Source of the DNA: an uncultured Myxococcales bacterium
GTDB taxonomy: Bacteria; Myxococcota_A; UBA9042
Direction: 5' to 3'
DNA length: 64,000 nt
Assembly: GCA_937910235.1 (NCBI GenBank)
Contig: CALENB010000329.1
Span: 871-64,870 of the forward strand
The notes under the pieces: generated by a model
Told to the model about the DNA's origin: nothing
The model's input: the letters and a program-made list of their open reading frames with translations, nothing else
Databases searched by the model: none
Part shown: in pieces, positions 1 through 64,000 of the stretch
How the letters are laid out: the number at the start of each line of letters is the position of its first letter
Position numbering within the stretch: position 1 is the stretch's first letter
Program-made: the position numbers and the translations under genes

Positions 1-1230
1 GTTGCAGGCGTCGCCGTCGCTGCACACCTTTGCAGCGCCGCCGACGCAATTGCCGCCTTTGCAGCCGTCGCCGGTCGTGCAGGCGTCACCGTCGTCGCAA
101 GCGCCAGCGCTCGCCTTGTGGGAGCAGCTGCCTGTGGCGCCGACGCAGCCGTCGCTGGTGCACGGGTTGCCGTCGTCACACGATTTGATGGCCTTGCCGC
201 CCTTGCAGACGCCGGCTTGGCACGTCTCGCCGCCGGTGCACTTCGAGCCGTCCGTGCAGACGTTGCCGGTTAGCTTGTCATGGCTACAGGTGCCGACCTT
301 GGCGTCGCAGGCGTCCTTAGTGCACGGGTTGCCGTCGTCACACGTCTTGGGACACACCGGCTTGCAGGCCGCGCTGGTCGCGGTCAGCTTGACGCAGTGC
401 TTGCCGCTCGCGCAGCCCGACTGCGCCAACGCGCCGTTTTTGCAGCCGCCGAGCTTGCCGTCGGGCAGGCAAATGGTCGCGCTACCCGCATTGGGGCACA
501 TACCGAAGACGCAGCGCACGCCGAGGCTGTCGTTGACGCATTTGCTACCATATTTAGCGCAATCGCCCTTGCCGCATTTGGTGTCGACGATGACGCTGCC
601 TTCACAATGTGGTTTGCACGTCGTCACCGGTGATTTTAGCAGCTTGCGCTGCTTCACCGTGTATGAGCTCGACACCGACCGCAGGTTGTATTTGCAGCCG
701 GGTTTGCAGCCCGCGCACTCCCACGCCCACACCGAACCCCACGGGTCGCCTTTCTCATAGAGGAAGATGTGGCCCGCGCCGTTGGTGTTGTAGTTGAAGG
801 CGTCTGCCTTCTGCGCCGACGAGCGCTTGATCGAGGTCCACCAGGTCGATTGGCCGGCGAAATGCACGGTGGCGTAGGGGTGGTAGGCGACGGTGAGGCT
901 TTTGGGCACCGCGATCTGCCACGCCTTGCCGACAAAACCAGAGCAATCAGCGCCCCACGAACCACTGTGTGTGCAGCTTGGGCATCCCGAGCTGCCGGCC
1001 TTCGGTGTACACAGGCCCTTTGCCGACGCGCCGGGCGACCACTTGCTGCCGCCCCACCAATACGAGAACCCCGGCACCGTCTTGGCGATCGCGACGATCT
1101 CGTCGCGGGTCATCTCGTTGGGCGCCGCCGATGTGATCGTCGGCGCGAACAGGAGCGCCGCGGCCACCGCGGTCGCCCAACGGAGCGCGGGCAAAGATGG
1201 ACGGCGTCGCTGGGTGCGAAGGCTGCTCAT
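1..1230 (-). CDS. Secreted NlpC/P60-like (putative peptidoglycan) peptidase followed by Cys-rich repeats; 3' end runs off the window
   Basis: Absent from the ORF track because there is no stop in the window. Manual translation from ATG 1230, which overlaps the upstream TGA as ATGA: MSSLRTQRRRPSLPALRWATAVAAALLFAPTITSAAPNEMTRDEIVAIAKTVPGFSYWWGG...GADCSGFVGKAW...GAGHIFLYEKG...then CDDGNPCTKDAC repeats. It has a signal peptide and the YxWGG / DCSG / GH motifs of NlpC/P60. Confidence 0.85.
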   Translation of the reverse strand, partial: MSSLRTQRRRPSLPALRWATAVAAALLFAPTITSAAPNEMTRDEIVAIAKTVPGFSYWWGGSKWSPGASAKGLCTPKAGSSGCPSCTHSGSWGADCSGFVGKAWQIAVPKSLTVAYHPYATVHFAGQSTWWTSIKRSSAQKADAFNYNTNGAGHIFLYEKGDPWGSVWAWECAGCKPGCKYNLRSVSSSYTVKQRKLLKSPVTTCKPHCEGSVIVDTKCGKGDCAKYGSKCVNDSLGVRCVFGMCPNAGSATICLPDGKLGGCKNGALAQSGCASGKHCVKLTATSAACKPVCPKTCDDGNPCTKDACDAKVGTCSHDKLTGNVCTDGSKCTGGETCQAGVCKGGKAIKSCDDGNPCTSDGCVGATGSCSHKASAGACDDGDACTTGDGCKGGNCVGGAAKVCSDGDACN

Positions 1231-2396
1231 GGTGCCCACCTCTCGACCACAGCGCCGTTGTTGCGCCGGGCGAGGTGCCAGAAGCTGCCTTCGGCGCCGA
1301 CCGCGAACGTGCGCAGCTGCTCATGCGGACCTTGTTCCAGCGTGGCGGAGCCGCGGAACTCAACCGCGCCCGTGCGGCCGACGCGCGCAACCTCTAGCCC
1401 TTCGGCCTCGATGGCGCCCGTCTCGCTCTCACGCAGCGTATTGGCGGCGATCCACACCCGGCCCCACGGGTCCGAGTCCAGCGTGCGCACAGCGTAGACG
1501 GGCAGATTGAAGCTGACCTCGGCGCGAAAGCTTGGCGGCAGCTCCGCGGCGTTGGAGGCTTTGAGCGACCGGCCGGTGATCTGGACCTTGTCGCCAGCGC
1601 GCATCGCGAAGAGGCCGAGATCGCCGACGAGGGCGGGGCGGCCCGGCAGCACACGGGCGCTGCGCACGACAGCGCCGGCTAGGTCGCCGAGCTGATGGAC
1701 GCGCTGGTGACCCCACTCGGCCCAGACGCCGCGATTATGAACGAAGATGCCCGTCACCCCGCCACCAAAAGCCAAGCCGGTCGGCCCCGGCAGCGCGTCG
1801 GGATCGAACGCTGCGGCGCCGTCGCCACGCAGCGGCAGCCGCCACCGCTCGGTGCCGTCACGGGCGTCGAGTGCCGCGACCACGCCGTTAGCCAAGCGGT
1901 CGAGCACCAGCACCAGCGCGACCTGCTGTGCGCCAGGCTCGCCGCGCTCGACCAACGCCAAATCCTGCGGCCACCGCAGCGTCACAGGCAGCCGCACATC
2001 GAACGTCGCAGTGTCCCGCGCCAGCCGCACGACACGCTCATTGTCTTGATCGAGGATCCACAATCGCCCAGCGCTGTCGCCCGCGATCGCCATCGGTGCG
2101 GTCGGATTCGCCTCTGCGCCCATCGTCATGCCGAGCGCGCTTGCCCCCGAACCCCAACCAAATCGCGCCACCTGGCGTCGTGCCGGCGAGGACGCTACGG
2201 ATTGGGCCGCGACACGCCCCACTGGCGCGGCGCTCGGCTCCGGCGCGGCGACGACGCGAACGGGCTGGGCAGGCCGCGCGAGCGTTTGACCTTCCGCTGG
2301 CCCCCGCTGGGCACAAGCAGAGACACAGCAGACCGCCAACAACGCCGCGACTGACGCTGCGCAGGGGCTTCTGGGGGCAACCAAGGTGCCGAACAT
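1227..2396 (-). CDS. Putative lipoprotein, beta-propeller (NHL-like)
   Basis: ATG 2396 is preceded by GGAGGT. Hydrophobic stretch ending VSAC, Pro/Ala linker, then blade-like motifs (PMAIAGDSAGRLWILDQDNERV; LDSDPWGRVWI). Translationally coupled to the NlpC/P60 gene. Confidence 0.7.
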   Translation of the reverse strand: MFGTLVAPRSPCAASVAALLAVCCVSACAQRGPAEGQTLARPAQPVRVVAAPEPSAAPVGRVAAQSVASSPARRQVARFGWGSGASALGMTMGAEANPTAPMAIAGDSAGRLWILDQDNERVVRLARDTATFDVRLPVTLRWPQDLALVERGEPGAQQVALVLVLDRLANGVVAALDARDGTERWRLPLRGDGAAAFDPDALPGPTGLAFGGGVTGIFVHNRGVWAEWGHQRVHQLGDLAGAVVRSARVLPGRPALVGDLGLFAMRAGDKVQITGRSLKASNAAELPPSFRAEVSFNLPVYAVRTLDSDPWGRVWIAANTLRESETGAIEAEGLEVARVGRTGAVEFRGSATLEQGPHEQLRTFAVGAEGSFWHLARRNNGAVVERWAP

Positions 2397-2493
2397 ATAG
2401 ACCTCCGTGCGAACGCACAGAGGGTGGTGGAATTTCGACCGGCCGGCAAGTTGGAAGTTGCGTGGGAGGCGCGAGGGTGCGCTTCGCGAATCG

Positions 2494-2533
2494 CCTGGCA
2501 CCTATCCTGGCACCTATCCGAGGGGCACCTATC
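2494..2533. repeat. Short tandem repeat CCTGGCACCTAT x2 plus a third GGCACCTATC between divergent genes
   Basis: Read directly: 2494-2505, 2506-2517, and GGCACCTATC at 2524-2533. Confidence 0.8.
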
Positions 2534-2623
2534 GAGGGCAGCCGAGTCCTATCTTCTGAAGTGCAATCGGAGCGCCGCGCGGGTCATCGCCGCGCCATGC
2601 CTGCGCCGCGGCAAGGAGTCGAC

Positions 2624-3787
2624 GTGAAGTGGACCGGCACAGAGGCCTGTAAAACCGTGATCTCCGCTGACCCAGACAAGGCGCGGGCGCTGGTGCGGAC
2701 GCGGGGGCGGTCGCGGCGTACGACACGCCCGTCGCTGCGCCAGCGCATCTCGACCCGCGAGGCCTTCCAAACCATCGCCCGCGCCGCTCTGTCGCAGATC
2801 GCCGCCAACGCCACGGTGCTGAGCCGAGGCCAAGACGCGGAGGCTGTACATCAGGTGCGCGTGGCTGCGCGACGGCTGAGGTGCGCGTTGTCGATGTTTC
2901 GTCCAATGGTGGATGACGACGGGCTCGCACACGTCAAGGGCGAGCTGCGCTGGTTGGCCCAGGCCATGAACGACGCACGAGACCTCGATGTCTTTCTCAG
3001 CGAGACCGCCGAACCAGCGCGGACACAGTCCGATGCGACCCTCGACCTCGACACGCTGATCGCAGAGGTGAAGTCCGCGCGGGTCGCGGCTCACGCACGG
3101 GTGCAAGCGCGCCTGACCTCCGATCGCTATCGAAGTCTGCTGCGTGAGGTTGACGCTTGGGTGGAGCGCGGCGACTGGCTGAGCGACGACCGCCCAGGTG
3201 CTCAGCGACAGCGCCGCCGGTCGGCCCGAGATTTCGGGGTGGAAGCGCTCGACAAGCGCTGGCGCAAACTGATCAAGCGCGGTCGCAGCTTGAAAAAGCA
3301 GACCACCGCCGAGCGTCATCAGGTGCGCATGGAAGCCAAGAAGCTGCGCTACGCCGCGGAAGCCTTCGCCCCCTTCTTCCCTGGCCGACACGTCACAAGA
3401 TTCATCGCGCGCGCCAAGGCGCTCCAGGATGACTTGGGCGCGTTGAATGACATCGCCACCGCCCGCTCGGTCGTCGGCAAGCTGCGCATGGCTTCAGGGC
3501 CGGCGTTCACGGCCGGTCGGTTGGTCGGCGCGCGGACCGCAGACGCGGCACAAGCCATCTCCCAAGCCGTCTCCGTGCTGAAGCGGTTGAAGAGGGCGGG
3601 GCCGTTCTGGCGCGCGCACCCCGTCTTTTCGGGCCGTCTGCGCCAAGCTGCTCAGCCTCAACCGGTCGCCCAGCACCTACAAGCCACAAGCCATGCCCGC
3701 ACGCCCGCTACTGCGCCCAGTTCGTCGTCAACCAATACGGCCAAGGCCCAAAATCCTTCGCCGCATCCTTGCCCCGCACCTCGATGA
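2624..3787 (+). CDS. CHAD domain protein (polyphosphate-binding family)
   Basis: Motifs VHQVRVAARRLR, RDLDVFL, RHQVRMEAKKLRYAAE, LQDDLGALND. GTG 2624 follows AAGGAG; alternative ATG at 2597. Confidence 0.85.
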   Translation: MKWTGTEACKTVISADPDKARALVRTRGRSRRTTRPSLRQRISTREAFQTIARAALSQIAANATVLSRGQDAEAVHQVRVAARRLRCALSMFRPMVDDDGLAHVKGELRWLAQAMNDARDLDVFLSETAEPARTQSDATLDLDTLIAEVKSARVAAHARVQARLTSDRYRSLLREVDAWVERGDWLSDDRPGAQRQRRRSARDFGVEALDKRWRKLIKRGRSLKKQTTAERHQVRMEAKKLRYAAEAFAPFFPGRHVTRFIARAKALQDDLGALNDIATARSVVGKLRMASGPAFTAGRLVGARTADAAQAISQAVSVLKRLKRAGPFWRAHPVFSGRLRQAAQPQPVAQHLQATSHARTPATAPSSSSTNTAKAQNPSPHPCPAPR

Positions 3788-6700
3788 TGAACATCCCCGC
3801 CCCAGCCGGGCACTTATTGGTGCTGTGGCAGTTCACGCTCTCCCCAGCCGTGCCCGCGTTTGTGCTCGACCGCGTCGCCAGATACGTGCCATCGCCCTTG
3901 AAGATATGCAGGTACAGGTCGTAGTCCTTCACCATCGGCGCCAAGCTCGCCGCGGCGATGCCGCCGTACAGCACGTAATAGTCGCGGTCGCCCTTCTCGC
4001 CCAGCATCGCTTGCAGCTTGTGCGTCCAACCGCCACCGCTGGCATACACATCACGAAACGCCGAGATGCGGAACGCGCGCGAGTCCTTCAGCGGATCCTT
4101 CGTCGTCTTCGGGTCGAACACCTTATTGCGGATATCATTGGGCTCAAACGGGTCAAACCCACCCGTCGGATAGTGGCCGCGGCTCGTGCCGTTGATGGTG
4201 CCGGCGTTCAACACGTTGCGCTCCGTGTACGTGCCCGCCCCCAGCGAGTAGCAGTTCAGCGAGTTGTTGCTGCCCGATGTGAAGATGATGTCGAGCCGCC
4301 CGTCGCGGTTGATGTCGCCAATGATCGGCGGATCGGCCGAGATATTCAGCGGAAAGCCGTCCATCACCTTGCCGGCCTTGTAGATCGTCAGCCCGCCCGC
4401 GCCGTTGCCGATCCGCTCGTAGGTGCCGTCGCCGTCGATGTCCACGACCGGTCCGTGAGCCGGGTACAGCTTGCCGGTTAGGTCCAACGTGCCGTCCGGT
4501 TTCACCGGCGCCAGGGTCGGCGCCGCGCCCCAGCCGAGCTTGCCGGAGAGGGCGTGTGGGGTGCCGTCCTTCTTCCACAGGTCCGAATTACTCGCCGAGA
4601 AGCTGTGGTAGACCTCGTTGACCCCGTCCCCGTCCGCGTCTGCATAGAACGCCCAGCGGCCCTCGCCGGCGTAGCTCGTCGGGTAGCCCTTCACCTCGTA
4701 GAACGGCAGGTTTGCCTTGGTCCAGGTCGGGTCATTAGCGTAGGTGCCGTCGAGGTTGAACGCATAGAGCCGGCCCTTGCAGCTCGTCGGATCGGCCACA
4801 CACGTCCAGTTGCCCGAGCCCAAGAACAGCTGCACCACGCCGTCGCCCTTCAGATCGAACGCGCCCGCCGAAGCCAAGCTGAAGCTCTCGCCCGGCAGCG
4901 GCGCCAGCGGCACCATCTTCTTCACCTTCAACGTCTTATCCAACAAGATCAGCTGATACGGCGAATTTCCGGTCGCTAAGATGTCGTTGGCGCCATCGCC
5001 ATCGAAGTCGAACACCAGCGCGCCGTAGTAGCCCCGCGCGCCCGGCGTCTTGTAGCTCGCCAGCACCGCGCCGTTGCCCCCGTTGAGGATGAACACGTTC
5101 TGAGCGTGGTCCGGCATCACCAAGTCCACCGTCGCGTCGCCGTTCATGTCCGCCACCGCCGGGTACGAGTAGCTCACGCTCATCGCCGTCTTCCACAGCG
5201 TTGAGCCGTCGTGTTTGTAGGCCCGCGCCGCCCCCGCGTTGCGCGCGATGACCTCGAGGTTGTTGTCGCCGTCGAGCTGCGCGATCGCCGGAAAGCCCGA
5301 AGATCCGCCCAAAAAGATCGGCCAGGCCCCCTCGCACTTGGTCGGGCAGTGCGCGTCTTTCACCTTCTGGTTGCAGTTGTTGAGGATGCCGTCACACAGC
5401 TCCGGCGCGTTCGGATAGGCCGTCGATTTTGAGTCATCGCAGTCGTCGTTGGTCGTGCTGTAGCCCAGCGGCGCCTCGCCCGTGGCCGTCAGGCAGTGCT
5501 TCTGCACCTTGGCGTTCTTGCTGCCAAAGCCGTCGCCGTCCACGTCCGTGTAGATGTTCGCCAGGGGCAGCTTGTCGTCGATAAAGCCGTTGCAGTCGTC
5601 GTCCGTGCCGTTGCAGAGCTCCTTCGCCGCGGGGTGGATCGCCTTGTTGTAGTCGTTGCAATCGCCCGATTTCTCGACGTACCCCGTCACCGCCGCGCAG
5701 TCCTGCAGCGTGCTCACCGAGCCGTAGCCGTCGCCGTCGTTGTCCTTGTAGTAGGTCTTGATCAGGCCCTCATCCACCTGCGTATTGCAGTTGTCGTCGA
5801 GCTTGTTGCAGATCTCCTTGGCCGCCGGGTTGATCTTGCCGTTGCCGTCATCGCAGTCGCCGGTCTTGGTCGCCGTCCACGTACCCGTCGATTTACACAA
5901 GCACTGCGCGCTCACCTTGGCGCCGTAGGTGTCCTTGTCCACATCGGGATAGAACTGCGTGCAGCCCGTCGACCCCTGCGGATCGGTCACATTGTCGCAG
6001 TTATCGTCCTTGCCATTGCAGACCTCCAACGCCCCGGGCTTGATGTTGGCGTCCTTGTCGTCGCAGTCGCCGCTCACAAACGCCGTGTAGGGGAACGCCG
6101 GCGCGCTCAGGCACTGCTTGTCCGTCGCCACGCCAAAGCCGTCCTGATCGCCGTCCTTGTAGACCTGTTTACAGCCCTGGCAGTTGGCCTCGTCGATCTC
6201 GCCGTTGCAGTTGTTGTCCTTCTTGTCCTGGCAGAGCTCCGTCAACGCCGGGCTCTTCGCCGCGTCGTTGTCATCGCAATCGCCGGCCTTCTTCGCGGTC
6301 AAATCGCCCGTCGGCGCGCACAGACACACAGCCCCGCTCGCCCCGCTCAGCCCGCCGATGACCTTGACGCCGTAGCCGTCGCCGTCGGCGTCTTGGTAGT
6401 AGTCCGTGCAGCCCTGCGCGCCCTTGTCCGTCTCGCCCGCGGTGCAGTTGTCATCCTTGCTGTTGCCGCAGATCTCCGGCGCGTCCGGGTTCACCGCCTT
6501 GTCCTTGTCGTCGCAGTCGCCGCCCTTCGTCGCGCTGAACTGGCTGACTTTTTTGCACAGGCATTTCTTCTGCGTGCCGCCCCAGCCGTCGCCGTCCTGG
6601 TCGAGCCACAAGAAGCCACAGCCCACGGCGTCTTCCTCGTCTGTGATGCCGTCGCAGTCGTTGTCGACCCCGTCGCAGACCTCCTTCGCCGCGTGCGAGA

Positions 6701-8198
6701 TCGCCGGATCTTCGGGCTTGCAGTCGGTGTTGTCCGGGTCGCCGTCCCCGTCCTTGTCGCCATCACAAGCGTCGCCAGCGCCGTCCTTGTCCGTGTCTTT
6801 CTGGTCGGCGTTTTTGGTGAAGACGCAGTTGTCCGGCGTCACCGGTTTCGGACATTCCACCCCGTCGCTCGAGAGCCCAGCGTTGGCCACGCCGTCGTCG
6901 TCGATGTCGCAGTCGCAGGCGTCGCCCTTGCCGTCCTTATCCGTGTCCGTCTGGGCCTTGTTCGGCACCAACGGGCAGGTGTCGTTGCTGTCAAAAACGC
7001 CGTCGTTGTCATCATCGGGATCGCAGGCGTCGCCGAGGCTGTCGTTGTCGTTGTCCGTCTGGCTGACGTTGCTGGTGAGCGGGCAGTTGTCCTGGCCGTC
7101 GAGCACCGTGTCGTTGTCATCATCGCCATCGACGCAGTCGGCCTCGCCGTCCTTGTCCGTGTCCGGGAACCCCTCATCCACCGCGCCCGAGCAGTTGTCG
7201 TCGATGCCGTTGCACACCTCGGGGGTCGGGTTGCTGCCCTGGCAGAGCGTCGTGCCGGCCACACACAGCGTCGAGCCTTTGCACGTGCCGTATTTGTTGG
7301 AGATGTCGCAGGAGATGGAGGCCACCGATTCGTCCGTCTGGCCATCGCAGTCGTCGTCGGTCAGGTTGCAGGCCTCCGCGCTGGGCACCTGACCGCTGCA
7401 TTTGCCCGCTTTTCCGGCCTGACAGATGTAGCTGCCCGGACACGAGCCCTCGGCGTTGGTGAGCTGGCAGAAGCCTTTTTTGCCGTCCGGGCACGGGCAC
7501 TCGCCGCTGTCGGGCACACACGCCTGGGTGTCGCCGCCGCTCAGGGTCTTGGCGCCAGTGCAGGTGAACCCCGCGCCGACGCAGGCGTCGGTCTTGCCGC
7601 TGCCCGCCCCACACGCCTCGGCGCAGAAGCCGCCGCCGGCGAGCTGGATGCACACACCGCCGCTGGCCTTGCCGGCGACCGCGCAGTCCTTGTCGTTGGC
7701 GCACGGCGCGCAGCGGAAGGGCGACTTGTGCACACACACGTAGACCACGTCGCTCGCGGAGAGCAGCTCTTTGCAGGTGAAGTCGGTTGGGCAGGACGTG
7801 ACGCAGATCTGCGCGCAGAAGCGGCCGTCAGGCGTGGGCAGGCAGTAGCCCGACGTGCAGTCGTCATTGGAGGTACAGGCCTGCTGCGTGATCGTGGCGT
7901 CGGGCGGCACGTCGCCGGTGGCCACGTCGAGCGGCGCGGCGTCGGGCGGCACATCGAGGCTGACGGTGTCGGTGGCCCCGACCGTATCCGCGGCGCCGCT
8001 GTCGTTGAGGCCGCCATCGGTGAGCACGGCGCCGTCGAGGCCGGCGTCGACCTTAAGGCCCGCGGCGTCACCGCTGACCGCCTGCGAGTCGTCACTGCAG
8101 CCAGCCGCGAGCCCCACGACGAGCGGAACGAGCGCGATGATCAGCAGCGCAGAGAGACGGAGAGACAGGGCGCGACGCGCGACAAACAGTGGATTCAT
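3708..8198 (-). CDS. 1496-aa lipoprotein: Cys-rich region, thrombospondin type-3 repeats, MopE-like 'putative metal-binding' repeats, FG-GAP/VCBS propeller, C-terminal PPC-like domain
   Basis: Lipobox AAGC; DNCP..N..QTD.D.D..GDACD (TSP3); DCDD....NP.A.EICN..DDNC repeats; DMNGD/DINRDGRLD (FG-GAP); GDRDYY...DYDLYL tail. Confidence 0.9.
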   Translation of the reverse strand: MNPLFVARRALSLRLSALLIIALVPLVVGLAAGCSDDSQAVSGDAAGLKVDAGLDGAVLTDGGLNDSGAADTVGATDTVSLDVPPDAAPLDVATGDVPPDATITQQACTSNDDCTSGYCLPTPDGRFCAQICVTSCPTDFTCKELLSASDVVYVCVHKSPFRCAPCANDKDCAVAGKASGGVCIQLAGGGFCAEACGAGSGKTDACVGAGFTCTGAKTLSGGDTQACVPDSGECPCPDGKKGFCQLTNAEGSCPGSYICQAGKAGKCSGQVPSAEACNLTDDDCDGQTDESVASISCDISNKYGTCKGSTLCVAGTTLCQGSNPTPEVCNGIDDNCSGAVDEGFPDTDKDGEADCVDGDDDNDTVLDGQDNCPLTSNVSQTDNDNDSLGDACDPDDDNDGVFDSNDTCPLVPNKAQTDTDKDGKGDACDCDIDDDGVANAGLSSDGVECPKPVTPDNCVFTKNADQKDTDKDGAGDACDGDKDGDGDPDNTDCKPEDPAISHAAKEVCDGVDNDCDGITDEEDAVGCGFLWLDQDGDGWGGTQKKCLCKKVSQFSATKGGDCDDKDKAVNPDAPEICGNSKDDNCTAGETDKGAQGCTDYYQDADGDGYGVKVIGGLSGASGAVCLCAPTGDLTAKKAGDCDDNDAAKSPALTELCQDKKDNNCNGEIDEANCQGCKQVYKDGDQDGFGVATDKQCLSAPAFPYTAFVSGDCDDKDANIKPGALEVCNGKDDNCDNVTDPQGSTGCTQFYPDVDKDTYGAKVSAQCLCKSTGTWTATKTGDCDDGNGKINPAAKEICNKLDDNCNTQVDEGLIKTYYKDNDGDGYGSVSTLQDCAAVTGYVEKSGDCNDYNKAIHPAAKELCNGTDDDCNGFIDDKLPLANIYTDVDGDGFGSKNAKVQKHCLTATGEAPLGYSTTNDDCDDSKSTAYPNAPELCDGILNNCNQKVKDAHCPTKCEGAWPIFLGGSSGFPAIAQLDGDNNLEVIARNAGAARAYKHDGSTLWKTAMSVSYSYPAVADMNGDATVDLVMPDHAQNVFILNGGNGAVLASYKTPGARGYYGALVFDFDGDGANDILATGNSPYQLILLDKTLKVKKMVPLAPLPGESFSLASAGAFDLKGDGVVQLFLGSGNWTCVADPTSCKGRLYAFNLDGTYANDPTWTKANLPFYEVKGYPTSYAGEGRWAFYADADGDGVNEVYHSFSASNSDLWKKDGTPHALSGKLGWGAAPTLAPVKPDGTLDLTGKLYPAHGPVVDIDGDGTYERIGNGAGGLTIYKAGKVMDGFPLNISADPPIIGDINRDGRLDIIFTSGSNNSLNCYSLGAGTYTERNVLNAGTINGTSRGHYPTGGFDPFEPNDIRNKVFDPKTTKDPLKDSRAFRISAFRDVYASGGGWTHKLQAMLGEKGDRDYYVLYGGIAAASLAPMVKDYDLYLHIFKGDGTYLATRSSTNAGTAGESVNCHSTNKCPAGAGMFIIEVRGKDAAKDFGPWPYWLTTNWAQ

Positions 8199-8329
8199 GA
8201 GGCCTCGGTGCGCGCATGAGAGCTAGAACGAGGGCGCGCGCTGGTGCGTCACCGTACCACATGTCGTTACAACGACGCGTTGGTGATCCGCCGTTTTCTC
8301 GATGTTGGACGGCCCGGTGTCGCCTCTCG

Positions 8330-8606
8330 CCAGACGTCGCAGGCGCTGTATGGCGTCATCGAGATGAGCAACCCGCGCACGCCAGAGGTCACGCAGGTGT
8401 TTCAGGGCGCCGCAGCGGACCTCGCGTCGATGCTGGCGGCCGGCGATCAACCTGGCTTTGAGGCCTTGTTTGCGGAGGTGCAGACGTAGTTTGGGGACTT
8501 CACCGTCGCAGCGCGGGAGCAGAGTCGCATCCTGATCGACAGCTTGGTGGAGCCGACCGCGGGGCGGACCGACGCCGGCGCCGATGGGCTCCCGATGCGG
8601 TCGTAG
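8330..8606 (+). pseudogene. tyrA: C-terminal remnant of prephenate dehydrogenase (TyrA) with an in-frame TAG at 8487-8489
   Basis: QALYGVIEMSNP...GDQPGFEALFAEVQT*FGDFTVAAREQSRILIDSLVE resembles the TyrA C-terminal helices (E. coli ...LYADIIMS...GDKQAF...VEHWFGDY...ESRVLL, from memory). There is no N-terminal Rossmann domain or start. Confidence 0.65.
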
Positions 8607-8611
8607 CCAGA

Positions 8612-9181
8612 CTATTTCTTCTTCTTCTTGCCCTTCTTGTACTTGCTCAACGCCCGGCTCGCCGCGCCGTCCGCGCTGATCAGCTTGCTGATAATTGGCT
8701 CGAGCGCCGCCATCGCCGTCGCCTCATCCGTCGGCGCCGCGGCCGCCATCGCCGCGTTGACCTCAGTCACCGCCTCGCGGGCCTTCTCCATCGCCTCGGA
8801 GCGCTTCTTCGACTCCTCTTTGCCCAGCTTCAGCTTGCCCAGCTTCGTGATGGTGCTCTCCAGGCCCGCGCGCTTTGATTTGACCTCGCCAACCCGGTTC
8901 GTCAGCTTGCCGATGGTCTCATTGGCGGCCTTCATCTGCTTGGCCTTCTCTTCGTCGCCCTTTGCTGTCGCCGCCGCCACCCACGCCTTCTTGGCCGTGG
9001 CCTGCTGGGTCTCGAGGGCCGCCTTGAACGTCGGGAACTCGCTCGTCAGCGTCGTCACGTTGGTGTTGCTGCGCTCCCAGTCCTTCTTCTCGCCGTCCAC
9101 ACTTGGACCACAAGCGCTGAGCGCCACCGCCAAGCTGAGTACGAGGGCGACCAGAGGCGCAAAAATAGACCGTTTCGACAT
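8612..9181 (-). CDS. Helical lipoprotein with Lys-rich C-terminal tail
   Basis: ATG 9181 with GGGAG upstream; lipobox LSAC; Ala/Lys/Glu coiled-coil composition; ends KYKKGKKKKK. Confidence 0.85.
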   Translation of the reverse strand: MSKRSIFAPLVALVLSLAVALSACGPSVDGEKKDWERSNTNVTTLTSEFPTFKAALETQQATAKKAWVAAATAKGDEEKAKQMKAANETIGKLTNRVGEVKSKRAGLESTITKLGKLKLGKEESKKRSEAMEKAREAVTEVNAAMAAAAPTDEATAMAALEPIISKLISADGAASRALSKYKKGKKKKK

Positions 9182-9372
9182 GACGAGCTCCCAGTGCAGT
9201 GAGGCTGAGCGCGCCATCAAAACAGGTGGCTCAGCCAGGGGTGATGTCGCAGTCTAGCACGGCTTTTGACCCTGTTTACTGCCCGCTGCGGTGCTTTTGA
9301 TGGCCGCGATCAACGGCGTGGCGCGGGTCGTCAAGACCGCCGCCGGGCGTCACCCGGACCCCCGCCCGCGCG

Positions 9373-11001
9373 TCACTTACACACGGTCTTCCCGGCCAGA
9401 CTCGCCCGCACCACCAGCAGGTTCGCCGCCTTGCCGGAGCCGCTCTTGCCGACTAGGCCAACCGCGTCGTTCCACACCACCGCGCCATACCCCGCGCTGC
9501 CCGAGACCCCTGCGTCGAGCGACCACGTCGTCGCGCCAGCGCTGTCCGTTCGCCACAGCAGCGCCTCGTCGTTGCCCGCCGTCTTGGCGCTGCGGCCCGC
9601 CGCGATGAAGCCGCCGCTGATGCGCGCCAAGGCATACGCCGCCGCGCCGCCGGGCGCCGTCGCGGTCTCCTGCCAGGTTGATTTTCCGGCCGCGTCGGCG
9701 TGCATCAACCACGCCGCGGTGCTGGTGGCGCCGGGTTTCTTGCGGCTGCCGGCGACCGTGTAGCCCTTATTCTGCAGCACCGGATCGGGGTCGCTGACGA
9801 GCGACCAGCCGGTGTCTTCACCGTCGCTGAAGTAGGTCCGCTGCCAGCTCACCGCGCCGGTGTCGTCGAGCTCCAGCAGCCACACGTGCGGGCCGCTGCC
9901 GCCCGGCGCGGTGTCCCCCACGACCGCGATGTGGCCGTTGTGCAGCGTCACCACGTCCCACGCCGCGTCGAACCCCGTCGTGCCGTGGCTCTTCACCCAC
10001 AGCGGCTTGAGCGTCGTCGGATCGATGCGCGTCACCGCGAGCGCGAGGTCGCCCGCGGCGTCTTCGAGGTAGCCCGCCGCTACCATCCGTATCGCCGGTT
10101 TCGCGGCCGCCGCGCCGACCGCGATGGCGTGCAGCTCGGTGACCTCACCAAGGCCAAAGACGTGGCTGCCTACCGCTTTTCCGGCCTTGTCGGTGACATG
10201 CAGCCAGCCACGCGCGCGCTTGTCGCCGTGCTCGCGCCAGGTGCCGACCACCGCGAACTTGCCGTCCCAGGCGGCGACGTCGTAGGCCGTCTGGTCGAGG
10301 TCGTTGCCCAGCAGCTGCTCCCACAACAGCTCGCCGTGCGCGTCGATGCGCACCACCCAGGCGTCGCGGCCGCCCTTGCCCGTGCTCGCTACGCCGCCGC
10401 CGTCGCTGTGACCGACCACCACGACGCTGCCATCGGCGAGCCAAGCCCCGGCGCGGCCGACGTCTTCGCCGCTGCCGCCAAACGTCTTCTGCCAAAATAG
10501 CGGCGCGCCGGCGCACGTGCCGCTATCACACACATCTTTGGTGGTGCAGGCCTTGCCGTCGTCGCAGGGCGCGGTGTTGACGGCGTGGCTGCACTTGCCG
10601 TTGACGCACGAGTCATCGGTGCAGCCGTTGCCGTCGTCGCAGCCATTCGGGCAGCCGTCGCCCGCGTCGCCGGTCACCGAATCGCCCGGATTTACGGCGT
10701 CTCCGTTCACTGCGCCCGCGTCGAGCGCGCCGCCGTCCGTCGCGGTGCTATCGGTCGCCGTGCCATCTGTCGCGGCGCCATCCGTCGCGGCGCTATCCGT
10801 CGCGGTGCCATCTGTCGCTGCTCCTGTGTCGGCGCCGCTCGTCGCGCCATCCGGCGACGACCCGGTGGTATCGCTCGCACCCGATGTTGTCGCGGTTGTC
10901 GCGGGCGTTGTGCTGCAGCCGGCGGTGGCCAGCGCCGTCATCAAGACCGTCGCCGAGACTGTCACCAAGACTGACATCCACCCTGTCGCTGTGCGCCGCA
11001 T
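9373..11001 (-). CDS. Lipoprotein: TDxxA linker, two Cys-rich repeats, beta-propeller domain
   Basis: Lipobox TAGC; CDDGNGCTDDSC; WQKTFGGSGED, DAWVVRIDAHGELLWEQ and WLLELDDTGAVSWQR blades. Confidence 0.85.
   Translation of the reverse strand: MRRTATGWMSVLVTVSATVLMTALATAGCSTTPATTATTSGASDTTGSSPDGATSGADTGAATDGTATDSAATDGAATDGTATDSTATDGGALDAGAVNGDAVNPGDSVTGDAGDGCPNGCDDGNGCTDDSCVNGKCSHAVNTAPCDDGKACTTKDVCDSGTCAGAPLFWQKTFGGSGEDVGRAGAWLADGSVVVVGHSDGGGVASTGKGGRDAWVVRIDAHGELLWEQLLGNDLDQTAYDVAAWDGKFAVVGTWREHGDKRARGWLHVTDKAGKAVGSHVFGLGEVTELHAIAVGAAAAKPAIRMVAAGYLEDAAGDLALAVTRIDPTTLKPLWVKSHGTTGFDAAWDVVTLHNGHIAVVGDTAPGGSGPHVWLLELDDTGAVSWQRTYFSDGEDTGWSLVSDPDPVLQNKGYTVAGSRKKPGATSTAAWLMHADAAGKSTWQETATAPGGAAAYALARISGGFIAAGRSAKTAGNDEALLWRTDSAGATTWSLDAGVSGSAGYGAVVWNDAVGLVGKSGSGKAANLLVVRASLAGKTVCK
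10730..10815. repeat. In-frame 15-bp tandem repeat encoding TD(G/S)(T/A)A
   Basis: The protein reads ATDGTATDSAATDGAATDGTATDSTATDGG. Confidence 0.8.
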
Positions 11002-11098
11002 CGCGTCCTCCTCGGCCCAGGGCGGGAGAATCGCCGGGGCGGCGCAGTGTAGGAGGCCGGTTGGTCGGCAGCAAGGCGGCTAGGCGCGGCCGCTGCGC

Positions 11099-12133
11099 TC
11101 AATTACATCCGACGAGCTTCGGCTGGCCACCCTGCTGCGTCAGCCAGGCCGCGGCGTCGTCGGCGGTGATGCCGGACGCACAGACTTGCAGGTCCCCCGC
11201 CATCTTCACCTGCGTGCCCAGCCACGTCAGCGCCGTGATGTTGGGCTGCGTCTTGAGGGTGAAGTGGCCGAGCGTCTTGAGCTTACCCAACGTGATCGAG
11301 GTGTTGCTAAGCAGTTGGTTGGCGTTGATCGTGAACTGCGACATCGCGGTCAGCATCGGCGCGCGCACCGACGCCAGCTTGGTGTTGGCCTGGATGAACA
11401 GCCCGTCGATGTTGTGGGCGCTCGGCAGGTTGATCTCGGCGCAGGCGTTTTTGTCGATCTGCAGGCCGCCGAAGAAGTTGCCCACCGACGCAAACGTCAC
11501 GCTGGTGAGGTTGTAGTTGTTGTTCACGCCGACGGCGCCCGAGACGTCTTCCAGCTTGCCAAAGGTCTTCCAGGTTGTGGCGGCGTTGTTGGAGACCTGG
11601 AGCGCGCCCACCTGCCGCAGCGCGTCAAATCCGGCGATCGACACCGCCTTGGTGTTGCCTGTGATCTGGAGGCTCACCTTGATGGTGCTCAGCTTCGGGA
11701 ACACCGGCAGGTGGCCCAGCTGCGTCGCGCTGATCAGCACGCTCTGGTCGACGTCGGTGAGGTTCGGCAACGGCGACACCGCCGGCCCTGCACCAGCGCC
11801 CCGGATCACGAGGACACCCTGGATGCGACGCACCGCGGCGAGCTGCTTGTAGGTCGGAAAATCAACGTTGATGGTCACTTTGCCGCTGATGGTGCACTCG
11901 CCCGCGTACGTCGTCGTAGCGCCCGCCACGGTTAGGTTGACGGAGTTCTGGTAGACCCCCGCTACACACGCCGTCGTGCCGCCACCCGATCCGGGGCTGT
12001 CGTCCTTGATCAACGCCGGATCGATCGGCGGCGTGTCGAACTCGGGCAGCAAGCAGCCCGCGAAGGAGACGAGCAGGCAGGCGAGGCCGATGTGGCGGGC
12101 CAGCAGTTGGGATGTGTGGTGGTTAGAATGCAT
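11099..12133 (-). CDS. Lipoprotein with receptor L-domain-like leucine-rich repeats
   Basis: ATG 12133 overlaps the upstream stop; lipobox FAGC; repeats of the form L..V.G.L.I..N..L. Confidence 0.8.
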   Translation of the reverse strand: MHSNHHTSQLLARHIGLACLLVSFAGCLLPEFDTPPIDPALIKDDSPGSGGGTTACVAGVYQNSVNLTVAGATTTYAGECTISGKVTINVDFPTYKQLAAVRRIQGVLVIRGAGAGPAVSPLPNLTDVDQSVLISATQLGHLPVFPKLSTIKVSLQITGNTKAVSIAGFDALRQVGALQVSNNAATTWKTFGKLEDVSGAVGVNNNYNLTSVTFASVGNFFGGLQIDKNACAEINLPSAHNIDGLFIQANTKLASVRAPMLTAMSQFTINANQLLSNTSITLGKLKTLGHFTLKTQPNITALTWLGTQVKMAGDLQVCASGITADDAAAWLTQQGGQPKLVGCN

Positions 12134-12926
12134 AGCCAAACCCCACCCGCGCGACGCTCTCGTAGGCGCGCCGCTGCGTGCTACCAAAGGGATCTTGTCC
12201 ATCGAAGAGCGTCTTGCTGTCGTTGCCGCCTGTCTCCAGGTCCGCGACGCGCTGGCTGGTCATCCACTCGCCAAAGACGAGGAACGAGCCGCCGCGGCGC
12301 CGACCGGCTTTGAAGTAGACCGTCGCGCGCGCGGCGGCTTTGTTGACGCTGTCGTTGGTGTCGGCCACCGACGCGCTCGCCACCCCCGGCCACCAGGTGT
12401 AGGTGCCCTCGACCCCGATGCGGTGGTTGATCCGCACCGACGCGTTGAGCTTGAGGTAGGTGTAGGCGACCTGCCAGTTGATGCCAAAACCCGGCGAAAA
12501 GCCGAGCTGGATGCGGTCACCCGTGCCACCGAAGAGGCGCCACAGCGTCACGGGGAAACCGACGGCGAGGTGCATCGGAAAGCCGAGGTCGCCCAGCACC
12601 GTGTCATTGTCGTTGTAGCCGATGCCGTCCCAGCCGAGGCCCATGTCGAACTCGATGCCAGCCAAGTTGCCGAGCGGCGAGCTCTTGCCGAAGTAGGCGC
12701 CCGCGAACTGGAAGTAGACCTGGCTGCCGGATTTGGCCCACCGCTCGCCGCGGCCGATGTAGCCCTCGACACGCAGGTCGTGGGTGCCGCCGATCCAGCC
12801 GATGCCCTCTTTGGCTTCGGCGCGCTGCGTGGGAAGACAGATCGCTGTCAGCAGCAGGGCGCAGAGCAGGCCGCGCAGCGGGCGCACGGCTCGTGTGAGG
12901 TGTCGTGTGAGGTGTCGTGTGATCAT
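12123..12926 (-). CDS. Putative outer-membrane beta-barrel protein
   Basis: AGGAGGT RBS; signal peptide ending AEA; alternating aromatic/Gly strands; C-terminal VGFGYAF. Confidence 0.75.
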   Translation of the reverse strand: MITRHLTRHLTRAVRPLRGLLCALLLTAICLPTQRAEAKEGIGWIGGTHDLRVEGYIGRGERWAKSGSQVYFQFAGAYFGKSSPLGNLAGIEFDMGLGWDGIGYNDNDTVLGDLGFPMHLAVGFPVTLWRLFGGTGDRIQLGFSPGFGINWQVAYTYLKLNASVRINHRIGVEGTYTWWPGVASASVADTNDSVNKAAARATVYFKAGRRRGGSFLVFGEWMTSQRVADLETGGNDSKTLFDGQDPFGSTQRRAYESVARVGFGYAF

Positions 12927-12935
12927 CCCCACCTC

Positions 12936-13904
12936 CTAAAATCGCGCGCCGGCGGAGGCGACAAAGCCAAACACGCCGGACGTCGGGGATGGGGTCGTGG
13001 CCGCGGCCTCGACGTAGACGCGCTGCAGCAGCGCGGCGGTGACCCCGATGCGCAGCGGGAAGCCCGCGACCTGGGCCACGCGCGTGTTCTTGCCAACCTG
13101 CGACCCCGTAATGTCGGCGCCGCGGGAGTGACCGAACCAGTTCCACTCCCACAGGCCGTAGAGGTTGACCGGCCCGACCGCCTAGGACACGCGAAACGGC
13201 ATGCCGAAGTAGCTCCAATCGGTGATGAGGTACTTGCCCTCGCTCGCGACGCCGCTCTTGACGCTGCCGAACCCCATGCCGATCTCGAACATGCCCTTGG
13301 CTCGCGCGCCGCGGCCGGAGAGCTTGATGCCGCCCATCATCATGGTGACCTTGTAGCCGCTGGCGTCGCCGCCGAGGTTGCGGGAGTAGATCTCCAGGTC
13401 GAAGCTCTGCCCGGGCGAGGTCACCATGTTCGTCGCGCTGTTGCTCGCCGAGCGCTGCATCGCCTGTTTTTCAGCCTCGCTGTAGTACGTCGTTCGCGTG
13501 TAGCGCATGTTGCCTTCGGTCCAGCTCGTCGACGACTTTGGCCCCGACGCCGCGGCGGCTGCGGTCAAGATCCGCAAGATGCCGAGGATCGTGCCGGTGA
13601 TGAAGCCGTTGCGCTCGTAGTAGCGGAACCCGACCGCCTCGACCGCGAGCGAGCTGCCCGTCGACCAGGCGTTGAAGTCGCCGCTGCGGTTGTACGTCAG
13701 CCCCATCGTGGCGCTGTAGCTGTGCAGGAGGCCGCGGCCATCCTCCACGAGCGACAGCCGCGATCGCGCCGCGGCGATGGACGGCGTCACCGAGCTCGAC
13801 AGCACCAGCAGCAGCGTCACTAGCGCGGCGCGGCGCCAGCGGCGAGGTCGCGGAACCTCTCGCGCGGCGCTGGTCTTGTGCCCCGCAGGCGCGGACGTGT
13901 TCAT
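12936..13904 (-). pseudogene. Putative outer-membrane protein interrupted by an in-frame TAG at 13184-13182 (pseudogene, sequencing error or readthrough)
   Basis: ATG 13904 with GGAGGAG RBS and a signal peptide. The frame continues past the TAG for 81 more codons (AVGPVNLYGLWEWNWFG...GVFGFVASAGARF*), ends in a beta-barrel Phe and abuts the RBS of the next gene. Confidence 0.75.
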
Positions 13905-14091
13905 CTCTCCTCCCCTTCGCCCAGGCGCGCGCCGGCGACCCGAAGGCGCGTGACCCTGGCCGCGACGTGTGACATCCCTGAATAACGCGACTGATAGTCG
14001 AACACATGGATCGCAAGTCAAGAACCACGGCGCGTTATCGTTCGCCACCTCGTCTTGGTGCATCGTGGTACGCACGAACGTCGGCGACGAT

Positions 14092-14409
14092 CTAGTCCTC
14101 AGGTGACGCTGGCGGCGAATCTCGACTGGGCGGCGGCTGGCGCACGCTGAAGCCAAAAAACGCCTCGCGAGGCTGCGGTGACGTCTCCACCGCGGTCACC
14201 ATGCCGGCCAGGGGGCCACGCTCACACCAGCTGAACAGCATGCGCACGTTGCGCTCTTCGCCGTTGGCCACGACCTCGATTTGGCCGTCTTCGTGCTGCA
14301 GGACCCAGCCGACCAGCTGAAGCTTCTCGGCCTGCCGCCGCACCATGGATCGGAAGCTGGTGCCCGCTAAATCGCCGGTGATCAGGCCTCGTAGCTGGAT
14401 TCGTCGCAT
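14092..14409 (-). CDS. Acylphosphatase-like protein (degenerate active site)
   Basis: Fold motifs FR..VRRQAEKLQLVGWV, DGQIEVVANGE, WCERGP. The canonical VQGVGFR loop reads LAGTSFR and GWVRN reads GWVLQ. Confidence 0.75.
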   Translation of the reverse strand: MRRIQLRGLITGDLAGTSFRSMVRRQAEKLQLVGWVLQHEDGQIEVVANGEERNVRMLFSWCERGPLAGMVTAVETSPQPREAFFGFSVRQPPPSRDSPPASPED

Positions 14410-14716
14410 CGTGTCGCTCCGTGGGGTTGTCCGGTTTGCGATGGCTCCCGCACCGTGGGCACCGCCTCCGCTGCGGCGGTCCTGAACCAGCGCTGAGGCA
14501 GGAGGCGACGATAGCCTAGCGTGACCCGCCGCGAGAAGGATCCCCGAGAGACGCTGAAGGTGATCGTGAAACGGGTGCGTCCGCGTTTGGGCGGCGGGCG
14601 CGGCGCGATCGAGGCGTCGCGACCCCATCGGGGGCGATCGACTTCTGGATTTCCGATAGTCATCGCGGTAGGTTCCCATTTCCCACTAGGCGCTCATCAT
14701 CCCCCCGATTCGGCGT

Positions 14717-15997
14717 GTGACACCCACGACGACCTCCACGATGGCCTCCACGACGGCCGCCAAAACGGCTGAGTTGCGGCGTCTGGCTTTGGTCGGACAC
14801 GAGATGCGGGCGCCGATCGCGGGGATCCGCGGCGCGACCGGGCTGCTGCAGCGCGAGTTGCTGAGCGACGCGCAGCGGGCGTTGGTCGATCAGATCGAGA
14901 GCAGCGCTGAGGTGCTCTCGCAGCTCGTCAACGACACCCTCGATCTCGCGCGTTTGCAGTCGGGGCGCGTCGCGCTGAACCCCGGCCTCGTCGATCTGAG
15001 CGCGCTGGCCGACGAGGTGGTCGCCCAGCTCGTGGGCGCCAGGGCGGAGTCGACGCTCGACGTGGTGGTGCACTATCCCGGTGACAGCTTTCGCCACGTT
15101 CGGGTCGACGGCCTGCGTCTGCGCCAAGTGCTGACCAATCTCGTCGGCAACGCTGTGAAGTTCACGCGGCAGGGCCAGGTCGACGTGACGATCTTCGGCC
15201 GCAACGCCGGCGTGGACCACGCAAAACTCACGTTTTCGGTGCGGGACACGGGCATCGGCATCGCCGCGGATCGACTCGACGCGATTTTTGAGCCCTTTGA
15301 GCAGGCGAACAGTCAGATCAGCACAGGTTTTGGCGGCACCGGGCTTGGGCTCCCGATCGCGCGCGGGCTCGTGACGGCGATGGGCGGCGAGCTGGTTGTG
15401 CAGAGCGTCGAGGGTCAGGGCACGTGCTTTGAGTTCTCGCTGTTGCTGCCGATCGTGATGACCGAGGAGCTGTTGGCGGCGCGCGCACGTCGGATCTCGC
15501 AGAACCGCAAGGCGCCACGCAGCCGCCGCCACGGCATGGCCGAGGCCTCGAAGCGCTGGAAGCAGACGCTGCAGAGCGCCACGCTGGCCCGCGCCTTGGT
15601 CGCAGACGATGACCAGATCGGTCGCCTCGTCGCCCGCGCGGGGCTCGTCGGCCTCGGCCTCGGCACGCAGCTCGCGTGTGATGGTCAAGAGGCGGTCGCC
15701 ATGGCGCACGCGGGCACCTATGAGCTGGCGCTGATCGATCTGCACATGCCAAAGCTCGACGGGTACGAGGTGCTGCGCCAGCTCCGCGCGTTGCCGCGGC
15801 CACCGGTGCTCATCGCGCTCACGGCGGCAGACGCCGCCGACGTGCGACAGCTGGCGCAGCAGGCTGGCGCGGACGAGGTGCTGACGAAGCCCTTTGAGCC
15901 GGAGGATCTCGCGCGTCTGCTCGACGGCCTGCAGCCCGCGTGGTGGCGCCGCGACGTCGTGCGCGTTGGCGGACGCCCGGCGCGATTCCGACCCTAG
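14717..15997 (+). CDS. Hybrid histidine kinase (HisKA-HATPase-REC) lacking an input domain
   Basis: H-box GHEMRAP, N-box NLVGNAVKFT, DTGIGI, GGTGLGL; REC with LVADDD, DLHMPKLDG and KP. Confidence 0.9.
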   Translation: MTPTTTSTMASTTAAKTAELRRLALVGHEMRAPIAGIRGATGLLQRELLSDAQRALVDQIESSAEVLSQLVNDTLDLARLQSGRVALNPGLVDLSALADEVVAQLVGARAESTLDVVVHYPGDSFRHVRVDGLRLRQVLTNLVGNAVKFTRQGQVDVTIFGRNAGVDHAKLTFSVRDTGIGIAADRLDAIFEPFEQANSQISTGFGGTGLGLPIARGLVTAMGGELVVQSVEGQGTCFEFSLLLPIVMTEELLAARARRISQNRKAPRSRRHGMAEASKRWKQTLQSATLARALVADDDQIGRLVARAGLVGLGLGTQLACDGQEAVAMAHAGTYELALIDLHMPKLDGYEVLRQLRALPRPPVLIALTAADAADVRQLAQQAGADEVLTKPFEPEDLARLLDGLQPAWWRRDVVRVGGRPARFRP

Positions 15998-16052
15998 CGC
16001 ACGCTGAACCACGCCTCACGTTTCAGGCTATACTCTGGGCGCGAGGTGTCCC

Positions 16053-17228
16053 GTGTTGCTCAAGCGTCTGAGAACTTCCGGAAAAGGCGCGGCGATCGGG
16101 CTGACCGTCGCCGGCAACCAGGTCACCCTGCTCCACGACCCCGAGACCTGCCTGCCCGCCATGCTCGACGCGATCGAGGACGCCACCCGAGAGGTGCTCG
16201 TCGAGATGTATTGGTTTGCCTCCGACCGCACCGGCTGGGAGTTCGCTGAGGCGCTCTGCGATCGCGCCCGCGCTGGCGTGCGTGTGCAGGTCATCTACGA
16301 CGCCGTCGGCTCGATCACGGCCGACGATCAGATGTTTCAGCGCATGCGGCGCGCCGGGTGCCACGTCGCTGAGTACAACCCGGTCGCGCCCTGGCGCGCG
16401 CGATTTCGCCTGGGCCTGCTCAACAACCGCGATCACCGCAAGATGGTCGTCGTCGACGGACAGGTCGCCTTGGTCGGCGGGGTCAATCTGGGCGATGAAT
16501 GGGCCGCGAAAGGCGCCGGTGGCAAGGGTTTTCGCGACGACGTCATCAAGATCGCGGGACCGGCCGCGCAACGGCTCCAGGACGTCTTTCAGGTGACCTG
16601 GTCGGAGCTGACCGGCATGGACGCCAACGGTCATCCCCGTGGCAACAGCCCCTCATTGCCTCATCCCAGCAACAAGTCAGGGTCGCTGGTGCGCGTGCTG
16701 GCCAATCACTACCGCGATGAACGCAAGGCGATTCGACGCGACTATCTGGGCAGAATCCAGGAGGCGAAGCGTTACCTCTACATCACCAACAGCTACTTCA
16801 TCCCCGACCGCAAGGTCAGGCAGAGCCTGATGGCGGCGGCGCGGCGCGGTGTCGATGTGCGTGTGTTGATGCCGGAGACCAGCGACGTACCCGCGGTTGA
16901 TTTCGCCAGCCGCTGGCTGTGGGGCGGGCTGCTCGAGGGCGGCGTGCGGCTGTATCGCTTCAAGGGCCCTGTGCTGCACGCCAAAAGCGCCGTCAGTGAC
17001 GACAGGTGGACGACCGTCGGCAGCTTCAACCTCGACAACCGCTCCTGGCGCACCAACCTGGAGCTCAACATCGTGATCATCGACGAGGCGCTCGCTCACT
17101 CGATGGTCGCGCGGTTTATGGCCGACCTCGACCTGAGCGACGAAGTGGACGCAACCGTCCATGGGCGCCGACGAGTTTGGCTGCGTCTGCTCGATTGGCT
17201 GTTCTTTCTGCTCCGTGCGCTGTTATAG
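16053..17228 (+). CDS. cls: Cardiolipin synthase (ClsB-type, phospholipase D family)
   Basis: Two HKD motifs (RDHRKMVVVDG; LHAKSAVSD), NSYFIP, GSFNLDNRS; no N-terminal TM segments. Confidence 0.9.
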   Translation: MLLKRLRTSGKGAAIGLTVAGNQVTLLHDPETCLPAMLDAIEDATREVLVEMYWFASDRTGWEFAEALCDRARAGVRVQVIYDAVGSITADDQMFQRMRRAGCHVAEYNPVAPWRARFRLGLLNNRDHRKMVVVDGQVALVGGVNLGDEWAAKGAGGKGFRDDVIKIAGPAAQRLQDVFQVTWSELTGMDANGHPRGNSPSLPHPSNKSGSLVRVLANHYRDERKAIRRDYLGRIQEAKRYLYITNSYFIPDRKVRQSLMAAARRGVDVRVLMPETSDVPAVDFASRWLWGGLLEGGVRLYRFKGPVLHAKSAVSDDRWTTVGSFNLDNRSWRTNLELNIVIIDEALAHSMVARFMADLDLSDEVDATVHGRRRVWLRLLDWLFFLLRALL

Positions 17229-17284
17229 GGACTAACTCAATCCCCGCCCCCCCGCCCTACGCCCGCTCACGCTCGGAGTTGTTC

Positions 17285-18178
17285 ATGGCCACGCAGACTA
17301 CGCCTCCCGTCTCGGTTGATCTCACCGGGATCAACGCCCTCGTCACCGGCGCAAACACCGGCATCGGTAAAGTCACCGCGCTAGAGTTGGCCCGGGCCGG
17401 CGCCGAGGTCACGTTGGCCTGCCGCACCGCCAGCAAGGCTGAAGCGGCGATGGCCGACATTCGCGCCGAGGTGCCGGGCGCGAAGCTGTCGTTTCTGGCC
17501 CTGGACCTCAGCGATCTCAGCCAGGTGCGCGCCGCTGCGGCCGAGCTGCTCGCCCGGGATGATCGCCCGCTGGACCTGCTCATTAACAACGCCGGGCTCG
17601 GCGGCGTGTCGGGCCAAACCGCTGATGGTTTCGAGACGCAGTTTGGTGTCAACCACCTCGGCCCCTTCCTCTTCACCCTGCTGCTGCTCGATCGGGTCAA
17701 AGCGGCCCCGGCGCCGCGGATCGTCAACGTGGCCAGCAAGGCGCACTACAAAGTACCCAAGGACGGCGGCATCGATTGGGCCGCGCAGACCCAGAAGACC
17801 GCCGGCGCGACGGGCTTTGCGGAGTATTGCGTCTCCAAGCTGTGCAACGTGCTCTTCAGCTTCGAGCTCGCCCGGCGGGTGCCCGAGGTGCCGGTCTACG
17901 CGCTGCATCCCGGCGTCATCGCCTCCGACGTGTGGCGCGCCATCCCTTGGCCTTTCCGGGGCTTGATCAAGCTGTTCATGATCAGCGTCGAGGAGGGTGC
18001 GCTGACGACCCTGCATTGCGCCACGTCTCCCGACGCGGCTGGCAAGACCGGGCTCTACTGGGACAGTCGTGAGCCCAAGACACCGTCCCGCCACGCGCGC
18101 GACACCGTCCTCGCCGCTGACTTGTGGCAGCGCAGCCTCTCGTGGGTCGGCCTGCAGGACGCTGACCCGACGGCGTAG
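17285..18178 (+). CDS. Short-chain dehydrogenase/reductase (retinol dehydrogenase/WWOX-like)
   Basis: TGANTGIG, NNAG, NHLGPF, YCVSK, HPG motifs; ATG 17285 after GGAG. Confidence 0.92.
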   Translation: MATQTTPPVSVDLTGINALVTGANTGIGKVTALELARAGAEVTLACRTASKAEAAMADIRAEVPGAKLSFLALDLSDLSQVRAAAAELLARDDRPLDLLINNAGLGGVSGQTADGFETQFGVNHLGPFLFTLLLLDRVKAAPAPRIVNVASKAHYKVPKDGGIDWAAQTQKTAGATGFAEYCVSKLCNVLFSFELARRVPEVPVYALHPGVIASDVWRAIPWPFRGLIKLFMISVEEGALTTLHCATSPDAAGKTGLYWDSREPKTPSRHARDTVLAADLWQRSLSWVGLQDADPTA

Positions 18179-18491
18179 CCCGCCACTGCTGGCGCCGGCT
18201 GAGACACACCGGCTGAGACACAGTCGTGACCATCGTCGTGTCGGGCGCCCCGCCGCCGATGTCGCAACTATGGCCATGGGTGAGCAGCTGTGGTCACCCC
18301 TTCTCCGCTCGATTTGGTCCGTGTTATCGCGTACGCTGACGACCGCGACAGGTCGATTTAAACCTAGACATTTCGAAGTGGACCGACGGTTGTTCATCGA
18401 AATTAGCACCCGAATAAGGGCGCTAATCGCGTGAAAAGTGTTGGAATCCCGACGCGCAATCAGGTAACGCTGATCGCGCGCTTGGGAGTGT

Positions 18492-18500
18492 GGGGGGGGG
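18492..18500 (+). repeat. G9 homopolymer at the RBS position of the first giant gene
   Basis: tGGGGGGGGGagATGATG; ATG at 18503. Confidence 0.7.
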
Positions 18501-18502
18501 AG

Positions 18503-21500
18503 ATGATGTCCAATTTGCGCTGTCGTGCCGACCGGGCCCGCTGGCTCGTGATGGGCGTTGCGTTGTGCGGCGTGTTCGTCGCCTGTGATGATGATCCCAC
18601 GGACAAGGGGGTTCAAGGTGACGCGGTGACGCGGTGGCGCTCGACGTCGGCGCTGGCGACGTCGTCGTCGGCCTCGACTCAGCGGCGGCGCTCGACGTCG
18701 TCGCTGACGTGGCAGTCGCGGACGTCGCCGTCGCCGATGTGGTCGCCGCCGATGTGGTCGCCGCCGATGTCGTCGCCGACGGTGCCTCCAGCCAAGACGG
18801 CGCCCTGGCCGACGGCGCGACCGACGACGCCGCCACGGAAGACACCGGCTCTGGCGACACGGGCTTGGGAGAGGTCGTCGATCTAGACGCCAACCCGGTG
18901 GCTTGCAGCGCGAGCAGCGAGTGCCCGCTGCCCTCCGTGCCCTGTCAGCAGCGCCTCTGCCAAGCGGGCAGCTGCGTCTTTGTCGCCGCGCCTGACGCGT
19001 TGGTGTGCAACATCGGCTCCGCCTGCATCACCAAGAGCGCCTGTAGCGCCGGAAAATGCGTCACCCTCGCCGAGAAGAGCTGCGACGACGGCAGCGCGTG
19101 CACCGAGGACAACTGCAAGATCTCCACCGGCCTCTGCACCCACACGCCGACCAAAGCCGGGTTTGTGTGTGATGACGGCAACAAGTGCACCAAGACCGCC
19201 GAGTGCTTCAGCGGGGTCTGCGTGGCCCAGGGATTTTTCGCCTGTGACGACGGCAACCCCTGCACGACCGACTTCTGCGATCCCAAGACCGGCAAATGCC
19301 TCGCAAAACCGGGCTCCAAGGGCACCGCGTGCGACGACGGCAACACCTGCTCCTCCGGCGATACGTGCAGCGAGTTCGGCCTATGTGTTGGCGGCAAGAA
19401 CACGTGCAGCTGCTCGACGACCGCCGATTGTGCGCTCAAGGAAGACGGCGACGCCTGCAACGGCACGCTCTTCTGTGAACCGACGTCGGGTACGTGTCAG
19501 GTCAACCAATCGACGGTGGTGGCCTGCCCTAAGCTCGCCAGCGGCGCGTGCCAGACGACCGCCTGCAACCCGGCGACGGGCAAGTGTCAGGTCGGTGATG
19601 TCGCTAACGGCGCCTCCTGCGACGACGGCAACCCGTGCACCACCCCCGACGAATGCGACCAGGGCGACTGCAAAGGCGTGAACAACACGTGTGGTTGTTT
19701 GAGCGACGCCGAGTGCAAGGGGCAGCAGTCCGGCGACCTGTGCGCGGGGCAGCTATTTTGCGACAAAAGCGCGGCGCCGTTCACCTGCAAGGTCAACCCG
19801 ACGACCGTCGTGGTCTGCGCCACGGCGAAGGACTCCTACTGCAGCAAGAACACCTGCGAGCCGACCACTGGGCTGTGCAAACCGGTCGCCGAGCCCAACA
19901 AAGCGCCCTGCGAAGATGGCGACACGTGCACCACCGGAGATTATTGCCTCGCCGGCAACTGCAAGGCGGGCACGGACACGTGCAAGTGTGGCGTCGACAG
20001 CGACTGCGCCACGCTCGAGGACGGCAGCCTCTGCAACGGCACGCTGTTCTGCAATATCGGCACCGGCCAGTGTGAGCTGAACCCGGCGACCGTGGTGCAG
20101 TGCCCCACGCTCAACGACACGTATTGCATCCAGACTGTGTGCGAGCCCAAGACCGGCAAGTGCCAGATGACCGCGCAACACGAGACCAAGGCTTGCGACG
20201 ACGGCAACGTCTGCTCGGAAGGGGAGATCTGTAGCAAGGGCGCCTGCACGGGCGGCACCAACGTCTGCAAATGCACCGTAGACGCCGACTGCAAAGACGA
20301 CGGCAACCTGTGTAATGGCGTCTCGTTCTGCGACAAGAAGGTCGGCCAGTGCAAACACAACCCGTCGACAGAGATCACCTGCCCGAGCGTGGACGATGAC
20401 CTCTGCTCGGTGAACACGTGCCTCGCCAAGACCGGCCAGTGCAAAGTGCTGCCGCGCAACACCGGCCTGGCGTGCGACGCGGACGGCAACGGCTGCACGA
20501 AGAACGACGTCTGCCAGGGCGGCACGTGCGTCGCCGACGTGAACACCTGCCAATGCCAGAAAGATTTGGATTGCGGCAAGTTTGAGGCCGACGACCTGTG
20601 TTCGAAGCTGTACTGCGAGCCGAAGAGCCATCAGTGCAAGCCCAACCCCAATACGCAGGTGGTGTGCCTGAAGTCGTCCGACGACCTGTGCGCGGCGAAC
20701 GTGTGCCAAAAAGCGACCGGTAAGTGCGCTATGGAGCCGAGAAATCAAGGTCAGGCGTGCGACGCGGACGGCAGCAACTGCACGGTGGGGGATGCGTGTG
20801 ACAAGGGTTCGTGCACCGCTGGCACCAACGCGTGTGGCTGCACGAAGGACGCGGACTGTAAGAGCAAGGAGGACGGCAACCCCTGCACCGGCACGCTGAT
20901 CTGCGGCAACTCAAAGAAGTGCCAGGTCAACCCGGCGACGGTGGTGCTGTGCCAAGCGGGCTCGGATACGTCGTGCATCAAGAACACGTGTGACGCCAAG
21001 ACGGGCCAATGCGCGCTGCTGCCCATCAACTACAAGTCGCCGTGCGGCAAGGGCACGTTGTGCTCTGGTGTGCCGCTATGTGATGAGAAGGGCGGCTGCA
21101 AAGGCGGCGTCGTGGTGGACTGTGACGACCACTCGCCCTGTACGGTCGACAGCTGTGATGACTACAAGGGCTGCCAGTACAAGGACGTGACGGGCGTGAG
21201 CTGCGACGACGGCAGCGTCTGCACGACCAAAGACCTCTGCGTGAAGGGCAAATGCACCGGCCAGTCGACGCCGTGTTTGGGCGGCACGCCGTGCACCCTC
21301 GACAGCTGTCATCCGCTCAAAGGCTGCCAATACGAGGCCAAGACCGGCAGCTGCGACGACGGCAACAAGTGCACCGATCAGGAGAGCTGCGTCGGCAAGT
21401 ACTGCATCGGCACGGCGATCGCCTGCAATGACGGCAACCTGTGCACGACCGACAGCTGCAGCCCCACCAATGGCTGCGTGTTCACGGCCAACAGCTTTGT

Positions 21501-24500
21501 GTGCAACGACGGCGACCTGTGCACCAAGCAGGACGGCTGCAAGAGCGGCAACTGCGTTGGGTTGCCGCTGGTGGTCACGGAGGACTGCGCCGACAGCAAC
21601 CCCTGCACCGATGAGTCCTGCAACGCCCTGAAGGGCTGCTTGTGGATCAAGACCACCAAGCTCTGTGATGACGGCGACCCTTGCTCGACGGGCGACATCT
21701 GCGCCAACGGCGTCTGCCAGAAGGGCGACGGCGCCAAATGCGACGACAAGAACGGCTGCACCGCCGACGCTTGCGACCCGAAAACTGGGGTTTGCAGCAA
21801 CCTGCCGCTTGGCAGCACCGTGACCTGTGACGACGGCGACCCCTGCACGCTGGGCGACGTCTGCGGCGGTGGCGCGTGCAAGAGCGGCAAGGTCAACACC
21901 TGCGACGACGGCGACGGTTGCACCAGCGACTCGTGTAGCCCCACCAGCGGCTGCAAACACACGTTTTCCTCCGGCGGCACATGCGATGACGGCAACAAAT
22001 GCACCAGCGATGACGGCTGCGTGCAGGGCAAATGCACGGGCACGGTGATCAAGTGCACCGGCGGCTCGGCTTGCACGGTCGACAGCTGTCACCCGCTGCT
22101 GGGCTGCGTCTACACGCCGGTCGATGAGCTCTGCGACGACGGCAACCCCTGCACTGCGAGCGATGCGTGCAAGAACGGCGTGTGCGTCGGCGTCGCGGCC
22201 ACCTGCAATGACAAGAACCCGTGCACGGACGACACCTGCGCCGCCAAGGTCGGCTGCGTCTTCACGGCCAACAGCGCGAGCTGCGATGACGACGACCTGT
22301 GCACCAAGCAGGACGGCTGCGCGGGTGGCAAATGCGTCGGTTTGGCGCTGCAGCTCACGGTGGATTGCGATGACGGCATCTTCTGCACCGACGACCTCTG
22401 CAGCAAGACCGTCGGGTGCTACCACACCAAACCGAGCAAGCCCTGCAGCGACGATGATCTGTGCTCCACCGGCGACACCTGTAAAGGCGGCGCGTGTGTG
22501 GGCGGCACCGGGAACCTGTGCGACGACGGCAACAAATGCACGCTCGACAGCTGCACCAAGGGTAAGTGCACGTTTGCTATCCCGCCGCTCTATTATCAGT
22601 GCGACGACGGCGATCCATGCACGCTGGATTCACGCTGCGAGCTGGGCGTCTGCTACACATCGACGGCCGGTAAGCCGAACCCGAAGTACAACGCGTGCCC
22701 GATCCCCAAGGGCAACAGTGGCTACAACCAAGCCGCCAACTTCAAGACGTGGTGGGCGACGTGCTGCGACGCGGACGGCAAGTGCTGCGCTAGCGCGGAC
22801 GATCGGTGCCATCAGAAGGACCTGGTGTTTGTTCAAGCGTGTAAGAACTGCGCGACGCACCTGAACGCCGTCTCGAACAAACTCAACTGCAACGACAGCA
22901 ACCCCTGCACCAACGACACCTGTGTGGCCGGCAAGGGCTGTGTGCATACACCCGTCAGCGGCGCGCCGAGCTGCTCCGACGGCAAGCCGTGCACTGAAAA
23001 AGCCGCGTGTAAGGACAGCTCCTGCCAGAAGACCGTCGACAAGGTCTGCGACGACAACAACCCGTGTACGACCGATGTCTGTATCGCCGGCAAGGGCTGC
23101 AGCGCCGCGACGCTGCCGGACGGCGTGGTCTGCGAGAAGGGCGGCGCGGCGACCTGCAGTACACAAGGGGTGTGTAAGTCGGGGACGTGTGACGGCGCCA
23201 CCGCGCGACCGTGGACCATCGCGACGCCGGGCAACCTGCGCAACTGCACAGAGATCGCCGCGATGAGTGATAATGGCTGGCTGCTCGTCGGCATGAAAGA
23301 GGTCGACGGGGTCAATCTGCCAGCGTGGATGCGGGTGCGCTACAACGGTTCTGTGCTGTGGGAGCGCACCCTCGACCACAAGGCCGAGGGGCAGCTGCTC
23401 GGCATGAGCGACGACGGCAAGGGCGCGTTTTCGGCCGTAGGGCGCACCAAAGACAACACGCTCGGCGGCAATGAGGGGCTCTTTGTGCGCTTTGGCGCCG
23501 ATCAGCAGGTCACGCATCAGGTCGTGTTCGCCGGTTTGAAAGAGGAGCTGCTGCAGGGCATCGCCACCACGAAGGACGGCGGCCATGTGCTGGTTGGGCA
23601 GACCTCGTCAAAGGGCAGCGGTGGCGACGAGGGTTGGCTGATTCGGCTCGACGCCAAAGATCAGGTGGTGTGGGAGAACGTGGTCGGCTCCGTGGTGGAT
23701 GACCAGCTCTTCGCCGTGGCGCTGCGCAGCGATGGCGGCGTCTTTGCGGCCGGAAACTCGGGCAACTACGCCGGTTGGCTGCTGCGCTACGACGCCGCCG
23801 GCAAGCTGGTCGGCGAGAAGCGGCATGGCGACAGCAAGACCAACACCTATCGCTTCGATGGCATCAAGCTGTGGTCGGATACCAGCCTCAGCACCACGGG
23901 CGACCGCCTGCGGACCTGGAACGACTCGCTCGACGCCGCCAGCGGCTTCACCATCAACAGCGCCGTCGCCGACATCGTGACGCGACCCAAGGGTGGCTAT
24001 GGGCTGCTCAATGGCGGTATCCGCATCACCGACAGCAACCTGGGCGTGACGTGGACGGCGAAGACCAACCCGGGCGGTCAGCGCCGCGTCCTCGCGCCAG
24101 ATGATGACAGCCTGATCGTCATGACCTCGGCCACCTGCGGGTTGGTTCGCACCGACGGCTTTGGCAACGTGACCTGCGGCGAGTCAGGCGAGTGTTACTT
24201 GAAGAGCTGGGCCGATTGCCAGGACACGGACGCGTGCACGAAGGCGGAGACGTGCGGCGCGGGCAAGTGCAGCAACGTCACGACCGTCTGCAACGACAAC
24301 AAGGTGTGCACGTCTGACAAATGCGACAGCGCAAGCGGCAAGTGTATCTACACGCCGACCGATGGCGCCGCCTGCAGCTCGACCGACAGCGAGTGCGCGA
24401 TCGAGGGCGAGTGTCTGGCTGGGGTTTGTTATAACGACAACGTCGTGGCGTGGACCCTGCAGTTTCTGCCCTTCTACGGGTGCTGTGGCGACAACAACAA

Positions 24501-27500
24501 CAGCAGCAACGAGTACCAAGGCACGCGGCTGATGGCCGTGGCGCCTCGCGCCGATGGCCAGCTCTTTGTTGCCGGCCCCGGGTATAACCGCAACAACACC
24601 AACTCGCTGTACGGCAAGCTGGTTCAGGGCACTGCGGGTGTGCCGGGCAAGTACAACTCCACGAGCGGGGCGCGCTACAGCTACTTCGACCGCACCGGCG
24701 ACAGCAACAGCACGTGGGCGACGGACTTCAGCGTCGTGGGTGCCGTCTCGTTCAAGAACCTCGTGAGCGCCGGTTTGTCGCGCTACAAGCTCCACAGCAG
24801 CGAGACCAAGTATGAGTGGCTCACGATGCTCCGCCTCAACAACGGCAACGGCAAGAGCCTGCGCCTCGGAGGCCACGACACCGAGCCGGTCGATATGGAG
24901 GCGACAGGCGACTACACAGCGGCGTCGCTGGCGCGACACAAGGACGCCGGCAAGTGGGCGACGGCGGTGTATTTCACCCAACACGGCGACGCCAACTCGC
25001 CGCTCGGCTGGGACTATCCGCCCAAGTTGCTGGGCACGGCGGTGCATCACATCGGCGATGACGACAAACCTGTCGGTCTCAGCCCGGTCGAGGACGGCAA
25101 GAGCGTCGTCGTCGCCGGTGATGTGCATACGAGCGCTGACAAGACTTGGCGCCACTACGCCGCGCGCATCGGCACCGACGGCAAGCTGATCTGGCAGAAG
25201 TCTTGGGATGTGGCGAGCTACTCGGCGCTCAAGGCCGTGGGCTGGAGCCAGCTCGGCGTCATCTTGACGGGGCAGAAGCGCGTCGTCATCTCCGGGACGA
25301 CGGCCTACTTCATCTGGCTGCGACGGCTCGATTCGAGCGGCAACCTGCTCTGGGATAAGTCGTTGACGCCCAGCACCTACGACAACTACGGCTGGGCGGT
25401 GGTGCCCAAGCCGAGCGGTTTCGCGGTTGGCGCGGTGATCGAGAACCAGAACGCGCTGCTGCGCTTCGACAACGCTGGCGCTATGACCGGCGACAAGCGC
25501 TTTGGGGGTTGGACGGACAAGCGGCTGGAGGACTGGAAAGCCCTGCCAGACGGCTTTGTAGCGGCCGGCTGGAAGCAGTCGGGCTCTTCCTACCAAAACA
25601 AGTGGAAGCAGAACGGCTTCATCATCCGCACCGACCCTTTCGGCAACGCGCCGTGCGACAAGGTCGGCAAGTGCATGGGCAAGAAGTTCAGCGACTGCGA
25701 CGACAACAATCCCTGCACCGGCGACAGCTGCGACGCCGCGGTGGGCTGCATTCACTTCGGCGTGAGCGAGGGCGTTGGCTGCCAAGATGGCGATCCGTGT
25801 ACGGCGGGGAGCGCCTGCGCCAACGGCAAGTGCGCGGGCGCCACGCCGTTGGCCCAGGCGGCGGCGTGTGATGACGGCGACGCCTGCACCAAGAGCTCAA
25901 AGTGCAACTGGGCCAACAAGTGTGTGGGGACGGCCGTCTGTGACGACGGCAAGCCGTGCACCGCGGACGCCTGCAAGGACGGTCAGTGCACCCATTCGGC
26001 GATCAAAGCGGGCGACGCGTGCGACGACGGCGACTACTGCACCGAGACGACGACGTGCGACGCGCAAGCGGCGTGCAGCGGCGGCAAGCAGGTCTGCAAA
26101 GAGACCGTCGTGATCGACTAGCGCTTCAAGTGCAGCGGCGACTACAGCAAGTGGTCGTTCTCCGACAATAGCGGCACCCCCGTCGCGGTGGCGTGGGCGG
26201 TCGACAAGACGCCGAGCACGCCGACGCCGAAGGCTGAGGACTGCACGCTCAACCTCAATGACGGCACGAGCTACAACGCAGCTGGCGTGACCTTTAAGTT
26301 CAACAATCAGGCGGCGCCGTGGTCGCTGCCTGCGCTCGGGCAGGTCAAGGCCAGCCTGTGGACGTGGTTCGATGGCGACACCACGGCCGAGACCACGCAC
26401 TGGCTCCGCGTGCGGATGGGCGACACCGTCGTGACGACGTGGGACCTCAAGGCGAGCCCGATCGCGGCCAAGCAGTGGGTGCAGCTAGAGGCTGATTTGA
26501 CGGGCAAATCGCTGGCCGGATCGGCCTGGCTTGAGGGGGCGTTGCGGCCCGACAGCGCCGGTAACACCGGCGCCGGATGGTTCATTGACGGGGTGAAGAT
26601 CGTGCATCGCGCACATCCGGATGGGCATCCTTGTGACTTCGACACCGACTGCAACGACGGCGACCAGTGCCGACCCGACCTGTGCATCAAGGGGCGCTGT
26701 GTCAACGACATCAAGCCTGGCCTGATCTGCGCGGACGGCAACGCGTGCACCGACAGCGACACCTGTGATGACAAGGGCGTCTGCCAGGCCGGCAAGTCCA
26801 AGGTCTGCACCGACAGCAACGCCTGCACCGACGACACGTGCGATCCCGCGACGGGCTGCATCTTCACGGCGACGACGGATGGCAAGACCTGCGACGACGG
26901 CAGCAGCTGCACCGTCGGCGAGAGCTGCCAAGGCGGGCTCTGTTTGGGCAAGGGCAAGTGCGACGATGACAACCCGTGCACGCTCAACGCCTGCGCGGCC
27001 GACGGCACGTGCTCCGCGAAGGCGTTGACCGATGGCATGTCATGCGATGGCGGTGGGACGTGCAAGCTCGGCGTGTGTGTCGAGAGCACCAAGCTGGGCT
27101 GGGCAAAACAGATCTCGGGCAACGGCCATCGGTACGCCGTCCTGCGTAACAATGGCGAGGTCTGGGGCTGGGGACTGAACAATGGTGGGCAGCTCGGCGA
27201 TGGCACCAAGACGGCGAGCAGCAAGCCCATCAAGGCCTTTGTATCCGGCGCTATCGACGTTTGTGCCGGCGAGTATCTCTCCTGCGCGCTCACGGTTGAG
27301 TCGGGTGTTCGAAACGCGCGTTGCTGGGGTTTCAACCAGTACGGCATGGGCGGCGCCGTCAACAGCGGAGTCATGGCGAGCGCTACGCTCCTGCGCGGCA
27401 TGCAGCATCTGCGCGACTTGGACACCGAGGATAGGAACACCTGCGGCGTTCGGATGGATGGCACGGTGTGGTGCGTGGGCCGAGGGTACTACGGTGTGCT

Positions 27501-28179
27501 CAATGGCGTGGCGAATACCCCGGACTCGTACCTCGCCGTCCAGGTTCCCGGGATCGCAGAGGCGGTGCAGGTCGCGGTGAGCAGTGACTCGGCGTGTGCG
27601 CTCAAAATCGACGGGACTGTCTGGTGTTGGGGTAGAAACAGCTACGCCGGCATGGGTACGGGCATCGCGGATAGCGATGTTCATAAGCCGTCCCAAGTGG
27701 CGACGCTCAGCGGCGTGCGACAACTCGCAGGCGGCAAGCTCGCGTACTGTGCGGTCAAGTTCGACGGGACGGCTTGGTGTTGGGGCACCGGTAGGTACGG
27801 CAGCCTCGGCGATGGCAACACGTCCGGCGGATCGAGCTACAGCGGACCGGCGCCCGTGAAGGATCTCACCGCTGCAGTTGAGGTCAGCATTAGCCTCTTC
27901 GTCGCTTGCGCCCGGCGCTCAAGCGGCGCCGTGTCGTGTTGGGGTTCCGGTGGCAATGGCAGCATCGGCAACGGCGAGAACACGACGCAGGGCACGGCTG
28001 GGACGACGGTCAAGGGTGTGACCGACGCGGTGGCTGTGCATGTCGACGAATACTCGGCCTGCGCGGTGACAGCCGACGGCTCTACGTGGTGCTGGGGCGC
28101 CGCCTTGCACGGCCAGCTCGGTGATGGCCAGACCACCACCAACAGCAATGAGCCTGTGCTCGTGACGGGGTCGAAGTGA
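18503..28179 (+). pseudogene. Giant (~3200 codons if repaired) Cys-rich repeat lipoprotein with two propellers, a jelly-roll domain and a C-terminal RCC1 domain; disrupted by an 8-bp duplication (18617-18632) and an in-frame TAG (26119-26121)
   Basis: The signal/lipobox (VFVAC-DDDPTDKG) is in the frame of ORF 18431. The body is in ORF 18634-26121 and the tail is in the same frame (ORF 26188-28179). The whole is colinear with the intact paralogue at 28242. RCC1 motifs WGLNNGGQLGDG and CWGRNSY. Confidence 0.85.
18617..18640 (+). repeat. 8-bp tandem repeat GGTGACGC-GGTGACGC-GGTGGCGC causing a frameshift
   Basis: Removing one unit fuses the frames and gives ...VQGDAVALDVG... Confidence 0.85.
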
Positions 28180-28241
28180 TGCGGCGCCAACCGCAGCGCC
28201 CGCGACACAGGAGGGTGGGGGGCCGCCTCGCAGGGAGGTGG

Positions 28242-31200
28242 ATGGCCCGTTTCGCGCTGTGCGGGATCGTCGCTTTGGGGCTGGTTTTGTCGGCGTGCAG
28301 CGAAGATCCGACCGACAAGGGCGCCTCGGCCGCCGCCGTGCACAAGGACGCGCTGGTCGCCGATGGGAGCGTCCTCGGCGACGGCGCCGCGCTCGTGGAC
28401 GGCGCGGTGACCGATGCGCTTGGTCACGACAGCGCGACGACCGACAGCGCGACGACCGACAGCGCGCTCGTGGATGTCGGCGAGAACGACAGCGGCCCGG
28501 CCGACGTGGTCGTGGACGTGCAGTTGACCGACGCGTCCGACAGCGCCGAGGACGCCCTGGCTGACGCGGATGATGCGGCCCCCGGCGACGCGCCCGACAG
28601 CGCGAGCGCCGATGCGGCGGTGGATGTGGCCGCCGACGTGGCGCAGCTCGCCTGCAAGACACACACCGATTGCCCCGAATCGACGGGGCTCTGCGTGACG
28701 ATGGCTTGCGTGAGCCAGCTCTGCACCGTCGTGCCCGTGGATGAGGGCTTGAGCTGTAAGCCCGGCACCGCGTGCGTCACCGCCGCCGCCTGCCTGAGCG
28801 GTAAATGCGTCACCCAAGCCGTGAAGGACTGCGGCGACGGCAACAGCTGCACGGCCGACAGCTGCACGACCGCCACGGGCACCTGCGCCACCGTCGCCAC
28901 CAAGGACGATTTCGCCTGCGACGACGGGACGCTCTGCACCAAGACGGCGACCTGCTTTCAGGGCGTGTGTATCGGCAAAGGCCAGCTCGACTGCGACGAC
29001 AGCGACCCCTGTACGCTGGACGCCTGCGACCCCAAGACCGGCATCTGCCTGCATCCGCCGCTGAAGACCGGCGCGCCGTGTGACGACGGCAACAGCTGCT
29101 CAAAGGGCGAGACCTGCGACGCCAAGGGCCAGTGCGGCGGCGGCAACAACACCTGCAAATGCTCCACAAGCGCGGACTGCAAGGCCCTCGAAGACGGCGA
29201 CCTGTGCAACGGCATCTTGTACTGCGACCCCAAGAGCGGCACGTGTTTGGTGAACCCGGCGAGCGTGGTGGTGTGTGACGACGTCGCGACGGGGCCGTGC
29301 CAAGCCAACCTCTGCGCGCCCGCGACCGGCAAGTGCGCCGTGGCTAACAAGCCTGGCGGAGCGGCGTGTGACGACGGCAACCCGTGCACGACGCCAGACG
29401 AGTGCCACAAAGGGTTGTGCGAGGGCCTCTCGAACACCTGCCAGTGCGTCTCGGATTTCGACTGCAAGTCGTCCCAGACGAGTGACCTGTGCGCGGGCCA
29501 GCTGGTGTGCGCCAAGAGCCAGAGCCCCGCGGTCTGCGTGGTGAACTACAGCAGCAAGGTGACGTGCAAAGACGACGGCGACACGGCGTGCAGCAAGAAC
29601 ACCTGCGACCCCCAAAACGGGGCCTGCAAGCTGGTGGCGCAACCAAACGGCAGCAAGTGCAGCGATGGCGAGGTGTGCACGGTGGCCGACGCCTGTTTGG
29701 CGGGTAAATGCAAACCGGGCAGCGACACGTGCGCCTGCACGCAGGACAGCGACTGCGCCAAGCTCGAGGACGGCAACCAGTGCAACGGCGCGTTGTTCTG
29801 CAACCTGGGCAGCGGTAAGTGCGACGTCGACTTGGCGTCGGTGGTGACCTGCCCGACCGACAAAGACACGGTCTGCGCCGCGGCGGCGTGCCAATCGGCG
29901 ACGGGCAAATGCGAGCTGCTGCCCCGCAACGACGGCGCGAAGTGCGATGACGACAACAGCTGCACGACCGATGACGCCTGCGTGGCCGGCAAATGTCTGG
30001 CCAAGACCAACACCTGCGCCTGCACAGCGGACGCGGACTGCGCCAAGCTTGAAGACGGCGACGCTTGCAACGGCCTGCTCTACTGCAACCTCGCGAGCAA
30101 AGAGTGCCAGCTCAACCCGACCACCTTGGTGACCTGCCCGACCGTCGACGACGGCTTCTGCCAGGTCAGCACCTGCATCACCAAGACCGGCAAGTGCCAG
30201 CTCATCCCGCGCAACGACGGCAAGACGTGTGACGCCGACGGCAGCGCGTGCACGACGCCGGACGTCTGCAACGGCGGCGCCTGCCAAGCTGGACCGAACA
30301 CGTGCCAGTGCCAGAGCGACAAGGACTGCGGCAAGTTTGAGGCGGACGACCTGTGCAGCGCGCTGTACTGCGATCTGCTGCTCAACCAGTGCAAACCCGA
30401 TCCGACGACGGCGGTGTATTGCGCCAAGGTCAACGACACGGCTTGTGCGACCAACACGTGTGACATCAAGACCGGCAAGTGCGCTGTCGTGCCGAGAAAT
30501 CAGGGTTTGGCGTGTGACGCGGACGGCACCAACTGCACCAAGGGTGACGCCTGCGACGCCGGCAAGTGCGGCGCTGGGTTGAACGTCTGCCAGTGCCAGG
30601 TCGACAAGGACTGCGCCGCGCTGGAAGACGGTGACCCCTGCAACGGCACGCTGGTGTGCAGCCAGGCCAAGACGTGCGTGGTCGACCCGAGCACCGTGGT
30701 GACGTGTCAGAACGCCGGCGACGACAATCCGTCGGGGGAGGCGGTCTGCAAGCGCAATCAGTGTGATGCGAAGACCGGAAAATGCGCCGTGTCGCCAGCG
30801 AACCCGAACACGATCTGCGGCAAAGGTACGCTGTGTTTTGAGGCCCCAGCCTGTGACGCCAGCGGCGGCTGCAAGCAAGGCAAGGCGATCCCTTGCGACG
30901 ACGGCAGCACCTGCACGACCCAGGACCTCTGCGTCAAGGGCGTGTGCACCGGACAAACCAAGGTCTGCGATGGCGGGACGCCGTGCACCAACGCGAGCTG
31001 TCATCCGCTAAAAGGCTGCGAATACGAGGCGCGTAAGGGCAGCTGCAGCGATGGCGACAAGTGCTCCGTGTCTGGCGAGTGCGTCGGCCTGCAGTGCGTG
31101 GGGGTGCCGTTGGTGTGTGGCGACAACAACCCGTGCACGACCGATGGGTGCGTGAAGGGAAAGGGCTGCGTCTTCACGAATAACACGGCGACCTGTAACG

Positions 31201-34200
31201 ACGGCAACCTGTGCACCCAGAAGGACGCCTGCGCTGGCGGCAGCTGCGTCGGATTGCCGCTGCAGACGACCGTGGACTGCGACGACAGCAACGTGTGCAC
31301 CTACGAGAGCTGTGACAGCAAGGTCGGCTGCACGCATCAGCCCGTCTCCGGGCCTTGCCAAGACGATAACCTCTGCAAGACGGGGGATACGTGTATTGGC
31401 GGGGCGTGCAAAGGTGGCGACACGACCAAGTGTGATGACGGCAACCACTGCACCAAGAACGTGTGTGACAATGACACGGGCGGCTGCACCCACAGCATCG
31501 CCACCGGCTCGGAGTGCTCGGACGGTAACCCGTGCACGACGCCCGACGCGTGCTCCGATAAAGGCGTCTGTGTCGCCGGAAAGCTCGCGGGCTGCGATGA
31601 CGGCAAACCGTGCACCAAGGACGCCTGCGATCCAACGGCCGAGGTGGTCTGTACGCACGCGCCGTTGTCGGGCGGGTCGTGTGATGACGGCAACCTGTGC
31701 ACCGAGAACGACGTCTGTGTGAAGGGCGACTGCACCGGCAGCAAGAAGGCCTGCACCGAGGGGACGCTGTGCACGATCGACAGCTGCCATCCGACCAAGG
31801 GCTGCAGCTACCAGACCCTCGTTGGCGCCTGCGACGACGGCGACGCGTGCACCACGGCTGACACCTGCAAGGGCAAGGCGTGTGTGGGCGCGACGCTGGT
31901 GTGCGACGACAAGAATCCGTGCACGACCGACAGCTGCAACAAGACCTCGGGCTGCTTGTTCTTGAACAACGCGGCGACCTGCGACGACGGCGACAAATGC
32001 ACGGTCAAAGACGCCTGCTTGAATGGCTCGTGCGCTGGCAAGCCGCTCGCGACGACGGCGTGCAGCGACGGCAACAGCTGCACCGACGACAGCTGTGACA
32101 AGGTGAAGGGCTGCGTCAGCGTGCACAACACGGCGTCTTGCGAAGACGGCTACGCCTGCTCGTCGGGAGACACCTGCAAACTTGGCGTGTGTATCTCCGG
32201 GACCACGAGCCCGTGCACCGATGACAGCCCCTGCACGACCGACTATTGCTCGGCGATCTACGGCTGCACCTACGTCAAGTTGAAGGACGGGACGGCGTGT
32301 GAGGACGCCAACCCGTGCACCGTCAACACCGCGTGCAAGGCCGGCAAGTGCGAGGCGGCAGTGAGCGGCAACGGCGGCGTCCTGAGCTGCGACGACAAGA
32401 ACCCGTGCACGAGCGACCTGTGCTCCGTGACGGCTGGGTGCACCCACTCGCCAGCGTACCAAGGCTCCCCGTGTTCCGACGGCAAGCCGTGCACCGGCGC
32501 CGCGACCTGCCAGAGCGGCACCTGCACCAAGACCAAGGACAAGGACTGCGACGACCACAACGCCTGCACGACCACCAAGTGTGTGCTGGGCAAGGGCTGC
32601 GAGACGACGGCGTTTGCAGAGGGTAGCGTCTGCGCGTCGGGTGATTCTGCGGCGTGCACGACGGCCGGCATCTGCAAGTCGGGCGTCTGCGAGGGCGCGT
32701 TGGCGCGGCCGTGGGTGCAATCGGTCACGGGAACGATCCGGAGCTGTCGTTCGGTGATCGCCCACAGCGTGAGCGGCTACTTGCTCACCGGGCGCCGCGA
32801 CAACGGCACGAACTGGGAGGCGGCGTGGGCGCGGGTGCAGTTCAACGGCGCGCTGGTCTGGACGGAGTCGCTGCCATCGAAGGGCGACGCGCGGCTGCTC
32901 GACGCCTCAAGTGACGGTGACGACACCATGGCGGCGGTCGGCAGCACCAAAGACACCGCCGCGAGCGACGCAGACGGGCTCTTCATCCGGATCGATGGTC
33001 TGGGCAAAATCGCCGCCAAACAGGTCTTTGCGCTGGGGACAAAGGACGATGAGCTCTGGGGCGTCGCGACCGAGAGCTCCGGCGGTCACGTGCTGGTCGG
33101 TCGCACGTGGTCGAAGGGCCTCGGTGGCTCGGAGGGGTGGCTCATCCGGCTCGACAAGGACGACAAGGTGGTGGTCAACGTGACGCACGGCACCTTCACC
33201 AACGACGCCCTCAACGACGTGACGGTGCTCTCCGATGGCACGGCCGTGGCGGTGGGTGAGGTCGGCTTCTACGGCGGCTGGATCGCGACCTTCGACGCCA
33301 AGGGTGCGCTGCTCAAACAGGTCTACGATGGCAGCGAGAAGGCCGACGAACAGCACTATCAGCGCATTCGCCGGCTGAGCGACGACGTGCTCTACGTCAC
33401 CGGCAGTCAGTCGCTGCGCACCTTCAACAGCAAGCTGGAGCTGCAGACGGCGCCCAAGATCAACGGCAGCGTCGACGACTTCATCGCGCGGCCCAAGGGT
33501 GGTTTTGCGCGCACGTACAACGGCGCCACGGCGCTGCTCGGCACGAAGTACGAGGTGAACTGGACCACGACCGGCAACCCCGGCGGTGGTCGCCGCACGT
33601 TGCTCGCGCCCGATGAGGACAGCCTGCTCATCCTCGGCGAAGACAGCTGTGGCTTGGTGCGCACGGACGCGTTTGGCAGCACGACGTGCGCTGAGTCGGG
33701 CGCGTGTCGCGAGAAGACCTACACCGATTGCGTCGACAACTCGCTCTGCACGCAGGGGGACACGTGCAAGGCCGGCAAGTGCGCCGTGACCAACACCGTC
33801 GTGTGCGACGACAAAAACGCCTGCACCCAGGACGCCTGCGTCGCGACGACCGGCAAGTGCGGCTTCACGAAGTTGACGGGGACCGCTTGCAGCAGCGTCG
33901 ACAGCGCGTGTTCGGTGGCGGGCAAGTGCGACGCTGGTACGTGTTTTGGTGACAGCGTCTTGGCTTGGACCCGCACGTTCCTGCCCTTCTACGGCTGCTG
34001 CGGCGACAACAACAACGGCAGCAACGAATATCAGGGCACGCGGCTGACGGCGGTGGCGCCGCGGGATGACGGTCAGATCTTCACCGCGGGACCGGCCTAC
34101 AACCGCCAAAACGTCAACGCCATCTATGGCAAGCTGCTGCATGGCACGGGCGGCACCGCTGGCAAATACGACTCGATCAGCGGCGCGCGGTATTCGTTCT

Positions 34201-37200
34201 ATGACCGCAAAGACAGCACGAACGACGCCTATGCGGATGAGTACAACATCTACGGCGCGGTGTCGTTCAAGACGCTGACCAGCTGCGCGCTCGCCCGCTA
34301 TCGCTATTGGACCTTCGCCAGCAACAAGTGGAGCTCGGTCTACTTCACCAAGCTGATGCCGAACGCGTCGAACGGCAAACACCTGACCTTGGGCGACAAG
34401 GACACGGTCCCCGTCGCTATGGCGCCATTTGGCGACAACGAACAGGCGTTTTCGCTCGCCAAGCACAAGGTCGCTGGCGCGTGGACCCACACCGTTTTTG
34501 TCACCCGACACGCGCTGTCGACGTGGAACATTGGCCAGTACGGGACGCCGTCACTGGTCGCGACGTGGAGCCACAAGTTCGGCGACAACGACGAGCCGGC
34601 CGGCATCGACGCGGACGCTGCTGGCGGCGCGGTGGTGGGTGGCCGCACGTATGACAACGCGACCAAGACGTGGCGCCACGTGGTCGCGCGCGTCGGTTCA
34701 GACGGCAAGCTGAAGTGGTCGCAGCCGTTGGCGATCGTTGATGACTCGGTGCTCAAGGGCATCGGCTGGACGCAGGGCGGCGCGGTGGTGACGGGGCAAA
34801 AACGCCAGATCGTGAGCGGCACGGCGACGTATTTTGTCTGGTTGCGGCGGTACGACGCCGACGGCGTATTGAAGTGGGATCGCTTGGTGGCGCCTGCACC
34901 CAAGACCGCCTACGGCTTCAAGGTGATGGGGCGAAGCGTCGGGTTCGCGGTCGGCGCCTGGATCGACGACACCGGCAGCAAGAACGCGCTGCTGCGGGTG
35001 AGCGAGTTGGGTCACGTGATTGGGGATAGACGGTTCGGCAACACGATCTACGACTGGGCGCCGTTGGCGGATGGCTATGTGGGTGTGGGCTACAAGCAGA
35101 CAGGCTCAAGCTATCAAAACAAGTGGAAGCAGTACGGCGTTGTGGTCCGCACGGATCTGTTTGGCAACGCCTCCTGTGACGACGTTGGATCCTGTAAAAC
35201 CAAGGCTTTCGCGGACTGCGACGACGGCAACGCCTGCACCACGGACACGTGCGATGGCGCCAAGGGCTGTGTCCACGCGAGCCTCGCCGATAAGCTCGCG
35301 TGTGCCGACGATGGCAAGATCTGCACGTTGGACTATTGCTCGGCCGGCGAGTGCAGTCATCCGGCGGACAAGGACGGGCTCCCCTGTGAGTCCGACGGTC
35401 AGGACTGCACGGGCGATCTCTGCAAGTCGGGCGTGTGCGGTCACGCCGCCGCGGCCGATGGCGTGAGCTGCGAGGACGGCCAGCCGTGCACCGAGAAGGA
35501 CACGTGTAAGTCGGGAAAATGCAGTAAGGGCAGCTCGCTAGCGCAGTACACCGCTTGTTCGGATGGCAGCAAGTGCACCAAGAACGGCAAGTGCGACGCG
35601 AATGGCTTGTGTCGACTGTCGCCGGTCTGCAACGACGGCGACGCCTGCACCGCCGACACCTGCGCGACCGACGGCGCGTGCAGCTTCGCGGCCATGAAGA
35701 CCGACGCGGCCTGCGACGATGGGGACTATTGCACCGAGAATACAGCCTGTGATGCGTCTGGCGCCTGCGTCGGCGGCACGTTCGTTTGCATCGAGACCGT
35801 GGTCGGGGCGCTGCCGATGGACTGCACCACCGATACGACGGGTTGGACGCTCAACGGCGACGGCGGCTCGACCTGGGCGATCGACGGCACGCCGAGCGAT
35901 GTGAAGCCGCACACCGGCGCCTGCACGCTCAACTTCAACGACGGCACCAAGTATTCAGGCAACGCCTTCGCCGAGACGCCTCACAAGCACGGTCCCAAGT
36001 ACTTATTCGGCCAGCTTAAGCTGCGCTGGTGGAGCTATTTCCACGCCGACCTGGCCGCCGAGGCGGATCATGAGACCCGCACGGTCGAAGTGTTCCGGGG
36101 CTTCTCGCGGCGGCGCACGGTGACGCTTAAGTCGAGCTACGATCTGGGCAAGTGGGTGCAGCTCGAGACTGACCTCTCGGCTTGGCGCAACAGCGGGCCT
36201 AACGGCAACTTCATTCGCTGGACGTTTGCCAAGGACGGCGACATTAACGTCGGCAAAGGCTGGTTCGTGGACGACGTGGCGTATGTGCATCAGGTGCACC
36301 CCAAGGGCGAGCCGTGTGTGTTCGACAATCAATGCAATGACAGCGACCAGTGCACCAAGGACGCTTGTGTGGCCGGCTACTGCCAGAACGTCATCGACGT
36401 GGGGGGGGCGTGCAGTGACGGCACCGCCTGCACCTTGGACGACGTCTGCACCGCGGAGGGGGCGTGTGTCGCCGCGAAGACCCTGGTCTGTGAGGACGAT
36501 GACGTGTGCACGGACAACGCGTGCCACAAGAACACGGGGTGCTATTTCCCCGGCGCGAACGCAGGCGCCTCGTGCGATGACGGCGACGCTTGCACTGCGA
36601 GCTCAGTGTGTGACGGCGGCCAGTGTTACGCCAAGACCGGCTGCGACGACCACAACCCTTGCACCACCGACGCGTGCGGCAGCGGCCCAGCGTGCAGCCA
36701 CAGCACCGTGGCGGACGGTGGGCTGTGCGGCGGCTCAGGGGTCTGCGTATCCGGCAGCTGCGTCGCACCGGCTTCGGGCTGGGCCTCGGCGATCGCCGGC
36801 AAACGCCTGATGTGCGCCCTGCTCGCTGGCGGCAAGCGCGCCTGCTGGGGGTACGGCAACTATGGGTTGCCGACTGGCGCCAAAGCGCCGAACACGTACA
36901 GCCCGACGACGCTGCCGGGACTCTCAAACGTTCAGGCGATCGCGCTGGCGAATTACGCCGGATTCGCGCTGCACACCGACGGCACGGTCAGCTCTTGGGG
37001 CGCCTCGAGTGAGGGGGTGCGCGGCGACGGCACGTCGAGCTATTCGCCGAGCCTGCTCGGAAAGATCGCAGGTCTGACCGGCGTGCGCTCCGTTCACGCC
37101 AGCTCCTACACCGCCTGCGCCGTGAAGAAGGACGGCACGGCGTGGTGTTGGGGGCACAACTTCTACGGCCAGATCGGTGACGACAGCAAGACGTCGCGCG

Positions 37201-37529
37201 CCGTGCCGACGAAGGTGGAGGGGCTGACCAACGTGGCGACGATGGGGCTTGGTGAGCGGGCCACGTGCGCGGCGCTGGTCGACGGCACGGTCACGTGCTG
37301 GGGCAACAACGCGTACGGTCAGCTCGGCGATAACTCGATGACAGAGCGGCTCAAACCGCAGACCAAGGTGTCCGGGCTGACGGACGTGGTGCAGCTCGCC
37401 AACAACTTCATCGCGCCGTGTGCGTTGAAGAAGGATGGCTCGGTGTATTGCTGGGGCTTTGGCGCGGATACAGGCGATGGGACCTCGGCCAACGCGCTGG
37501 TGCCGGTGTTGGTGAAGGGGAGCAAGTGA
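28242..37529 (+). CDS. 3095-aa Cys-rich repeat lipoprotein with propellers, jelly-roll (GWFVDDV) domain and C-terminal RCC1 repeats; intact paralogue of the preceding gene
   Basis: GGAGG RBS; MARFALCGIVALGLVLSAC lipobox; dozens of CDDGxxCT repeats; CWGHNFYGQIGD and CWGNNAYGQLGD; ends VPVLVKGSK versus EPVLVTGSK in the paralogue. Confidence 0.92.
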   Translation: MARFALCGIVALGLVLSACSEDPTDKGASAAAVHKDALVADGSVLGDGAALVDGAVTDALGHDSATTDSATTDSALVDVGENDSGPADVVVDVQLTDASDSAEDALADADDAAPGDAPDSASADAAVDVAADVAQLACKTHTDCPESTGLCVTMACVSQLCTVVPVDEGLSCKPGTACVTAAACLSGKCVTQAVKDCGDGNSCTADSCTTATGTCATVATKDDFACDDGTLCTKTATCFQGVCIGKGQLDCDDSDPCTLDACDPKTGICLHPPLKTGAPCDDGNSCSKGETCDAKGQCGGGNNTCKCSTSADCKALEDGDLCNGILYCDPKSGTCLVNPASVVVCDDVATGPCQANLCAPATGKCAVANKPGGAACDDGNPCTTPDECHKGLCEGLSNTCQCVSDFDCKSSQTSDLCAGQLVCAKSQSPAVCVVNYSSKVTCKDDGDTACSKNTCDPQNGACKLVAQPNGSKCSDGEVCTVADACLAGKCKPGSDTCACTQDSDCAKLEDGNQCNGALFCNLGSGKCDVDLASVVTCPTDKDTVCAAAACQSATGKCELLPRNDGAKCDDDNSCTTDDACVAGKCLAKTNTCACTADADCAKLEDGDACNGLLYCNLASKECQLNPTTLVTCPTVDDGFCQVSTCITKTGKCQLIPRNDGKTCDADGSACTTPDVCNGGACQAGPNTCQCQSDKDCGKFEADDLCSALYCDLLLNQCKPDPTTAVYCAKVNDTACATNTCDIKTGKCAVVPRNQGLACDADGTNCTKGDACDAGKCGAGLNVCQCQVDKDCAALEDGDPCNGTLVCSQAKTCVVDPSTVVTCQNAGDDNPSGEAVCKRNQCDAKTGKCAVSPANPNTICGKGTLCFEAPACDASGGCKQGKAIPCDDGSTCTTQDLCVKGVCTGQTKVCDGGTPCTNASCHPLKGCEYEARKGSCSDGDKCSVSGECVGLQCVGVPLVCGDNNPCTTDGCVKGKGCVFTNNTATCNDGNLCTQKDACAGGSCVGLPLQTTVDCDDSNVCTYESCDSKVGCTHQPVSGPCQDDNLCKTGDTCIGGACKGGDTTKCDDGNHCTKNVCDNDTGGCTHSIATGSECSDGNPCTTPDACSDKGVCVAGKLAGCDDGKPCTKDACDPTAEVVCTHAPLSGGSCDDGNLCTENDVCVKGDCTGSKKACTEGTLCTIDSCHPTKGCSYQTLVGACDDGDACTTADTCKGKACVGATLVCDDKNPCTTDSCNKTSGCLFLNNAATCDDGDKCTVKDACLNGSCAGKPLATTACSDGNSCTDDSCDKVKGCVSVHNTASCEDGYACSSGDTCKLGVCISGTTSPCTDDSPCTTDYCSAIYGCTYVKLKDGTACEDANPCTVNTACKAGKCEAAVSGNGGVLSCDDKNPCTSDLCSVTAGCTHSPAYQGSPCSDGKPCTGAATCQSGTCTKTKDKDCDDHNACTTTKCVLGKGCETTAFAEGSVCASGDSAACTTAGICKSGVCEGALARPWVQSVTGTIRSCRSVIAHSVSGYLLTGRRDNGTNWEAAWARVQFNGALVWTESLPSKGDARLLDASSDGDDTMAAVGSTKDTAASDADGLFIRIDGLGKIAAKQVFALGTKDDELWGVATESSGGHVLVGRTWSKGLGGSEGWLIRLDKDDKVVVNVTHGTFTNDALNDVTVLSDGTAVAVGEVGFYGGWIATFDAKGALLKQVYDGSEKADEQHYQRIRRLSDDVLYVTGSQSLRTFNSKLELQTAPKINGSVDDFIARPKGGFARTYNGATALLGTKYEVNWTTTGNPGGGRRTLLAPDEDSLLILGEDSCGLVRTDAFGSTTCAESGACREKTYTDCVDNSLCTQGDTCKAGKCAVTNTVVCDDKNACTQDACVATTGKCGFTKLTGTACSSVDSACSVAGKCDAGTCFGDSVLAWTRTFLPFYGCCGDNNNGSNEYQGTRLTAVAPRDDGQIFTAGPAYNRQNVNAIYGKLLHGTGGTAGKYDSISGARYSFYDRKDSTNDAYADEYNIYGAVSFKTLTSCALARYRYWTFASNKWSSVYFTKLMPNASNGKHLTLGDKDTVPVAMAPFGDNEQAFSLAKHKVAGAWTHTVFVTRHALSTWNIGQYGTPSLVATWSHKFGDNDEPAGIDADAAGGAVVGGRTYDNATKTWRHVVARVGSDGKLKWSQPLAIVDDSVLKGIGWTQGGAVVTGQKRQIVSGTATYFVWLRRYDADGVLKWDRLVAPAPKTAYGFKVMGRSVGFAVGAWIDDTGSKNALLRVSELGHVIGDRRFGNTIYDWAPLADGYVGVGYKQTGSSYQNKWKQYGVVVRTDLFGNASCDDVGSCKTKAFADCDDGNACTTDTCDGAKGCVHASLADKLACADDGKICTLDYCSAGECSHPADKDGLPCESDGQDCTGDLCKSGVCGHAAAADGVSCEDGQPCTEKDTCKSGKCSKGSSLAQYTACSDGSKCTKNGKCDANGLCRLSPVCNDGDACTADTCATDGACSFAAMKTDAACDDGDYCTENTACDASGACVGGTFVCIETVVGALPMDCTTDTTGWTLNGDGGSTWAIDGTPSDVKPHTGACTLNFNDGTKYSGNAFAETPHKHGPKYLFGQLKLRWWSYFHADLAAEADHETRTVEVFRGFSRRRTVTLKSSYDLGKWVQLETDLSAWRNSGPNGNFIRWTFAKDGDINVGKGWFVDDVAYVHQVHPKGEPCVFDNQCNDSDQCTKDACVAGYCQNVIDVGGACSDGTACTLDDVCTAEGACVAAKTLVCEDDDVCTDNACHKNTGCYFPGANAGASCDDGDACTASSVCDGGQCYAKTGCDDHNPCTTDACGSGPACSHSTVADGGLCGGSGVCVSGSCVAPASGWASAIAGKRLMCALLAGGKRACWGYGNYGLPTGAKAPNTYSPTTLPGLSNVQAIALANYAGFALHTDGTVSSWGASSEGVRGDGTSSYSPSLLGKIAGLTGVRSVHASSYTACAVKKDGTAWCWGHNFYGQIGDDSKTSRAVPTKVEGLTNVATMGLGERATCAALVDGTVTCWGNNAYGQLGDNSMTERLKPQTKVSGLTDVVQLANNFIAPCALKKDGSVYCWGFGADTGDGTSANALVPVLVKGSK

Positions 37530-37673
37530 GGGTCAGGTATTATCACTTTACACTTTCGTGGCGTACCTCCGATGGCTGCGAGTCGAGTCCTCGGGCTTGT
37601 ATGTCCATGAGGAAATGCGGATTTTTGGCGATTGGAGGGGTAGTGCTGTCTTGAATGTGTGAGACTGTAGGCT

Positions 37674-38312
37674 TCATAAATGCAACGGTAGGCCTAGCGA
37701 CACAAACGCTGCTCGGGCATCACGCTCAAGGCGTTGGAACGAGGGGAGTTGGCGGAGGACTGACCAATCATCGACCAAGTCAGCGAGGCGATGTGCGCGC
37801 TTAGAGGGGTTGAAGCGCTGGGCGCGACGTCCCTTGGCTCCACTCGCGACGACGAGGGCTTGGCGGAGGACCGACTTTGGGTCGGCGATCGTCTCCCAAG
37901 CATTCACTGGGGGTAGGCCGAGCGGGATCGTGCCGGAGGGTCGCCCGGCTGCTTCACGCAAGGCAGCCTCGCTCAGCAATAGCCACGCCTCCTGCATGCG
38001 CACTGGAACGACGCAGACGTGGGGCAAGCCGGTTAGGTTCGCTTCGCCGACCGCGGCACCCACCTCGCGATATCTGTGGTCAGCCGCTTGATTCTCGGCG
38101 TCCCGGTGCACCAGAAGAATCTGGCACGGGTACATCTCGACCGCACATGCCAACCGCTGCGCTAGTTTTCTTGGCGACTGCGGTAGACCACGCAAATCCC
38201 CCCAGTGAAGCTCCACGGGTGTGGGCGACAGCTGCCCGAATAGCCAGCGGATGATGGGGAGTAGAACCGTGTCGGATGATCCGTCCGTGACGAGCGTCGC
38301 CTGGATCGTCAT
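37674..38312 (-). CDS. TOPRIM-like / DUF4276-like protein partnered with an ABC ATPase
   Basis: LVTDGSSD first-strand acidic motif, VHRDAE (DxD/E), PVRMQEAWLL, LPSFQRL; ATGA-coupled to the ATPase. Confidence 0.75.
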   Translation of the reverse strand: MTIQATLVTDGSSDTVLLPIIRWLFGQLSPTPVELHWGDLRGLPQSPRKLAQRLACAVEMYPCQILLVHRDAENQAADHRYREVGAAVGEANLTGLPHVCVVPVRMQEAWLLLSEAALREAAGRPSGTIPLGLPPVNAWETIADPKSVLRQALVVASGAKGRRAQRFNPSKRAHRLADLVDDWSVLRQLPSFQRLERDARAAFVSLGLPLHL

Positions 38313-39805
38313 GCTTTCGTTTCCGTCGCCAAGAACGGCATGACGAGCTGCAGATCCTTGCGCTGGAGTACCCGCGTTGGAGCGCCGACTCGTCCGCTTG
38401 CCACATCCATCTCGATTACGGCGAATGGGTTCAAATAGCTCAGCAGATCGCCGCGACTCACGACCGCCTCGTCCTCACCCAGCTTGCGCCAAGTTCTGGG
38501 CAGACACCGAATCGCAAGTCGAGACTCCTCTTGTGTGTCACAGATGATCGGAACCGCGCGGGCCACAAGAAGCGCAGAATCATCCACGCAGGCCACCACT
38601 GACGGAGAGTGGGTGTTGATGATCACTTGTCTCAGCGGGTTGTCCGCATCGACCGGCAACTCGACGTCGACCGCGAGATCGCCGAGTAGTCGAATGACCG
38701 CCGGGATCCGCAGTGGGTGCATCCCATTCTCCGGCTCCTCCAGACAAAGAAGGCCTCGATTCCGCGGATCAGCCTCCATCACCGTGAGCGCCAGAAAACG
38801 CAGCGTGCCGTCGGAGAGCACGCTGGCGACGTGCTCTGTATTATGCCGGTCCGTCATCACAATGCTGAGCAGTTGGCGCTTCTCATCGACATCCACCGTG
38901 ACGCGCCGCACGTTTTCAACGAGCTCTGAGAGTCTGTTGGCTACCTGCGCGTAGACGTCGATTGCGCCACCCTTCTCGACGCGTTCCGCGGCTTGCGCGA
39001 GGGCGTACAGCGTCGCCGGGAGGTGTGCGCCGTCAGAGCCGATCGTACGCGGCGCGTTGAAGCTATCGGGCGCTCGTAAGGCTGACGGCTCAAGCTGTAG
39101 ACGAGTCCAACCCGTCATCTCTTGTTTGGCGAGCACGAGCGTTCGATGCTCTGCGGCGTTGTTGACCGATGAGAGCATCGTGCGCGGCAGGCTTGACGCA
39201 TGCACTCGGCGGGGCCTTCCTCCGCCTCGGCCACCGATGCTGTCGGCATGCAGGGAAACGACTGAAAAGTCGCCCTCTTTCTCTGTCGAGATGTAGGCGC
39301 TTGAACGCCGACCCTTCACCACAGAATCTCGCCAAATTTTCTCGTGTGGAAATGGCAAGTTCTGCTTCGCGAGTGACCGATTGATATGCACCATGCTCTC
39401 ATGAACGACTTCGAGCGTGCCGATTGAACGGACGCTGGCGTCGGCTCGATACCGAAGTCCCAGCTCGTACCGAAGAAACGTCATGGAGGCCTTGGCTGGT
39501 TGCCCAAGCGCGTCTTCGCCCTCCTCAGGGATGAGAAACTCGACGAGAAAGTTCATGCTCTTTGTGGTTTGATTTCCAACGCGGCGAAACAAGCTAGCGA
39601 CGTCGCCGTGCCGTGCGTCTCCGCCGCGCACCTCCTTTACCGCTTCCATGAGCGGTGTGTTCGCCAGCGCTGACAGAAACGCGATGGCATCGAACAGGTT
39701 CGACTTCCCGACGCCGTTGGCACCGGCCACACAGGTAAAAGGCCCGAACCGGACGTCCACGCCGTCGAGATTCTTGAAGCCATCCACCTTGAGGCGGGTC
39801 AACAT
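38309..39805 (-). CDS. ABC-type (AAA_21/AAA_15-like) ATPase, putative defence module
   Basis: MLTRLKVDGFKNL, Walker A GANGVGKSN, LSDGTLRFL, Walker B LEEPENGMHP, H-loop NTHSP; ATG 39805 after AAGGAG. Confidence 0.9.
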   Translation of the reverse strand: MLTRLKVDGFKNLDGVDVRFGPFTCVAGANGVGKSNLFDAIAFLSALANTPLMEAVKEVRGGDARHGDVASLFRRVGNQTTKSMNFLVEFLIPEEGEDALGQPAKASMTFLRYELGLRYRADASVRSIGTLEVVHESMVHINRSLAKQNLPFPHEKIWRDSVVKGRRSSAYISTEKEGDFSVVSLHADSIGGRGGGRPRRVHASSLPRTMLSSVNNAAEHRTLVLAKQEMTGWTRLQLEPSALRAPDSFNAPRTIGSDGAHLPATLYALAQAAERVEKGGAIDVYAQVANRLSELVENVRRVTVDVDEKRQLLSIVMTDRHNTEHVASVLSDGTLRFLALTVMEADPRNRGLLCLEEPENGMHPLRIPAVIRLLGDLAVDVELPVDADNPLRQVIINTHSPSVVACVDDSALLVARAVPIICDTQEESRLAIRCLPRTWRKLGEDEAVVSRGDLLSYLNPFAVIEMDVASGRVGAPTRVLQRKDLQLVMPFLATETKA

Positions 39806-39988
39806 TGCGTTGTCTCCTTGCGGTTCAGGGGTCTTGTCTCGCTGCGCCATCTGCGGATCACGCGGGAACATCGGTCTCGGCGCGGGATCTGGTCTCGGCT
39901 CCTCAAGAACTCCGTGAATCTACGCGCGTTGGAGAATACCACGCAAGATCTGGTGCCGAGAATGCGGTCCGGCCGCGACCGCCAGACC

Positions 39989-40471
39989 CTACGCCCGCAA
40001 CCGCAACGAAATAGCCCCCGCGACCCCAATCACCGCGCTGCCGACCGCGCTCACGCCGAGCAGCCGCCCGCCCTCGACATCGCGCGTCAGCGTCGTCACC
40101 GCCCACCACAGCGCCGGCGTCACCACGACGCTCTGCAGCCACACCTGCCACGCGCACGCTAGCCGGGCCTCGCGGTCGAGGCCACGCCACCGCGTGCGGA
40201 TGATGCGCATGGTCCACATCGGCGCCCAGACCATGGTGATGCTGAGAAAGGTGATGAGGCTCAGATCGAGCACGTGGTCGAAGCGCTCGCCGCTGTGCCC
40301 AGCCCAGGCGCCAGCGATGCGCTCGCCGACGAGCAACACGACTGCGCCGGCGATGACGAGCCACCAAGGCCGCATCAGCTGCGTCGCGCGCAGGGGGCGC
40401 ACCGGGGGAAGGGTCGGCGCTTGTGGTGCGTCGGGCTGCGGCGGCAGGTCCGTCAGGGGCTCAGTGGCCAC
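39989..40471 (-). CDS. Small membrane protein (~4 TM)
   Basis: Four hydrophobic segments; GTG 40471 overlaps the end of the upstream gene (alternative ATG 40375). Confidence 0.6.
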   Translation of the reverse strand: MATEPLTDLPPQPDAPQAPTLPPVRPLRATQLMRPWWLVIAGAVVLLVGERIAGAWAGHSGERFDHVLDLSLITFLSITMVWAPMWTMRIIRTRWRGLDREARLACAWQVWLQSVVVTPALWWAVTTLTRDVEGGRLLGVSAVGSAVIGVAGAISLRLRA

Positions 40472-41969
40472 GCAGCGCCGCGATGAGGCGCTCGGCCTCG
40501 GCGAGTCGGGCCCAGTCCGGGCCGCTCGGATCGGGGGTGCACGTGGCGCTCGCCGCCAAGATCTCGCCCTGAAAATGCGGCGCGGCGACCGCGGCCAACC
40601 GGGTCGCGGCGACGGGCACCTCCAGCAAGTGCAGGTCCGGCGCGGCCTTGCGCAGGGCCACATCGCGCAGGCCGTCTCGCACCGCTAAGGCCTTGGCGCC
40701 GCCGTTGCCCGAGGCCGCGCGGATGGCGTCAGCCCGGCGTTTTCGCGCGCTGCCGATGCTGAGCGGTTGCAGCTCCGTCGCCGTGGCTGAGGTCGGCAGC
40801 TGCGCCGCGCTCGCGCCGGGTCGATGGCTGGGCAGCCGCCACGCCGCGCCGAGCAGCGTGATCAGCCGCGCCTGCGGGGTCGGCGCCCGTCGCGCGGCTT
40901 GGCGCAGCGCCGCGACGAGCAGCAGCGCGTGTACCCCGGTGCCGCTTGGGCTCGGGTCGACCAGGGTCATGTCGGCGGCGGCGAGCGAGAGGCCGTCCCA
41001 CAGCGCGTCGGGATGCACGCCGCGATCGAGCGCGGCGCGCACCTCGGCCTCCAGGGCGTCGCCACGCGCCAAGCGGGCCAGCTTGCGCAGGGCGCGGCTC
41101 TCGCTCATCTGGCGGATGCCCTGCTGCCAGCGCTCACCGGCCTGCGCGACCAGCTTCTGCTGCCGAGCGAACGCCTGCATCGCCGCCGGTCTCGGCGGCG
41201 CCTGCCACGTGCCGGGCGGCTGCAGCCGGCTCGCGACCTGGTCGAGCACCGCGTCGGCGGCGTGCCACTTCACCGTGCGCAGCAGATCGAGGCTGGCGAC
41301 GATGAGGTGCGCGCTGTGGCCACCAAACCCGTCGTCACGCGCGGCCATCCGCAGCAGCTCGGCGGTGACGGCCTCTTGGCCCCAACGCTGATGCAGCGCG
41401 CGCACGTGGATGCGCACCTGGTCGGCGTGTAGCGCGTCAAAGTGGCCTCGCAGCGCCTCGGACAGCTCGCTCAGCGAGCGCCCAAGCATCTCCCGGGGCA
41501 CCGGCTGGCGCGGCGGCATAGCCTTCCAGGCGAGTCGATGCGCCACGCTCAGATCGACGGCGCGAAACAACGCCAGCAGGCGCTCGTTCGGCGCCAGCTC
41601 GCGCTCGATCGCGAGCACCGCGTGCAGGGCGAGGCCGCCGTGCACGTCACCGTCGACCTCGGCCCAGTGCTCGACCAGGGCCGCGCGCAGCTGATCGTGG
41701 GAGAGGCCGCGTTCGATCAAGCTCGCCGCGCACGGCAGGGCGTTGTCGGGCGTGGCCGTCTGCAGCGCTGTGACGGCCTCTGCGATGGTGGGGCGCCGCG
41801 ACTTTGGCGGCTTTTTACCCGGATTCCCGGCCTTGTCGCGGTCGCAGCCAGCCAATCCGACTGTGCCCAATCCGACGGCACCCAAGCACGCGCTCGCGCG
41901 GCGAAAGAACGTGCGGCGTGTCCACACCGCCGGCTCGGGCGTGCAGATCGGGCTCGACGGTCGGCGCAT
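40461..41969 (-). CDS. Tat-exported helical lipoprotein with repeated His motifs, function unknown
   Basis: TRRTFF twin-arginine motif plus LAGC lipobox; DVHGG, GGHSAH, GVHAL and DLHLL motifs; ATG lies 2 nt after the GST stop. Confidence 0.7.
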   Translation of the reverse strand: MRRPSSPICTPEPAVWTRRTFFRRASACLGAVGLGTVGLAGCDRDKAGNPGKKPPKSRRPTIAEAVTALQTATPDNALPCAASLIERGLSHDQLRAALVEHWAEVDGDVHGGLALHAVLAIERELAPNERLLALFRAVDLSVAHRLAWKAMPPRQPVPREMLGRSLSELSEALRGHFDALHADQVRIHVRALHQRWGQEAVTAELLRMAARDDGFGGHSAHLIVASLDLLRTVKWHAADAVLDQVASRLQPPGTWQAPPRPAAMQAFARQQKLVAQAGERWQQGIRQMSESRALRKLARLARGDALEAEVRAALDRGVHPDALWDGLSLAAADMTLVDPSPSGTGVHALLLVAALRQAARRAPTPQARLITLLGAAWRLPSHRPGASAAQLPTSATATELQPLSIGSARKRRADAIRAASGNGGAKALAVRDGLRDVALRKAAPDLHLLEVPVAATRLAAVAAPHFQGEILAASATCTPDPSGPDWARLAEAERLIAALRGH

Positions 41970-41971
41970 GG

Positions 41972-42688
41972 TCACCCCGCTCGCTGGCCAAAGAGGCTCG
42001 GCGCTACGTCGCGCGTCGGGCTGCCCTTGCCCTGCAGATAGGCCACAAATCGGTCGTGAATGTCCGGCACCGTCGACTTCTTCACCGCCGCCAGCCCAAC
42101 CAAATGTTTGCCCCAGGCGTGCACTTTGGGGGTGTCCGAGAAGATGCCCAGCTCCGGCCACAGCGCCTCAAGCCAGAGCAGACGCTGCAGCGCTGGCGCG
42201 AGGGCCGTGTCGATCAGGCTGAGTGTTTTGTCGGCGAAGAACGGGCCGTCGCCCAACCCAGCCTCGAAGCGGGCGAGCGCGGTGCGGGTGGCGGCGAGGT
42301 GGGTCTGCAGCGCCTCGTCATCTTTGGCCATCGACAGCTGATAGCCGGCCATGAGCAGCGCCGAGCCATACTCGATCCAGGCGCGGTGCAGGCCACGGGT
42401 CAGTGGGTCGCTCGGGTGCAGGCGGCCAAGGCCAGCCTCGTCGGAGACCTCGTCGAGGTACTCGTTGATGACGGCGGACTCAAAGAGCACCGTCTGCTCG
42501 CCGTCTTCTTCCACCAGCAGCAGCGGCACCTTGCCGAAGGGCGAGATCGCCAGGAACCACTCGGGTTTGTCGAAGAGATCGATGTAGCGCGTCTCGTGCG
42601 CCAAGCCTTTGTGCTGCAGCGTGATGGCCGACCGCTGCACAAAGGGGCACAGGTCGAAGGAGACGAGGGTGTGGGTCCGCTTGCTCAT
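41972..42688 (-). CDS. Glutathione S-transferase (Cys-type, omega-like)
   Basis: SFDLCPFVQR, KPEWFLAISPFGKVPLL, LFESAVINEYLDE, GPFF. Confidence 0.92.
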   Translation of the reverse strand: MSKRTHTLVSFDLCPFVQRSAITLQHKGLAHETRYIDLFDKPEWFLAISPFGKVPLLLVEEDGEQTVLFESAVINEYLDEVSDEAGLGRLHPSDPLTRGLHRAWIEYGSALLMAGYQLSMAKDDEALQTHLAATRTALARFEAGLGDGPFFADKTLSLIDTALAPALQRLLWLEALWPELGIFSDTPKVHAWGKHLVGLAAVKKSTVPDIHDRFVAYLQGKGSPTRDVAPSLFGQRAG

Positions 42689-42775
42689 GGTCGCTCCAGG
42701 GTACATCAGAGTCGGAAGGTGTCCGGGCCGGTTGGGGCCATACCTAACCCCCCCATCCCGCCGTTTATTCGCCGT

Positions 42776-43717
42776 CTAAGCGGTGCGCTCCCGGCCGCCA
42801 AGCAACAGGTACAGCCCGCCCAGCGCGGCCACCACCAACCCCGCGATGAGCTGCGCCCAGGCCCAGCCGATGACGCCAGGCTCCAGCACCGACACGCTCG
42901 GATCCTTGGGGTCGACAAACACCTTGATCTTCTCGCCGACGCGATGGGCGCGCACCGGATCGCCCTGACCACCGGCGAACCGCACCTGGCGGCTGGTGTG
43001 CCAGGCGCCGCCTGCCTTGTAGTGGTAGGCGAAGAGCTGCTCATAGCGGTCCGGCTCGCGGCTGACCAGCTCGGATTTGCACAGCGTGACCTCGCCGTCG
43101 ACCGGCTGCCAGTGTTGCGCCTCGGCGTCCCGGGCGACGCGCTGTCCGATCCATCCCGCGAAGCCCACGCCGGCGATGAGAAAGGCCATGCCCGCGAGCT
43201 GGCCGCGGATCCGGCTGCGTTTGGCGACGGCTTGGTCGGCCGGCGGCGCGGTGTCGTCCGGTGTCGTCAGGGCTGGGTCCAGCTCGGGTGGCACCTCGCC
43301 GCGGAGGTGGGCGAGCGCCGCGGCGCTGAGCAGCTGCGGTCGCTCAGCGCCGGGCAGAAAGCCCTCCAGCGTCGCCAAATCACCCGGCAGGGCTGGCAGA
43401 CTGGCGATGAAGGCCAGCGCCGCCGCGGTGGGATCGGCGGCTTGCGACGTGGCCACAGCCGTGGCGCTTGGCGGCGTGGTGGCGCCCCGTCGCGCGGGGT
43501 TCGCTGGGGTCGGCGCGCCGCTGGGCTGATCCCAGTTGAAGCGCGCGACGGTCGGCGGGCGCGCGGTGCTCGTGGCGTCAGCTCGGTCTGTGCGCGCGAG
43601 GCTGCCGCCGCCGGTGACGCTCCGGGTCGCTTGGCGTCGACGCCCAGACTTCGGGCTTTGAGGTGCCGGCGTGTGTTTGCGGACCGCCTTCTTGCGCTTG
43701 TTGTGTGGCTTGACCAA
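42776..43717 (-). CDS. DUF3592-like membrane protein with disordered N-terminus
   Basis: TM, then W.PV.GEV, Y.Y.AGG..H, VGEKIKVFVDPKDPSVSVL, then TM. Start uncertain. Confidence 0.7.
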   Translation of the reverse strand: MVKPHNKRKKAVRKHTPAPQSPKSGRRRQATRSVTGGGSLARTDRADATSTARPPTVARFNWDQPSGAPTPANPARRGATTPPSATAVATSQAADPTAAALAFIASLPALPGDLATLEGFLPGAERPQLLSAAALAHLRGEVPPELDPALTTPDDTAPPADQAVAKRSRIRGQLAGMAFLIAGVGFAGWIGQRVARDAEAQHWQPVDGEVTLCKSELVSREPDRYEQLFAYHYKAGGAWHTSRQVRFAGGQGDPVRAHRVGEKIKVFVDPKDPSVSVLEPGVIGWAWAQLIAGLVVAALGGLYLLLGGRERTA

Positions 43718-43880
43718 AGGGCGTCCTGATCGTGAGGCGGACCGGCGTGCAGTCGTCGGCGTGGCGGCAGCCTACGTCATCCCACCGCCGCTGGGCAGAT
43801 GACCAACTGGGCTGGGTTGCCGGTAGCCGCTGGTAGAGGTGTGCGCTAGGGTTCGCGCGTGCCAGCCAGAGGAGTTGTCC

Positions 43881-46800
43881 ATGCGAGTCATCCCCACCAG
43901 ATACGGCCAACTACGCGGCGGCGCTCGACTTCGGTCGCTCGCGTTGCTGGCGCTGGTCCTGGCGCTTCCGAGCGCTTGCGCGAGCGCGCCCGACGCCGAC
44001 ACCAGCGCCCTCGCGGCCTGCAGCGTCGCAACGGACTGCGCGGTTTTTGACGATGGCGACCCCTGCACCGGCGTCTGGGTCTGCGCGGCCGGCACCTGCG
44101 CGCTCGACACCGCGACCGTGGTGCGCTGCGCGACCGACAAGGACGGGCTGTGCGCCACCAACGTCTGCGACGCCAAGACCGCGACCTGCGCGCTGATCCC
44201 CCGCAATGACGGCGCCGCGTGCGAAGACGGCGACCCTTGCACGATCGGCGACGCGTGCGCGACCGGCGGCTGCAAGGCTGGGGTCGCCAACACATGCGCC
44301 TGCAGCGTCACGGCGGACTGCGTCAAGCGCGAAGACGATGACGTGTGTAATGGCACGCTCTACTGCGACACGGCGACGTTTCCCTATCAGTGCGTCGTCA
44401 ACCCAGCGACCGTGGTGATCTGCCCCGACGGCGGCGGCTGCAAGATCGCCAGCTGCGACCCGAGCGACGGCAGCTGCAGCGCCGTCTCCAAGCCCGATCT
44501 GACGGCCTGCGACGACGGCGAGCTCTGCACACAGAAGGATTACTGCGCCAAGGGCAGCTGTGTCGGTGGCCAGAACACCTGCACCTGCACGACCGACGGC
44601 GACTGCGCAGCGCAGGAGGACGGCGACCTGTGCAGCGGCACGCTGTACTGCGAGAAGATCAGCGGCAGCTGCAAGGTGAACCCGACGAGCGTGGTGGTGT
44701 GTCCGGTGCTGGGCAACACGGCGTGCAGCCAGCGGGTCTGCCAGCCGGCGACGGGGTTGTGTCTGCTTAACGCGGTGAATCAAGGCAAGGGCTGCGATGA
44801 TGGCGACGCGTGCACGACGGCCGAGGTCTGCCAGGGCGGCTTGTGCGCCGGGGGCACGGACACCTGCGCGTGCACGGCCGACAGCGACTGCAAAAAGGCG
44901 GAAGATGGCAACGCCTGCAACGGCACGCTGTTCTGCAATAAACAAAACGGCGTCTGCACGGTGAACCCGGCGACGGTGGTGACCTGCCCAAACGGCGCAG
45001 ATACGGCCTGCAAGGTGAACGCGTGCGCGCTGGCGACCGGCACGTGTAGCCCGACGGCCGTCGAGTTGAGCAAGCAGATCTGCACCGCCAAGACGGAGAT
45101 CACGCCAGAGACCTGTCGGATCGAGGTCCTACCGAGCGGCGCGCCATCACCGACGGTGCTGTGTGACGACGGCGATCCCTGCACCGCCTCGGACACCTGC
45201 GCCAAAGGCAGCTGCAGCGCCGGCACCCAGGTCTGCACGTGCAAGACGGACGGCGATTGCGCCAAGACCGACGACGGTGACCTCTGCAACGGCGTGCCGT
45301 TCTGCGATAAGGGCAGCGGCACCTGCAAACCCAACCCGGCCACGGTCATCACCTGCCCGACCGTCGACGACACCGCGTGCCTCAAGCGCAGCTGCGACGC
45401 CAAGACCGGCAAGTGTCCGCTCAAAGCCCTGGAAAACGGCGATTTTTGCGAGGACGGCAGCGCCTGCACCAAGGGCGACGTGTGCGTATTTGGTCAGTGT
45501 AACCCCGGCGCCAACACCTGCGAATGCCAGACCAACAGCGATTGCCTCAGCAAGGACGACGGTGATCTGTGCAACGGCGTGCCGTATTGCGACAAGACCG
45601 ACCCGAAGAAACCGGCGTGCAAGGCGAACGCGGCGTCGGTGGTGTTCTGCCTGCCCGGCGACGCCCCGTGCGCGACGCAGGTCTGTAATCCTGGCACCGG
45701 CGCCTGCCAACCCAAGCCCGTGGTGGACGGCAAAGCGTGCGACGACGGCACGGTGTGCACCAAGAGCTCGGCCTGCCAAGGCGGCGCGTGCAAGGCGACG
45801 AGCGCGCTGCAGTGTGATGACAACAACGCTTGTACGTTCGACACGTGTGACGCCAAGACCGGCTGCAGCAACGTGCAGGCCAACTGCGTCGACGGCAACA
45901 GCTGCACGACCGACGGCTGCGATGCCAAGACCGGCGTCTGCAGCTTCCCCGAACGGGCCAAGGGCAGCCCCTGCGACGCCGACCAGAGCGGCTGCACCAT
46001 CGGCGACAGCTGCGTCGATGGCGCGTGTAAGGCGGGACCGGCGGTCGTCTGTCAGCTTGGCACCAAGGCCTGTGAGCAGGCGGTGTGCCAAGCCAAGGCC
46101 AGCGACGCCTATCAGTGCGTGGTCGCGGCGAAGGGGGATGGCGCGGCGTGTGATGACGGCGACGTCTGCTCGCTGAGCTCGACGTGCAGCAAGGGCGTGT
46201 GCACCGCGACGCCCGGCAGCGTCGGGCTCTTCTCAACAGGCTACGACCCGGGGGCCGGGATGAAAGGCAGCCTGCGCGCCATCGCGGCTCTGGACGGCGG
46301 CGACTACCTGCTCGGCGGCGTGATCACGGGTAAATCGGCCGCGGACGCGAGCTGGCTGCTCCGGGTCGGCGCCGACGGCAAGGTGAAGTGGCAGCGCAAG
46401 CAGACGGCCAAGGACGGCAAGGGCGCCGGCGAGATCGTCGCGTTGCTGCCGGTGAGCACGGTGGCCGTGGCGGCGCTCCGCAACCAGCCTGCGGGCGACG
46501 CGTACATCGATGTGGTGGGCCTCGATGGCAAAACCGTGGTGTTGACCGCGGCGGTCAAAGCGACGAGCGGCACGATCGCGCTCGCGGGTGGGGTGGCGCT
46601 GGCGGACGGCAGCTTGCTGCTCGGCGGCACACGCAGCTCCGGCGCCAGCGACTATCCGTGGGCTGGGCGGGTGACCGCGTCCGGCGTGCCGATGTGGGCC
46701 GGAGACGCGGCGCAGAAGTTCATCGGGCGGGTGATTCAGACCGCCGCGCCGGCTGGCGATCTGGTGCTGCTCGGCGAGAGCGGCGTCGGGGTCGGGGCGC

Positions 46801-49550
46801 GCGCGTGGGCGGGTCAGGTCTCCCCCAGCGGCAAGCTGATGTGGCAGCTGGCGTTGCCCGGCCACGCTGGCGACCGACTTACGGCGGCGACACGTGCGCC
46901 CGGCGGTGGGCTGCTCTTGGTCGGCACGCGGCGGATCACCACGAAACCACGGGGGTTCATGGTGTCGCTCGCCGAGGATGGTCAAGTGCGGTGGCTCCGC
47001 GAGGCGCCGAACCCGAGCTTCTCGACGGGTGTGGTCGGGCTGGGCGATCACGGCGTGCGGATCGTCGGTCGCTCCATCGTCGCCGCGAAGCAGTTTCACG
47101 CGCTGGCGATCGGCGCCGACGGGCTTGGTAATCCGGTCTTTTCGCGCACGATCACGGGCGCACCGATCGCGGAGGCCCTCGCCGTCATCGGCCACATCGA
47201 CGACAGCGTCGCCGTCGTCGGCTACCAGACCGATGCGGTCGGCCAGCAGCAAGGCTTCCTCTGGCGGGTCGGCGCGTTTGGTCATGAGTCGTGTTCAGGG
47301 CAGGGCAAGTGCGCCGGTAAGCAGCTCGCCGATTGTGACGACGGCGAACCCTGCACGGCGAACCACTGCGCGGCGGCGATCGGCTGCGTGTATGCCCCAG
47401 GCGCGGGCTACGCCTGCGATCCCGATGACGGCTGCCATCTCGACGGGGTCTGCGCGCTTCAGGCCTGCAAACCCGGGGCGAGGACGCGCCTCTTCACCCG
47501 CACCGGCGCCGCGACGGGCAACACCCGGCGCTGGACCGGCAGCCTCAGCCTGGCGCCGTCGGGTTGGCTGCTCTTTGGCCAGGACGACACCTACAAACCC
47601 GTGGTCGAGCGGGTAGACGCCACGGGCACGCCGCTCTGGTCGACGACGTTCCCCGACATCGACAAGTACACCGTCGCCATCCCCACCACGATCGGCGGCG
47701 CGGTGGCGACGGCGGACGGTGGCGCGGTGCTCGCGCTCAACCTGTACCGAACGGGTTTTGCGAACCGGTACGCCGGCGCCCGCAAGATCGACGCGGCTGG
47801 CGAGGAGGTCTGGCAGTTTGGCACCAACCCGAAGCTGGTGCAGGTCGATGGCCAGGCCAGCGATCTGGTCGGCATCCCGGGGAGCGCCGACGTGGTGCTG
47901 GTGACCCAGAAAGACGGCAGCACAGCGACGATTCGGCTCGACGCAGCGGGCAAGAAGGTCTGGACGTCGAACACCTACTACAGCACCCAGTTCAAGCAGA
48001 AGATCGCCGAAGACCGCCGCGCTACCGCCTTGGGCCTCAGCGACGGCGGCGCGATCGTTGGTGTGACCCTCGCTGCGCCGGGTAGCGGTGACGCGGGGCC
48101 GTGGCGGCCGCATCTGCATCGCATCAACGGCCTAGGCGTGGTGACGTGGCATCGTGATCTGGACCAGATCGGCGCCGCCAAGCTGTCGCGCTTAGTCCGC
48201 CGGACAGACGGCGCGCTGCTCGCCGTCGGCTGGATCCCGACGCCTGCGCAGGAGGCCTCCCGGCTCTGGCTGGCGCGGTTCGACGAGGCGGGCAAGGTGT
48301 TGTGGCAGCGGGATCACAGGCTCGACGCGGAGCCGCGCGGTGTATCGGCGACGCCCGACGGCGGCCTGATCTTGCTCGGCACACAGCAGACGGCGTCCAA
48401 AACCCACGCCTTTCAGCTGGTGAAGGTTGGCCCAGGCGGCGGTGTGTGGTGGCAGCGCGCCCTCGCGCCGGCTGGCGTCTCGGCGCAGGCGGGCAGCTGG
48501 GACAGCGTCGGAGTCACCGCCGACGGCGGGCTGCTCGCGGTCGGCGCCTCCGCGGCCGGCACCCAGGCGTCGCAGGCGTTGATGATGCGTTTGGACCCGT
48601 GGGGCCACGTCAGCTGTGCGGAGGCGGGCACGTGCGGCAAACAGGTGGGCAACGTCAAGACCAAGAGCTGCGACGACGCCAAGCCGTGCACCGTCGACCG
48701 CTGCGACCCCAAAACTGGGGATTGTAGCCACACACCCGCGGCGGATGGGCTGGCGTGCGGCGACGCCAAGGTCTGCGTCGCTAGCGTGTGCACCGCCGAG
48801 CCCGAGGGGATGATCTTGGTCGCCAAGGGCAGCTTCTACATGGGCTGCAACGTGGCGGTGGAGACGTGCGGCGCCTACGAGCAGCCCGTGCGCAAGCTGG
48901 CCATGGCGAGCTTCTGGATGCAGCGCGGCGAGGCGACGTTTGGTCAGCTCAAGGGCTGCAGCGATCTGGGCAAGTGCGCCGTGCCCTATAAGTACACCAT
49001 CGCCGCCCACGATCTACCGATCAGCGACATCTCTTGGGTCGCGGCCCAGGCGTACTGCGGCTTCATCGGCGGGCGGCTGCCGTCCGAGGCGGAGTGGGAA
49101 TACGCCGCGAAGGGCAGCTGCGCGATGATCGACGGCGACTGCGCCAAGGGCATGCCCGTGCACTATCGGCCTCTCACGATGAGCGCGTGTTCCTGGGCCA
49201 AAAGCACGCCAGCGTGGTCGTACGCCTACGGCTGCGGCAACAAAGTGCTGCACCGCGCCGGTCAGGCCAGCGGCGATCGCAGCCCGTGGGGGGTCCTCGA
49301 TCTGATGGGCAGCATGCAGGAGTACACCCACGACTATTTTGACACCGAGAGCTACAAGCTCGACTTCGCGCTGTTTCCGTTCGGCAAGGTGAACCCGACG
49401 AACCCGAACAACCGGGTCGTGCGCGGGGGCCACTTCTATGCGGGGACGCTCGACAAGGCGTATCGCCTCGCGTTGCGGACCAACGCCAACGCGGGCGGCC
49501 ATCAGTATTCTGGCTTTCGCTGCGTGATCCCGATCCCAGTGACGCCGTAG
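43881..49550 (+). CDS. 1889-aa Cys-rich lipoprotein with two propellers and a C-terminal FGE-sulfatase (SUMF1) domain
   Basis: GAGGAG RBS; PSAC lipobox-like motif; GSFYMGC, RLPSEAEWEYAAKG, SPWGVLDLMGS, RVVRGG, GFRCV. Confidence 0.9.
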   Translation: MRVIPTRYGQLRGGARLRSLALLALVLALPSACASAPDADTSALAACSVATDCAVFDDGDPCTGVWVCAAGTCALDTATVVRCATDKDGLCATNVCDAKTATCALIPRNDGAACEDGDPCTIGDACATGGCKAGVANTCACSVTADCVKREDDDVCNGTLYCDTATFPYQCVVNPATVVICPDGGGCKIASCDPSDGSCSAVSKPDLTACDDGELCTQKDYCAKGSCVGGQNTCTCTTDGDCAAQEDGDLCSGTLYCEKISGSCKVNPTSVVVCPVLGNTACSQRVCQPATGLCLLNAVNQGKGCDDGDACTTAEVCQGGLCAGGTDTCACTADSDCKKAEDGNACNGTLFCNKQNGVCTVNPATVVTCPNGADTACKVNACALATGTCSPTAVELSKQICTAKTEITPETCRIEVLPSGAPSPTVLCDDGDPCTASDTCAKGSCSAGTQVCTCKTDGDCAKTDDGDLCNGVPFCDKGSGTCKPNPATVITCPTVDDTACLKRSCDAKTGKCPLKALENGDFCEDGSACTKGDVCVFGQCNPGANTCECQTNSDCLSKDDGDLCNGVPYCDKTDPKKPACKANAASVVFCLPGDAPCATQVCNPGTGACQPKPVVDGKACDDGTVCTKSSACQGGACKATSALQCDDNNACTFDTCDAKTGCSNVQANCVDGNSCTTDGCDAKTGVCSFPERAKGSPCDADQSGCTIGDSCVDGACKAGPAVVCQLGTKACEQAVCQAKASDAYQCVVAAKGDGAACDDGDVCSLSSTCSKGVCTATPGSVGLFSTGYDPGAGMKGSLRAIAALDGGDYLLGGVITGKSAADASWLLRVGADGKVKWQRKQTAKDGKGAGEIVALLPVSTVAVAALRNQPAGDAYIDVVGLDGKTVVLTAAVKATSGTIALAGGVALADGSLLLGGTRSSGASDYPWAGRVTASGVPMWAGDAAQKFIGRVIQTAAPAGDLVLLGESGVGVGARAWAGQVSPSGKLMWQLALPGHAGDRLTAATRAPGGGLLLVGTRRITTKPRGFMVSLAEDGQVRWLREAPNPSFSTGVVGLGDHGVRIVGRSIVAAKQFHALAIGADGLGNPVFSRTITGAPIAEALAVIGHIDDSVAVVGYQTDAVGQQQGFLWRVGAFGHESCSGQGKCAGKQLADCDDGEPCTANHCAAAIGCVYAPGAGYACDPDDGCHLDGVCALQACKPGARTRLFTRTGAATGNTRRWTGSLSLAPSGWLLFGQDDTYKPVVERVDATGTPLWSTTFPDIDKYTVAIPTTIGGAVATADGGAVLALNLYRTGFANRYAGARKIDAAGEEVWQFGTNPKLVQVDGQASDLVGIPGSADVVLVTQKDGSTATIRLDAAGKKVWTSNTYYSTQFKQKIAEDRRATALGLSDGGAIVGVTLAAPGSGDAGPWRPHLHRINGLGVVTWHRDLDQIGAAKLSRLVRRTDGALLAVGWIPTPAQEASRLWLARFDEAGKVLWQRDHRLDAEPRGVSATPDGGLILLGTQQTASKTHAFQLVKVGPGGGVWWQRALAPAGVSAQAGSWDSVGVTADGGLLAVGASAAGTQASQALMMRLDPWGHVSCAEAGTCGKQVGNVKTKSCDDAKPCTVDRCDPKTGDCSHTPAADGLACGDAKVCVASVCTAEPEGMILVAKGSFYMGCNVAVETCGAYEQPVRKLAMASFWMQRGEATFGQLKGCSDLGKCAVPYKYTIAAHDLPISDISWVAAQAYCGFIGGRLPSEAEWEYAAKGSCAMIDGDCAKGMPVHYRPLTMSACSWAKSTPAWSYAYGCGNKVLHRAGQASGDRSPWGVLDLMGSMQEYTHDYFDTESYKLDFALFPFGKVNPTNPNNRVVRGGHFYAGTLDKAYRLALRTNANAGGHQYSGFRCVIPIPVTP

Positions 49551-49580
49551 CGACCATTGTGGCGCGTCGGGAACCCGCCG

Positions 49581-52500
49581 CTACCGCCGCAGCGCCACGG
49601 CTGTCGGCGACTGCAACGCGCCGTCGATCAACGCCTGCACCGGCCCCTCATAGACGATAGTACCGCCCTTATCGCCGCCACCGGGCCCCAGATCGACCAG
49701 CCAATCCGCCTCCCGCAGCACGTCGAGGTTGTGTTCGATCACCACCACGGTATCGCCGCGATCCACCAGCTCGTGCAGCACGTCTAGCAGCTTGCGTTGG
49801 TCCGCCAAGTGCAGGCCCGTCGAGGGTTCATCCAGCACATACAGCGTCTCGTGGCGGCGCTGCTTGGCGAGCTCGGCGCAGACCTTGATGCGCTGGGCCT
49901 CCCCGCCCGACAGGGTGTTGCTGCCTTGACCGATGCGCAGATAACCGAGGCCGACCTTCTCCGCCAACGCCAGCGGCCGGTGCACCGTGCGCAAGCGCTG
50001 GAAGTGCGCCGCCGCCTCCGAGATGCTCATGGCGAGCACGTCCGCGATGGTGGCGCCACGCAGCTGCACCCGCAGGGTTTGGCGGCTGTAGCGCGCGCCG
50101 CCGCACGTCTCACAAGGCACATACACCGTCGGTAGGAAGCTCATGTCGACCTTGATGACGCCCGCGCCCTGACACGTCTCGCAGCGGCCTCCTTTCACGT
50201 TGAACGAGAAATGCTTGGCTTTGAGGCCGAGGATCTTGGCTTCTGGCTGCGCGGCGAACTGTTTGCGGATGCCGTCCCACACCCCCAGATAGGTCGCCGG
50301 GCAGGATCGCGGCGTGCGGCCGATGGGGCTCTGATCGACCTCGACGACGCGGCCGAGGCCCTGCAAGCCCGTGATGTCCGCGATCTCGTCGTCCACGGTG
50401 ATGGCCGCCGCGTCGCCGTGCACCAGCGGGCCGCCGACGCCGACCAGCAGGTCGCGGACCAGGGTCGATTTGCCTGAGCCGCTCACCCCCGAGATGCCGT
50501 TGAGCCGGCCACGCGCGATGGTCGCGTCGACCCGACGCAGGTTGTTGCGTCGCGCGCCGCGCAAGCTGATCCGCGGAGAATCCGGCGTCACAGCGCGGGC
50601 CTCATGCCGCGAGCGCCGCAACGTCGGGTCGGCCAACATCCGACCGGTCGGCGAGTCGGGATCGGCGAGCAGGTCGGCCAAGGAGCCGGCGTGTAGCACC
50701 GCGCCGCCGAGCTCACCGCCACCGGGGCCGAGCTCCACGACGTGATCGGCGCGCCGGATCGTCTCTTCGTCGTGCTCGACGACGATGAGGCCGTTGCCCC
50801 GCGCGATGAGGTGATCAAAGGCCGCCAGCAGCCGCTGGTTGTCGGCGGGATGGAGCCCGATGGTCGGCTCGTCGAGCACGTATAAGACGCCACGCAGATT
50901 GGAGCTGAGCTGGCTGGCGAGCCGAATGCGCTGGCTCTCCCCGCCCGACAGGGTCACCGCGCTGCGGTCGAGGCTCAGGTAGTCGAGGCCGACGTCGAGC
51001 AGGAACGCGCACCGCGCCGCCACCTCTCGCACGATGGGATCGGCGACAGCGGCGTCGCGGCTGCTCCACACCACCGCAGACAGAAACACCGTCAGCTGTT
51101 GCGGGTTCATCGCGCTCAGCTCGTGGATGCCTTTGCCGGCGACGGAGACCTCAAGCGCCTCGGACCGCAGCCGCGCGCCGTCACAGCTCGGGCACCACGC
51201 CAACCGCCGCCGCTCCTCCTGCTCGCCCTCGCGCAGCTCGCCCTCCTCCAACTCTTGCAGCGCGGCGGGTGTCTCGGCCTCCACCTTCGCCGCGCGCGCC
51301 GACTTGGGCCGACCCGCGATCGGCGTTGGTGTCTCGTCGGGCGCCATGCCCGAGCCCCGACAGTCTGGGCACCAGCCGCGCGTCGACGTGAAGCTAAACA
51401 GCAGCGGATCGAGGCCCGTCGCTCTGCGGCCCGTGGCGCTGCCGGCGGGATCGACCTCAAAACTGTGCACGCCGCTCGCCGCCGTGCGCACCCGCACCTG
51501 GCCGTCGCCTGCGTTCATGGCCGCGGTGATGGCCGCCTCCAGCACCTCGGGGCGCCACTGGCCGGGGCGCCCCTGGACCATGTGCGTCATGGCTGGCTCA
51601 GGAGCGAGCACCACCAGCACATCGTCGATGTCGTGGGCGACGTAGCGGCGCAGCGGCGGCACGGCGGCGATGGGACACAGCGCGTCATCGATATGAATCC
51701 AGGTGCGCCCGGCGCGCTCGGCGCGCTCGATGACGTCGCGATGAAAGCCCTTGCGGCCCCGCACCAGCGGCACCATGACGTAGAGCGGCGCGGTCGCCGG
51801 CAGCGCGGCGACCTGCAGCGCCACCTCCGCCGGTGTACGCACGGCCAGCGCGCCTTCGTGGGCGGCGGAGACCCGACCGCAGCGGGCGAACAGCAACCGC
51901 AGGTAGCTTTGGATGTCCGTCAGGGTGCCGACGGTGGAGCGGCTGCCGCCGCGCGTGGTGCGCTGGGCGATGGCGATGGTCGGCGGCAGCCCGCGCAGGC
52001 TGTCGACATCGGGGCGGCTCACAGGCGGCAGATATTGGCGGGCGTAGGGCGACAAGCAGTCGAGGAAACGGCGCTGGCCTTCGGCGAAGACCACGTCAAA
52101 GGCGAGCGACGACTTGCCGGAGCCCGACAGCCCGGTGATCACCGTCAGCCCATCGCGCGGCAGATCGACGCTGATGTTGCGGAGGTTGTGCACCCTGGCG
52201 CCGCGCACCTCGACGTGGCCCGGGTCGTCCAAGGCCTCGGCGATGGCGAGGTTCGGCCGGGCTGCGATCGTCGCCGCTGGCGCTGTAGCCCCGTCCAGAT
52301 GGGCCCGCAGCCACTGGCCGGTCGCCGTGGCGCCCAGCTCAGCGAGCCGTGCGGGCGGGCCCTGAAAGAGCAGCGATCCCCCGCCGGGGCCGCCTTCAGG
52401 TCCGAGCTCGACGACATGATCAGCGGCGGCGATCACGTCGAGGTGATGCTCAACCACCACCACGGTGTTGCCCGCCGCCACGAGCTTGCGCAGGCTGTTC

Positions 52501-55238
52501 AACAAGACCCGCACATCGTCGAGATGCAACCCCGTGGACGGCTCATCGAGCAGGAACAAGGCCTGCTGCGTACGCTGGCAGAGCAGATGCCATGCGACTT
52601 TGAGGCGCTGGGACTCGCCGCCAGACAGCGTGCTGAGGGGCTGGCCAAGCCGCAGGTAGCCGAGCCCCAGCTCGCACATCGCCAGGGCCGGGCGGGCGAG
52701 CTTGCGGTCGTCGGCGAAACGCTCGGCGATCTCGTGAGCTGTGGCGCTGAGGAAATCCGCGGCCGACATGCCGCGCACCTTCACATCGAGCACCTCGGGG
52801 CCAAAGCGGCGGCCTTCGCAGGCTTCGCACGTGACCCGCACGTCCGAGAGGAACTGCATGTCGACGACCTCGAGCCCGGCGCCGTTGCAGACCGTGCAGC
52901 GACCGCCGGGCCGATTGAACGAGAACATCGACGTGGTGTAGTCGCGTTCTTGCGCCAGCTCGGTCGCCGCCAAGCGCTGGCGCACGGCGTCCCAGAGCTT
53001 GAGGTAGGTCGCTGGGTTGGCGCGGCTGTTGCCGACCACGGCGGCTTGCTCGACGAGCACCACGTCATCGAGCCCGTCCGTGCCTTCGAGGCCACCAAAC
53101 GCTCCCGGTGTCTCCGTGGGGCGGCCGAGTTGGCGCAGCATGGCGCGGTGCAGGACCTCCTCGACCAGCGTCGATTTGCCGGAGCCGCTGACGCCGCAGA
53201 CCACGTTGAGCCGGCCGCGCTTGAAGCGCACACGGCCGCCCTTGAGGTTGCGCGCCTGGGGTTCGATCACCGCCAGCCAGGGGCTCCCGGCGCCGAGCGT
53301 CGTCCGCTCGCGGTCGAGCAGGCGGGCCCGCTTGGCGATGGTGCGTGACATGTCGCGATCGGTCGCCGCCCGCTCGCGCAGCGCCTCGCCGTGCGCGAGC
53401 GGCGCCGGCGCAGTCTCGCGGACGTGGCGCCGGCCGAGGAGGTAGTCGGCCGTCAGGCTACCTGAGACGCCGGCGAGGTCCGCTGGCGGCCCGGAGAACA
53501 GCAGCTCGCCGCCGTGTTCACCCGCGCCCGGGCCAAGGTCGATGAGGTGATCGGCCGCGGCGATGAGCGCCGGATCGTGCTCGACCATGACCACGGTGTT
53601 CCCCGCCGCTTTGAGGCGACCGAGGATGCCAAGCAGCCGCTCGTTGTCGCGCGGATGCAGCCCGACGCTGGGTTCATCGAGCACGTACAGCACCGAGCTC
53701 AGCCCGCTCGAGAGGGCCGTCACAAGCTGCACACGCTGTAGCTCACCGCCGGACAGGGTGCGACCCGGGCGTCCGAGCGTCAGGTAACCGAGGCCCAGCT
53801 CGCCAAGCAGCGCCACGCGGCGTGCCAACTCCGCGAGCGGACGCGCCGCCGCGCCACCGTCTGCCAGCCCAGCGATCCAGCCTTGCAGCACCTCGATGGG
53901 GGTCTGCAGCCACACGGGCAGCGCCGCGCCGGCGACCTGCCAACCGAGCGCCTCGGGCTGCAAGCGCGCGCCATCGCAGGCGGGACACGTCACATACTTG
54001 CGATACCGGCTCAGCAGCACCCGCACGTGCATCCGGTAGGTGCGGGTCTCCAGCCACGCGAACCACTCCCGCAGCCCCCAAAATCGGGGCGCGCCGGGGA
54101 AGGCCGTGACGCGTTCGGGATCGTAGCCGTCCATCAGCCAGCCGCGCGTGGCTTCGCTTAGGTCGGCCCACGGCACCTGCTGATCGATCTCGGCGGCCTG
54201 GCAAAACGCGTCGAGCTGCTCTCGCTCCCAGGTGGTGCGCTCCGTCGTCCAGGGCTTGATGGCGCCGTCGGCCAAGCTCAGGCCCTCGTCGGGCAGACAT
54301 CGGGCTTCGTCGAGCGCCATGATGCGACCAAAGCCGTTGCACGTCTCGCAGGCGCCGACCGGCGAGTTCCAGGAGAACAGGTTGGGCGATGGATCGGGGG
54401 TCTCGTGGTCACACGTCTCACAGCGCAGCGCCGATGACGCGCGGTGTCGAATGAGCGGCGCCGCCTTCTTGGCGCCGCGCGTTGGGGCGTCGGTCTCCGT
54501 CACCGCGTGGAGCCCCGTAGTCGCTGCGAGCGCGTCGCCCTCAAGCCACAGGTGCACCTCGCCGTCGCCGCGCCGCAGCGCTTCGTGCACCGATTCGAAC
54601 AGCCGGTCGGCTTCGGTCGCGTCGATCTTCAGTCGGTCGACCAGCACGTCGACCGGCTCTCCGGGGGTGAACGTCTCCAGCGGCGCGACTCTCTGATCTT
54701 TCCATTGACGATGCAGCCCGGCCCGCGCCAGCTCCCGCAGCGCCAGCTCGCCACCGCTTCGGAGCTGCAGCGGAAAGGTGATCACCGCGCGCCGACCCGA
54801 CGCGTGGTTGAGGAGGGCTTCCACCACCTGCACCGTCTGTAGTCGCGCCATGGGGCCGTGGCCATTGGGGCACGTCGGCAGCGCGGCGCTGGCGAAGACG
54901 ACCTTGAGGTACTCCGAGATCTCCGTCAGCGTCGCCACGGTGCTACGCGCCGCGCGCAGCCGTTTGCCCTGCTCCAGCGCGACGGTGGGCAGGATCCCGG
55001 TGATCTCGTCTGCCTCAGGGCGGTCCATCCGCTCGAGAAACTGGCGCGCGTAGCTGCTCAGACACTCGACGTAGCGGCGCTGTCCCTCCGCGTAGAGCGT
55101 GTCGAACGCGAGCGAGCTCTTGCCGGAGCCGCTGACCCCGGTGATGACGGTGATCTGGCGGAGCGGGATGTCGAGGTCAAACCCGCGCAGGTTGTTCTGG
55201 CGTATCCCACGCAGGCGGATGACATCGGGCTCATTCAT
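49581..55238 (-). CDS. uvrA: Excinuclease ABC subunit A, double-length (two fused UvrA units)
   Basis: Four Walker A motifs G(V/L)SGSGKS, two AEGQRR motifs, four LSGGE signatures, four LDEP Walker B motifs and CxxC zinc motifs; ATG 55238. Confidence 0.95.
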
Positions 55239-55391
55239 GGGCGGGCTCCGCGGCAGGGTCGAGCGGGACCTGTCGAGCCCGCGGCGCAGTGTGCGGCGGC
55301 GGCAAAAAAAACCCAACATACGGCAAAAAATCGGTCGCAAAAGCGCGCGTTTCGCCGTCAGAATGGCTCTCTCCAGCCATACGCTGTTGAC

Positions 55392-55471
55392 AATAAAGCG
55401 TAAAACAAAAGTGACAGGTATGTGACAGAAACGTGTTGACGGGGTGTCACAAAGCTGTATAGTCGCCCTCG
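55392..55471 (+). promoter_or_regulatory. Sigma70 stable-RNA-type promoter
   Basis: TTGACG (55436-55441), 16-nt spacer, TATAGT (55458-55463), GC-rich discriminator CGCCCTC; A-tracts upstream (55392-55410) in otherwise GC-rich DNA. Confidence 0.8.
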
Positions 55472-55571
55472 TTGAACGGCACTAAGGAGCTGATCGCACT
55501 GAGGGTCCACAAGACGGCATTCCTTCGCGGAGCGCAAGTCGGGGACACAAACCTCAAGGGGGGAGGCAGCG

Positions 55572-55607
55572 CTCGAAAGAGGCAAGCCAACCCGCGGTTC
55601 TTTGACA
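55572..55607 (+). promoter_or_regulatory. boxB-like hairpin and boxA-like (NusB/NusE antitermination) element
   Basis: ctcGAAAgag (55572-55581), then GGTTCTTTGACA (55596-55607) versus the rrn boxA consensus TGCTCTTTAACA. Confidence 0.7.
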
Positions 55608-55608
55608 C

Positions 55609-57156
55609 TCTGCAGAGCAGGTACCAGACCGATACGCTAGTTGAGCGTGCTGTCTCCAGGGAGACGACTCTTCGGAGTCGACTTCAAGAAGTGGCATGAA
55701 GCAGCGAGCCGGACGGGCCAAGAGAGCGAGGTATCCGAAAGGGTGCTCCGAAGGAAGGTTCAGAAAGCGCGAATCGAGGGAAGTACCGAAACCCATGAGA
55801 GGAGGGGGCGGCGCGAGAGAGCGCGAGGCCGAGAGGAGGGAGTCATCGTCAAGCAATTGGCGGCGGGTCACAAATCGAAGCGCGTGTGAAGACGTGACGT
55901 CGCCGAGAAGAGCGGGGAGAAATCCTCGGAGAGGCGAAAGCCCAAGAGAGGAACGGGTGTTGGGAACCGGGTAATACCGGTCCGGCGCAACGGACCTTGC
56001 TGATGCATGAATCCTCAGGGCCCCAATTTGTCGACACGTATGGCGGTCGGCGGCAAAGACTGCGGCGACGCAGTTCGAGACGTCGGAGAGTTGTGCGGGG
56101 CGGCACGATTAAGGGCGAAGAGGGCAGGATGCGCCGTGAGGCGTGGAAGGCTACAGCGAGGGGGAAACCTCTGAAGGGAGAAACCCCATGGACGCTTTCG
56201 GCATGAAATAGGGCTGAAAGGTGAAGAGCGGAATAAAGCGTCAAGAGGTTGAGAAAACCTGAAGGCGCAGCGGAGCTGGGCGAGGTAAACCCAGTGTAAG
56301 TCGCTGCTTTTCACTGATGGCGTCGAAGGGGCACCAAAGCCTAAGAGTGTGTGGTTACGGATCGACTGGGAGGAAGTCTGAGCGGCGTTGAAAGCGGGGT
56401 TAAAGCCGCGGAAGAGGCCGGTTGGGTGGAGTCGCTAGGTCTGAAAAGGTAGTGAGCGCGAGGAAAGCGAAGGGGGAAGCAGGGGAGCGGCCGAGAGGTT
56501 GTGAAGCTACGGAAACCAAGCAGAACACGCGTGGGACAGGGCGAACCGCTTGCGGGGAGTCGTGAACGCAGTCGCTGCGCGGACAGGTCGAAGTGGAAGC
56601 TTGGGGCGAGAGTCACAGGTGAAAGCGTCGAGGTGGAGAGTTGGACGTGTAAGCGGACGGCAGGAAGCTCCAGGGCGGAGAAGTGGAAGAGGTGGCGTTG
56701 AGGGTCAGCACCGCGAGGTGGGGGCAGGAGATGGCGCTGATGAAGCGGACTACAGGGGATGACGTAGCGGAATCGTCGAGGATAGACGCTGAACGCAAGC
56801 TGAAGGAACAAGAGTGGATGCCGAGGCTGAGTTGATTAGTCTCGGCAAGCCGGAGGGTGAGTACCGCGAAGGTCGGGAATGTGAAGGTTGTGCCCGCAAG
56901 GGTTGAGCTGGAGCGTGACTAAGGCCATGGCGGGTATACGAAACCAATGACGTACCAGGTCTCCGGTCTGAAGACGCTGAAGTTTATGGTAATGCGAGGA
57001 GTGGATACGCCGCAGGTGGTGACACAGGCGCGCGCAACTCGATGACGAAGAGTTCATGAAGGGCCAGTTGGCGCTAAGGGGAGACCCGAGGTGCAGGCTG
57101 CCCGAGTGAAGACACACGCTGAAAGGCGCAACTCATGGGCGGTCAGTTCTGCCAGA
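55609..57156 (+). ncRNA. Putative ~1.55 kb structured non-coding RNA of unknown class
   Basis: Own promoter and terminator. 5' TCTGCAGAGC pairs with 3' GTTCTGCCAGA. Many GNRA/UUCG hairpins, strong purine skew, no credible ORF, and no 16S/23S/5S/tRNA signatures. Confidence 0.8.
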
Positions 57157-57166
57157 CAACCGGAGA

Positions 57167-57204
57167 GACCCGGATCGCGCAAGCGGTCCGGGTTTTTTCG
57201 TTTT
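57167..57204 (+). terminator. Rho-independent terminator
   Basis: GACCCGGATCGC-GCAA-GCGGTCCGGGTT followed by TTTTCGTTTT. Confidence 0.9.
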
Positions 57205-57250
57205 GCGGCCGCTGGGTCTCGGTTGCGTCGTCGGCTGCGCCCAGCGTCCA

Positions 57251-57289
57251 GCGCGCCTTGTGCGCGGCGCGCCTTGTGCGCGGCGCGCC
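57251..57289. repeat. 16-bp tandem repeat GCGCGCCTTGTGCGCG x2.4
   Basis: Read directly: 57251-57266, 57267-57282, partial copy to 57289. Confidence 0.8.
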
Positions 57290-57345
57290 AGCCGCTCGGC
57301 TACGTTCTATTTCCGTAGTGCTGGGGGGAGTGCTAGAACCCAGCC

Positions 57346-59196
57346 ATGAGGAGCCCTCGGTCCACAACTCGCTGCGTCGCCTTCCCCGTGACTCGACTAC
57401 CCCTTGGTCTGGTGCTGGTCGTGATCTTGGGCCTGACCGCGTGCGCCCAGCGCCGGGACGTTGCGACAGCGCGGCCGGTCGTTGCGACGCCGGCTGACGC
57501 TGGTCCGGCGGGCGTCGTCGCACCCTCAGCCGTGCCCATCGCCGCTCGCCGGTCCGTCCGGGTGCTCGCTGCGACGCCGATTTTTCAGCTCGATCGCGTG
57601 GTCGACGTGAAGCTGGAGCTCGACGCGCAGGCGCTCGCCTCCCTGCGTAACCAGCCGCGAGTGTATACCCGCGCGACGGTCACGGTGGATGGCGAGCGCA
57701 TGATCGAGGTCGGCGTGCGGCTCAAGGGGCACCGCTCGTTTCGGGACCTGGGTGACCGACCGTCGTACCTGCTCGATTTTAAGCGCTTCTCACCCAAGCG
57801 GCGTCTGCACGGCCTGCGCAAGCTGGTGCTCAACAGCATGGTTGAAGATCCCACCCTGGTCCGCGAGGTGTTGGGCTACGAGCTCTTCCGCAAGGCAGGG
57901 GTGACCGCGCCGCGGACGGGGTACGTGCGCGTCACCGTCAACGGCAAACATCCGCAGCTCTACTTGGCGGTGGAGCCCATCGACAAGACGTTTCTGACGC
58001 ACCGCTACGCTAACCCGAAAGGCAACCTCTACGAAGGTGAGTACGGCTGCGACGTGAACCGGGAGGACGTGTGGGGTTTTGACCTGGACGCGGGCCGCGA
58101 CACCAGCCGCGCCGATTTCAAGGCCCTCGCGGCGCTGATGCCGCGCGGCGTGACGGTCGTGTTTGGCGATGGTCCCGGCGGCGTGGACCGCGAGCAGGTG
58201 TTGGCGTTCTTGGCGATGAGCGTCGTGGTCGGTGATTTTGACGGCTATGAGCACCACCACAACTACTTCCTGTATCACGAGCCGTCGCGCGATCGCTGGT
58301 CGATGATGCCGTGGGGGATCGACCGCGCGTTCTTTGATGACGTGAAGCCCTACGCCTGCGAGGGGCTGATCGCGCGGATGTGTTTTGCGGACCGCGCGTG
58401 CCGGGTCGCCTACGTCGCTCAGCTTCGCAGCGCTGTGGGGCTGCTGGAGGCGGCGAATCTGCCGGAGCGTGTGAGCGCGATCGACGCCTTGATCGGCAGC
58501 GTCGTCGCGGCGGACACCCATCCGCCCCGCGCCGCCAAGAAGCGGCGGAAAAAGCGGGCTGAGCTGCTGCGATTTGTGCGTGGCCGCGCCAAGCAGCTCG
58601 CCAAGTGGACCGATTGCCTGCGCGGCGGGAAGGAGCGCGATCAGGATGGCGACGGCTACGGTTGCATGGACTGCGACGACCAGAACCCTGCGGTTCATCC
58701 GGGCGCGGCGGAGGTCTGCGACGGCGTCGACAACAACTGCTCAGGGCAGGTCGATGATGCCCCGCAGTGCCCCTGCACGGTGAGTCAGATCGACGGCGTG
58801 CGGTTTGAGTTGTGCGACCTGCCGATGCCCTGGCTTGAGGCGGCGCGCTACTGCAAGGCCAAAGGCATGCACCTCGCGCGGGTCGACTCCAAAGCGCAGA
58901 GCAAGGCGCTGTATCAGGCCGGGCGGCGGGTGCGAAAGACACAGTGGTGGCTTGGGCTCAACGACCGGCAGGCGGAGGACCAGCATGTGTGGGACGACGG
59001 CACGAAGGTTGGCTTCACCCACTGGAAGAGCGGCGAGCCCAGTGACATGGCGTGCGGCGAGGACTGCGTCGCGCTCGCCAAACGGGCCAAGGGCAAGTGG
59101 TATGACAGCCATTGTGGGCTGCATCGGGCCTTCATCTGTCGGGCGCCAGACGCGGCCGCGGCGACGCCGGCGCAGCTCGTGGCCCCAGGCAAGTAG
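57346..59196 (+). CDS. Lipoprotein: CotH-family kinase, MopE-like repeat and C-type lectin domain
   Basis: LTAC lipobox; VGVRLKG..SF, LVLNSMVEDP..VRE, NYFLY...WSMMPWGID (CotH); DCDD..PAVHPGAAEVCDGVDNNC; WLGLND, WKSGEP, EDC, WYDSHC (CTL). Confidence 0.88.
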   Translation: MRSPRSTTRCVAFPVTRLPLGLVLVVILGLTACAQRRDVATARPVVATPADAGPAGVVAPSAVPIAARRSVRVLAATPIFQLDRVVDVKLELDAQALASLRNQPRVYTRATVTVDGERMIEVGVRLKGHRSFRDLGDRPSYLLDFKRFSPKRRLHGLRKLVLNSMVEDPTLVREVLGYELFRKAGVTAPRTGYVRVTVNGKHPQLYLAVEPIDKTFLTHRYANPKGNLYEGEYGCDVNREDVWGFDLDAGRDTSRADFKALAALMPRGVTVVFGDGPGGVDREQVLAFLAMSVVVGDFDGYEHHHNYFLYHEPSRDRWSMMPWGIDRAFFDDVKPYACEGLIARMCFADRACRVAYVAQLRSAVGLLEAANLPERVSAIDALIGSVVAADTHPPRAAKKRRKKRAELLRFVRGRAKQLAKWTDCLRGGKERDQDGDGYGCMDCDDQNPAVHPGAAEVCDGVDNNCSGQVDDAPQCPCTVSQIDGVRFELCDLPMPWLEAARYCKAKGMHLARVDSKAQSKALYQAGRRVRKTQWWLGLNDRQAEDQHVWDDGTKVGFTHWKSGEPSDMACGEDCVALAKRAKGKWYDSHCGLHRAFICRAPDAAAATPAQLVAPGK

Positions 59197-59229
59197 GGCG
59201 GTACGCCGGGGTTTAAGGCCGAGCGTCGC

Positions 59230-60129
59230 TCAAACCAACCATGGCGCGGGATCCATCTCGTCCTTCAAGAAGTCGAGAAAGGCGCGCAGCGTCGCGGAGA
59301 TGTGCTGGGCGGTGGGGTAGACGGCGTAGATCGTCGCGTCCGCCATGTGCCACTCAGGGAGCAGCCGCACCAGCGCGCCGCTGCGCAGATCTGCGGTGCA
59401 GATGACGTCGGGCAACGTCGCGAGGCCAAGGCCGGCCAGGGTCAGCTCGCGCGCCATGCCGAACTCATTGACGCAGACGTTGCCCCCGACTGTCACCCGC
59501 CGCACCTCGCTCGGGCCACGCAGCGCCAGGGTGGTGCGCAGCGTCTGCGAGCTGTGGAGCACAAACGCGTGACTGGCGAGCTGGTCTGGCTGTGTGGGGG
59601 CGCCGTGCGCGCTGAGGTAGGCCGGGGTGGCGACGATGAGCCGCTGGGTGACGCCGAGCTTGCGGGCGACGAGGCTGGAGTCCGGCAGCTGACTGGCCGC
59701 GCGCAGCGCCACGTCGAAGCCACCGGCGACGAGATCGACGACCATGCTCGACAGGTCCAACTCCACCTGAACATCGGGATAACGTCGCAAAAAGGCCGCA
59801 ATAATGGGCGATAAGACGCGGATGCCGAGATCGACCGGCGCGGTGACCCGCAACCGGCCCGTGGGCGAGACCTGACTTTGGGTCACCGCGCGCTCGGCCT
59901 GCGCGATGGCCAGCAGCACGGCAGCGCAGCGCACATGAAAGCTGGCGCCGACCTCCGTCAGGTGCAGCTGCCGAGTGGTGCGGTGCAGCAGGCGTACGCC
60001 GAGCCGCGCCTCGAGCGCGCTCACTTTGCGGCTCACCGTCGACTTGGGCATCTCGAGCTTCTTGGCCGCCGCCGTGAAGCTGCCGGTCTCGACGACCCGT
60101 GTGAAGATCAAGATCTCGTTCAGATCCAT
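59230..60129 (-). CDS. LysR-family transcriptional regulator (CrgA/DmlR-like)
   Basis: GSFTAAAKKLEMPKSTVSRKVSALEARLGVRLLHRTTR; GRLRVTAP; VDLVAGGFDVALR. Confidence 0.95.
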   Translation of the reverse strand: MDLNEILIFTRVVETGSFTAAAKKLEMPKSTVSRKVSALEARLGVRLLHRTTRQLHLTEVGASFHVRCAAVLLAIAQAERAVTQSQVSPTGRLRVTAPVDLGIRVLSPIIAAFLRRYPDVQVELDLSSMVVDLVAGGFDVALRAASQLPDSSLVARKLGVTQRLIVATPAYLSAHGAPTQPDQLASHAFVLHSSQTLRTTLALRGPSEVRRVTVGGNVCVNEFGMARELTLAGLGLATLPDVICTADLRSGALVRLLPEWHMADATIYAVYPTAQHISATLRAFLDFLKDEMDPAPWLV

Positions 60130-60156
60130 GCGGCGCTCCGGGTGGTCGTCGCTGCG

Positions 60157-61599
60157 CTACGGACGAGGCGGCGGCGGGAAGGTGGCGTGATGCGCCTTCA
60201 CGTGGGCGACGACGTCGGCGTCCTCTGGCAACGACGTGCGCATCGGATGCATCTTCGCGCTGAAGCTCGCGGCGCCATCTGGCGGGTCGATCGTACCACG
60301 AAGCTCAAGATTCACCCGGCCCAGCTTGGCGCGCAGGCCGACGAGGCGCTCGACCTCAAACGTGCGACCACGCGGATCAGACGGCCCGCCAGCCTTGTCC
60401 TCGTCCGCGTGTTTTTTCACGTAGTAGGCGATCTGCCGCTGCGCGCTGCCCTGGTCGTAGGCCAAGCGATCGCGCAGGTCCGGGTCGAACCATCGCCCTC
60501 CAGCACCGCGACCAGCGCGGAGCCGCAGCTCGCCGAGCCACTTGCCCTTGTTGTAGCTGTCGAGCCGGTAGCCACGACCGAGGAACTCGGCGCGCATGGT
60601 CAGATCGGTGTCTTTCGCGCCCAGCACAAAGTCGATCTCGGGCACCTTCTCGCCGAGGAGATCGATCTCATCCCGGGTCAGCCACGTCATGGCGACGATG
60701 GCGTCGACCTTGCCGCGCAACGCCTTGACCGCCGCCTGAGCCGCTTCGACGGGCGGCGTCAGCGCGAATCCTTGCGCGGTGTACAGCACCTGACGGCGTG
60801 GCGGGCGTTTGGTGGAGAGGCCGAGAATTCCGACTCTGAGCGCGCCGATCTTCGTCAAGATCCAGGGCTGGAACACGGCGCTGCCGTCACGCACGCTCAC
60901 CGTGTTGGTGGCGACCAGCGCGATCCCGTGGCGCTTCGCCTCGCGCCGCAACGTCGCGACCTCGACGGCGAGCTCGGCGGGCGCGACGTTGAGCGCGAGC
61001 GTCTTCGCGCGCGCCAAACCGGCCAGATACACCGCGACGCGACTCGCCGCTTGGCCCGGCCCGTCGCTGCTGATGGCGGCGTCGGCGATCAGCGACCCGC
61101 CACAGTCGACGTGCGCTGCGGCCGCGTAGCGGGTGGCGCGCTCGTTGATCCAGCGCACGCGGCGGGCCAAGCCACCGAGCGGGTTGCGATGACAGCCACA
61201 GTCGACCAGCTCACCCATGTTGTTGGCGCTAAAAAACAGCGCGATCTCGCCCGTCGCCGCGGGCGCCTCACCGGCCGGATTGGCGGTGGTGGGCTGCGGT
61301 GGCGTCGGGAGCGCGGGCGACGCCGCGGTCGCCTGCAGCTCCGATTTTGCGGTCTTTTCTGCGCGGGCGGTGGGCGCTGTGGGCGCCGTGGGCGCGGTGG
61401 GCGCCGCTGGTGTCGGCGCTGACGGCGACGCCGCGTGCCTCGGTGGGGGTGTCGCCGTGGTCGCGGCCGTTGGAGTCGCCGTGGTCGCGCCGGTCGGCCC
61501 AGGCTTGGCACCTCGCTCGCCGAGCAGCAGCAGCCCGAAGACGGCGAGACCGAGCAGGGGAAAGACGATAGCGGGCCACTTCTTCGTGTTCACAGTCAC
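60157..61599 (-). CDS. Membrane-anchored UshA/5'-nucleotidase-N-like metallophosphoesterase-fold protein (CGC motif)
   Basis: N-terminal TM, PTA-repeat linker, GELVDCGC..NPLGGLARR, VDCGG, LVATN, RVGILGL, GKWLGEL. Confidence 0.75.
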   Translation of the reverse strand: MTVNTKKWPAIVFPLLGLAVFGLLLLGERGAKPGPTGATTATPTAATTATPPPRHAASPSAPTPAAPTAPTAPTAPTARAEKTAKSELQATAASPALPTPPQPTTANPAGEAPAATGEIALFFSANNMGELVDCGCHRNPLGGLARRVRWINERATRYAAAAHVDCGGSLIADAAISSDGPGQAASRVAVYLAGLARAKTLALNVAPAELAVEVATLRREAKRHGIALVATNTVSVRDGSAVFQPWILTKIGALRVGILGLSTKRPPRRQVLYTAQGFALTPPVEAAQAAVKALRGKVDAIVAMTWLTRDEIDLLGEKVPEIDFVLGAKDTDLTMRAEFLGRGYRLDSYNKGKWLGELRLRAGRGAGGRWFDPDLRDRLAYDQGSAQRQIAYYVKKHADEDKAGGPSDPRGRTFEVERLVGLRAKLGRVNLELRGTIDPPDGAASFSAKMHPMRTSLPEDADVVAHVKAHHATFPPPPRP

Positions 61600-61662
61600 C
61601 TCCGCGTCAATGAGAAGTCGACGACATAGCGCATTCGCCCACGCGGCTCAATTCCCAGCTGG

Positions 61663-62811
61663 CTACAGCCGCGGCAGCTTGCGTAACAGGGCCGAGGCGC
61701 CTTCAGAGACCTGCCAGATCGTGTCTGTGCCATAGGCGATCGCTTCGCCCTGGACTTCGTCGGCGACCTTCACCTGATGCCACGGCGCGCCGCTCAACGC
61801 GGCCAACCCAGCGGCGCCTGGGCAGACCTCCCACGCCGTGTCGTGGGTTCGCAAGATCAGCGTATGTGCCACCGGATGCCAATCGGCCCCCGTCACCCGG
61901 CTGGCGTCACCGCCCATCTGCTTGGCGCGGTCGAAGGTCGTCTCGGCCTTGAGCGTCGCCGCGCCAGCGATGAAGGGCGCCGAGAACACGCTCAGTTTGG
62001 TGCTGCTCTTGGTGAACAGCCAGACGCGACCGCTCTCCTCCACGGCGAGGGCCTCGCTGTCGTGCGGCTTGTCGGGATACGTCAACGCCAACGTCTGGTA
62101 GGCGCCGATCGTGCTGGGTGCCTGGTTGGGGTTGGGCTCAATGACGCGATGGATATGCACGACCTTGCGTGACTTGCCGTTGTCGCCGGTGTCCGCGATG
62201 TAGAGGCAGCGCTTGCCCGGCGCTTGGCTGCCACACGGGCCGGCGGCGAGGTCTTCCCAGTCGCGTTGGCTGTCCGTCAGACCGGTAAGTTGCACCGTCG
62301 CTAGCTTGGCGCCCGTGCTGGCGCGCACGGCGTACAGTCGGCCTTCTTTGCCGTCGTTGTGGGTCCAGAGCACATCGGCATCGAAGCTGCTGACGGCCAA
62401 GCCGCTGGCTTCGTCGATCGGCGTGGGCAGCTTGGCCGCCTTCTCTGGCGCGCCCCATCCGCCGCAGAGGGGGGCGGCGGCGCCCGTGTCAGCGGCCGCG
62501 TCGCCGTCACCACCGGCAGTGGTCTCGGCGTCATGCGGCCCTGTTGCGTCGGTCGAACTTGTCACGTCGATCAACCCTGTCGCGTCGGTCACCCCTGTCG
62601 CGTCGGTCAACCCTGTCGCGTCGGTCACGTCCGCCCCACCGCCCGCGTCGTGTCCATCGGCGGCGCTGGAATCTGAGCCGGCGCTGTCGTGAGAGGCCGT
62701 CGCTTCGGCCTCGTTGGCCGTTGGTGTCGACCCGCTGCAGCCCTGCAAAAGCAAGCCCACCGCGGCGCAGCGCGCGATCCAACGACACCAGCCGCGGGTC
62801 CAGGTGGCCAT
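61663..62811 (-). CDS. Lipoprotein with beta-propeller (EASGL/WTHND/DWEDLA/YIADTGDN family)
   Basis: LQGC lipobox; 18-bp TDATG(L/V) repeat linker; HDSEAL and QGEAI motifs. Confidence 0.8.
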   Translation of the reverse strand: MATWTRGWCRWIARCAAVGLLLQGCSGSTPTANEAEATASHDSAGSDSSAADGHDAGGGADVTDATGLTDATGVTDATGLIDVTSSTDATGPHDAETTAGGDGDAAADTGAAAPLCGGWGAPEKAAKLPTPIDEASGLAVSSFDADVLWTHNDGKEGRLYAVRASTGAKLATVQLTGLTDSQRDWEDLAAGPCGSQAPGKRCLYIADTGDNGKSRKVVHIHRVIEPNPNQAPSTIGAYQTLALTYPDKPHDSEALAVEESGRVWLFTKSSTKLSVFSAPFIAGAATLKAETTFDRAKQMGGDASRVTGADWHPVAHTLILRTHDTAWEVCPGAAGLAALSGAPWHQVKVADEVQGEAIAYGTDTIWQVSEGASALLRKLPRL

Positions 62812-62812
62812 G

Positions 62813-63955
62813 CTACGGCGACTCCGGCAGACGCAGATCGATGACGAGCGGCAGGTGATCGAGCACCCAGCCCGCGCCGAGCTTCGACTTGCCTACGTCC
62901 AGCTGGGCGAGGCCCAACGCGTCAAGCTGTGGCTGGGTGAGGGTGGTGGTGTTCAGCACCATCGCGGCGACGACCTCGGCGACGCTGTCGCTCAGCAGCG
63001 CGCAGTCCAGACGATTTTGGTTGAACCCGCTGCCATCCCATCGCCAGGTCCAGGTCGCGTCGCCATCGCCGTTGTGGTGCGGTCGGATGTCGCGCAGCGG
63101 GGTGTCATCCCAGTCCGGCGCGGCGTCGGGGCCCCAGCTCGCTTCGTCGTTGATGTCGCCCGTCACCAGGGTGTGCAGCGGTCCAGGGCCGCCGACGAGG
63201 TTGAGATCTCCGATCAGCAGCAGGGGCGTCGCCGTGGGCAGCGGGTTGGGCAGCTTGCCGCCGCGCACGCGCTGAATCCACGCCGCGATGCTGTCGGCCT
63301 CTCGCTGCCGGCTCAGCTCACCGTCGCCGCAGCACGTCATGTGCGCGTTGATGAGATAGAGGTCTTTGGACCACAGACTCGCGGGCACATCGATCCACGT
63401 CAGGCTGATCTTGCGGCCGCTGTCGGGCGAGGTGGCGGATTGGTGGTGCACGACGGGGAAGCTGCTCACGGTCATCGTCGAGCCTCCATCCACCGCCGTC
63501 CACGTCGCGCCATTGGGCAGGGGCATGCGGCTGTTGAACCACGCCGCGACGGTCTCGGGCGGCGACCAGACCTCTTGCAGCGCCCACACGTCCGCGCCGA
63601 TCGCCTTCACCAGTCGCAGAAATCGCACGGCCTGGGGGTTATTGGGCTCAAAGGCGGAGTTCTTCTCGATGTTGTAGCTCGCCACCCGGATCACACCAGG
63701 ACCCCTCGCCGAGGTGAGCATCGTCACCGCGCCAGGCATGGCCACGGTTGGACCCGCGTCGTCCGCGTCGGTGCCAGCGTCGCCGAGGCTGTCGGTGTGA
63801 TTCGCGGTCGCGCCAGCGTCTAGATCTGCGCAGCCGCCGAGCCCGAGCGACCCGAGCGACCCGAGCAACCCGAGCACCAGCCAACCGGACAAGCCGCCGA
63901 GGCGCACCGGCGAGGTAGAATGTGGCGGAGGCTGGGCCGAGAGTCGACGGTTCAT
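62813..63955 (-). CDS. Endonuclease/exonuclease/phosphatase (EEP) family lipoprotein
   Basis: LGGC lipobox; ASYNIE, ALQEV, NAH, IGDLN, RLD, DHLPL motifs. Confidence 0.88.
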   Translation of the reverse strand: MNRRLSAQPPPHSTSPVRLGGLSGWLVLGLLGSLGSLGLGGCADLDAGATANHTDSLGDAGTDADDAGPTVAMPGAVTMLTSARGPGVIRVASYNIEKNSAFEPNNPQAVRFLRLVKAIGADVWALQEVWSPPETVAAWFNSRMPLPNGATWTAVDGGSTMTVSSFPVVHHQSATSPDSGRKISLTWIDVPASLWSKDLYLINAHMTCCGDGELSRQREADSIAAWIQRVRGGKLPNPLPTATPLLLIGDLNLVGGPGPLHTLVTGDINDEASWGPDAAPDWDDTPLRDIRPHHNGDGDATWTWRWDGSGFNQNRLDCALLSDSVAEVVAAMVLNTTTLTQPQLDALGLAQLDVGKSKLGAGWVLDHLPLVIDLRLPESP

Positions 63956-64000
63956 GATAGGAGGGTGGCACGGCGCCCCGCAACGGTGAAGCGTAGCGTC

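Follow-up and report, generated by a model that had tools for sequence, protein, structure and literature searches.

A probable multi-domain structured RNA of Myxococcota with a leader resembling that of 16S rRNA operons

Introduction

What is made from a stretch of bacterial DNA that carries the signals of an rRNA operon around a body that is not rRNA? The question is raised by a locus of an uncultured Myxococcales bacterium, found in 64,000 nucleotides of contig CALENB010000329.1, the whole of which was analysed here and is called the window. To our knowledge, very few bacterial RNAs longer than 1 kb are known besides rRNA.

We consider it probable that 55436-57204 of the + strand encodes a stand-alone structured RNA of ~1.73 kb, non-coding and built of several domains, which is of middling size within an RNA family spread across the Myxococcota. 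This family, with members of up to ~5 kb, is apparently undescribed.

Results

Extent and signals of the transcription unit

The unit at 55436-57204 (+ strand) is discrete, with its own promoter, ~1735 nt without coding signal and an intrinsic terminator. A preliminary description of this DNA had put the RNA at ~1.55 kb; from the inferred start near 55470 to the terminator it measures 1735 nt (~1.73 kb). The following features were assigned.

55411-55450, + strand: GTGACA (55411, 55422) and TGTCAC (55445) repeats flanking and within the promoter that may serve as regulator sites
55436-55463, + strand: sigma-70-type promoter, TTGACG-16 nt-TATAGT; sole promoter-like site in 55000-57500 (shuffled sequences, 0.2 +/- 0.4)
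55470-55542, + strand: transcript 5' end, start probably near 55470; RNA-library contigs from two studies start cleanly, without a loose end, at 55481 and 55485
55543-55595, + strand: conserved leader element with boxB-like hairpin GGCAG..CTCGAAAGAG..GCAAGCC (55565-55588); outer pairs swapped for other pairs in L025, L030 and L034
55596-55607, + strand: boxA-like motif GGTTCTTTGACA; TTCTTT invariant in 10/10 aligned sequences
55608-55621, + strand: boxC-like strand CTCTGCAGAGCAGG, 5' side of the putative leader-trailer helix; 16S leaders have ACTGGATAGCAGG at the equivalent place
55622-55902, + strand: variable region 1, conserved within the genus only; includes the hairpins noted earlier at 55665 and 55731
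55903-56032, + strand: 5' domain conserved in sequence, with GGGGAGAAATCCTC hairpin, GAAAGCCCA and CCGGGTAATACCGG hairpin; weak match to model R1 at 55912-55961 (16.7 bits)
56157-56334, + strand: core domain, 44 base pairs in 10 helices (model R1, 189.5 bits)
56335-56781, + strand: hypervariable site of insertion, occupied here by 447 nt of very purine-rich sequence common to the genus only; 50-4450 nt at the same site in relatives
56782-57030, + strand: 3' domain, 39 predicted pairs, with a conserved AAACCAAT loop hairpin (56935-56955) and a GUGA hairpin (57015-57028)
57144-57157, + strand: trailer strand CAGTTCTGCCAGAC of the putative leader-trailer helix; the duplex is weak in the window (-19.3 kcal/mol, z -1.2)
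57167-57204, + strand: intrinsic terminator, a bulged GC-rich hairpin and T-run; the 45 nt preceding the T-run fold at -23.3 kcal/mol in RNAfold, and the stem is visible in the cmscan alignment

The promoter that had been proposed at the outset is present at 55436-55463, one site against 0.2 expected, and 15 of 28 genomic homologues have a TTGAC -35-like hexamer ahead of their leader. Motifs resembling the GTGACA/TGTCAC repeats also occur upstream in L026, L025, L030 and L034. The strong terminator claimed earlier was likewise recovered as a hairpin with a T-run at 57167-57204; a consensus terminator scanner missed this hairpin because its stem is bulged. Of 44 homologous loci, 26 have a comparable terminator 340-860 nt past the core.

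The composition of the unit sets it apart from its flanks (GC 0.57-0.62 vs 0.68-0.73), with a GC skew of up to +0.43 and an AT skew of ~+0.3. Purines make up 0.640 of 55470-57204, and the purine-richness first noticed in 56461-56520 is confirmed at 47/60.

Nine rows on record as RNA contain the stretch. Among them, contigs from RNA libraries of two studies match the window with 0 mismatches at 55485-57063 (X4), 55481-56844 (X8) and 55525-57029 (X10), jointly 55481-57063, which indicates transcription; such contigs give neither level, strand nor true RNA ends. As evidence of expression, we count only the runs whose contigs were aligned to the window. The RNA had been called highly expressed, a description that relies on contigs from small RNA libraries, and these cannot measure the level. 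The depths of 543-1335 belong to short contigs sharing only the conserved 56228-56271 with relatives and cannot rank expression. The flanks 54600-55480 and 57064-58000 were blank in three RNA runs, and so was the whole region in X21, a DNA run of the sample of X10; these blanks carry no evidential weight.

A leader resembling those of 16S operons

The preliminary description had spoken of an rRNA-operon style, and this proved more literal than supposed: boxA and ACT..AGCAGG are shared with 16S leaders of the class, and leader-trailer pairing is predicted in addition. The boxA-like element that it had named is indeed present (GGTTCTTTGACA, 55596-55607). The order of the leader, with a hairpin, the boxA-like motif and then the boxC-like ACT..AGCAGG, matches that of 16S operon leaders of the same class. 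An excerpt of PMC10250234 gives the order boxB-boxA-boxC and assigns boxC to the 5' side of the helix between leader and trailer.

Since the genome itself has no assembled 16S, the leader was compared with that of relatives; assembled 16S was also missing from G001, G010, G014, G034, G011, G084 and G085. The boxA-like motif of the non-coding RNA, GGTTCTTTGA(A/C)A, resembles GCTCCTTGA(A/G)AA in the 16S leaders of G087 (two operons) and G026, where it is followed by ACTGGATAGCAGG. The boxA pattern was unmatched in the 16S leaders of G093 (three operons), which have only the following ACTGGATAGCAG (ACT..AGCAG) motif in common with the non-coding RNA. Among 31 aligned leaders of the family, four (L035, L040, L046, L048) have the boxA-like motif swapped for unrelated sequence, and of 44 loci, 13 had no detected leader ahead of their core, some of these being truncated by contig ends. 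The genome encodes nusB and rho.

The leader strand is predicted to pair with a trailer immediately 5' of the terminator, and we found three alternative complementary pairs in three clades. The duplex has -17.5 to -31 kcal/mol in 19/19 loci, with z <= -2 in 11 of these 19. When the whole downstream RNA was searched for the stretch most complementary to the post-boxA segment, this stretch was located 56-78 nt before the 3' end in 11 of 21 members. Within the genus to which the window belongs, the duplex is weak (z -0.1 to -1.2), and the leader segment has a better complement than the trailer. L028, L032, L033 and L036 form a clade in which another segment, adjoining an insertion, acts as the pairing strand. 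The clades pair in different registers, and a count for one consensus helix on the full-length alignment A6 was therefore not possible.

Two domains maintained by covariation

The case for structure rests on covariation and not on hairpins spotted by eye, even though the seven tetraloop hairpins first described are all at exactly the positions given and the stem at 56819-56847 was found as well. At least two domains, the core (56157-56334) and the 3' domain (56782-57030), are kept by base-pair covariation on the + strand. In the core, pairing holds in 93.3% of 2032 cells (slid controls 37-46%; 0/500 shuffles as high), and 40 of the 44 pairs have changed on both sides; alignment A4, from which these values come, was fitted to the model and is hence biased towards pairing. 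An independent MAFFT/RNAalifold run on 13 sequences yielded 23 compensatory pairs out of 38. The 3' domain, on a MAFFT alignment, is 90.8% paired (slid controls 35-45%), with changes on both sides at 35 of 39 pairs. Homologues were found, and the compensatory change among them is strong in both domains (40/44 and 35/39 pairs). In the 5' domain, RNAalifold on the MAFFT alignment predicted just three pairs.

G-U pairs are frequent, for instance 31/49 at one core pair, and the + strand is therefore the structured strand, as the G-U stems had been taken to indicate from the beginning.

Coding potential and comparison with known RNAs

The RNA of the window evolves unlike coding sequence. Substitutions are without 3-periodicity, the mismatches by codon phase being 100/112/85, 39/53/48 and 31/23/22, and indels are common and mostly of 1 nt. 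The longest ORFs within the unit have 92 aa on the + strand (55696-55974) and 156 aa on the - strand (56341-56811). Coding inserts were rejected for the giant relatives too, whose inserts are likewise without coding pattern; none of the 48 longest insert ORFs matches Pfam.

None of the 4227 families of Rfam 15 was matched in the window at the gathering threshold, including OLE, ROOL, GOLLD, HEARO and raiA. At E <= 10, cmscan gave a single match in 55250-57350 (E 9.3), a chance match of the terminator hairpin, and an Rfam scan of 20 related contigs (55,305 bases) gave 0 matches. The SSU and LSU covariance models had no match at gathering in the window and none at E <= 10 in 55250-57350. In agreement with the first reading, all five universal rRNA motifs are missing on both strands, in the unit and in the whole window.

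A group I or group II intron was rejected on the grounds that no Rfam model matches, that 0/48 insert ORFs are found in Pfam and that no reverse transcriptase is among the 25 most frequent neighbour families listed. A divergent RNase P RNA or a tmRNA substitute was discarded as well, as RNase P RNA lies on C522 (254.6 bits) and tmRNA on C246 (171.7 bits). 6S RNA was not found in the genome by a search that succeeds in only 5 of 14 control genomes; the RNA of the window has ~10x the length of the 187-position 6S model.

Descriptively, the RNA belongs to the large structured non-coding RNAs: it is longer than 500 nt and non-coding, with many compensatory helices and its own transcription signals. 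A literature search, with most subscription journals outside its coverage, found no description of such an RNA, and the motifs of the Weinberg/Breaker surveys were compared as far as they are included in Rfam. The proposal of a possibly undescribed class is consistent with the lack of an Rfam family and with the covarying homologues.

One insert site accounts for the size range

Leader, core and 3' domain are present in this order in 47 of 80 metagenome contigs, 36 of which end 62-95 nt past the 3' domain. Twenty-six contigs are complete at both ends and transcript-like, with 1002-5338 nt. Typical relatives have ~1.0-1.3 kb and some apparently 2.4-5.3 kb. The size differences among the contigs that look like whole transcripts come down to one non-coding insert of 50-4450 nt, often consisting of UUCG hairpin arrays. 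The insert of L101 has ~26 tandem two-hairpin units of 75-77 nt; in arrays of 75-nt repeats, mis-assembly of short reads is possible. L121 shows a recurring GGCTC-TTCG-GAGCY hairpin and direct-repeat families of up to nine copies. No tRNA-like units were detected in the 75-77-nt repeats of L101, L136, L103 and L121, and L094 gave one doubtful call of 95 nt.

The copy in the window and 26 of the 47 complete relatives have short inserts without arrays. Tandem repeats were absent from the RNA of the window, and 56335-56781 folds no better than shuffled sequence (z -0.9; 21/100 shuffles fold equally well).

Distribution and genomic neighbourhood

A DNA search found homologues in 13 of 40 relatives. 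Model R1 matched 57 of 107 genomes of the class, in 35 of 58 genera, and 34 of 151 genomes in a sample of the phylum (17/123 in other classes). When the leader pattern was run against 185,579 species it hit 19 records, 18 of which also have the core. Fifteen of the 19 are labelled Myxococcota, Myxococcales, Anaeromyxobacteraceae or Deltaproteobacteria; the labels of the remaining four are Proteobacteria/Pseudomonadota, Enterobacteriaceae and Bacteroidaceae. As about half of the class genomes have no match, either the RNA is non-essential for the lineage or the model is blind to divergent forms.

The genome under study has a single copy, and 2-4 matches per genome were obtained in G071, G072, G076, G087, G089, G053, G113, G134 and G215. 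UvrA-like and LysR neighbours are kept inside the genus only, and the location varies between genera. The 73 flanking ORFs of 19 loci contain no recurrent family (the top Pfam family is in 4/73), and these neighbourhoods point to no partner protein or cellular role. Integrases, transposases, reverse transcriptases and phage genes were absent from the 25 most frequent of the 58 matched flanking families. Two patterns had 0 matches in 2.9 million viral contigs, and there was no match in 50,697 phage and 72,556 plasmid records.

Discussion

Biogenesis

Judging by the analogy with ribosomal leaders, it is quite probable that the production of this RNA follows that of 16S rRNA, with Nus-factor recruitment, boxC-like/trailer closure and purine-rich sequence that starves Rho. 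The leader hairpin and boxA-like motif would recruit NusB/NusE and other Nus factors, and RNA polymerase could then read through a long untranslated transcript exposed to Rho. The boxC-like strand directly after boxA would be held near the polymerase and pair with the trailer once this emerges. The resulting helix would close the whole RNA and might double as a site for RNase III. The purine-rich composition, with G exceeding C, may further deprive Rho of C-rich loading sites.

Like the 16S pre-rRNA unit (rrn leader, rrnTAC), the locus has a strong promoter, a hairpin, a boxA-like motif, a boxC-like strand and a trailer around a long untranslated structured RNA. It differs from that unit in that its body is not rRNA, that it is monocistronic, that it ends in an intrinsic terminator and that it occurs in about half of the class genomes; the role of Nus factors is assigned by analogy. 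CRISPR arrays led by a boxA, reportedly described by Stringer et al. (2020, eLife), in which boxA is said to shield a long untranslated transcript from Rho, would be a precedent for boxA before a long untranslated non-rRNA transcript. In contrast to such arrays, the locus has no CRISPR repeats, spacers or cas genes, and in relatives it is entire hairpin units of 75-77 nt that repeat, with no variable spacers between them.

Possible role of the product

We tentatively suggest that the product may act in trans, as an abundant structural RNA that serves as the scaffold of a ribonucleoprotein or of an RNA-only assembly of the OLE/ROOL/GOLLD sort, and not as a cis-regulator, messenger or guide; the insert may then be a tolerated expansion or a payload. 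The RNA shares with OLE, ROOL and GOLLD, and also with raiA and HEARO, its length, its non-coding nature, many covarying helices and conserved loops. ROOL and GOLLD are borne by phages or prophages. The RNA of the window differs from them in being chromosomal, with no viral match, in another phylum, with an rRNA-like leader and no match to an Rfam model. In an excerpt of PMC12286853, ROOL and GOLLD have a disordered linker mid-sequence, and of three ornate classes analysed there GOLLD has the largest RNAs, with many members of more than 800 nt. The linker recalls the variable insert site of the present family, whose members have 1.0-5.3 kb.

Other explanations

An unlikely alternative is a decoy or sponge, which would titrate an RNA-binding protein or the Nus/rRNA-processing machinery through repeated modules in the manner of CsrB and CsrA, the giant hairpin arrays adding binding sites. 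CUCUGAAG-type modules recur in the window, with weak internal R1 matches at 55912-55961 and 55985-56126; the inserts of relatives are tandem hairpin units (~26 in L101, repeats of up to nine copies in L121); the RNA is found in small RNA libraries; and the rRNA-like leader could vie for Nus factors. As with CsrB/RsmZ, we are dealing with a stand-alone non-coding RNA that has its own terminator, some relatives of which carry long arrays of similar hairpins. However, the CsrA gene was not found in the genome, which is rated 100% complete, and the repeats have UUCG tetraloops instead of GGA loops. UUCG tetraloops are stable caps and not typical protein-binding loops. The array-free copies, including that of the window, also argue against a sponge, as does the conserved part, which is a multi-domain fold of multi-helix junctions and not repeats. 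CsrB has a few hundred nt, and the present family is 5-15x larger.

We regard it as distinctly unlikely that the RNA is catalytic, with the 5' and 3' domains, joined by the leader-trailer helix, forming an active site and the insert site corresponding to the peripheral domain of a group I/II intron or of RNase P. In line with this idea are the size of the RNA, its numerous unpaired purines that never vary, conserved sequence on the 5' and 3' sides of a freely variable middle, and the predicted long-range pairing that unites both ends. Against it, the intron, RNase P and ribozyme models of Rfam are unmatched even at E <= 10, RNase P RNA is located elsewhere in the genome, and neither flanking exon-like conservation nor an intron-encoded protein is seen. 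Moreover, contigs show full-length forms with inserts, and the insert is therefore not efficiently removed.

Still less probable is a selfish or mobile element that bears an RNA, or a phage-derived RNA like GOLLD and ROOL, with the insert as cargo. Several genomes do have 2-4 matches, the distribution is patchy (57/107 class genomes), the genomic location varies by genus and one site takes kilobases of added sequence. Yet the 25 families listed as most frequent in the 73 flanking ORFs of the 19 loci include no mobility or phage genes, the viral, phage and plasmid collections gave no match, synteny is preserved within the genus and the genome itself holds one copy.

A messenger for one or more small proteins, or a long leader regulating a downstream gene in cis, is highly improbable: short ORFs of up to 92 aa on the + strand and common SD-like purine runs would fit, but 3-periodicity is missing, 1-nt indels are frequent among close relatives, the ORFs are without conservation, and a strong terminator closes the unit ahead of the next gene, which varies by genus and is often on the opposite strand. 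Equally hard to credit is a decayed rRNA operon copy, whose leader and trailer would survive around a drifting, functionless body. The 16S-like leader and the leader-trailer helix would fit, but the body is without SSU/LSU similarity at E <= 10, is present in RNA libraries and is conserved by compensatory change across families and classes of the phylum, a covariation that brings this explanation close to refuted.

Significance

The structured RNA family proposed here stands out by its strong covariation and its members of 1.0 to ~5.3 kb, by rRNA-type biogenesis signals on a non-ribosomal RNA and by its occurrence in RNA libraries of several environmental studies (exact contigs in two studies). 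It is conceivable, if doubtful, that some Myxococcota possess, in addition to the two large rRNAs, a third rRNA-like giant RNA of 1-5 kb, whose transcription and folding would depend on the rRNA antitermination/chaperone complex, and which would be closed by leader and trailer, and form the core of a novel ribonucleoprotein machine or an RNA-only cage, with the insert (up to ~4.4 kb, with UUCG-hairpin arrays) as an internal payload or expansion segment. If this is true, the size range of bacterial structured RNAs would reach past 23S rRNA, and the family would offer a natural test case for the Nus complex as a general chaperone of long-range RNA helices as well as a new cryo-EM target among large natural RNAs. 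It would also be an abundant unannotated transcript that is currently left unassigned by metatranscriptome pipelines.

Results

Transcription signals and extent of the RNA gene

The promoter proposed from an initial reading of the sequence, TTGACG-16-TATAGT, was found in place, and no other promoter-like site occurs in 55000-57500 (shuffled sequence, 0.2 +/- 0.4). The intrinsic terminator is likewise evident; our pattern scanner overlooked it because its stem is bulged. The signals of the unit are as follows.

55436-55463, + strand: promoter TTGACG-16-TATAGT, the unique promoter-like site of the region
55565-55588, + strand: leader hairpin GGCAG..CTCGAAAGAG..GCAAGCC
55596-55607, + strand: boxA-like motif GGTTCTTTGACA, after the hairpin
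55608-55621, + strand: post-boxA (boxC-like) segment CTCTGCAGAGCAGG
57167-57204, + strand: terminator, bulged hairpin plus T-run

The preliminary description had assumed about 1.55 kb devoid of a credible ORF. The latter holds, the longest ORF being 92 aa on the + strand and 156 aa on the - strand, but the length has to be corrected to 1735 nt, counted from a start near 55470 through the T-run (57204). The GC content of the unit is about 0.60 compared with about 0.70 in the flanks, the GC skew reaches +0.43 and purines make up 64%. Checked letter by letter, the purine-rich stretch (47 of 60 nt) and all seven tetraloop hairpins are where they had been reported, and the five universal rRNA motifs are absent.

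Among the homologous loci, 26 of 44 have the core with a downstream terminator by the criteria of our script, and 15 of 28 have a TTGAC -35-like hexamer upstream of the leader. The hairpin-plus-T-run terminator lies 340-500 nt 3' of the core in most relatives and 770-860 nt in the genus of the window.

Two copies of GTGACA, 11 nt apart, are located just 5' of the -35 hexamer and the complement TGTCAC lies inside the promoter spacer (55411-55450); these repeats are possible regulator sites. Similar motifs precede homologues L026, L025, L030 and L034; other homologues have TTTCCACA(A/G)G at this place. Directly 3' of the terminator and 5' of a CotH gene lie about 2.4 copies of a 16-nt unit, GCGCGCCTTGTGCGCG (57251-57289), and TRF flagged a 12-nt period at 57211-57239.

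The RNA is present in RNA libraries

Contigs from RNA libraries match the gene exactly. The stretch occurs in 19 sequencing runs, nine of which are on record as RNA, from seven studies. We compared 54600-58000 with the contigs of four runs; such contigs do not reveal the strand, the level or the true ends of an RNA. Exact contig matches span 55485-56399 and 56372-57063 in run X4, and 55481-56257 and 56242-56844 in run X8; the contigs of run X10 are exact at 55525-56257 and 56758-57029 and show two differences at 56242-56707. The 5' contig ends from two studies lie four bases apart, without loose ends, a weak hint of a start shortly 3' of the -10 box. Loose-end consensus sequences at 56228 resemble the family core, so that homologues of relatives are represented in the same libraries.

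A conserved family in the Myxococcota

The gene is single-copy in its own genome. A DNA search detected parts of the gene in 13 of 40 relatives and revealed two conserved islands, the second of which (56157-56334) was used to build R1, a covariance model of the core domain with 178 positions and 44 pairs. Within the class, R1 had matches in 57 of 107 genomes (38 of 68 of high quality) and in 35 of 58 genera. In a phylum sample it matched 34 of 151 genomes, including 17 of 123 outside the class. Some genomes have 2-4 matches, on different contigs in G071, G072, G076, G087, G089, G053, G113, G134 and G215.

The exact leader pattern, searched in one genome per species (185,579 species), gave 19 records, all of them MAGs. 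The labels are Myxococcota, Myxococcales, Anaeromyxobacteraceae or Deltaproteobacteria in 15 cases, and Proteobacteria/Pseudomonadota, Enterobacteriaceae or Bacteroidaceae in the other four. The core is also present in 18 of the 19. The one genome contig with the leader pattern and no core match, L077 (673-715; a Bacteroidaceae-labelled MAG), may represent a chance match or the leader on another transcript.

Covariation supports a multi-domain structure

Compensatory change was detected in the core and in the 3' domain. In the core, 93.3% of 2032 cells were standard pairs compared with 37-46% when the partners were slid, in an alignment of 49 matches that is itself fitted to R1. Both sides had changed in 40 of 44 pairs, and none of 500 shuffles reached any of the five measures. 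An independent MAFFT/RNAalifold analysis of 13 sequences found compensatory change in 23 of 38 pairs. In a plain MAFFT alignment of the 3' domain (56782-57030; 20 sequences), 35 of 39 predicted pairs had changed on both sides, with 90.8% paired compared with 35-45% when slid. Since many positions alternate G-C or A-U with G-U, the structure fits the + strand only. Sequence conservation extends to the 5' domain (55903-56032), for which RNAalifold gave no resolved structure. Between core and 3' domain, the 447-nt segment of the window has a folding energy no better than that of shuffled sequence.

Weak R1 matches were also seen at 55912-55961 (16.7 bits) and 55985-56126 (9.4 bits) of the same RNA. 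They have a hairpin, a CUGAAGG-like run and GAAA-CCCA in common, possibly a recurrent module for tertiary contacts or protein binding; CTGAAG occurs five times in the RNA. Two core matches on the 1139-nt metagenome contig L135 (415-589 and 860-1078; 162.8 and 86.1 bits) suggest that the core has been duplicated in tandem or that the contig is misassembled.

An rRNA-like leader and a complementary trailer

A conserved leader element lies about 100 nt 3' of the start. The 16S leaders of G087 (two operons) and G026, genomes of the same class, read GCTCCTTGA(A/G)AACTGGATAGCAGG, and ..CTCTGAAAACTGGATAGCAGA is found at this position in the leaders of the three G093 operons; thus, the boxA-like core is common to G087 and G026, and ACT..AGCAG to all three. 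Four of 31 leaders have other sequence in place of the boxA-like motif, which counts against the leader reading.

The E. coli pre-rRNA is described with the order boxB, boxA, boxC; boxA is required for the antitermination complex, and boxC is part of the 5' strand of the helix formed by leader and trailer (PMC10250234). Similarly, the leader of the window RNA has a hairpin, a boxA-like motif and then a segment complementary to the sequence just 5' of the terminator. Three clades have their own complementary pairs (GCAGAGC/GCTCTGC, GCACAGT/ACTGTGC and ACAGGGG/CCCCTGT). Duplex energies were -17.5 to -31 kcal/mol in all 19 loci with boxA and terminator, and z was <= -2 in 11 of them. For 11 of 21 full-length members, no downstream sequence complements the leader segment better than the trailer. 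However, the duplex of the window itself is weak (z -1.2) and one clade pairs via another leader segment adjoining an insertion, both of which count against the helix.

Giant relatives differ by one insert

A 24-nt core pattern matched at least 120 metagenome contigs, of which 80 were analysed. Of the 80, 47 contain the leader, the core and the 3' domain in that order. In these, the distance between the contig's 5' end and the leader takes one of two preferred values; in 36, 62-95 nt remain between the 3' domain and the contig's 3' end, and many contigs stop within the trailer or the terminator stem. Assembled transcripts would give such clustering of ends. The contigs complete at both ends (n = 26) range from 1002 to 5338 nt, the difference being one insert of 50-4450 nt at the junction of core and 3' domain (<=156 nt in 26 and >=441 nt in 21 of the 47).

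Large inserts have about 50% purines and 63-68% GC. Neither an Rfam scan of 20 contigs nor a Pfam search with 48 ORFs, the longest from 16 long contigs, gave a match. In four pairs of contigs that could be aligned across the insert (75-93% identity; L094/L134, L098/L154, L160/L153, L098/L110), no codon periodicity was seen, and indels are mostly 1-2 nt. The insert of L101 (1192-3154) consists of about 26 tandem units of 75-77 nt, each with a short hairpin and a long UUCG-capped hairpin and with compensatory differences between copies, although short-read assembly of such arrays may give a wrong copy number. Similar units occur in L136 (1170-1567) and L103 (1022-1536), a GGCTC-TTCG-GAGCY hairpin recurs in L121 (800-3340), and the insert of L094 is not repetitive. 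Kilobase inserts with tandem or dispersed UUCG-capped hairpins and no coding signal occur in apparent transcripts of 2.4-5.3 kb. The window insert (56335-56781) is of a different, purine-rich kind, in which no repeats were found.

Neighbouring genes

Divergent from the RNA gene, a 1919-aa ORF (49581-55340, - strand) has two sets of UvrA_DNA-bind, UvrA_inter and ABC_tran and looks, from its domains, like a doubled UvrA paralogue. The gene at 57346-59196 (+ strand), between the RNA gene and a LysR gene, encodes a protein of 616 aa in which CotH kinase, MopE metal-binding motif and C-type lectin domains are combined. The equivalent loci of genomes G001 and G003 gave no CotH match. A 1903-aa ORF (43839-49550, + strand) has a C-terminal FGE-sulfatase domain and Dictyostelium-type CTDC repeats.

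Discussion

We have shown that the window contains a discrete gene for a non-coding RNA of several domains. The RNA is present in RNA libraries, matches no described family and is a member of a family found across the phylum. Among all 4227 families of Rfam 15, cmscan of the 64-kb window found none at gathering score, and with permissive filters (55250-57350) the sole match was that of the terminator hairpin with an unrelated sRNA (10.6 bits, E 9.3). The source genome encodes RNase P RNA and tmRNA elsewhere, and no 16S is assembled in it.

We infer, with moderate confidence and from sequence features, an rRNA-style synthesis, in which Nus factors would bind the leader and allow read-through of the transcript, and the leader-trailer helix would close the RNA co-transcriptionally. 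NusB and Rho genes are present in the source genome. A G>C bias disfavours Rho loading, an established property of Rho sites, and the strong bias here would further lower it.

The product may, tentatively, be an abundant structural RNA or RNP scaffold. Less probably, it would act as a decoy for a binding protein (CsrA is not encoded in the source genome) or as a ribozyme. A selfish element is another, improbable reading. Flanking genes do vary between genera, with UvrA-like and LysR neighbours conserved within the genus only and the commonest shared family making up 4 of 73 flanking ORFs at 19 loci; no mobile-element genes are among the 25 most frequent families listed, and searches of viral contigs, phage records and plasmids did not find the family. 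As a messenger, the RNA would evolve as coding sequence, which it does not: mismatches per codon phase are even against three relatives (100/112/85, 39/53/48, 31/23/22) and indels are mostly 1 nt. A relic of an rrn operon would account for the leader, but the body of the RNA matches no rRNA family.

In the full-text literature searched, no description of such an RNA was found. Within these limits, it is an undescribed RNA class, set apart from the known large bacterial ncRNAs by its size range and its borrowed rRNA biogenesis signals.

Follow-up and report, generated by a model that had tools for sequence, protein, structure and literature searches.

The 36-nt element at 55572-55607 is best explained as a hairpin and boxA belonging to the 5' leader domain of a non-coding RNA (ncRNA) that is large and structured. 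It lies in a window, the whole stretch of DNA that was analysed, of 64,000 nt from an uncultured Myxococcales bacterium, and consists, in order, of CTC-GAAA-GAG, GCAAGCCAACCCGC and GGTTCTTTGACA, the hairpin ending 14 nt 5' of boxA. The original prediction had set a hairpin and a boxA about 125 nt past the predicted transcription start, and both lie where it placed them: boxA is found at about +127 from the inferred start, on the sense strand, in the promoter-proximal leader of a ~1.7-kb transcript that ends in a terminator. Judged from sequence and conservation, the motif is rather likely to be a real NusB/S10 loading site that would serve processive synthesis and long-range folding of this RNA. 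In what follows, G000 is the label of the window's own genome, and other G, L and f labels denote relatives, leader copies and families. The features of the gene, in coordinates of the window, are these:

55436-55463 (+): promoter TTGACG-16 nt-TATAGT, 10 of 12 positions matching, with the inferred start at ~55470
55469-55498 (+): 5' strand of H1, the terminal leader-trailer helix: CTCGTTG-AAC-GGCA followed by a CTAA bulge and GGAGCTGATCGC, by duplex prediction
55470-57200 (+): whole primary transcript as inferred from ORFs, composition and fold, a purine-rich, ORF-poor structured ncRNA
55481-57063 (+): candidate stable RNA, covered by RNA-library contigs of three studies with 0-1 differences, boxA included
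55541-55620 (+): conserved leader module (small stems, GNRA hairpin, boxA, start of the post-boxA strand), by covariance model R1
55565-55567 and 55586-55588 (+): GGC and GCC which, with a GGG/CCC, enclose the hairpin at 55572-55581 in the consensus fold
55572-55581 (+): boxB-like hairpin CTC-GAAA-GAG (CTC 55572-55574, GAAA 55575-55578, GAG 55579-55581)
55596-55607 (+): boxA-like motif GGTTCTTTGACA, candidate NusB/S10 site, by sequence, conservation and consensus match
55608-55621 (+): post-boxA strand CTCTGCAGAGCAGG, trailer-complementary, possible boxC analogue, by duplex prediction and alignment A4
56228-56271 (+): core block with the highest conservation in the RNA body, by BLAST (query 742-968) and relatives' RNA contigs
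57139-57165 (+): 3' (trailer) strand of H1, GCGGTCAGTTCT then GCCAGACAACCGGAG, by duplex prediction
57167-57198 (+): intrinsic terminator, a G+C-rich hairpin with a GCAA loop followed by TTTTTT, read from the sequence

The RNA gene, its transcript and its neighbours

The promoter at 55436-55463 was the only promoter-like site within 55200-57400, where shuffled sequences held a mean of 0.3 sites, and TTGAC-type promoters were seen by eye at the equivalent position in homologues. The homologues measure 1.0-1.7 kb, each with a terminator at its end. The terminator hairpin at 57167-57198 has a predicted energy of -23 to -32 kcal/mol and is present in the relative G001 as well; the consensus terminator scan did not list it, its stem and loop lying outside the limits of that scan. 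Between the -10 element and the start, the stretch 55464-55472 is G+C-rich (TCGCCCTCG) and identical in G001. G+C-rich discriminators typify stringently controlled promoters, and this stretch resembles them. Inside the RNA, a terminator-like hairpin followed by CTTTTC was noted at 56292-56306, and G042 has a comparable hairpin with TTTT in the corresponding position; speculatively, polymerase could pause or terminate here, and read-through would then be needed.

The transcript had been predicted to be untranslated, and the coding analysis agreed. There was no long ORF in 55470-57200, and among 18 homologues the longest plus-strand ORFs differed in place and length, leaving no conserved ORF. 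Mismatches between G000 and G001 were spread evenly over the three phases (172/173/176), and 13 of the 19 indels were of 1-2 nt. The same region has 58-61% G+C, compared with ~70% in its flanks, and a GC skew of up to +0.40. Rfam 15 gave no match at gathering score in the window; with E up to 10, the single match in 55350-57260 was to the terminator hairpin, on the minus strand, with neither SSU nor LSU rRNA among the results, and the window contains no tRNA. As for structure, RNAalifold on 10 full-length family-f7 RNAs (alignment A4) predicted 246 pairs, with compensatory changes in 121, against 69-74 pairs and 15-20 compensatory ones in three column shuffles of the same alignment, and several long-range helices delimit domains. 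For 7 RNAs of family f1, alignment was poor at the ends and the consensus fold uninformative.

Evidence for expression came from public sequencing runs (22 listed, 19 containing the stretch; 9 on record as RNA; 7 studies). Small metatranscriptomes contained 0.44-0.86 of the sampled words of the stretch, and the DNA run of the same sample as one RNA run contained next to none. Among RNA-library contigs compared with 55200-57500, those of X4 covered 55485-56399 and 56372-57063, those of X8 covered 55481-56257 and 56242-56844, and that of X17 covered 56351-57063, with zero cover on 55200-55480 and 57064-57500. RNA contigs of relatives matched only the two best-conserved blocks, 55583-55624, which is the boxA stretch, and 56228-56271, and their depth was 118-2,229, contig depth being a poor measure of expression. 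The leader, boxA included, appears to belong to the stable RNA. Contig ends are a weak hint of RNA ends; with that reading, the stop at 57063 common to two studies lies 10 nt past a long-range inverted repeat (55667-55684 / 57036-57053), and the starts at 55481 and 55485 fall within the 5' strand of H1, which together hint at removal of the trailer. The contigs suggest a stable form of ~55481-57063, with ends taken from contigs only. Neither the RNA itself nor any boxA-led large ncRNA was found in a literature search of open-access papers and bioRxiv, and the RNA appears to be both undescribed and expressed.

The gene behaves as a free-standing RNA gene. Pfam searches with 48 flanking frames at 15 loci returned unrelated neighbours (UvrA-like, CotH, LysR, spermine synthase, TolB, histidine kinase, PI-PLC and others), and no gene neighbourhood was conserved beyond the genus level at these loci. 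In the window, the upstream neighbour is a divergent ORF of 1,919 aa (49581-55340, -), whose first ~530 residues match UvrA DNA-binding and interaction domains and whose total length is about twice that of UvrA. Downstream (57346-59196, +) lies a gene for a 616-aa CotH-family protein with a C-terminal part that is, by eye, cysteine- and tryptophan-rich and lectin-domain-like. Just past the terminator, at ~57250-57292, a G+C-rich word of ~19 nt, CGCGCCTTGTGCGCGGCG, was seen by eye in direct tandem repeat.

Conservation of the leader and comparison with rrn leaders

The boxA word GTTCTTTGACA agrees at 10 of 11 positions with GYTCTTTAANA, a consensus derived for gammaproteobacteria according to the available part of PMC5725501, and its sole mismatch is the G at position 8. 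The rrn boxA of B. subtilis, AUGAUCUUUGAAA, also has G at position 8 and binds NusB by NMR, as reported in the accessible portion of PMC13753749. The word GATCTTTGA, contained in the B. subtilis consensus, is present in some homologues. The exact 12-mer GGTTCTTTGACA occurs once when both strands of the 7,097,943-base assembly are counted (~0.21 expected from base composition). The looser pattern G[CT]TCTTTGA[ACG]A occurs 14 times versus ~4.7 expected, so a consensus match by itself is not rare genome-wide and is weak evidence; by eye, the other 13 loose matches lie in G+C-rich, coding-like sequence. The decisive evidence for the element is its conservation, not its match to the consensus.

We therefore turn to the leader copies, for which covariance model R1 was used. 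The leader module of the window matched R1 with 96.1 bits (G000:C329:56411-56490, equal to window 55541-55620), and BLAST against relatives placed it among the best-conserved blocks of the RNA. Fifty leader copies were compared in two covariance-model alignments; some rows are near-identical relatives, and the following counts are not independent and overstate the evidence. The pattern G-N-TCTTT-[GCA]-A stood at the same column in 39 of the 50 leaders, the variant G[TC]TCTCTGA in 4 and neither in 7, so that boxA is conserved among homologues in 43 of 50 leaders, from ~12 families, with the variant included. The first alignment (31 copies, after exclusion of two more weak matches that are leader-like copies inside two f7 RNAs) had G[TAG]TCTTT[GCA]A at the boxA column in 29 rows, the two exceptions both belonging to family f9; the second (19 copies) had 10 canonical motifs, 4 of G[TC]TCTCTGA and 5 of neither. 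That the word arose by chance and has no function would draw on the excess of degenerate matches in the genome, and is exceedingly improbable: it is contradicted by a motif held at one column in 39 (+4 variant) leaders of many families while the flanking columns vary.

The leaders without boxA are L092, L096, L113 and L122 (f9), L120 (f6), L121 (f5) and L126 (f12). All retain the rest of the module, which indicates that boxA is dispensable for the RNA as such. One f9 member carries an inserted hairpin at the boxA position, followed by CGTCTTTGG. Terminator candidates hint that several of the boxA-less RNAs are shorter; a scan of 5'-3' helices and lengths in boxA-less and boxA-bearing leaders was dominated by chance G+C-rich duplexes.

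The hairpin is conserved along with boxA. A CTCG-NNA-GAG hairpin was found in nearly all 50 leaders, with the GNRA loops GAAA, GCAA, GGAA, GGGA, GAGA and GTGA. Its three central pairs are invariant, and none of the 9 pairs of the leader consensus fold shows a compensatory change; the invariance makes these pairs uninformative for or against pairing. Whereas the rrn boxB is conserved in structure and not in sequence, the hairpin here is conserved in sequence and nested in a larger leader stem.

Among the genomes searched, only a single class of uncultured Myxococcota carries the RNA. R1 found the leader in 41 of the 107 genomes of the window's class (28 of 58 genera), at 1-3 copies per genome; in an even sample of the phylum it matched 13 of 151 genomes, all in families of that class, and 0 of the 123 phylum genomes of other families. 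BLAST of the 1,831-nt stretch detected homologues in 16 of 60 relatives and a single copy in G000, with conserved blocks at query positions 153-244 (which holds the element), 520-636, 742-968, 1385-1438 and 1542-1669. A leader-pattern scan of 185,579 species genomes returned 14 places, 2 of them real (Myxococcota MAGs) and 12 by chance in unrelated low-G+C contexts, and it carries little information on spread, as the collection may omit records near the window's genome.

Several copies deserve separate mention. The leader occurs at three places each in G072 and G100 and at two each in G071, G086, G102 and G103, presumably with the whole RNA gene. Weak second matches to the leader model, without boxA, lie at L094:951-1027 (-) and L088:2056-2132 (+), ~550 nt downstream of the true leader in these two f7 RNAs, and may reflect internal duplication of a leader-like module. 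In G075 and G060, also of f7, the variable 5' hairpin (A4 columns 45-70) resembles a further boxA word (GGTTCTTTCAGGAAACTGGA and AGCTCTTTTTAGAACTGGA); in the other f7 members, these columns contain an unrelated G+C-rich hairpin.

For comparison with rrn leaders, 21 16S upstream regions of relatives, one of them unusable, were taken as a stand-in for the genome's own: no 16S or 23S gene is assembled in G000, no 16S gene in its genus, and no rrn-type boxA word was found in the assembly. In 15 of the 21 regions a boxA, G[CG]TCTTTGAAA (GCTCTTTGAAAA), lay 88-150 nt before the 16S gene; GCTCCTTGA was present in four other regions and GCACCTTGACAG in one. The relatives' rrn boxA can be written GCTC[T/C]TTGA[A/G]AA, with the same core as GGTTCTTTGACA. 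The two differ at position 2 (T for C in the RNA gene) and at one N position, both differences being allowed by GYTCTTTAANA, and the G at position 8 of GTTCTTTGACA is common to both. The original prediction had the hairpin and boxA in the order of rrn leaders, and this order was recovered in relatives: a hairpin of -5 kcal/mol or lower within 42 nt preceded the rrn boxA in 16 of 19 of them, with gaps of 0-17 nt and varied sequences. By eye, the relatives' rrn boxA is nearer to the last promoter than ~127 nt. In at least 10 of 13 of their operons, the rrn boxA and the next ~20 nt form the 5' strand of the 16S leader-trailer helix, so this class natively places a boxA next to a long-range closing helix.

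It had further been proposed that the RNA gene may have captured an rrn leader, and here the comparison was negative. In the four genomes with both genes, local alignments of the 5' region with the rrn leader were no better than shuffles (34-104 of 200 shuffles reached the score), and the best alignment lay off boxA in 4 of 4. The idea that a piece of the rrn operon leader was captured by, or duplicated onto, the RNA gene has in its favour the rrn-like order of promoter, hairpin, boxA and trailer-complementary strand, as well as a resemblance, by eye, of the 14 nt after boxA (CTCTGCAGAGCAGG) in genus g1 and family f3 to rrn CTGGATAGCAGG. However, the hairpin and flanks differ, the post-boxA sequence is different in other families (for example ACAGGCACAGTT), and the similarity is confined to the functional motif. 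We regard capture as very unlikely.

Long-range pairing and the place of boxA in the fold

The first ~30-40 nt of the RNA pair with the trailer just 5' of the terminator in all 18 full-length homologues, and these sequences differ greatly between clades. Thirteen of the 18 leader-trailer duplexes beat all 200 shuffles and the others were reached by 4 or fewer, a result inflated somewhat by 5' offsets that were picked from the best duplexes. The weakest case is that of G000, whose H1 duplex scored -29.4 kcal/mol versus -21.2 +/- 3.3 for shuffles (z = -2.5; 4 of 200 shuffles reach it). In f7 (alignment A4), the homologue of H1 comprises 30 pairs with 86.6% of cells paired, compared with 37-53% in slid controls, and it covaries: 9 pairs show changes on both sides in 19 cells, and 0 of 500 shuffles reach this score. 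Long complementary flanks with covariation, the hallmark sought of a pre-rRNA-like leader-trailer helix, are thus present. The broader reading in the original prediction, a boxA-led RNA that borrows from rRNA synthesis, stands as to the untranslated RNA, the rrn-like order, the conserved boxA and the leader-trailer helix, and is unsupported as to capture of an rrn leader.

The strand that follows boxA, CTCTGCAGAGCAGG in the window, can also pair with the trailer. On A4, this alternative helix had 81.8% of cells paired and 4 compensatory pairs (1-2 of 500 shuffles reach this), and in family f1 post-boxA:trailer helices of 10-13 bp were found. The pairing competes with the terminal helix and, in f7, with a covarying local hairpin of the post-boxA strand; it may be a transient, boxC-like pairing.

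The boxA itself is unpaired in the local consensus fold, and in none of 17 RNAs did its best duplexes with the rest of the molecule exceed shuffles. The full-length f7 fold (RNAalifold, 10 RNAs) gives a different picture, in which the UUCU of boxA pairs with a purine run (GGGA/GGAA) ~250 columns downstream, 92.5% paired and with no compensatory change, and UUUCCC next to it pairs with GGGGAA; over both pairings, 86.7-92.5% of cells are paired, and part of the conservation of boxA could accordingly be structural. That downstream block is also the partner of neighbouring leader helices, here with compensatory change (G-C to A-U in 3 of 10), which makes the leader part of the overall fold. In the helix of boxA (helix 4), TCTTT is invariant and all variation falls on the strand predicted to pair with it in the mature fold, which points to a constraint beyond pairing.

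These data bear on the possibility that Nus factors have nothing to do with the boxA-like run, which would instead serve the mature RNA as a structural or protein-binding element and resemble boxA by coincidence. Such an element could pair with a purine strand or bind another protein of a ribonucleoprotein, and pyrimidine runs like this one are very few in the purine-rich RNA; the f7 pairing, the covarying helices beside it and the retention of the leader in RNA-library contigs all fit this account. Against it, the variation in helix 4 is uncompensated and entirely on the partner side, no consistent partner beats shuffles in the 17 RNAs, and the motif agrees both with the boxA consensus at 10 of 11 positions and with the rrn boxA of relatives. 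The 7 of 50 leaders that drop the motif and keep the surrounding module would be odd for a core structural element. Moreover, pairing in the finished RNA is compatible with Nus binding to the nascent one, since in relatives the trailer finally pairs with the rrn boxA, too. We consider this account unlikely, and retain boxA as a candidate Nus site.

Proposed role in synthesis and folding, and comparison with known systems

The boxA, together with its conservation, suggests a large RNA that may be transcribed and folded by the rRNA machinery; Nus binding, antitermination, a chaperone role and processing are predicted from sequence. G000 encodes NusB, Rho and RNase III (rnc). In the mechanism that we propose, the single-stranded GGUUCUUUGA would be bound by NusB-S10 on the emerging leader, and with NusG, NusA and probably SuhB/S4 the polymerase would be converted into an rrn-type processive complex, which would carry transcription through ~1.6 kb of untranslated, hairpin-dense RNA. 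The complex would tether the 5' leader at the RNA exit channel, so that the trailer, emerging ~1.6 kb later, would quickly find its partner and close the terminal helix; trailer and terminator may afterwards be trimmed off. A model of this kind exists for 16S rRNA, in which NusB on boxA retains, at the exit channel, the leader strand downstream of boxA as the rRNA is looped out, and the trailer pairs on emergence (as described in the available part of PMC10250234). A conserved boxA in a leader whose neighbouring strands need a partner ~1.6 kb away fits this tether logic.

Protection from Rho, the other role for which boxA is known, seems less called for. The body of the RNA has much G and little C: of its 128 windows, 2 have C>G, compared with 36 of 137 (26%) and 168 of 438 (38%) in the flanking genes; it therefore looks like a poor Rho substrate, and its need for anti-Rho protection is doubtful. 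We infer that a folding or processivity role is likelier than Rho protection, and such a role has been argued for E. coli rRNA in the accessible text of PMC5725501.

The windows at 55574-55665 are among the very few of the RNA with C>=G, and this patch raises the possibility of a negative control point as in suhB: boxA would overlap the only rut-like patch, and Nus factors or Rho would attenuate synthesis there. The available parts of PMC5725501 and PMC12360218 describe that boxA is able to promote termination by Rho and that in suhB it overlaps with a rut site. However, the suhB mechanism acts via translational repression and there is no ORF here, and the RNA-library contigs run through the site and far past it. 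The high-depth contigs of relatives suggest strong expression, with depth a poor measure of it. Attenuation at boxA is quite improbable, and the reading of boxA as a loading site for processive synthesis is kept.

Should this reading be right, the chaperone role of the transcription complex would extend to another natural, large, folded non-ribosomal RNA, and a second independent system would be at hand for testing boxA tethering in long-range helix closure, for which the RNA offers handles in its promoter, ends, conserved cores and domain helices. More tentatively, and with some reserve, we put forward that the RNA may represent a new class of multi-domain, highly expressed cellular RNA of 1.0-1.7 kb that is built and matured like pre-rRNA, and may be the first non-ribosomal structured cellular RNA whose co-transcriptional folding is chaperoned by the rrn antitermination complex; it would probably be the core of a ribonucleoprotein or ribozyme in one Myxococcota class.

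Nus-factor/boxA complexes are seen as rRNA machinery, with lambda, suhB and CRISPR arrays as extra clients. Large ornate bacterial RNAs such as OLE, GOLLD, ROOL and raiA are not known to have a boxA or a leader-trailer helix, and our literature search found none either. As far as the partial descriptions available go, they share with the present RNA a large, conserved, non-coding structure that stands alone in the genome; the present RNA differs in having no Rfam match, in its phylum and in its length (1.0-1.7 kb versus ~600 nt for OLE).

The lambda nut site, in the part of PMC10250234 available, likewise combines boxA with a small hairpin with a GNRA-type loop on nascent RNA. Its order is boxA then boxB, the reverse of that found here, and the present element has no phage context, no N protein and a stem of 3-4 bp nested in a larger stem. 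A boxA outside rrn operons also recruits Nus factors in the suhB leader and the gammaproteobacterial CRISPR arrays (available parts of PMC5725501 and PMC13753749; the latter names the suhB and CRISPR operons as boxA clients); the CRISPR arrays are also long and untranslated. Unlike the suhB mRNA leader with its repressing boxA and the repeat arrays of CRISPR, however, the Myxococcota RNA is one large folded molecule with a closing helix.

Another close counterpart is the rrn leader, with its boxB, boxA and boxC, its rrnTAC of NusB, S10, NusA, NusG, SuhB and S4, and its 16S helix. The product here is not rRNA; boxA stands ~127 nt from the start within a conserved leader domain that is seemingly retained and paired with the body; the main partner of the trailer is the extreme 5' end and not the boxA strand; sequence homology does not extend beyond the motif; and 7 of 50 members go without boxA. 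What the two have in common is a strong promoter, a hairpin and a boxA of the same core, a long untranslated structured RNA with a covarying leader-trailer helix, a trailer-complementary strand just after boxA and, as the contig ends hint, a trailer that is absent from the stable RNA.

Follow-up and report, generated by a model that had tools for sequence, protein, structure and literature searches.

A predicted end-to-end helix in a large structured RNA of Myxococcota, placed between an rRNA-type boxA and an intrinsic terminator

RESULTS

A stand-alone non-coding RNA gene

The window, that is, the whole 64,000-nt stretch of DNA analysed, contains an ORF-free, purine-rich and stand-alone non-coding RNA gene. 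It belongs to a new family of 0.9-1.7 kb RNAs of myxobacteria that has not been described before. The gene is a transcription unit of its own. Read 5' to 3', a promoter is followed by a leader, some 125 nt long, which includes a GNRA hairpin; then come an rRNA-type boxA, the first (5') strand of an end-to-end stem, a multi-domain body of 1.5 kb, a small 3' hairpin, the second (3') strand of the stem, a 12-nt tail and an intrinsic terminator (Table 1). From 55405 on, the promoter region aligns with that of the closest relative (L002) at 82.5% identity. Conserved patches of the body are collinear in relatives, and 25 of the 42 pairs predicted for the core (alignment A1, RNAalifold) have compensatory changes.

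Table 1. Features of the RNA gene and their positions in the window
Feature	Position	Strand	Basis or remark
Promoter, sigma-70-type: TTGACG, 16-nt spacer, TATAGT	55436..55463	+	10/12 matches; 1 site found vs 0.3 expected
Leader, retained in the RNA; 5' end probably near 55480	55480..55596	+	RNA-library contig starts
boxA-type element GTTCTTTGACA	55597..55607	+	Fits boxA consensus
5' strand of closing helix (TCTG + CAGAGC), TCTGCAGAGC	55609..55618	+	
Body, purine-rich, ORF-poor	55619..57145	+	A 26%, G 39%, C 20%, T 14%
GACCG, proposed inner extension, 5' side	55627..55631	+	Present; putative pairing
Core junction, multi-helix, conserved in family	56147..56335	+	Alignment A1 and RNAalifold; model R1 = 192 bits here
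Small hairpin CGC-TGAAAG-GCG, at place of family's conserved 3' hairpin (YYTCGAAGGG type)	57117..57128	+	
CGGTC, proposed partner of GACCG	57140..57144	+	Present; unpaired in MFE
3' strand of closing helix (GTTCTG, bulged C, CAGA), GTTCTGCCAGA	57146..57156	+	
12-nt tail CAACCGGAGAGA	57157..57168	+	CAACCG-like motif recurs in relatives
Intrinsic terminator: 10-bp stem and GCAA loop (57169-57192), then TTTTTTCGTTTT	57169..57204	+	Fold -23.3 kcal/mol

A protein-coding reading was rejected, as the + strand ORFs of the window are no longer than 92 aa here and codon periodicity is absent. Stop-free runs of up to 261 codons occur in T-poor relatives and are not conserved; the column variability of conservation has neither a lag-3 peak nor 3-nt periodicity. 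No conserved neighbouring gene was found on the flanks of 17 loci. The Pfam matches there (LysR, Bax1-I, PD40, CDP-alcohol transferase, SOD, QueG and lactamase_B) differ between loci, and 23 of 32 flank frames have no match. One contig, L172, looks chimeric.

The Rfam 15 covariance models gave no match over the whole window at gathering scores. When the search was restricted to 55200-57400 and E values up to 10 were accepted, the sole match scored 10.6 bits against a threshold of 398, and 20 homologous loci gave no match either. Known families (rRNA, RNase P, tmRNA, 6S, OLE, GOLLD, ROOL, HEARO, raiA and others) were ruled out by this lack of Rfam matches. A search of the literature, supplements aside, found no description of the RNA. 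Of the 107 genomes of the class, 33 have it, and it also occurs in other classes of the phylum; metagenomes contribute at least 121 further contigs. A pattern scan of genome contigs returned mostly chance matches, with about 6 of 29 from Myxococcota records.

The terminator consists of CCCGGATCGC, a GCAA loop and GCGGTCCGGG, followed by a T-run at 57193-57198. It was recognised in the sequence and by folding; a simple terminator scan did not list it. A strong hairpin with a T-run was located at the equivalent place in 20 of 28 oriented loci scanned and, by reading, in 6 more, and such an element ends every homologue whose 3' side is complete.

The leader contains an rRNA-type boxA

A conserved GNRA-capped hairpin (about 55565-55588, with CTC-GAAA-GAG at 55572-55581) lies just upstream of boxA, and this leader of hairpin and boxA is conserved in all boxA-type homologues. 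The element fits both boxA motifs quoted in the available text of one source, GCTCTTTGAAA for M. xanthus and GNTCTTTAANA for E. coli (10.64898/2026.07.09.737519). It is the sole non-coding site of the motif in the assembly; the other site that fits the pattern is inside a coding region. We compared it with the 16S leaders of a relative, G087, as the window's assembly (G000) has no 16S. The leaders of G087 read ..CTCCTTGAAAACTGGATAGCAGGCA.. and that of the RNA family ..GTTCTTTGAAACTCTGCAGAGCAGGCA.., the boxA regions being alike. A boxA close to the promoter of a long untranslated transcript, with a hairpin ahead of it, is the arrangement of an rRNA-type antitermination leader, and the genome has a gene for NusB. 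Relatives from other classes that lack boxA still have the RNA and its terminal helix, indicating that boxA is not required for closure as such.

Pairing of the two ends in the window

The preliminary description proposed that the two ends of the RNA pair as a closing helix across 1.5 kb, between boxA and terminator as in rRNA operons. Its letters and pairing can be read in the sequence: an antiparallel helix of 10 bp with one bulged C (57152 or 57153, which is ambiguous) and one G-U pair (G55617 with T57147), whose 5' strand starts 2 nt after boxA as claimed. The gap between the 3' strand and the terminator had been given as 10 nt and needs correction to 12 nt, because the terminator stem starts at 57169. 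The whole-RNA minimum free energy (MFE) fold of the window contains exactly this helix. The 5-bp inward extension by GACCG and CGGTC, which would form across an 8 x 1 internal loop, is absent from that fold and not formable in L004. It is unchanged in L002, which therefore provides no test of it.

The duplex between the end windows has a predicted energy of -26.5 kcal/mol, compared with -19.2 +/- 3.6 kcal/mol for shuffled 3' windows (z = -2.0). Its energy was matched by 8 of 200 shuffles and by 9 of 95 interior windows. In the window sequence alone, the match is thus not beyond chance. The 5' strand contains the palindrome CTCTGCAGAG, which pairs readily with related motifs; as a dimerisation site the palindrome was rejected, not being conserved in other clades.

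The pairing is kept through sequence change among homologues

Comparison settles what the single sequence cannot, and by this comparative evidence the predicted pairing is real and kept through sequence change. All of the 26 homologues in the initial comparison can pair the 25-nt stretch behind boxA with the 40-nt stretch that precedes the terminator hairpin. Compensatory changes in homologues, proposed earlier as a check of the helix, are found: the strands differ by clade yet still pair. They read GCAGAGC/GYTCTGC in the window's type, GGAGAGC/GCTTTCC in L062 and GCACAGT(TCA)/(TGA)ACTGTGC in L006 and L010, and in further clades GGAG-ACAGGG/CCCTGT-CTCC (L084), CAAAGG/CCTTTTG (L083) and GGAAGTC/GACTTCC (L067). 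The bulge of the 3' strand keeps a fixed place while its letter varies, being C in L001 and L057, A in L006 and L010, and U in L076 and L080. Past it, an outer segment of 3-4 bp co-varies as TCTG/CAGA, ACAG/CTGT and GTTG/CAAC.

Exchanging the partners between homologues weakened the predicted duplexes, with a mean energy (n = 26) of -22.4 kcal/mol for own partners and -15.7 kcal/mol for swapped ones. Among 15 clade representatives, none of 200,000 permutations reached the observed sum. Adding 8 metagenome contigs (35 sequences) gave -20.7 against -15.2 kcal/mol, and 0 of 100,000 permutations did as well. The helix was also present in the whole-RNA MFE folds of 13 of 17 homologues; in the other four, the ends do not pair with each other (L004, L062 and L070) or pair differently (L061). 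These swap tests and folds back the end-to-end helix. The earlier caveat that a 10-bp match can occur by chance holds for the window on its own and is contradicted by the swapped-partner tests. As the conserved 5'/3' pairing encloses a conserved structured core, it is predicted to be the closing (P1-type) helix of a structured non-coding RNA.

Inside the window's own genus, the evidence for the helix is thin. The outer 4 bp (TCTG/CAGA) are weakened by a T.T mismatch in L002; in L004 they are missing and 7 bp are left, of which one has turned from G-U to G-C by a T-to-C change. Since GCTCTGC is common to many clades, own partners rank poorly in L001, L002, L004 and L062, being equalled by 6-9 of 18-23 swapped ones. 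In MAFFT alignments, the strands of different clades are out of register (L083, L066 and L067), and in alignment A2 of the f7 clade only 1 of 10 chosen pairs has a double change. In this clade, the long-range extension that was predicted has a competitor, a local hairpin whose pairs covary (CGG/CCG to CAG/CTG). Energies calculated for long windows of 44 x 45 nt were set aside as partly spurious. For the boxA-less subtype, the swapped-partner test comprised only 4 contigs, and 8,547 of 100,000 permutations did as well.

Expression and ends of the RNA

RNA runs of four studies contain the stretch, and their contigs cover 55481-57063. Two of these contigs, 55481-56257 (X8) and 55485-56399 (X4), begin roughly 125 nt ahead of the 5' strand and are continuous from the leader into the body. 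In these four runs, no contig extends to the left of 55481 or to the right of 57063, and missing cover proves nothing. Contigs from two RNA studies (X4 and X17) both break off precisely at 57063, which is 83 nt short of the 3' strand, with no loose end, a weak hint of a stable RNA of this species without the 3' strand. Runs X20-X22 contain next to none of the sampled words and do not count as evidence. Small environmental RNA libraries of four studies assembled the RNA, which suggests that it is highly abundant, contig depth being a poor measure of expression.

Contigs cannot map RNA ends exactly; those of relatives nevertheless bear on where the helix lies. Among whole, RNA-sized metagenome contigs of boxA-type relatives, 13 of 14 start 100-129 nt before boxA. 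The five contigs that were read (L128, L144, L154, L161 and L162) contain both strands and end 31-93 nt past the 3' hairpin. With contigs of relatives reaching this far ahead of boxA and beyond the 3' strand, the closing helix appears to lie inside the stable RNA, with the leader and the 3' strand both kept. This goes against the proposal that the helix defines the mature ends, as contigs begin well upstream of the 5' strand and those of relatives span both strands. Circularisation, also proposed, gains nothing from the window's RNA, on which no back-join was reported, contigs being a poor test of it.

DISCUSSION

Comparison with known systems

Like an rRNA operon, the gene has a strong promoter, a hairpin and then boxA, an upstream arm adjoining boxA and a downstream arm after more than 1 kb of structured RNA. 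A 'loop' model in which Nus factors and SuhB act on the rRNA leader and stalk has been published, as far as the available text of that source goes (PMC4807359). The RNA itself differs from rRNA, and its stem is short (10-15 bp with bulges). Moreover, the leader and both arms appear to be kept in the stable RNA here, and a terminator of its own directly follows the downstream arm. Pairing of the 5' and 3' regions that encloses the whole fold is shared with the P1-type helices of RNase P RNA and tmRNA. The ends of those RNAs are located at the closing helix, whereas in the window the helix is flanked by the leader of about 125 nt on one side and by the tail with the terminator on the other; in this family, ends at the helix are seen in the boxA-less subtype alone.

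The available parts of three sources describe OLE, GOLLD, ROOL, raiA and HEARO as large, conserved, multi-helix, covarying and expressed RNAs of no known function (PMC12286853, PMC12054373, PMC12968392), a description that applies here too. Compared with what is said there, the present RNA has no match to their Rfam models, is longer (about 0.9-1.7 kb) and strongly purine-rich, belongs to Myxococcota and has a boxA leader. CRISPR-array boxA leaders and other non-rRNA Nus targets likewise have boxA near the promoter of a long untranslated transcript; those transcripts, as described in the available text, lack a closing helix starting right after boxA (10.64898/2026.07.09.737519; 10.1101/091223).

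A proposed clamp formed during transcription, and other readings

Complementarity kept through change, a structured core, expression, a boxA motif and a NusB gene are all observed. The helix is probably the closing stem of a large, highly structured and highly expressed new non-coding RNA whose closure would be assisted by Nus factors during transcription, serving as a clamp and not as a cleavage site. By analogy with rRNA operons, we infer the following sequence of Nus binding, tethering and stem formation. NusB and S10 would bind boxA and remain tethered to the elongating polymerase, and the bound complex may protect the long untranslated transcript from Rho. The 5' strand would thereby stay near the RNA exit while 1.5 kb more are transcribed and the 3' strand appears. 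The end-to-end stem would then form co-transcriptionally, shortly before termination, and lock the body in one enclosed fold as an architectural clamp that is not cut.

The preliminary description had inclined to an rRNA-style processing stalk, a stem cut by RNase III or a similar enzyme so that the boxA leader and the terminator trailer are removed and the mature ends lie in or near it. The succession of hairpin, boxA, upstream arm, long body and downstream arm is that of an rRNA operon. The contig stop at 57063 in two RNA studies would fit 3' trimming, weakly. The boxA-less subtype has 10 contigs whose first base is that of the 5' strand and 4 whose last base is that of the 3' strand. However, RNA-library contigs join leader to body, a relative's contig over boxA (record 3 of X19) reaches 118 nt upstream of it, and the boxA-type contigs described above nearly all start before boxA and, where read, contain both strands. 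An RNase III stalk needs about two turns of nearly continuous duplex, and the window's 10 bp with a bulge are short of this, so that RNase III-like maturation finds no backing here. We regard cleavage of the stem as unlikely. It is likewise unlikely that the stem acts instead as a release switch, in which the 3' strand and the tail pair with the post-boxA segment and the 5' edge of boxA and strip off the Nus complex once the RNA is complete, allowing termination at the hairpin. The spacings would suit such a switch, since the distance from the 3' strand to the terminator hairpin is always 2-14 nt, and that from boxA to the 5' strand 0-4 nt. In addition, boxA pairs with the purine-rich 3' tail in the MFE folds of L001, L002, L006, L084 and L067, and the recurrent CAACCG-like motif of the tail is complementary to CGGTT at the 5' edge of boxA. 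On the other hand, boxA is invariant, so covariation cannot test its pairing, and in the f7 clade (L071 and L084) the tail lacks the motif or has a different one. We know of no established need for active release of rRNA-type antitermination complexes at intrinsic terminators.

A ligation platform, with the stem aligning both ends for circularisation of the RNA, seems highly improbable. It would account for L112, a boxA-less metagenome contig of 1097 nt with an exact terminal direct repeat of 123 nt (unit 974 nt), where only 8 nt separate the 3' strand from the 5' strand, a signature of a circular or tandem template. Yet L112 is 1 of 79 metagenome loci read, belongs to the other subtype and could reflect a tandem gene or a cycle in the assembly, while the window's stem is flanked by the 125-nt leader and the terminator hairpin and contigs revealed no joint on its RNA. 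Chance complementarity with no function is scarcely credible. The weak single-sequence statistics and the ease with which the palindrome pairs would agree with it, but own pairs beat swapped ones in both permutation tests, the helix recurs in most whole-RNA folds, and the same two places pair through different letters between clades.

Significance

The clamp reading can be extended to the whole family, in a form that we offer as doubtful. The end-to-end stem would then be the hallmark of a phylum-wide and very abundant family of 0.9-1.7 kb RNAs, with the stem coupled to transcription in two ways. In the class of the window, boxA and Nus factors would deliver the 5' arm. In boxA-less relatives, the stem itself may be the terminator hairpin, with a circular or tandem form of 974 nt (L112). 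Two boxA-less contigs, L113 and L132, have a U-run directly after the 3' arm.

Bacterial non-coding RNAs longer than 1 kb are very rare besides rRNA, and each new class (OLE, GOLLD and ROOL) has opened new structural biology. The present RNA is conserved across its phylum and structured. If the proposed mechanism is true, it would show the rRNA 'looping chaperone' at work outside rRNA operons for the first time. The layout of the RNA also makes a simple test bed for a question from ribosome biogenesis: do boxA-bound Nus factors act mainly by keeping the 5' arm of a long-range helix at the polymerase until its 3' counterpart has been transcribed? In this RNA the arm starts 2 nt after boxA, its partner lies 12 nt before the terminator, and no ribosome assembly confounds the read-out.

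Closing helix and gene anatomy in the window

The 5' strand TCTGCAGAGC and the 3' strand GTTCTGCCAGA form 10 antiparallel pairs, including one G-U, with one bulged C, and the short segments proposed to extend the helix inward, GACCG and CGGTC, are both present. The preliminary description placed the 5' strand correctly relative to boxA; its 10-nt distance from the 3' strand to the terminator should read 12 nt, with the stem beginning at 57169, a terminator that a simple terminator scan overlooked. The duplex of the end windows reached -26.5 kcal/mol versus -19.2 +/- 3.6 in shuffles (z = -2.0); 8 of the 200 shuffles gave an equal or better duplex, as did 9 of 95 interior windows. Judged on the window sequence alone the match is unremarkable, and the original caution that it could occur by chance was fair.

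Features of the RNA gene and RNA contigs matching it (window coordinates)
Feature	Position	Strand	Details
sigma-70-type promoter	55436-55463	+	TTGACG-16-TATAGT
boxA	55597-55607	+	GTTCTTTGACA
closing helix, 5' strand	55609-55618	+	begins 2 nt past boxA
GACCG	55627-55631	+	candidate inner extension; partner CGGTC at 57140-57144
core	56147-56335		188 positions
closing helix, 3' strand	57146-57156	+	
intrinsic terminator	stem from 57169; T-run 57193-57198	+	10-bp stem, GCAA loop
RNA contigs, run X4	55485-56399, 56372-57063		
RNA contigs, run X8	55481-56257, 56242-56844		
RNA contig, run X17	56351-57063		

The minimum-energy fold (MFE) of the whole RNA contains exactly these 10 bp. It leaves GACCG/CGGTC unused, a pair with the same letters in the closest relative (L002) and missing in L004. 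The tail at 57157-57168 (CAACCGG...) complements CGGTT at the 5' edge of boxA (55594-55599); a CAACCG-like tail is found again in many relatives, and boxA pairs with the purine-rich tail in several MFE folds. Around the -35 hexamer, 55405-55450 carries repeated TGTGACAG / GTGACAG and inverted TGTCACA, which a regulator might bind. Further upstream are another TTGACA (55389-55394) and A-tracts (55304-55330).

Comparative evidence for the helix in homologues

A first comparison covered 26 homologues. In every one, complementary strands lie within the 25 nt that follow boxA and the 40 nt leading up to the terminator hairpin, the 5' strand starting 0-4 nt past boxA and the 3' strand ending 2-14 nt ahead of the hairpin. 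The letters differ by clade: GCAGAGC/GYTCTGC in the window type, GGAGAGC/GCTTTCC in L062 (C-G swapped to G-C), GCACAGT(TCA)/(TGA)ACTGTGC in L006 and L010, and GGAG-ACAGGG/CCCTGT-CTCC in the f7 clade, with the variants CAAAGG/CCTTTTG (L083), TCAGG/CCTGA (L066) and GGAAGTC/GACTTCC (L067). The 3'-strand bulge keeps its place and changes its letter, being C (L001, L057), A (L006, L010) or U (L076, L080), and the outer 3-4 pairs beyond it co-vary (TCTG/CAGA, ACAG/CTGT, CAG/CTG, TTG/CAA, GTTG/CAAC). Conservation of the outer 4 bp fails within the genus of the window: L002 has a T.T mismatch there, and L004 retains 7 bp.

MAFFT puts clades out of register at the helix strands, and co-evolution was assessed by an alignment-free, not column-wise, statistic comparing the duplex energies of own and swapped 5'/3' partners. 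Across 26 sequences, mean energy was -22.4 kcal/mol for own and -15.7 kcal/mol for swapped partners. In a set of 15 clade representatives, none of 200,000 permutations got as low as the observed sum of -345.1 (permutation mean -240.1, sd 16.5), and the own partner ranked best in nine. After eight metagenome contigs had been included (35 sequences, two of them probably mis-windowed but retained), none of 100,000 permutations reached the observed sum. The helix is present in 13 of 17 whole-RNA MFE folds (819-1618 nt); L004, L062 and L070 lack it and L061 pairs another way. We conclude with considerable confidence that the helix is real and conserved.

The RNA gene, its surroundings and its family

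The segment 55380-57210 has a GC content of 54-62%, versus ~69% in its flanks, a GC skew of up to +0.43 and an AT skew of ~+0.3; the RNA body is 65% purine. Its longest plus-strand ORF is 92 aa, and conservation across homologues lacks 3-nt periodicity. The gene is single-copy in the 7.1-Mb assembly, and flanking genes vary between homologous loci. Rfam 15 gave no family for the window locus at gathering score or at E up to 10, and none in 20 homologous loci. The locus is a stand-alone gene of a large structured RNA. It is flanked on one side by a CotH/lectin gene and on the other by a minus-strand ORF of 1919 aa. The ORF (49581-55340), divergent from the RNA gene, carries two UvrA/ABC ATPase domain sets, as in a duplicated UvrA-like protein; between terminator and CotH gene, a GC-rich unit of ~18 nt (..GCGCGCCTTGTGCGCGGC.. 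twice) is tandemly duplicated at 57245-57290.

By BLAST, collinear patches (leader, core, 3' part) occur in 33 of 107 same-class genomes, some with 2-3 copies, and the RNA spans 880-1680 nt from leader hairpin to terminator T-run. A separate pattern scan led to records titled as Myxococcota or 'Myxococcales' MAGs. The core is a predicted multi-helix junction of 42 pairs, and compensatory double changes occur in 25 of these. Its covariance model matched in 26 of 29 sources, including the f7 clade, where BLAST detected the leader alone; two rRNA loci and L081 gave no match. Across the phylum, 22 of 151 sampled genomes matched, 12 of these from other classes.

In the RNA bodies of 15 representatives, CTCTG (53 found, 10 expected), CTCTGAA (19 versus 0.8) and GAGAGGA (30 versus 6.4) are in excess. 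The recurring CTCTGAAG-type motif, counted here as CTCTG, and SD-like GAGAGGAGG motifs hint at repeated modules or protein sites. The segment following boxA (GAAACTCTG...) is similar to internal GAAACCTCTGAAGG modules.

The leader and boxA

The leader is built alike in all boxA-type homologues: a G-rich hairpin comes first, a hairpin with a GNRA cap second (CTCGAAAGAG type, its stem showing covariation), then boxA and the 5' strand. The family's boxA fits the motifs that preprint 10.64898/2026.07.09.737519 quotes for E. coli and, in M. xanthus, for the leaders of 16S and CRISPR. The window's own genome lacks an assembled 16S, and the rRNA leader comparison rests on a relative, G087, whose 16S leaders carry a hairpin and then ..CTCCTTGAAAACTGGATAGCAGGCA.., near the RNA family's ..GTTCTTTGAAACTCTGCAGAGCAGGCA... 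A NusB gene is present in the own genome.

Other-class relatives possess the RNA and its terminal helix without boxA, so boxA is not required for closure; it is an addition in the window's class. By eye, their 5' region complements a pre-terminator segment over 11 bp (L088) or 9 bp with one mismatch (L087). Their promoters are sigma-54-like (TGGCAC-N5-CTGCA), with no sigma-70-type promoter, in L087 (~1040-1075), L088 (~1060-1085) and L089 (~830-900); further upstream lie 1-3 DnaA-box-like TTATCCACA / TTGTCCACA motifs.

RNA ends and a proposed role of the helix

The stretch is present in 19 of 22 listed runs; DNA runs X1 and X2 contain all sampled words of 55380-57230. The RNA runs on record belong to four studies (P2, P4, P6, P7; libraries of 2-116 million letters), and one run per study was compared with the window, all as contigs. 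Assembled RNA contigs starting at 55481 and 55485 run from the leader into the body, which puts the 5' edge ~125 nt upstream of the helix. Run X19 gave pieces, plus relatives' contigs whose overlap is confined to the core and the conserved boxA/5'-strand piece. In two RNA studies (X4, X17) the contigs end exactly at 57063 with no loose end, a weak hint about the RNA end; a processing site, a reverse-transcription block and a contig filter are candidate causes.

A core-motif pattern scan of metagenome contigs found at least 121 stretches. Most of the listed contigs measure 1.0-1.4 kb, the size of the RNA; the collection does not mark which records are metatranscriptomes, and from size and coincident ends we infer that they are assembled transcripts. 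Among the matches listed, 13 of 14 whole contigs with boxA (found by pattern) start 100-129 nt before it and the remaining one 78 nt before it; the first letters of relatives' whole contigs (CGCTAAGGAG type) align with window 55480. Both strands are present in five of the contigs read (L128, L144, L154, L161, L162), whose ends fall 31-93 nt past the 3' hairpin, within the terminator stem or farther on; L122 stops at the hairpin. From these starts, strands and ends, the stable RNA of relatives probably spans transcription start to terminator with the helix inside. Of the earlier interpretation, the closing helix stands; a maturation or circularisation site is not supported. The window helix is also too short a duplex for an RNase III stalk, and the ends of the RNA probably do not fit such a stalk either.

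A circular or tandem form has its apparent signature in one metagenome contig, L112 (1097 nt), with an exact 123-nt terminal direct repeat, a unit of 974 nt and 8 nt between the 3' arm and the extended 5' arm (GTGAGGGCGACG); it is the sole such case in 79 loci read among the matches listed. L172 (1139 nt) carries two differing core copies 489 nt apart, with a junction immediately past a 3' strand; here the assembly has probably fused two related RNAs into a chimera. A boxA-less subtype of ~1.1 kb also appears among the matches listed (L113, L132, L163, L180, L177, L179 and other metagenome contigs); a CGACGTGAGTCGC-like motif is the exact start of at least 10 of its contigs, and ..CCCTCAC the exact end of at least four. 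CACGTCG, close to the 3' end, is the pairing partner of the first 7 nt, and a second segment co-varies (CCGAGCCGT/ACGGCTCGG, TGAGTCGA/TCGACTCA, CGACGCGAG/CTCGCGTCG). In L113 and L132 a T-run follows within 1-3 nt of the 3' arm, so the end-to-end stem may itself be the terminator hairpin.

In the way it works, the locus resembles the leader and stalk of rRNA as well as a P1 closing helix. In the published rRNA model (PMC4807359), NusB/E-bound boxA is tethered to elongating polymerase via SuhB, NusA and NusG, and the layout of that leader matches the window's RNA gene. By analogy, the 1.6-kb untranslated transcript would be shielded from Rho and the 5' arm would be brought to the 3' arm shortly before termination. 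Judging from anatomy, we regard this full mechanism as somewhat favoured. A literature search, with subscription journals and supplements outside its scope, returned nothing describing this RNA, which is no proof of its being unpublished. The locus combines an rRNA-operon-style boxA with an end-to-end stem on a new giant non-coding RNA.
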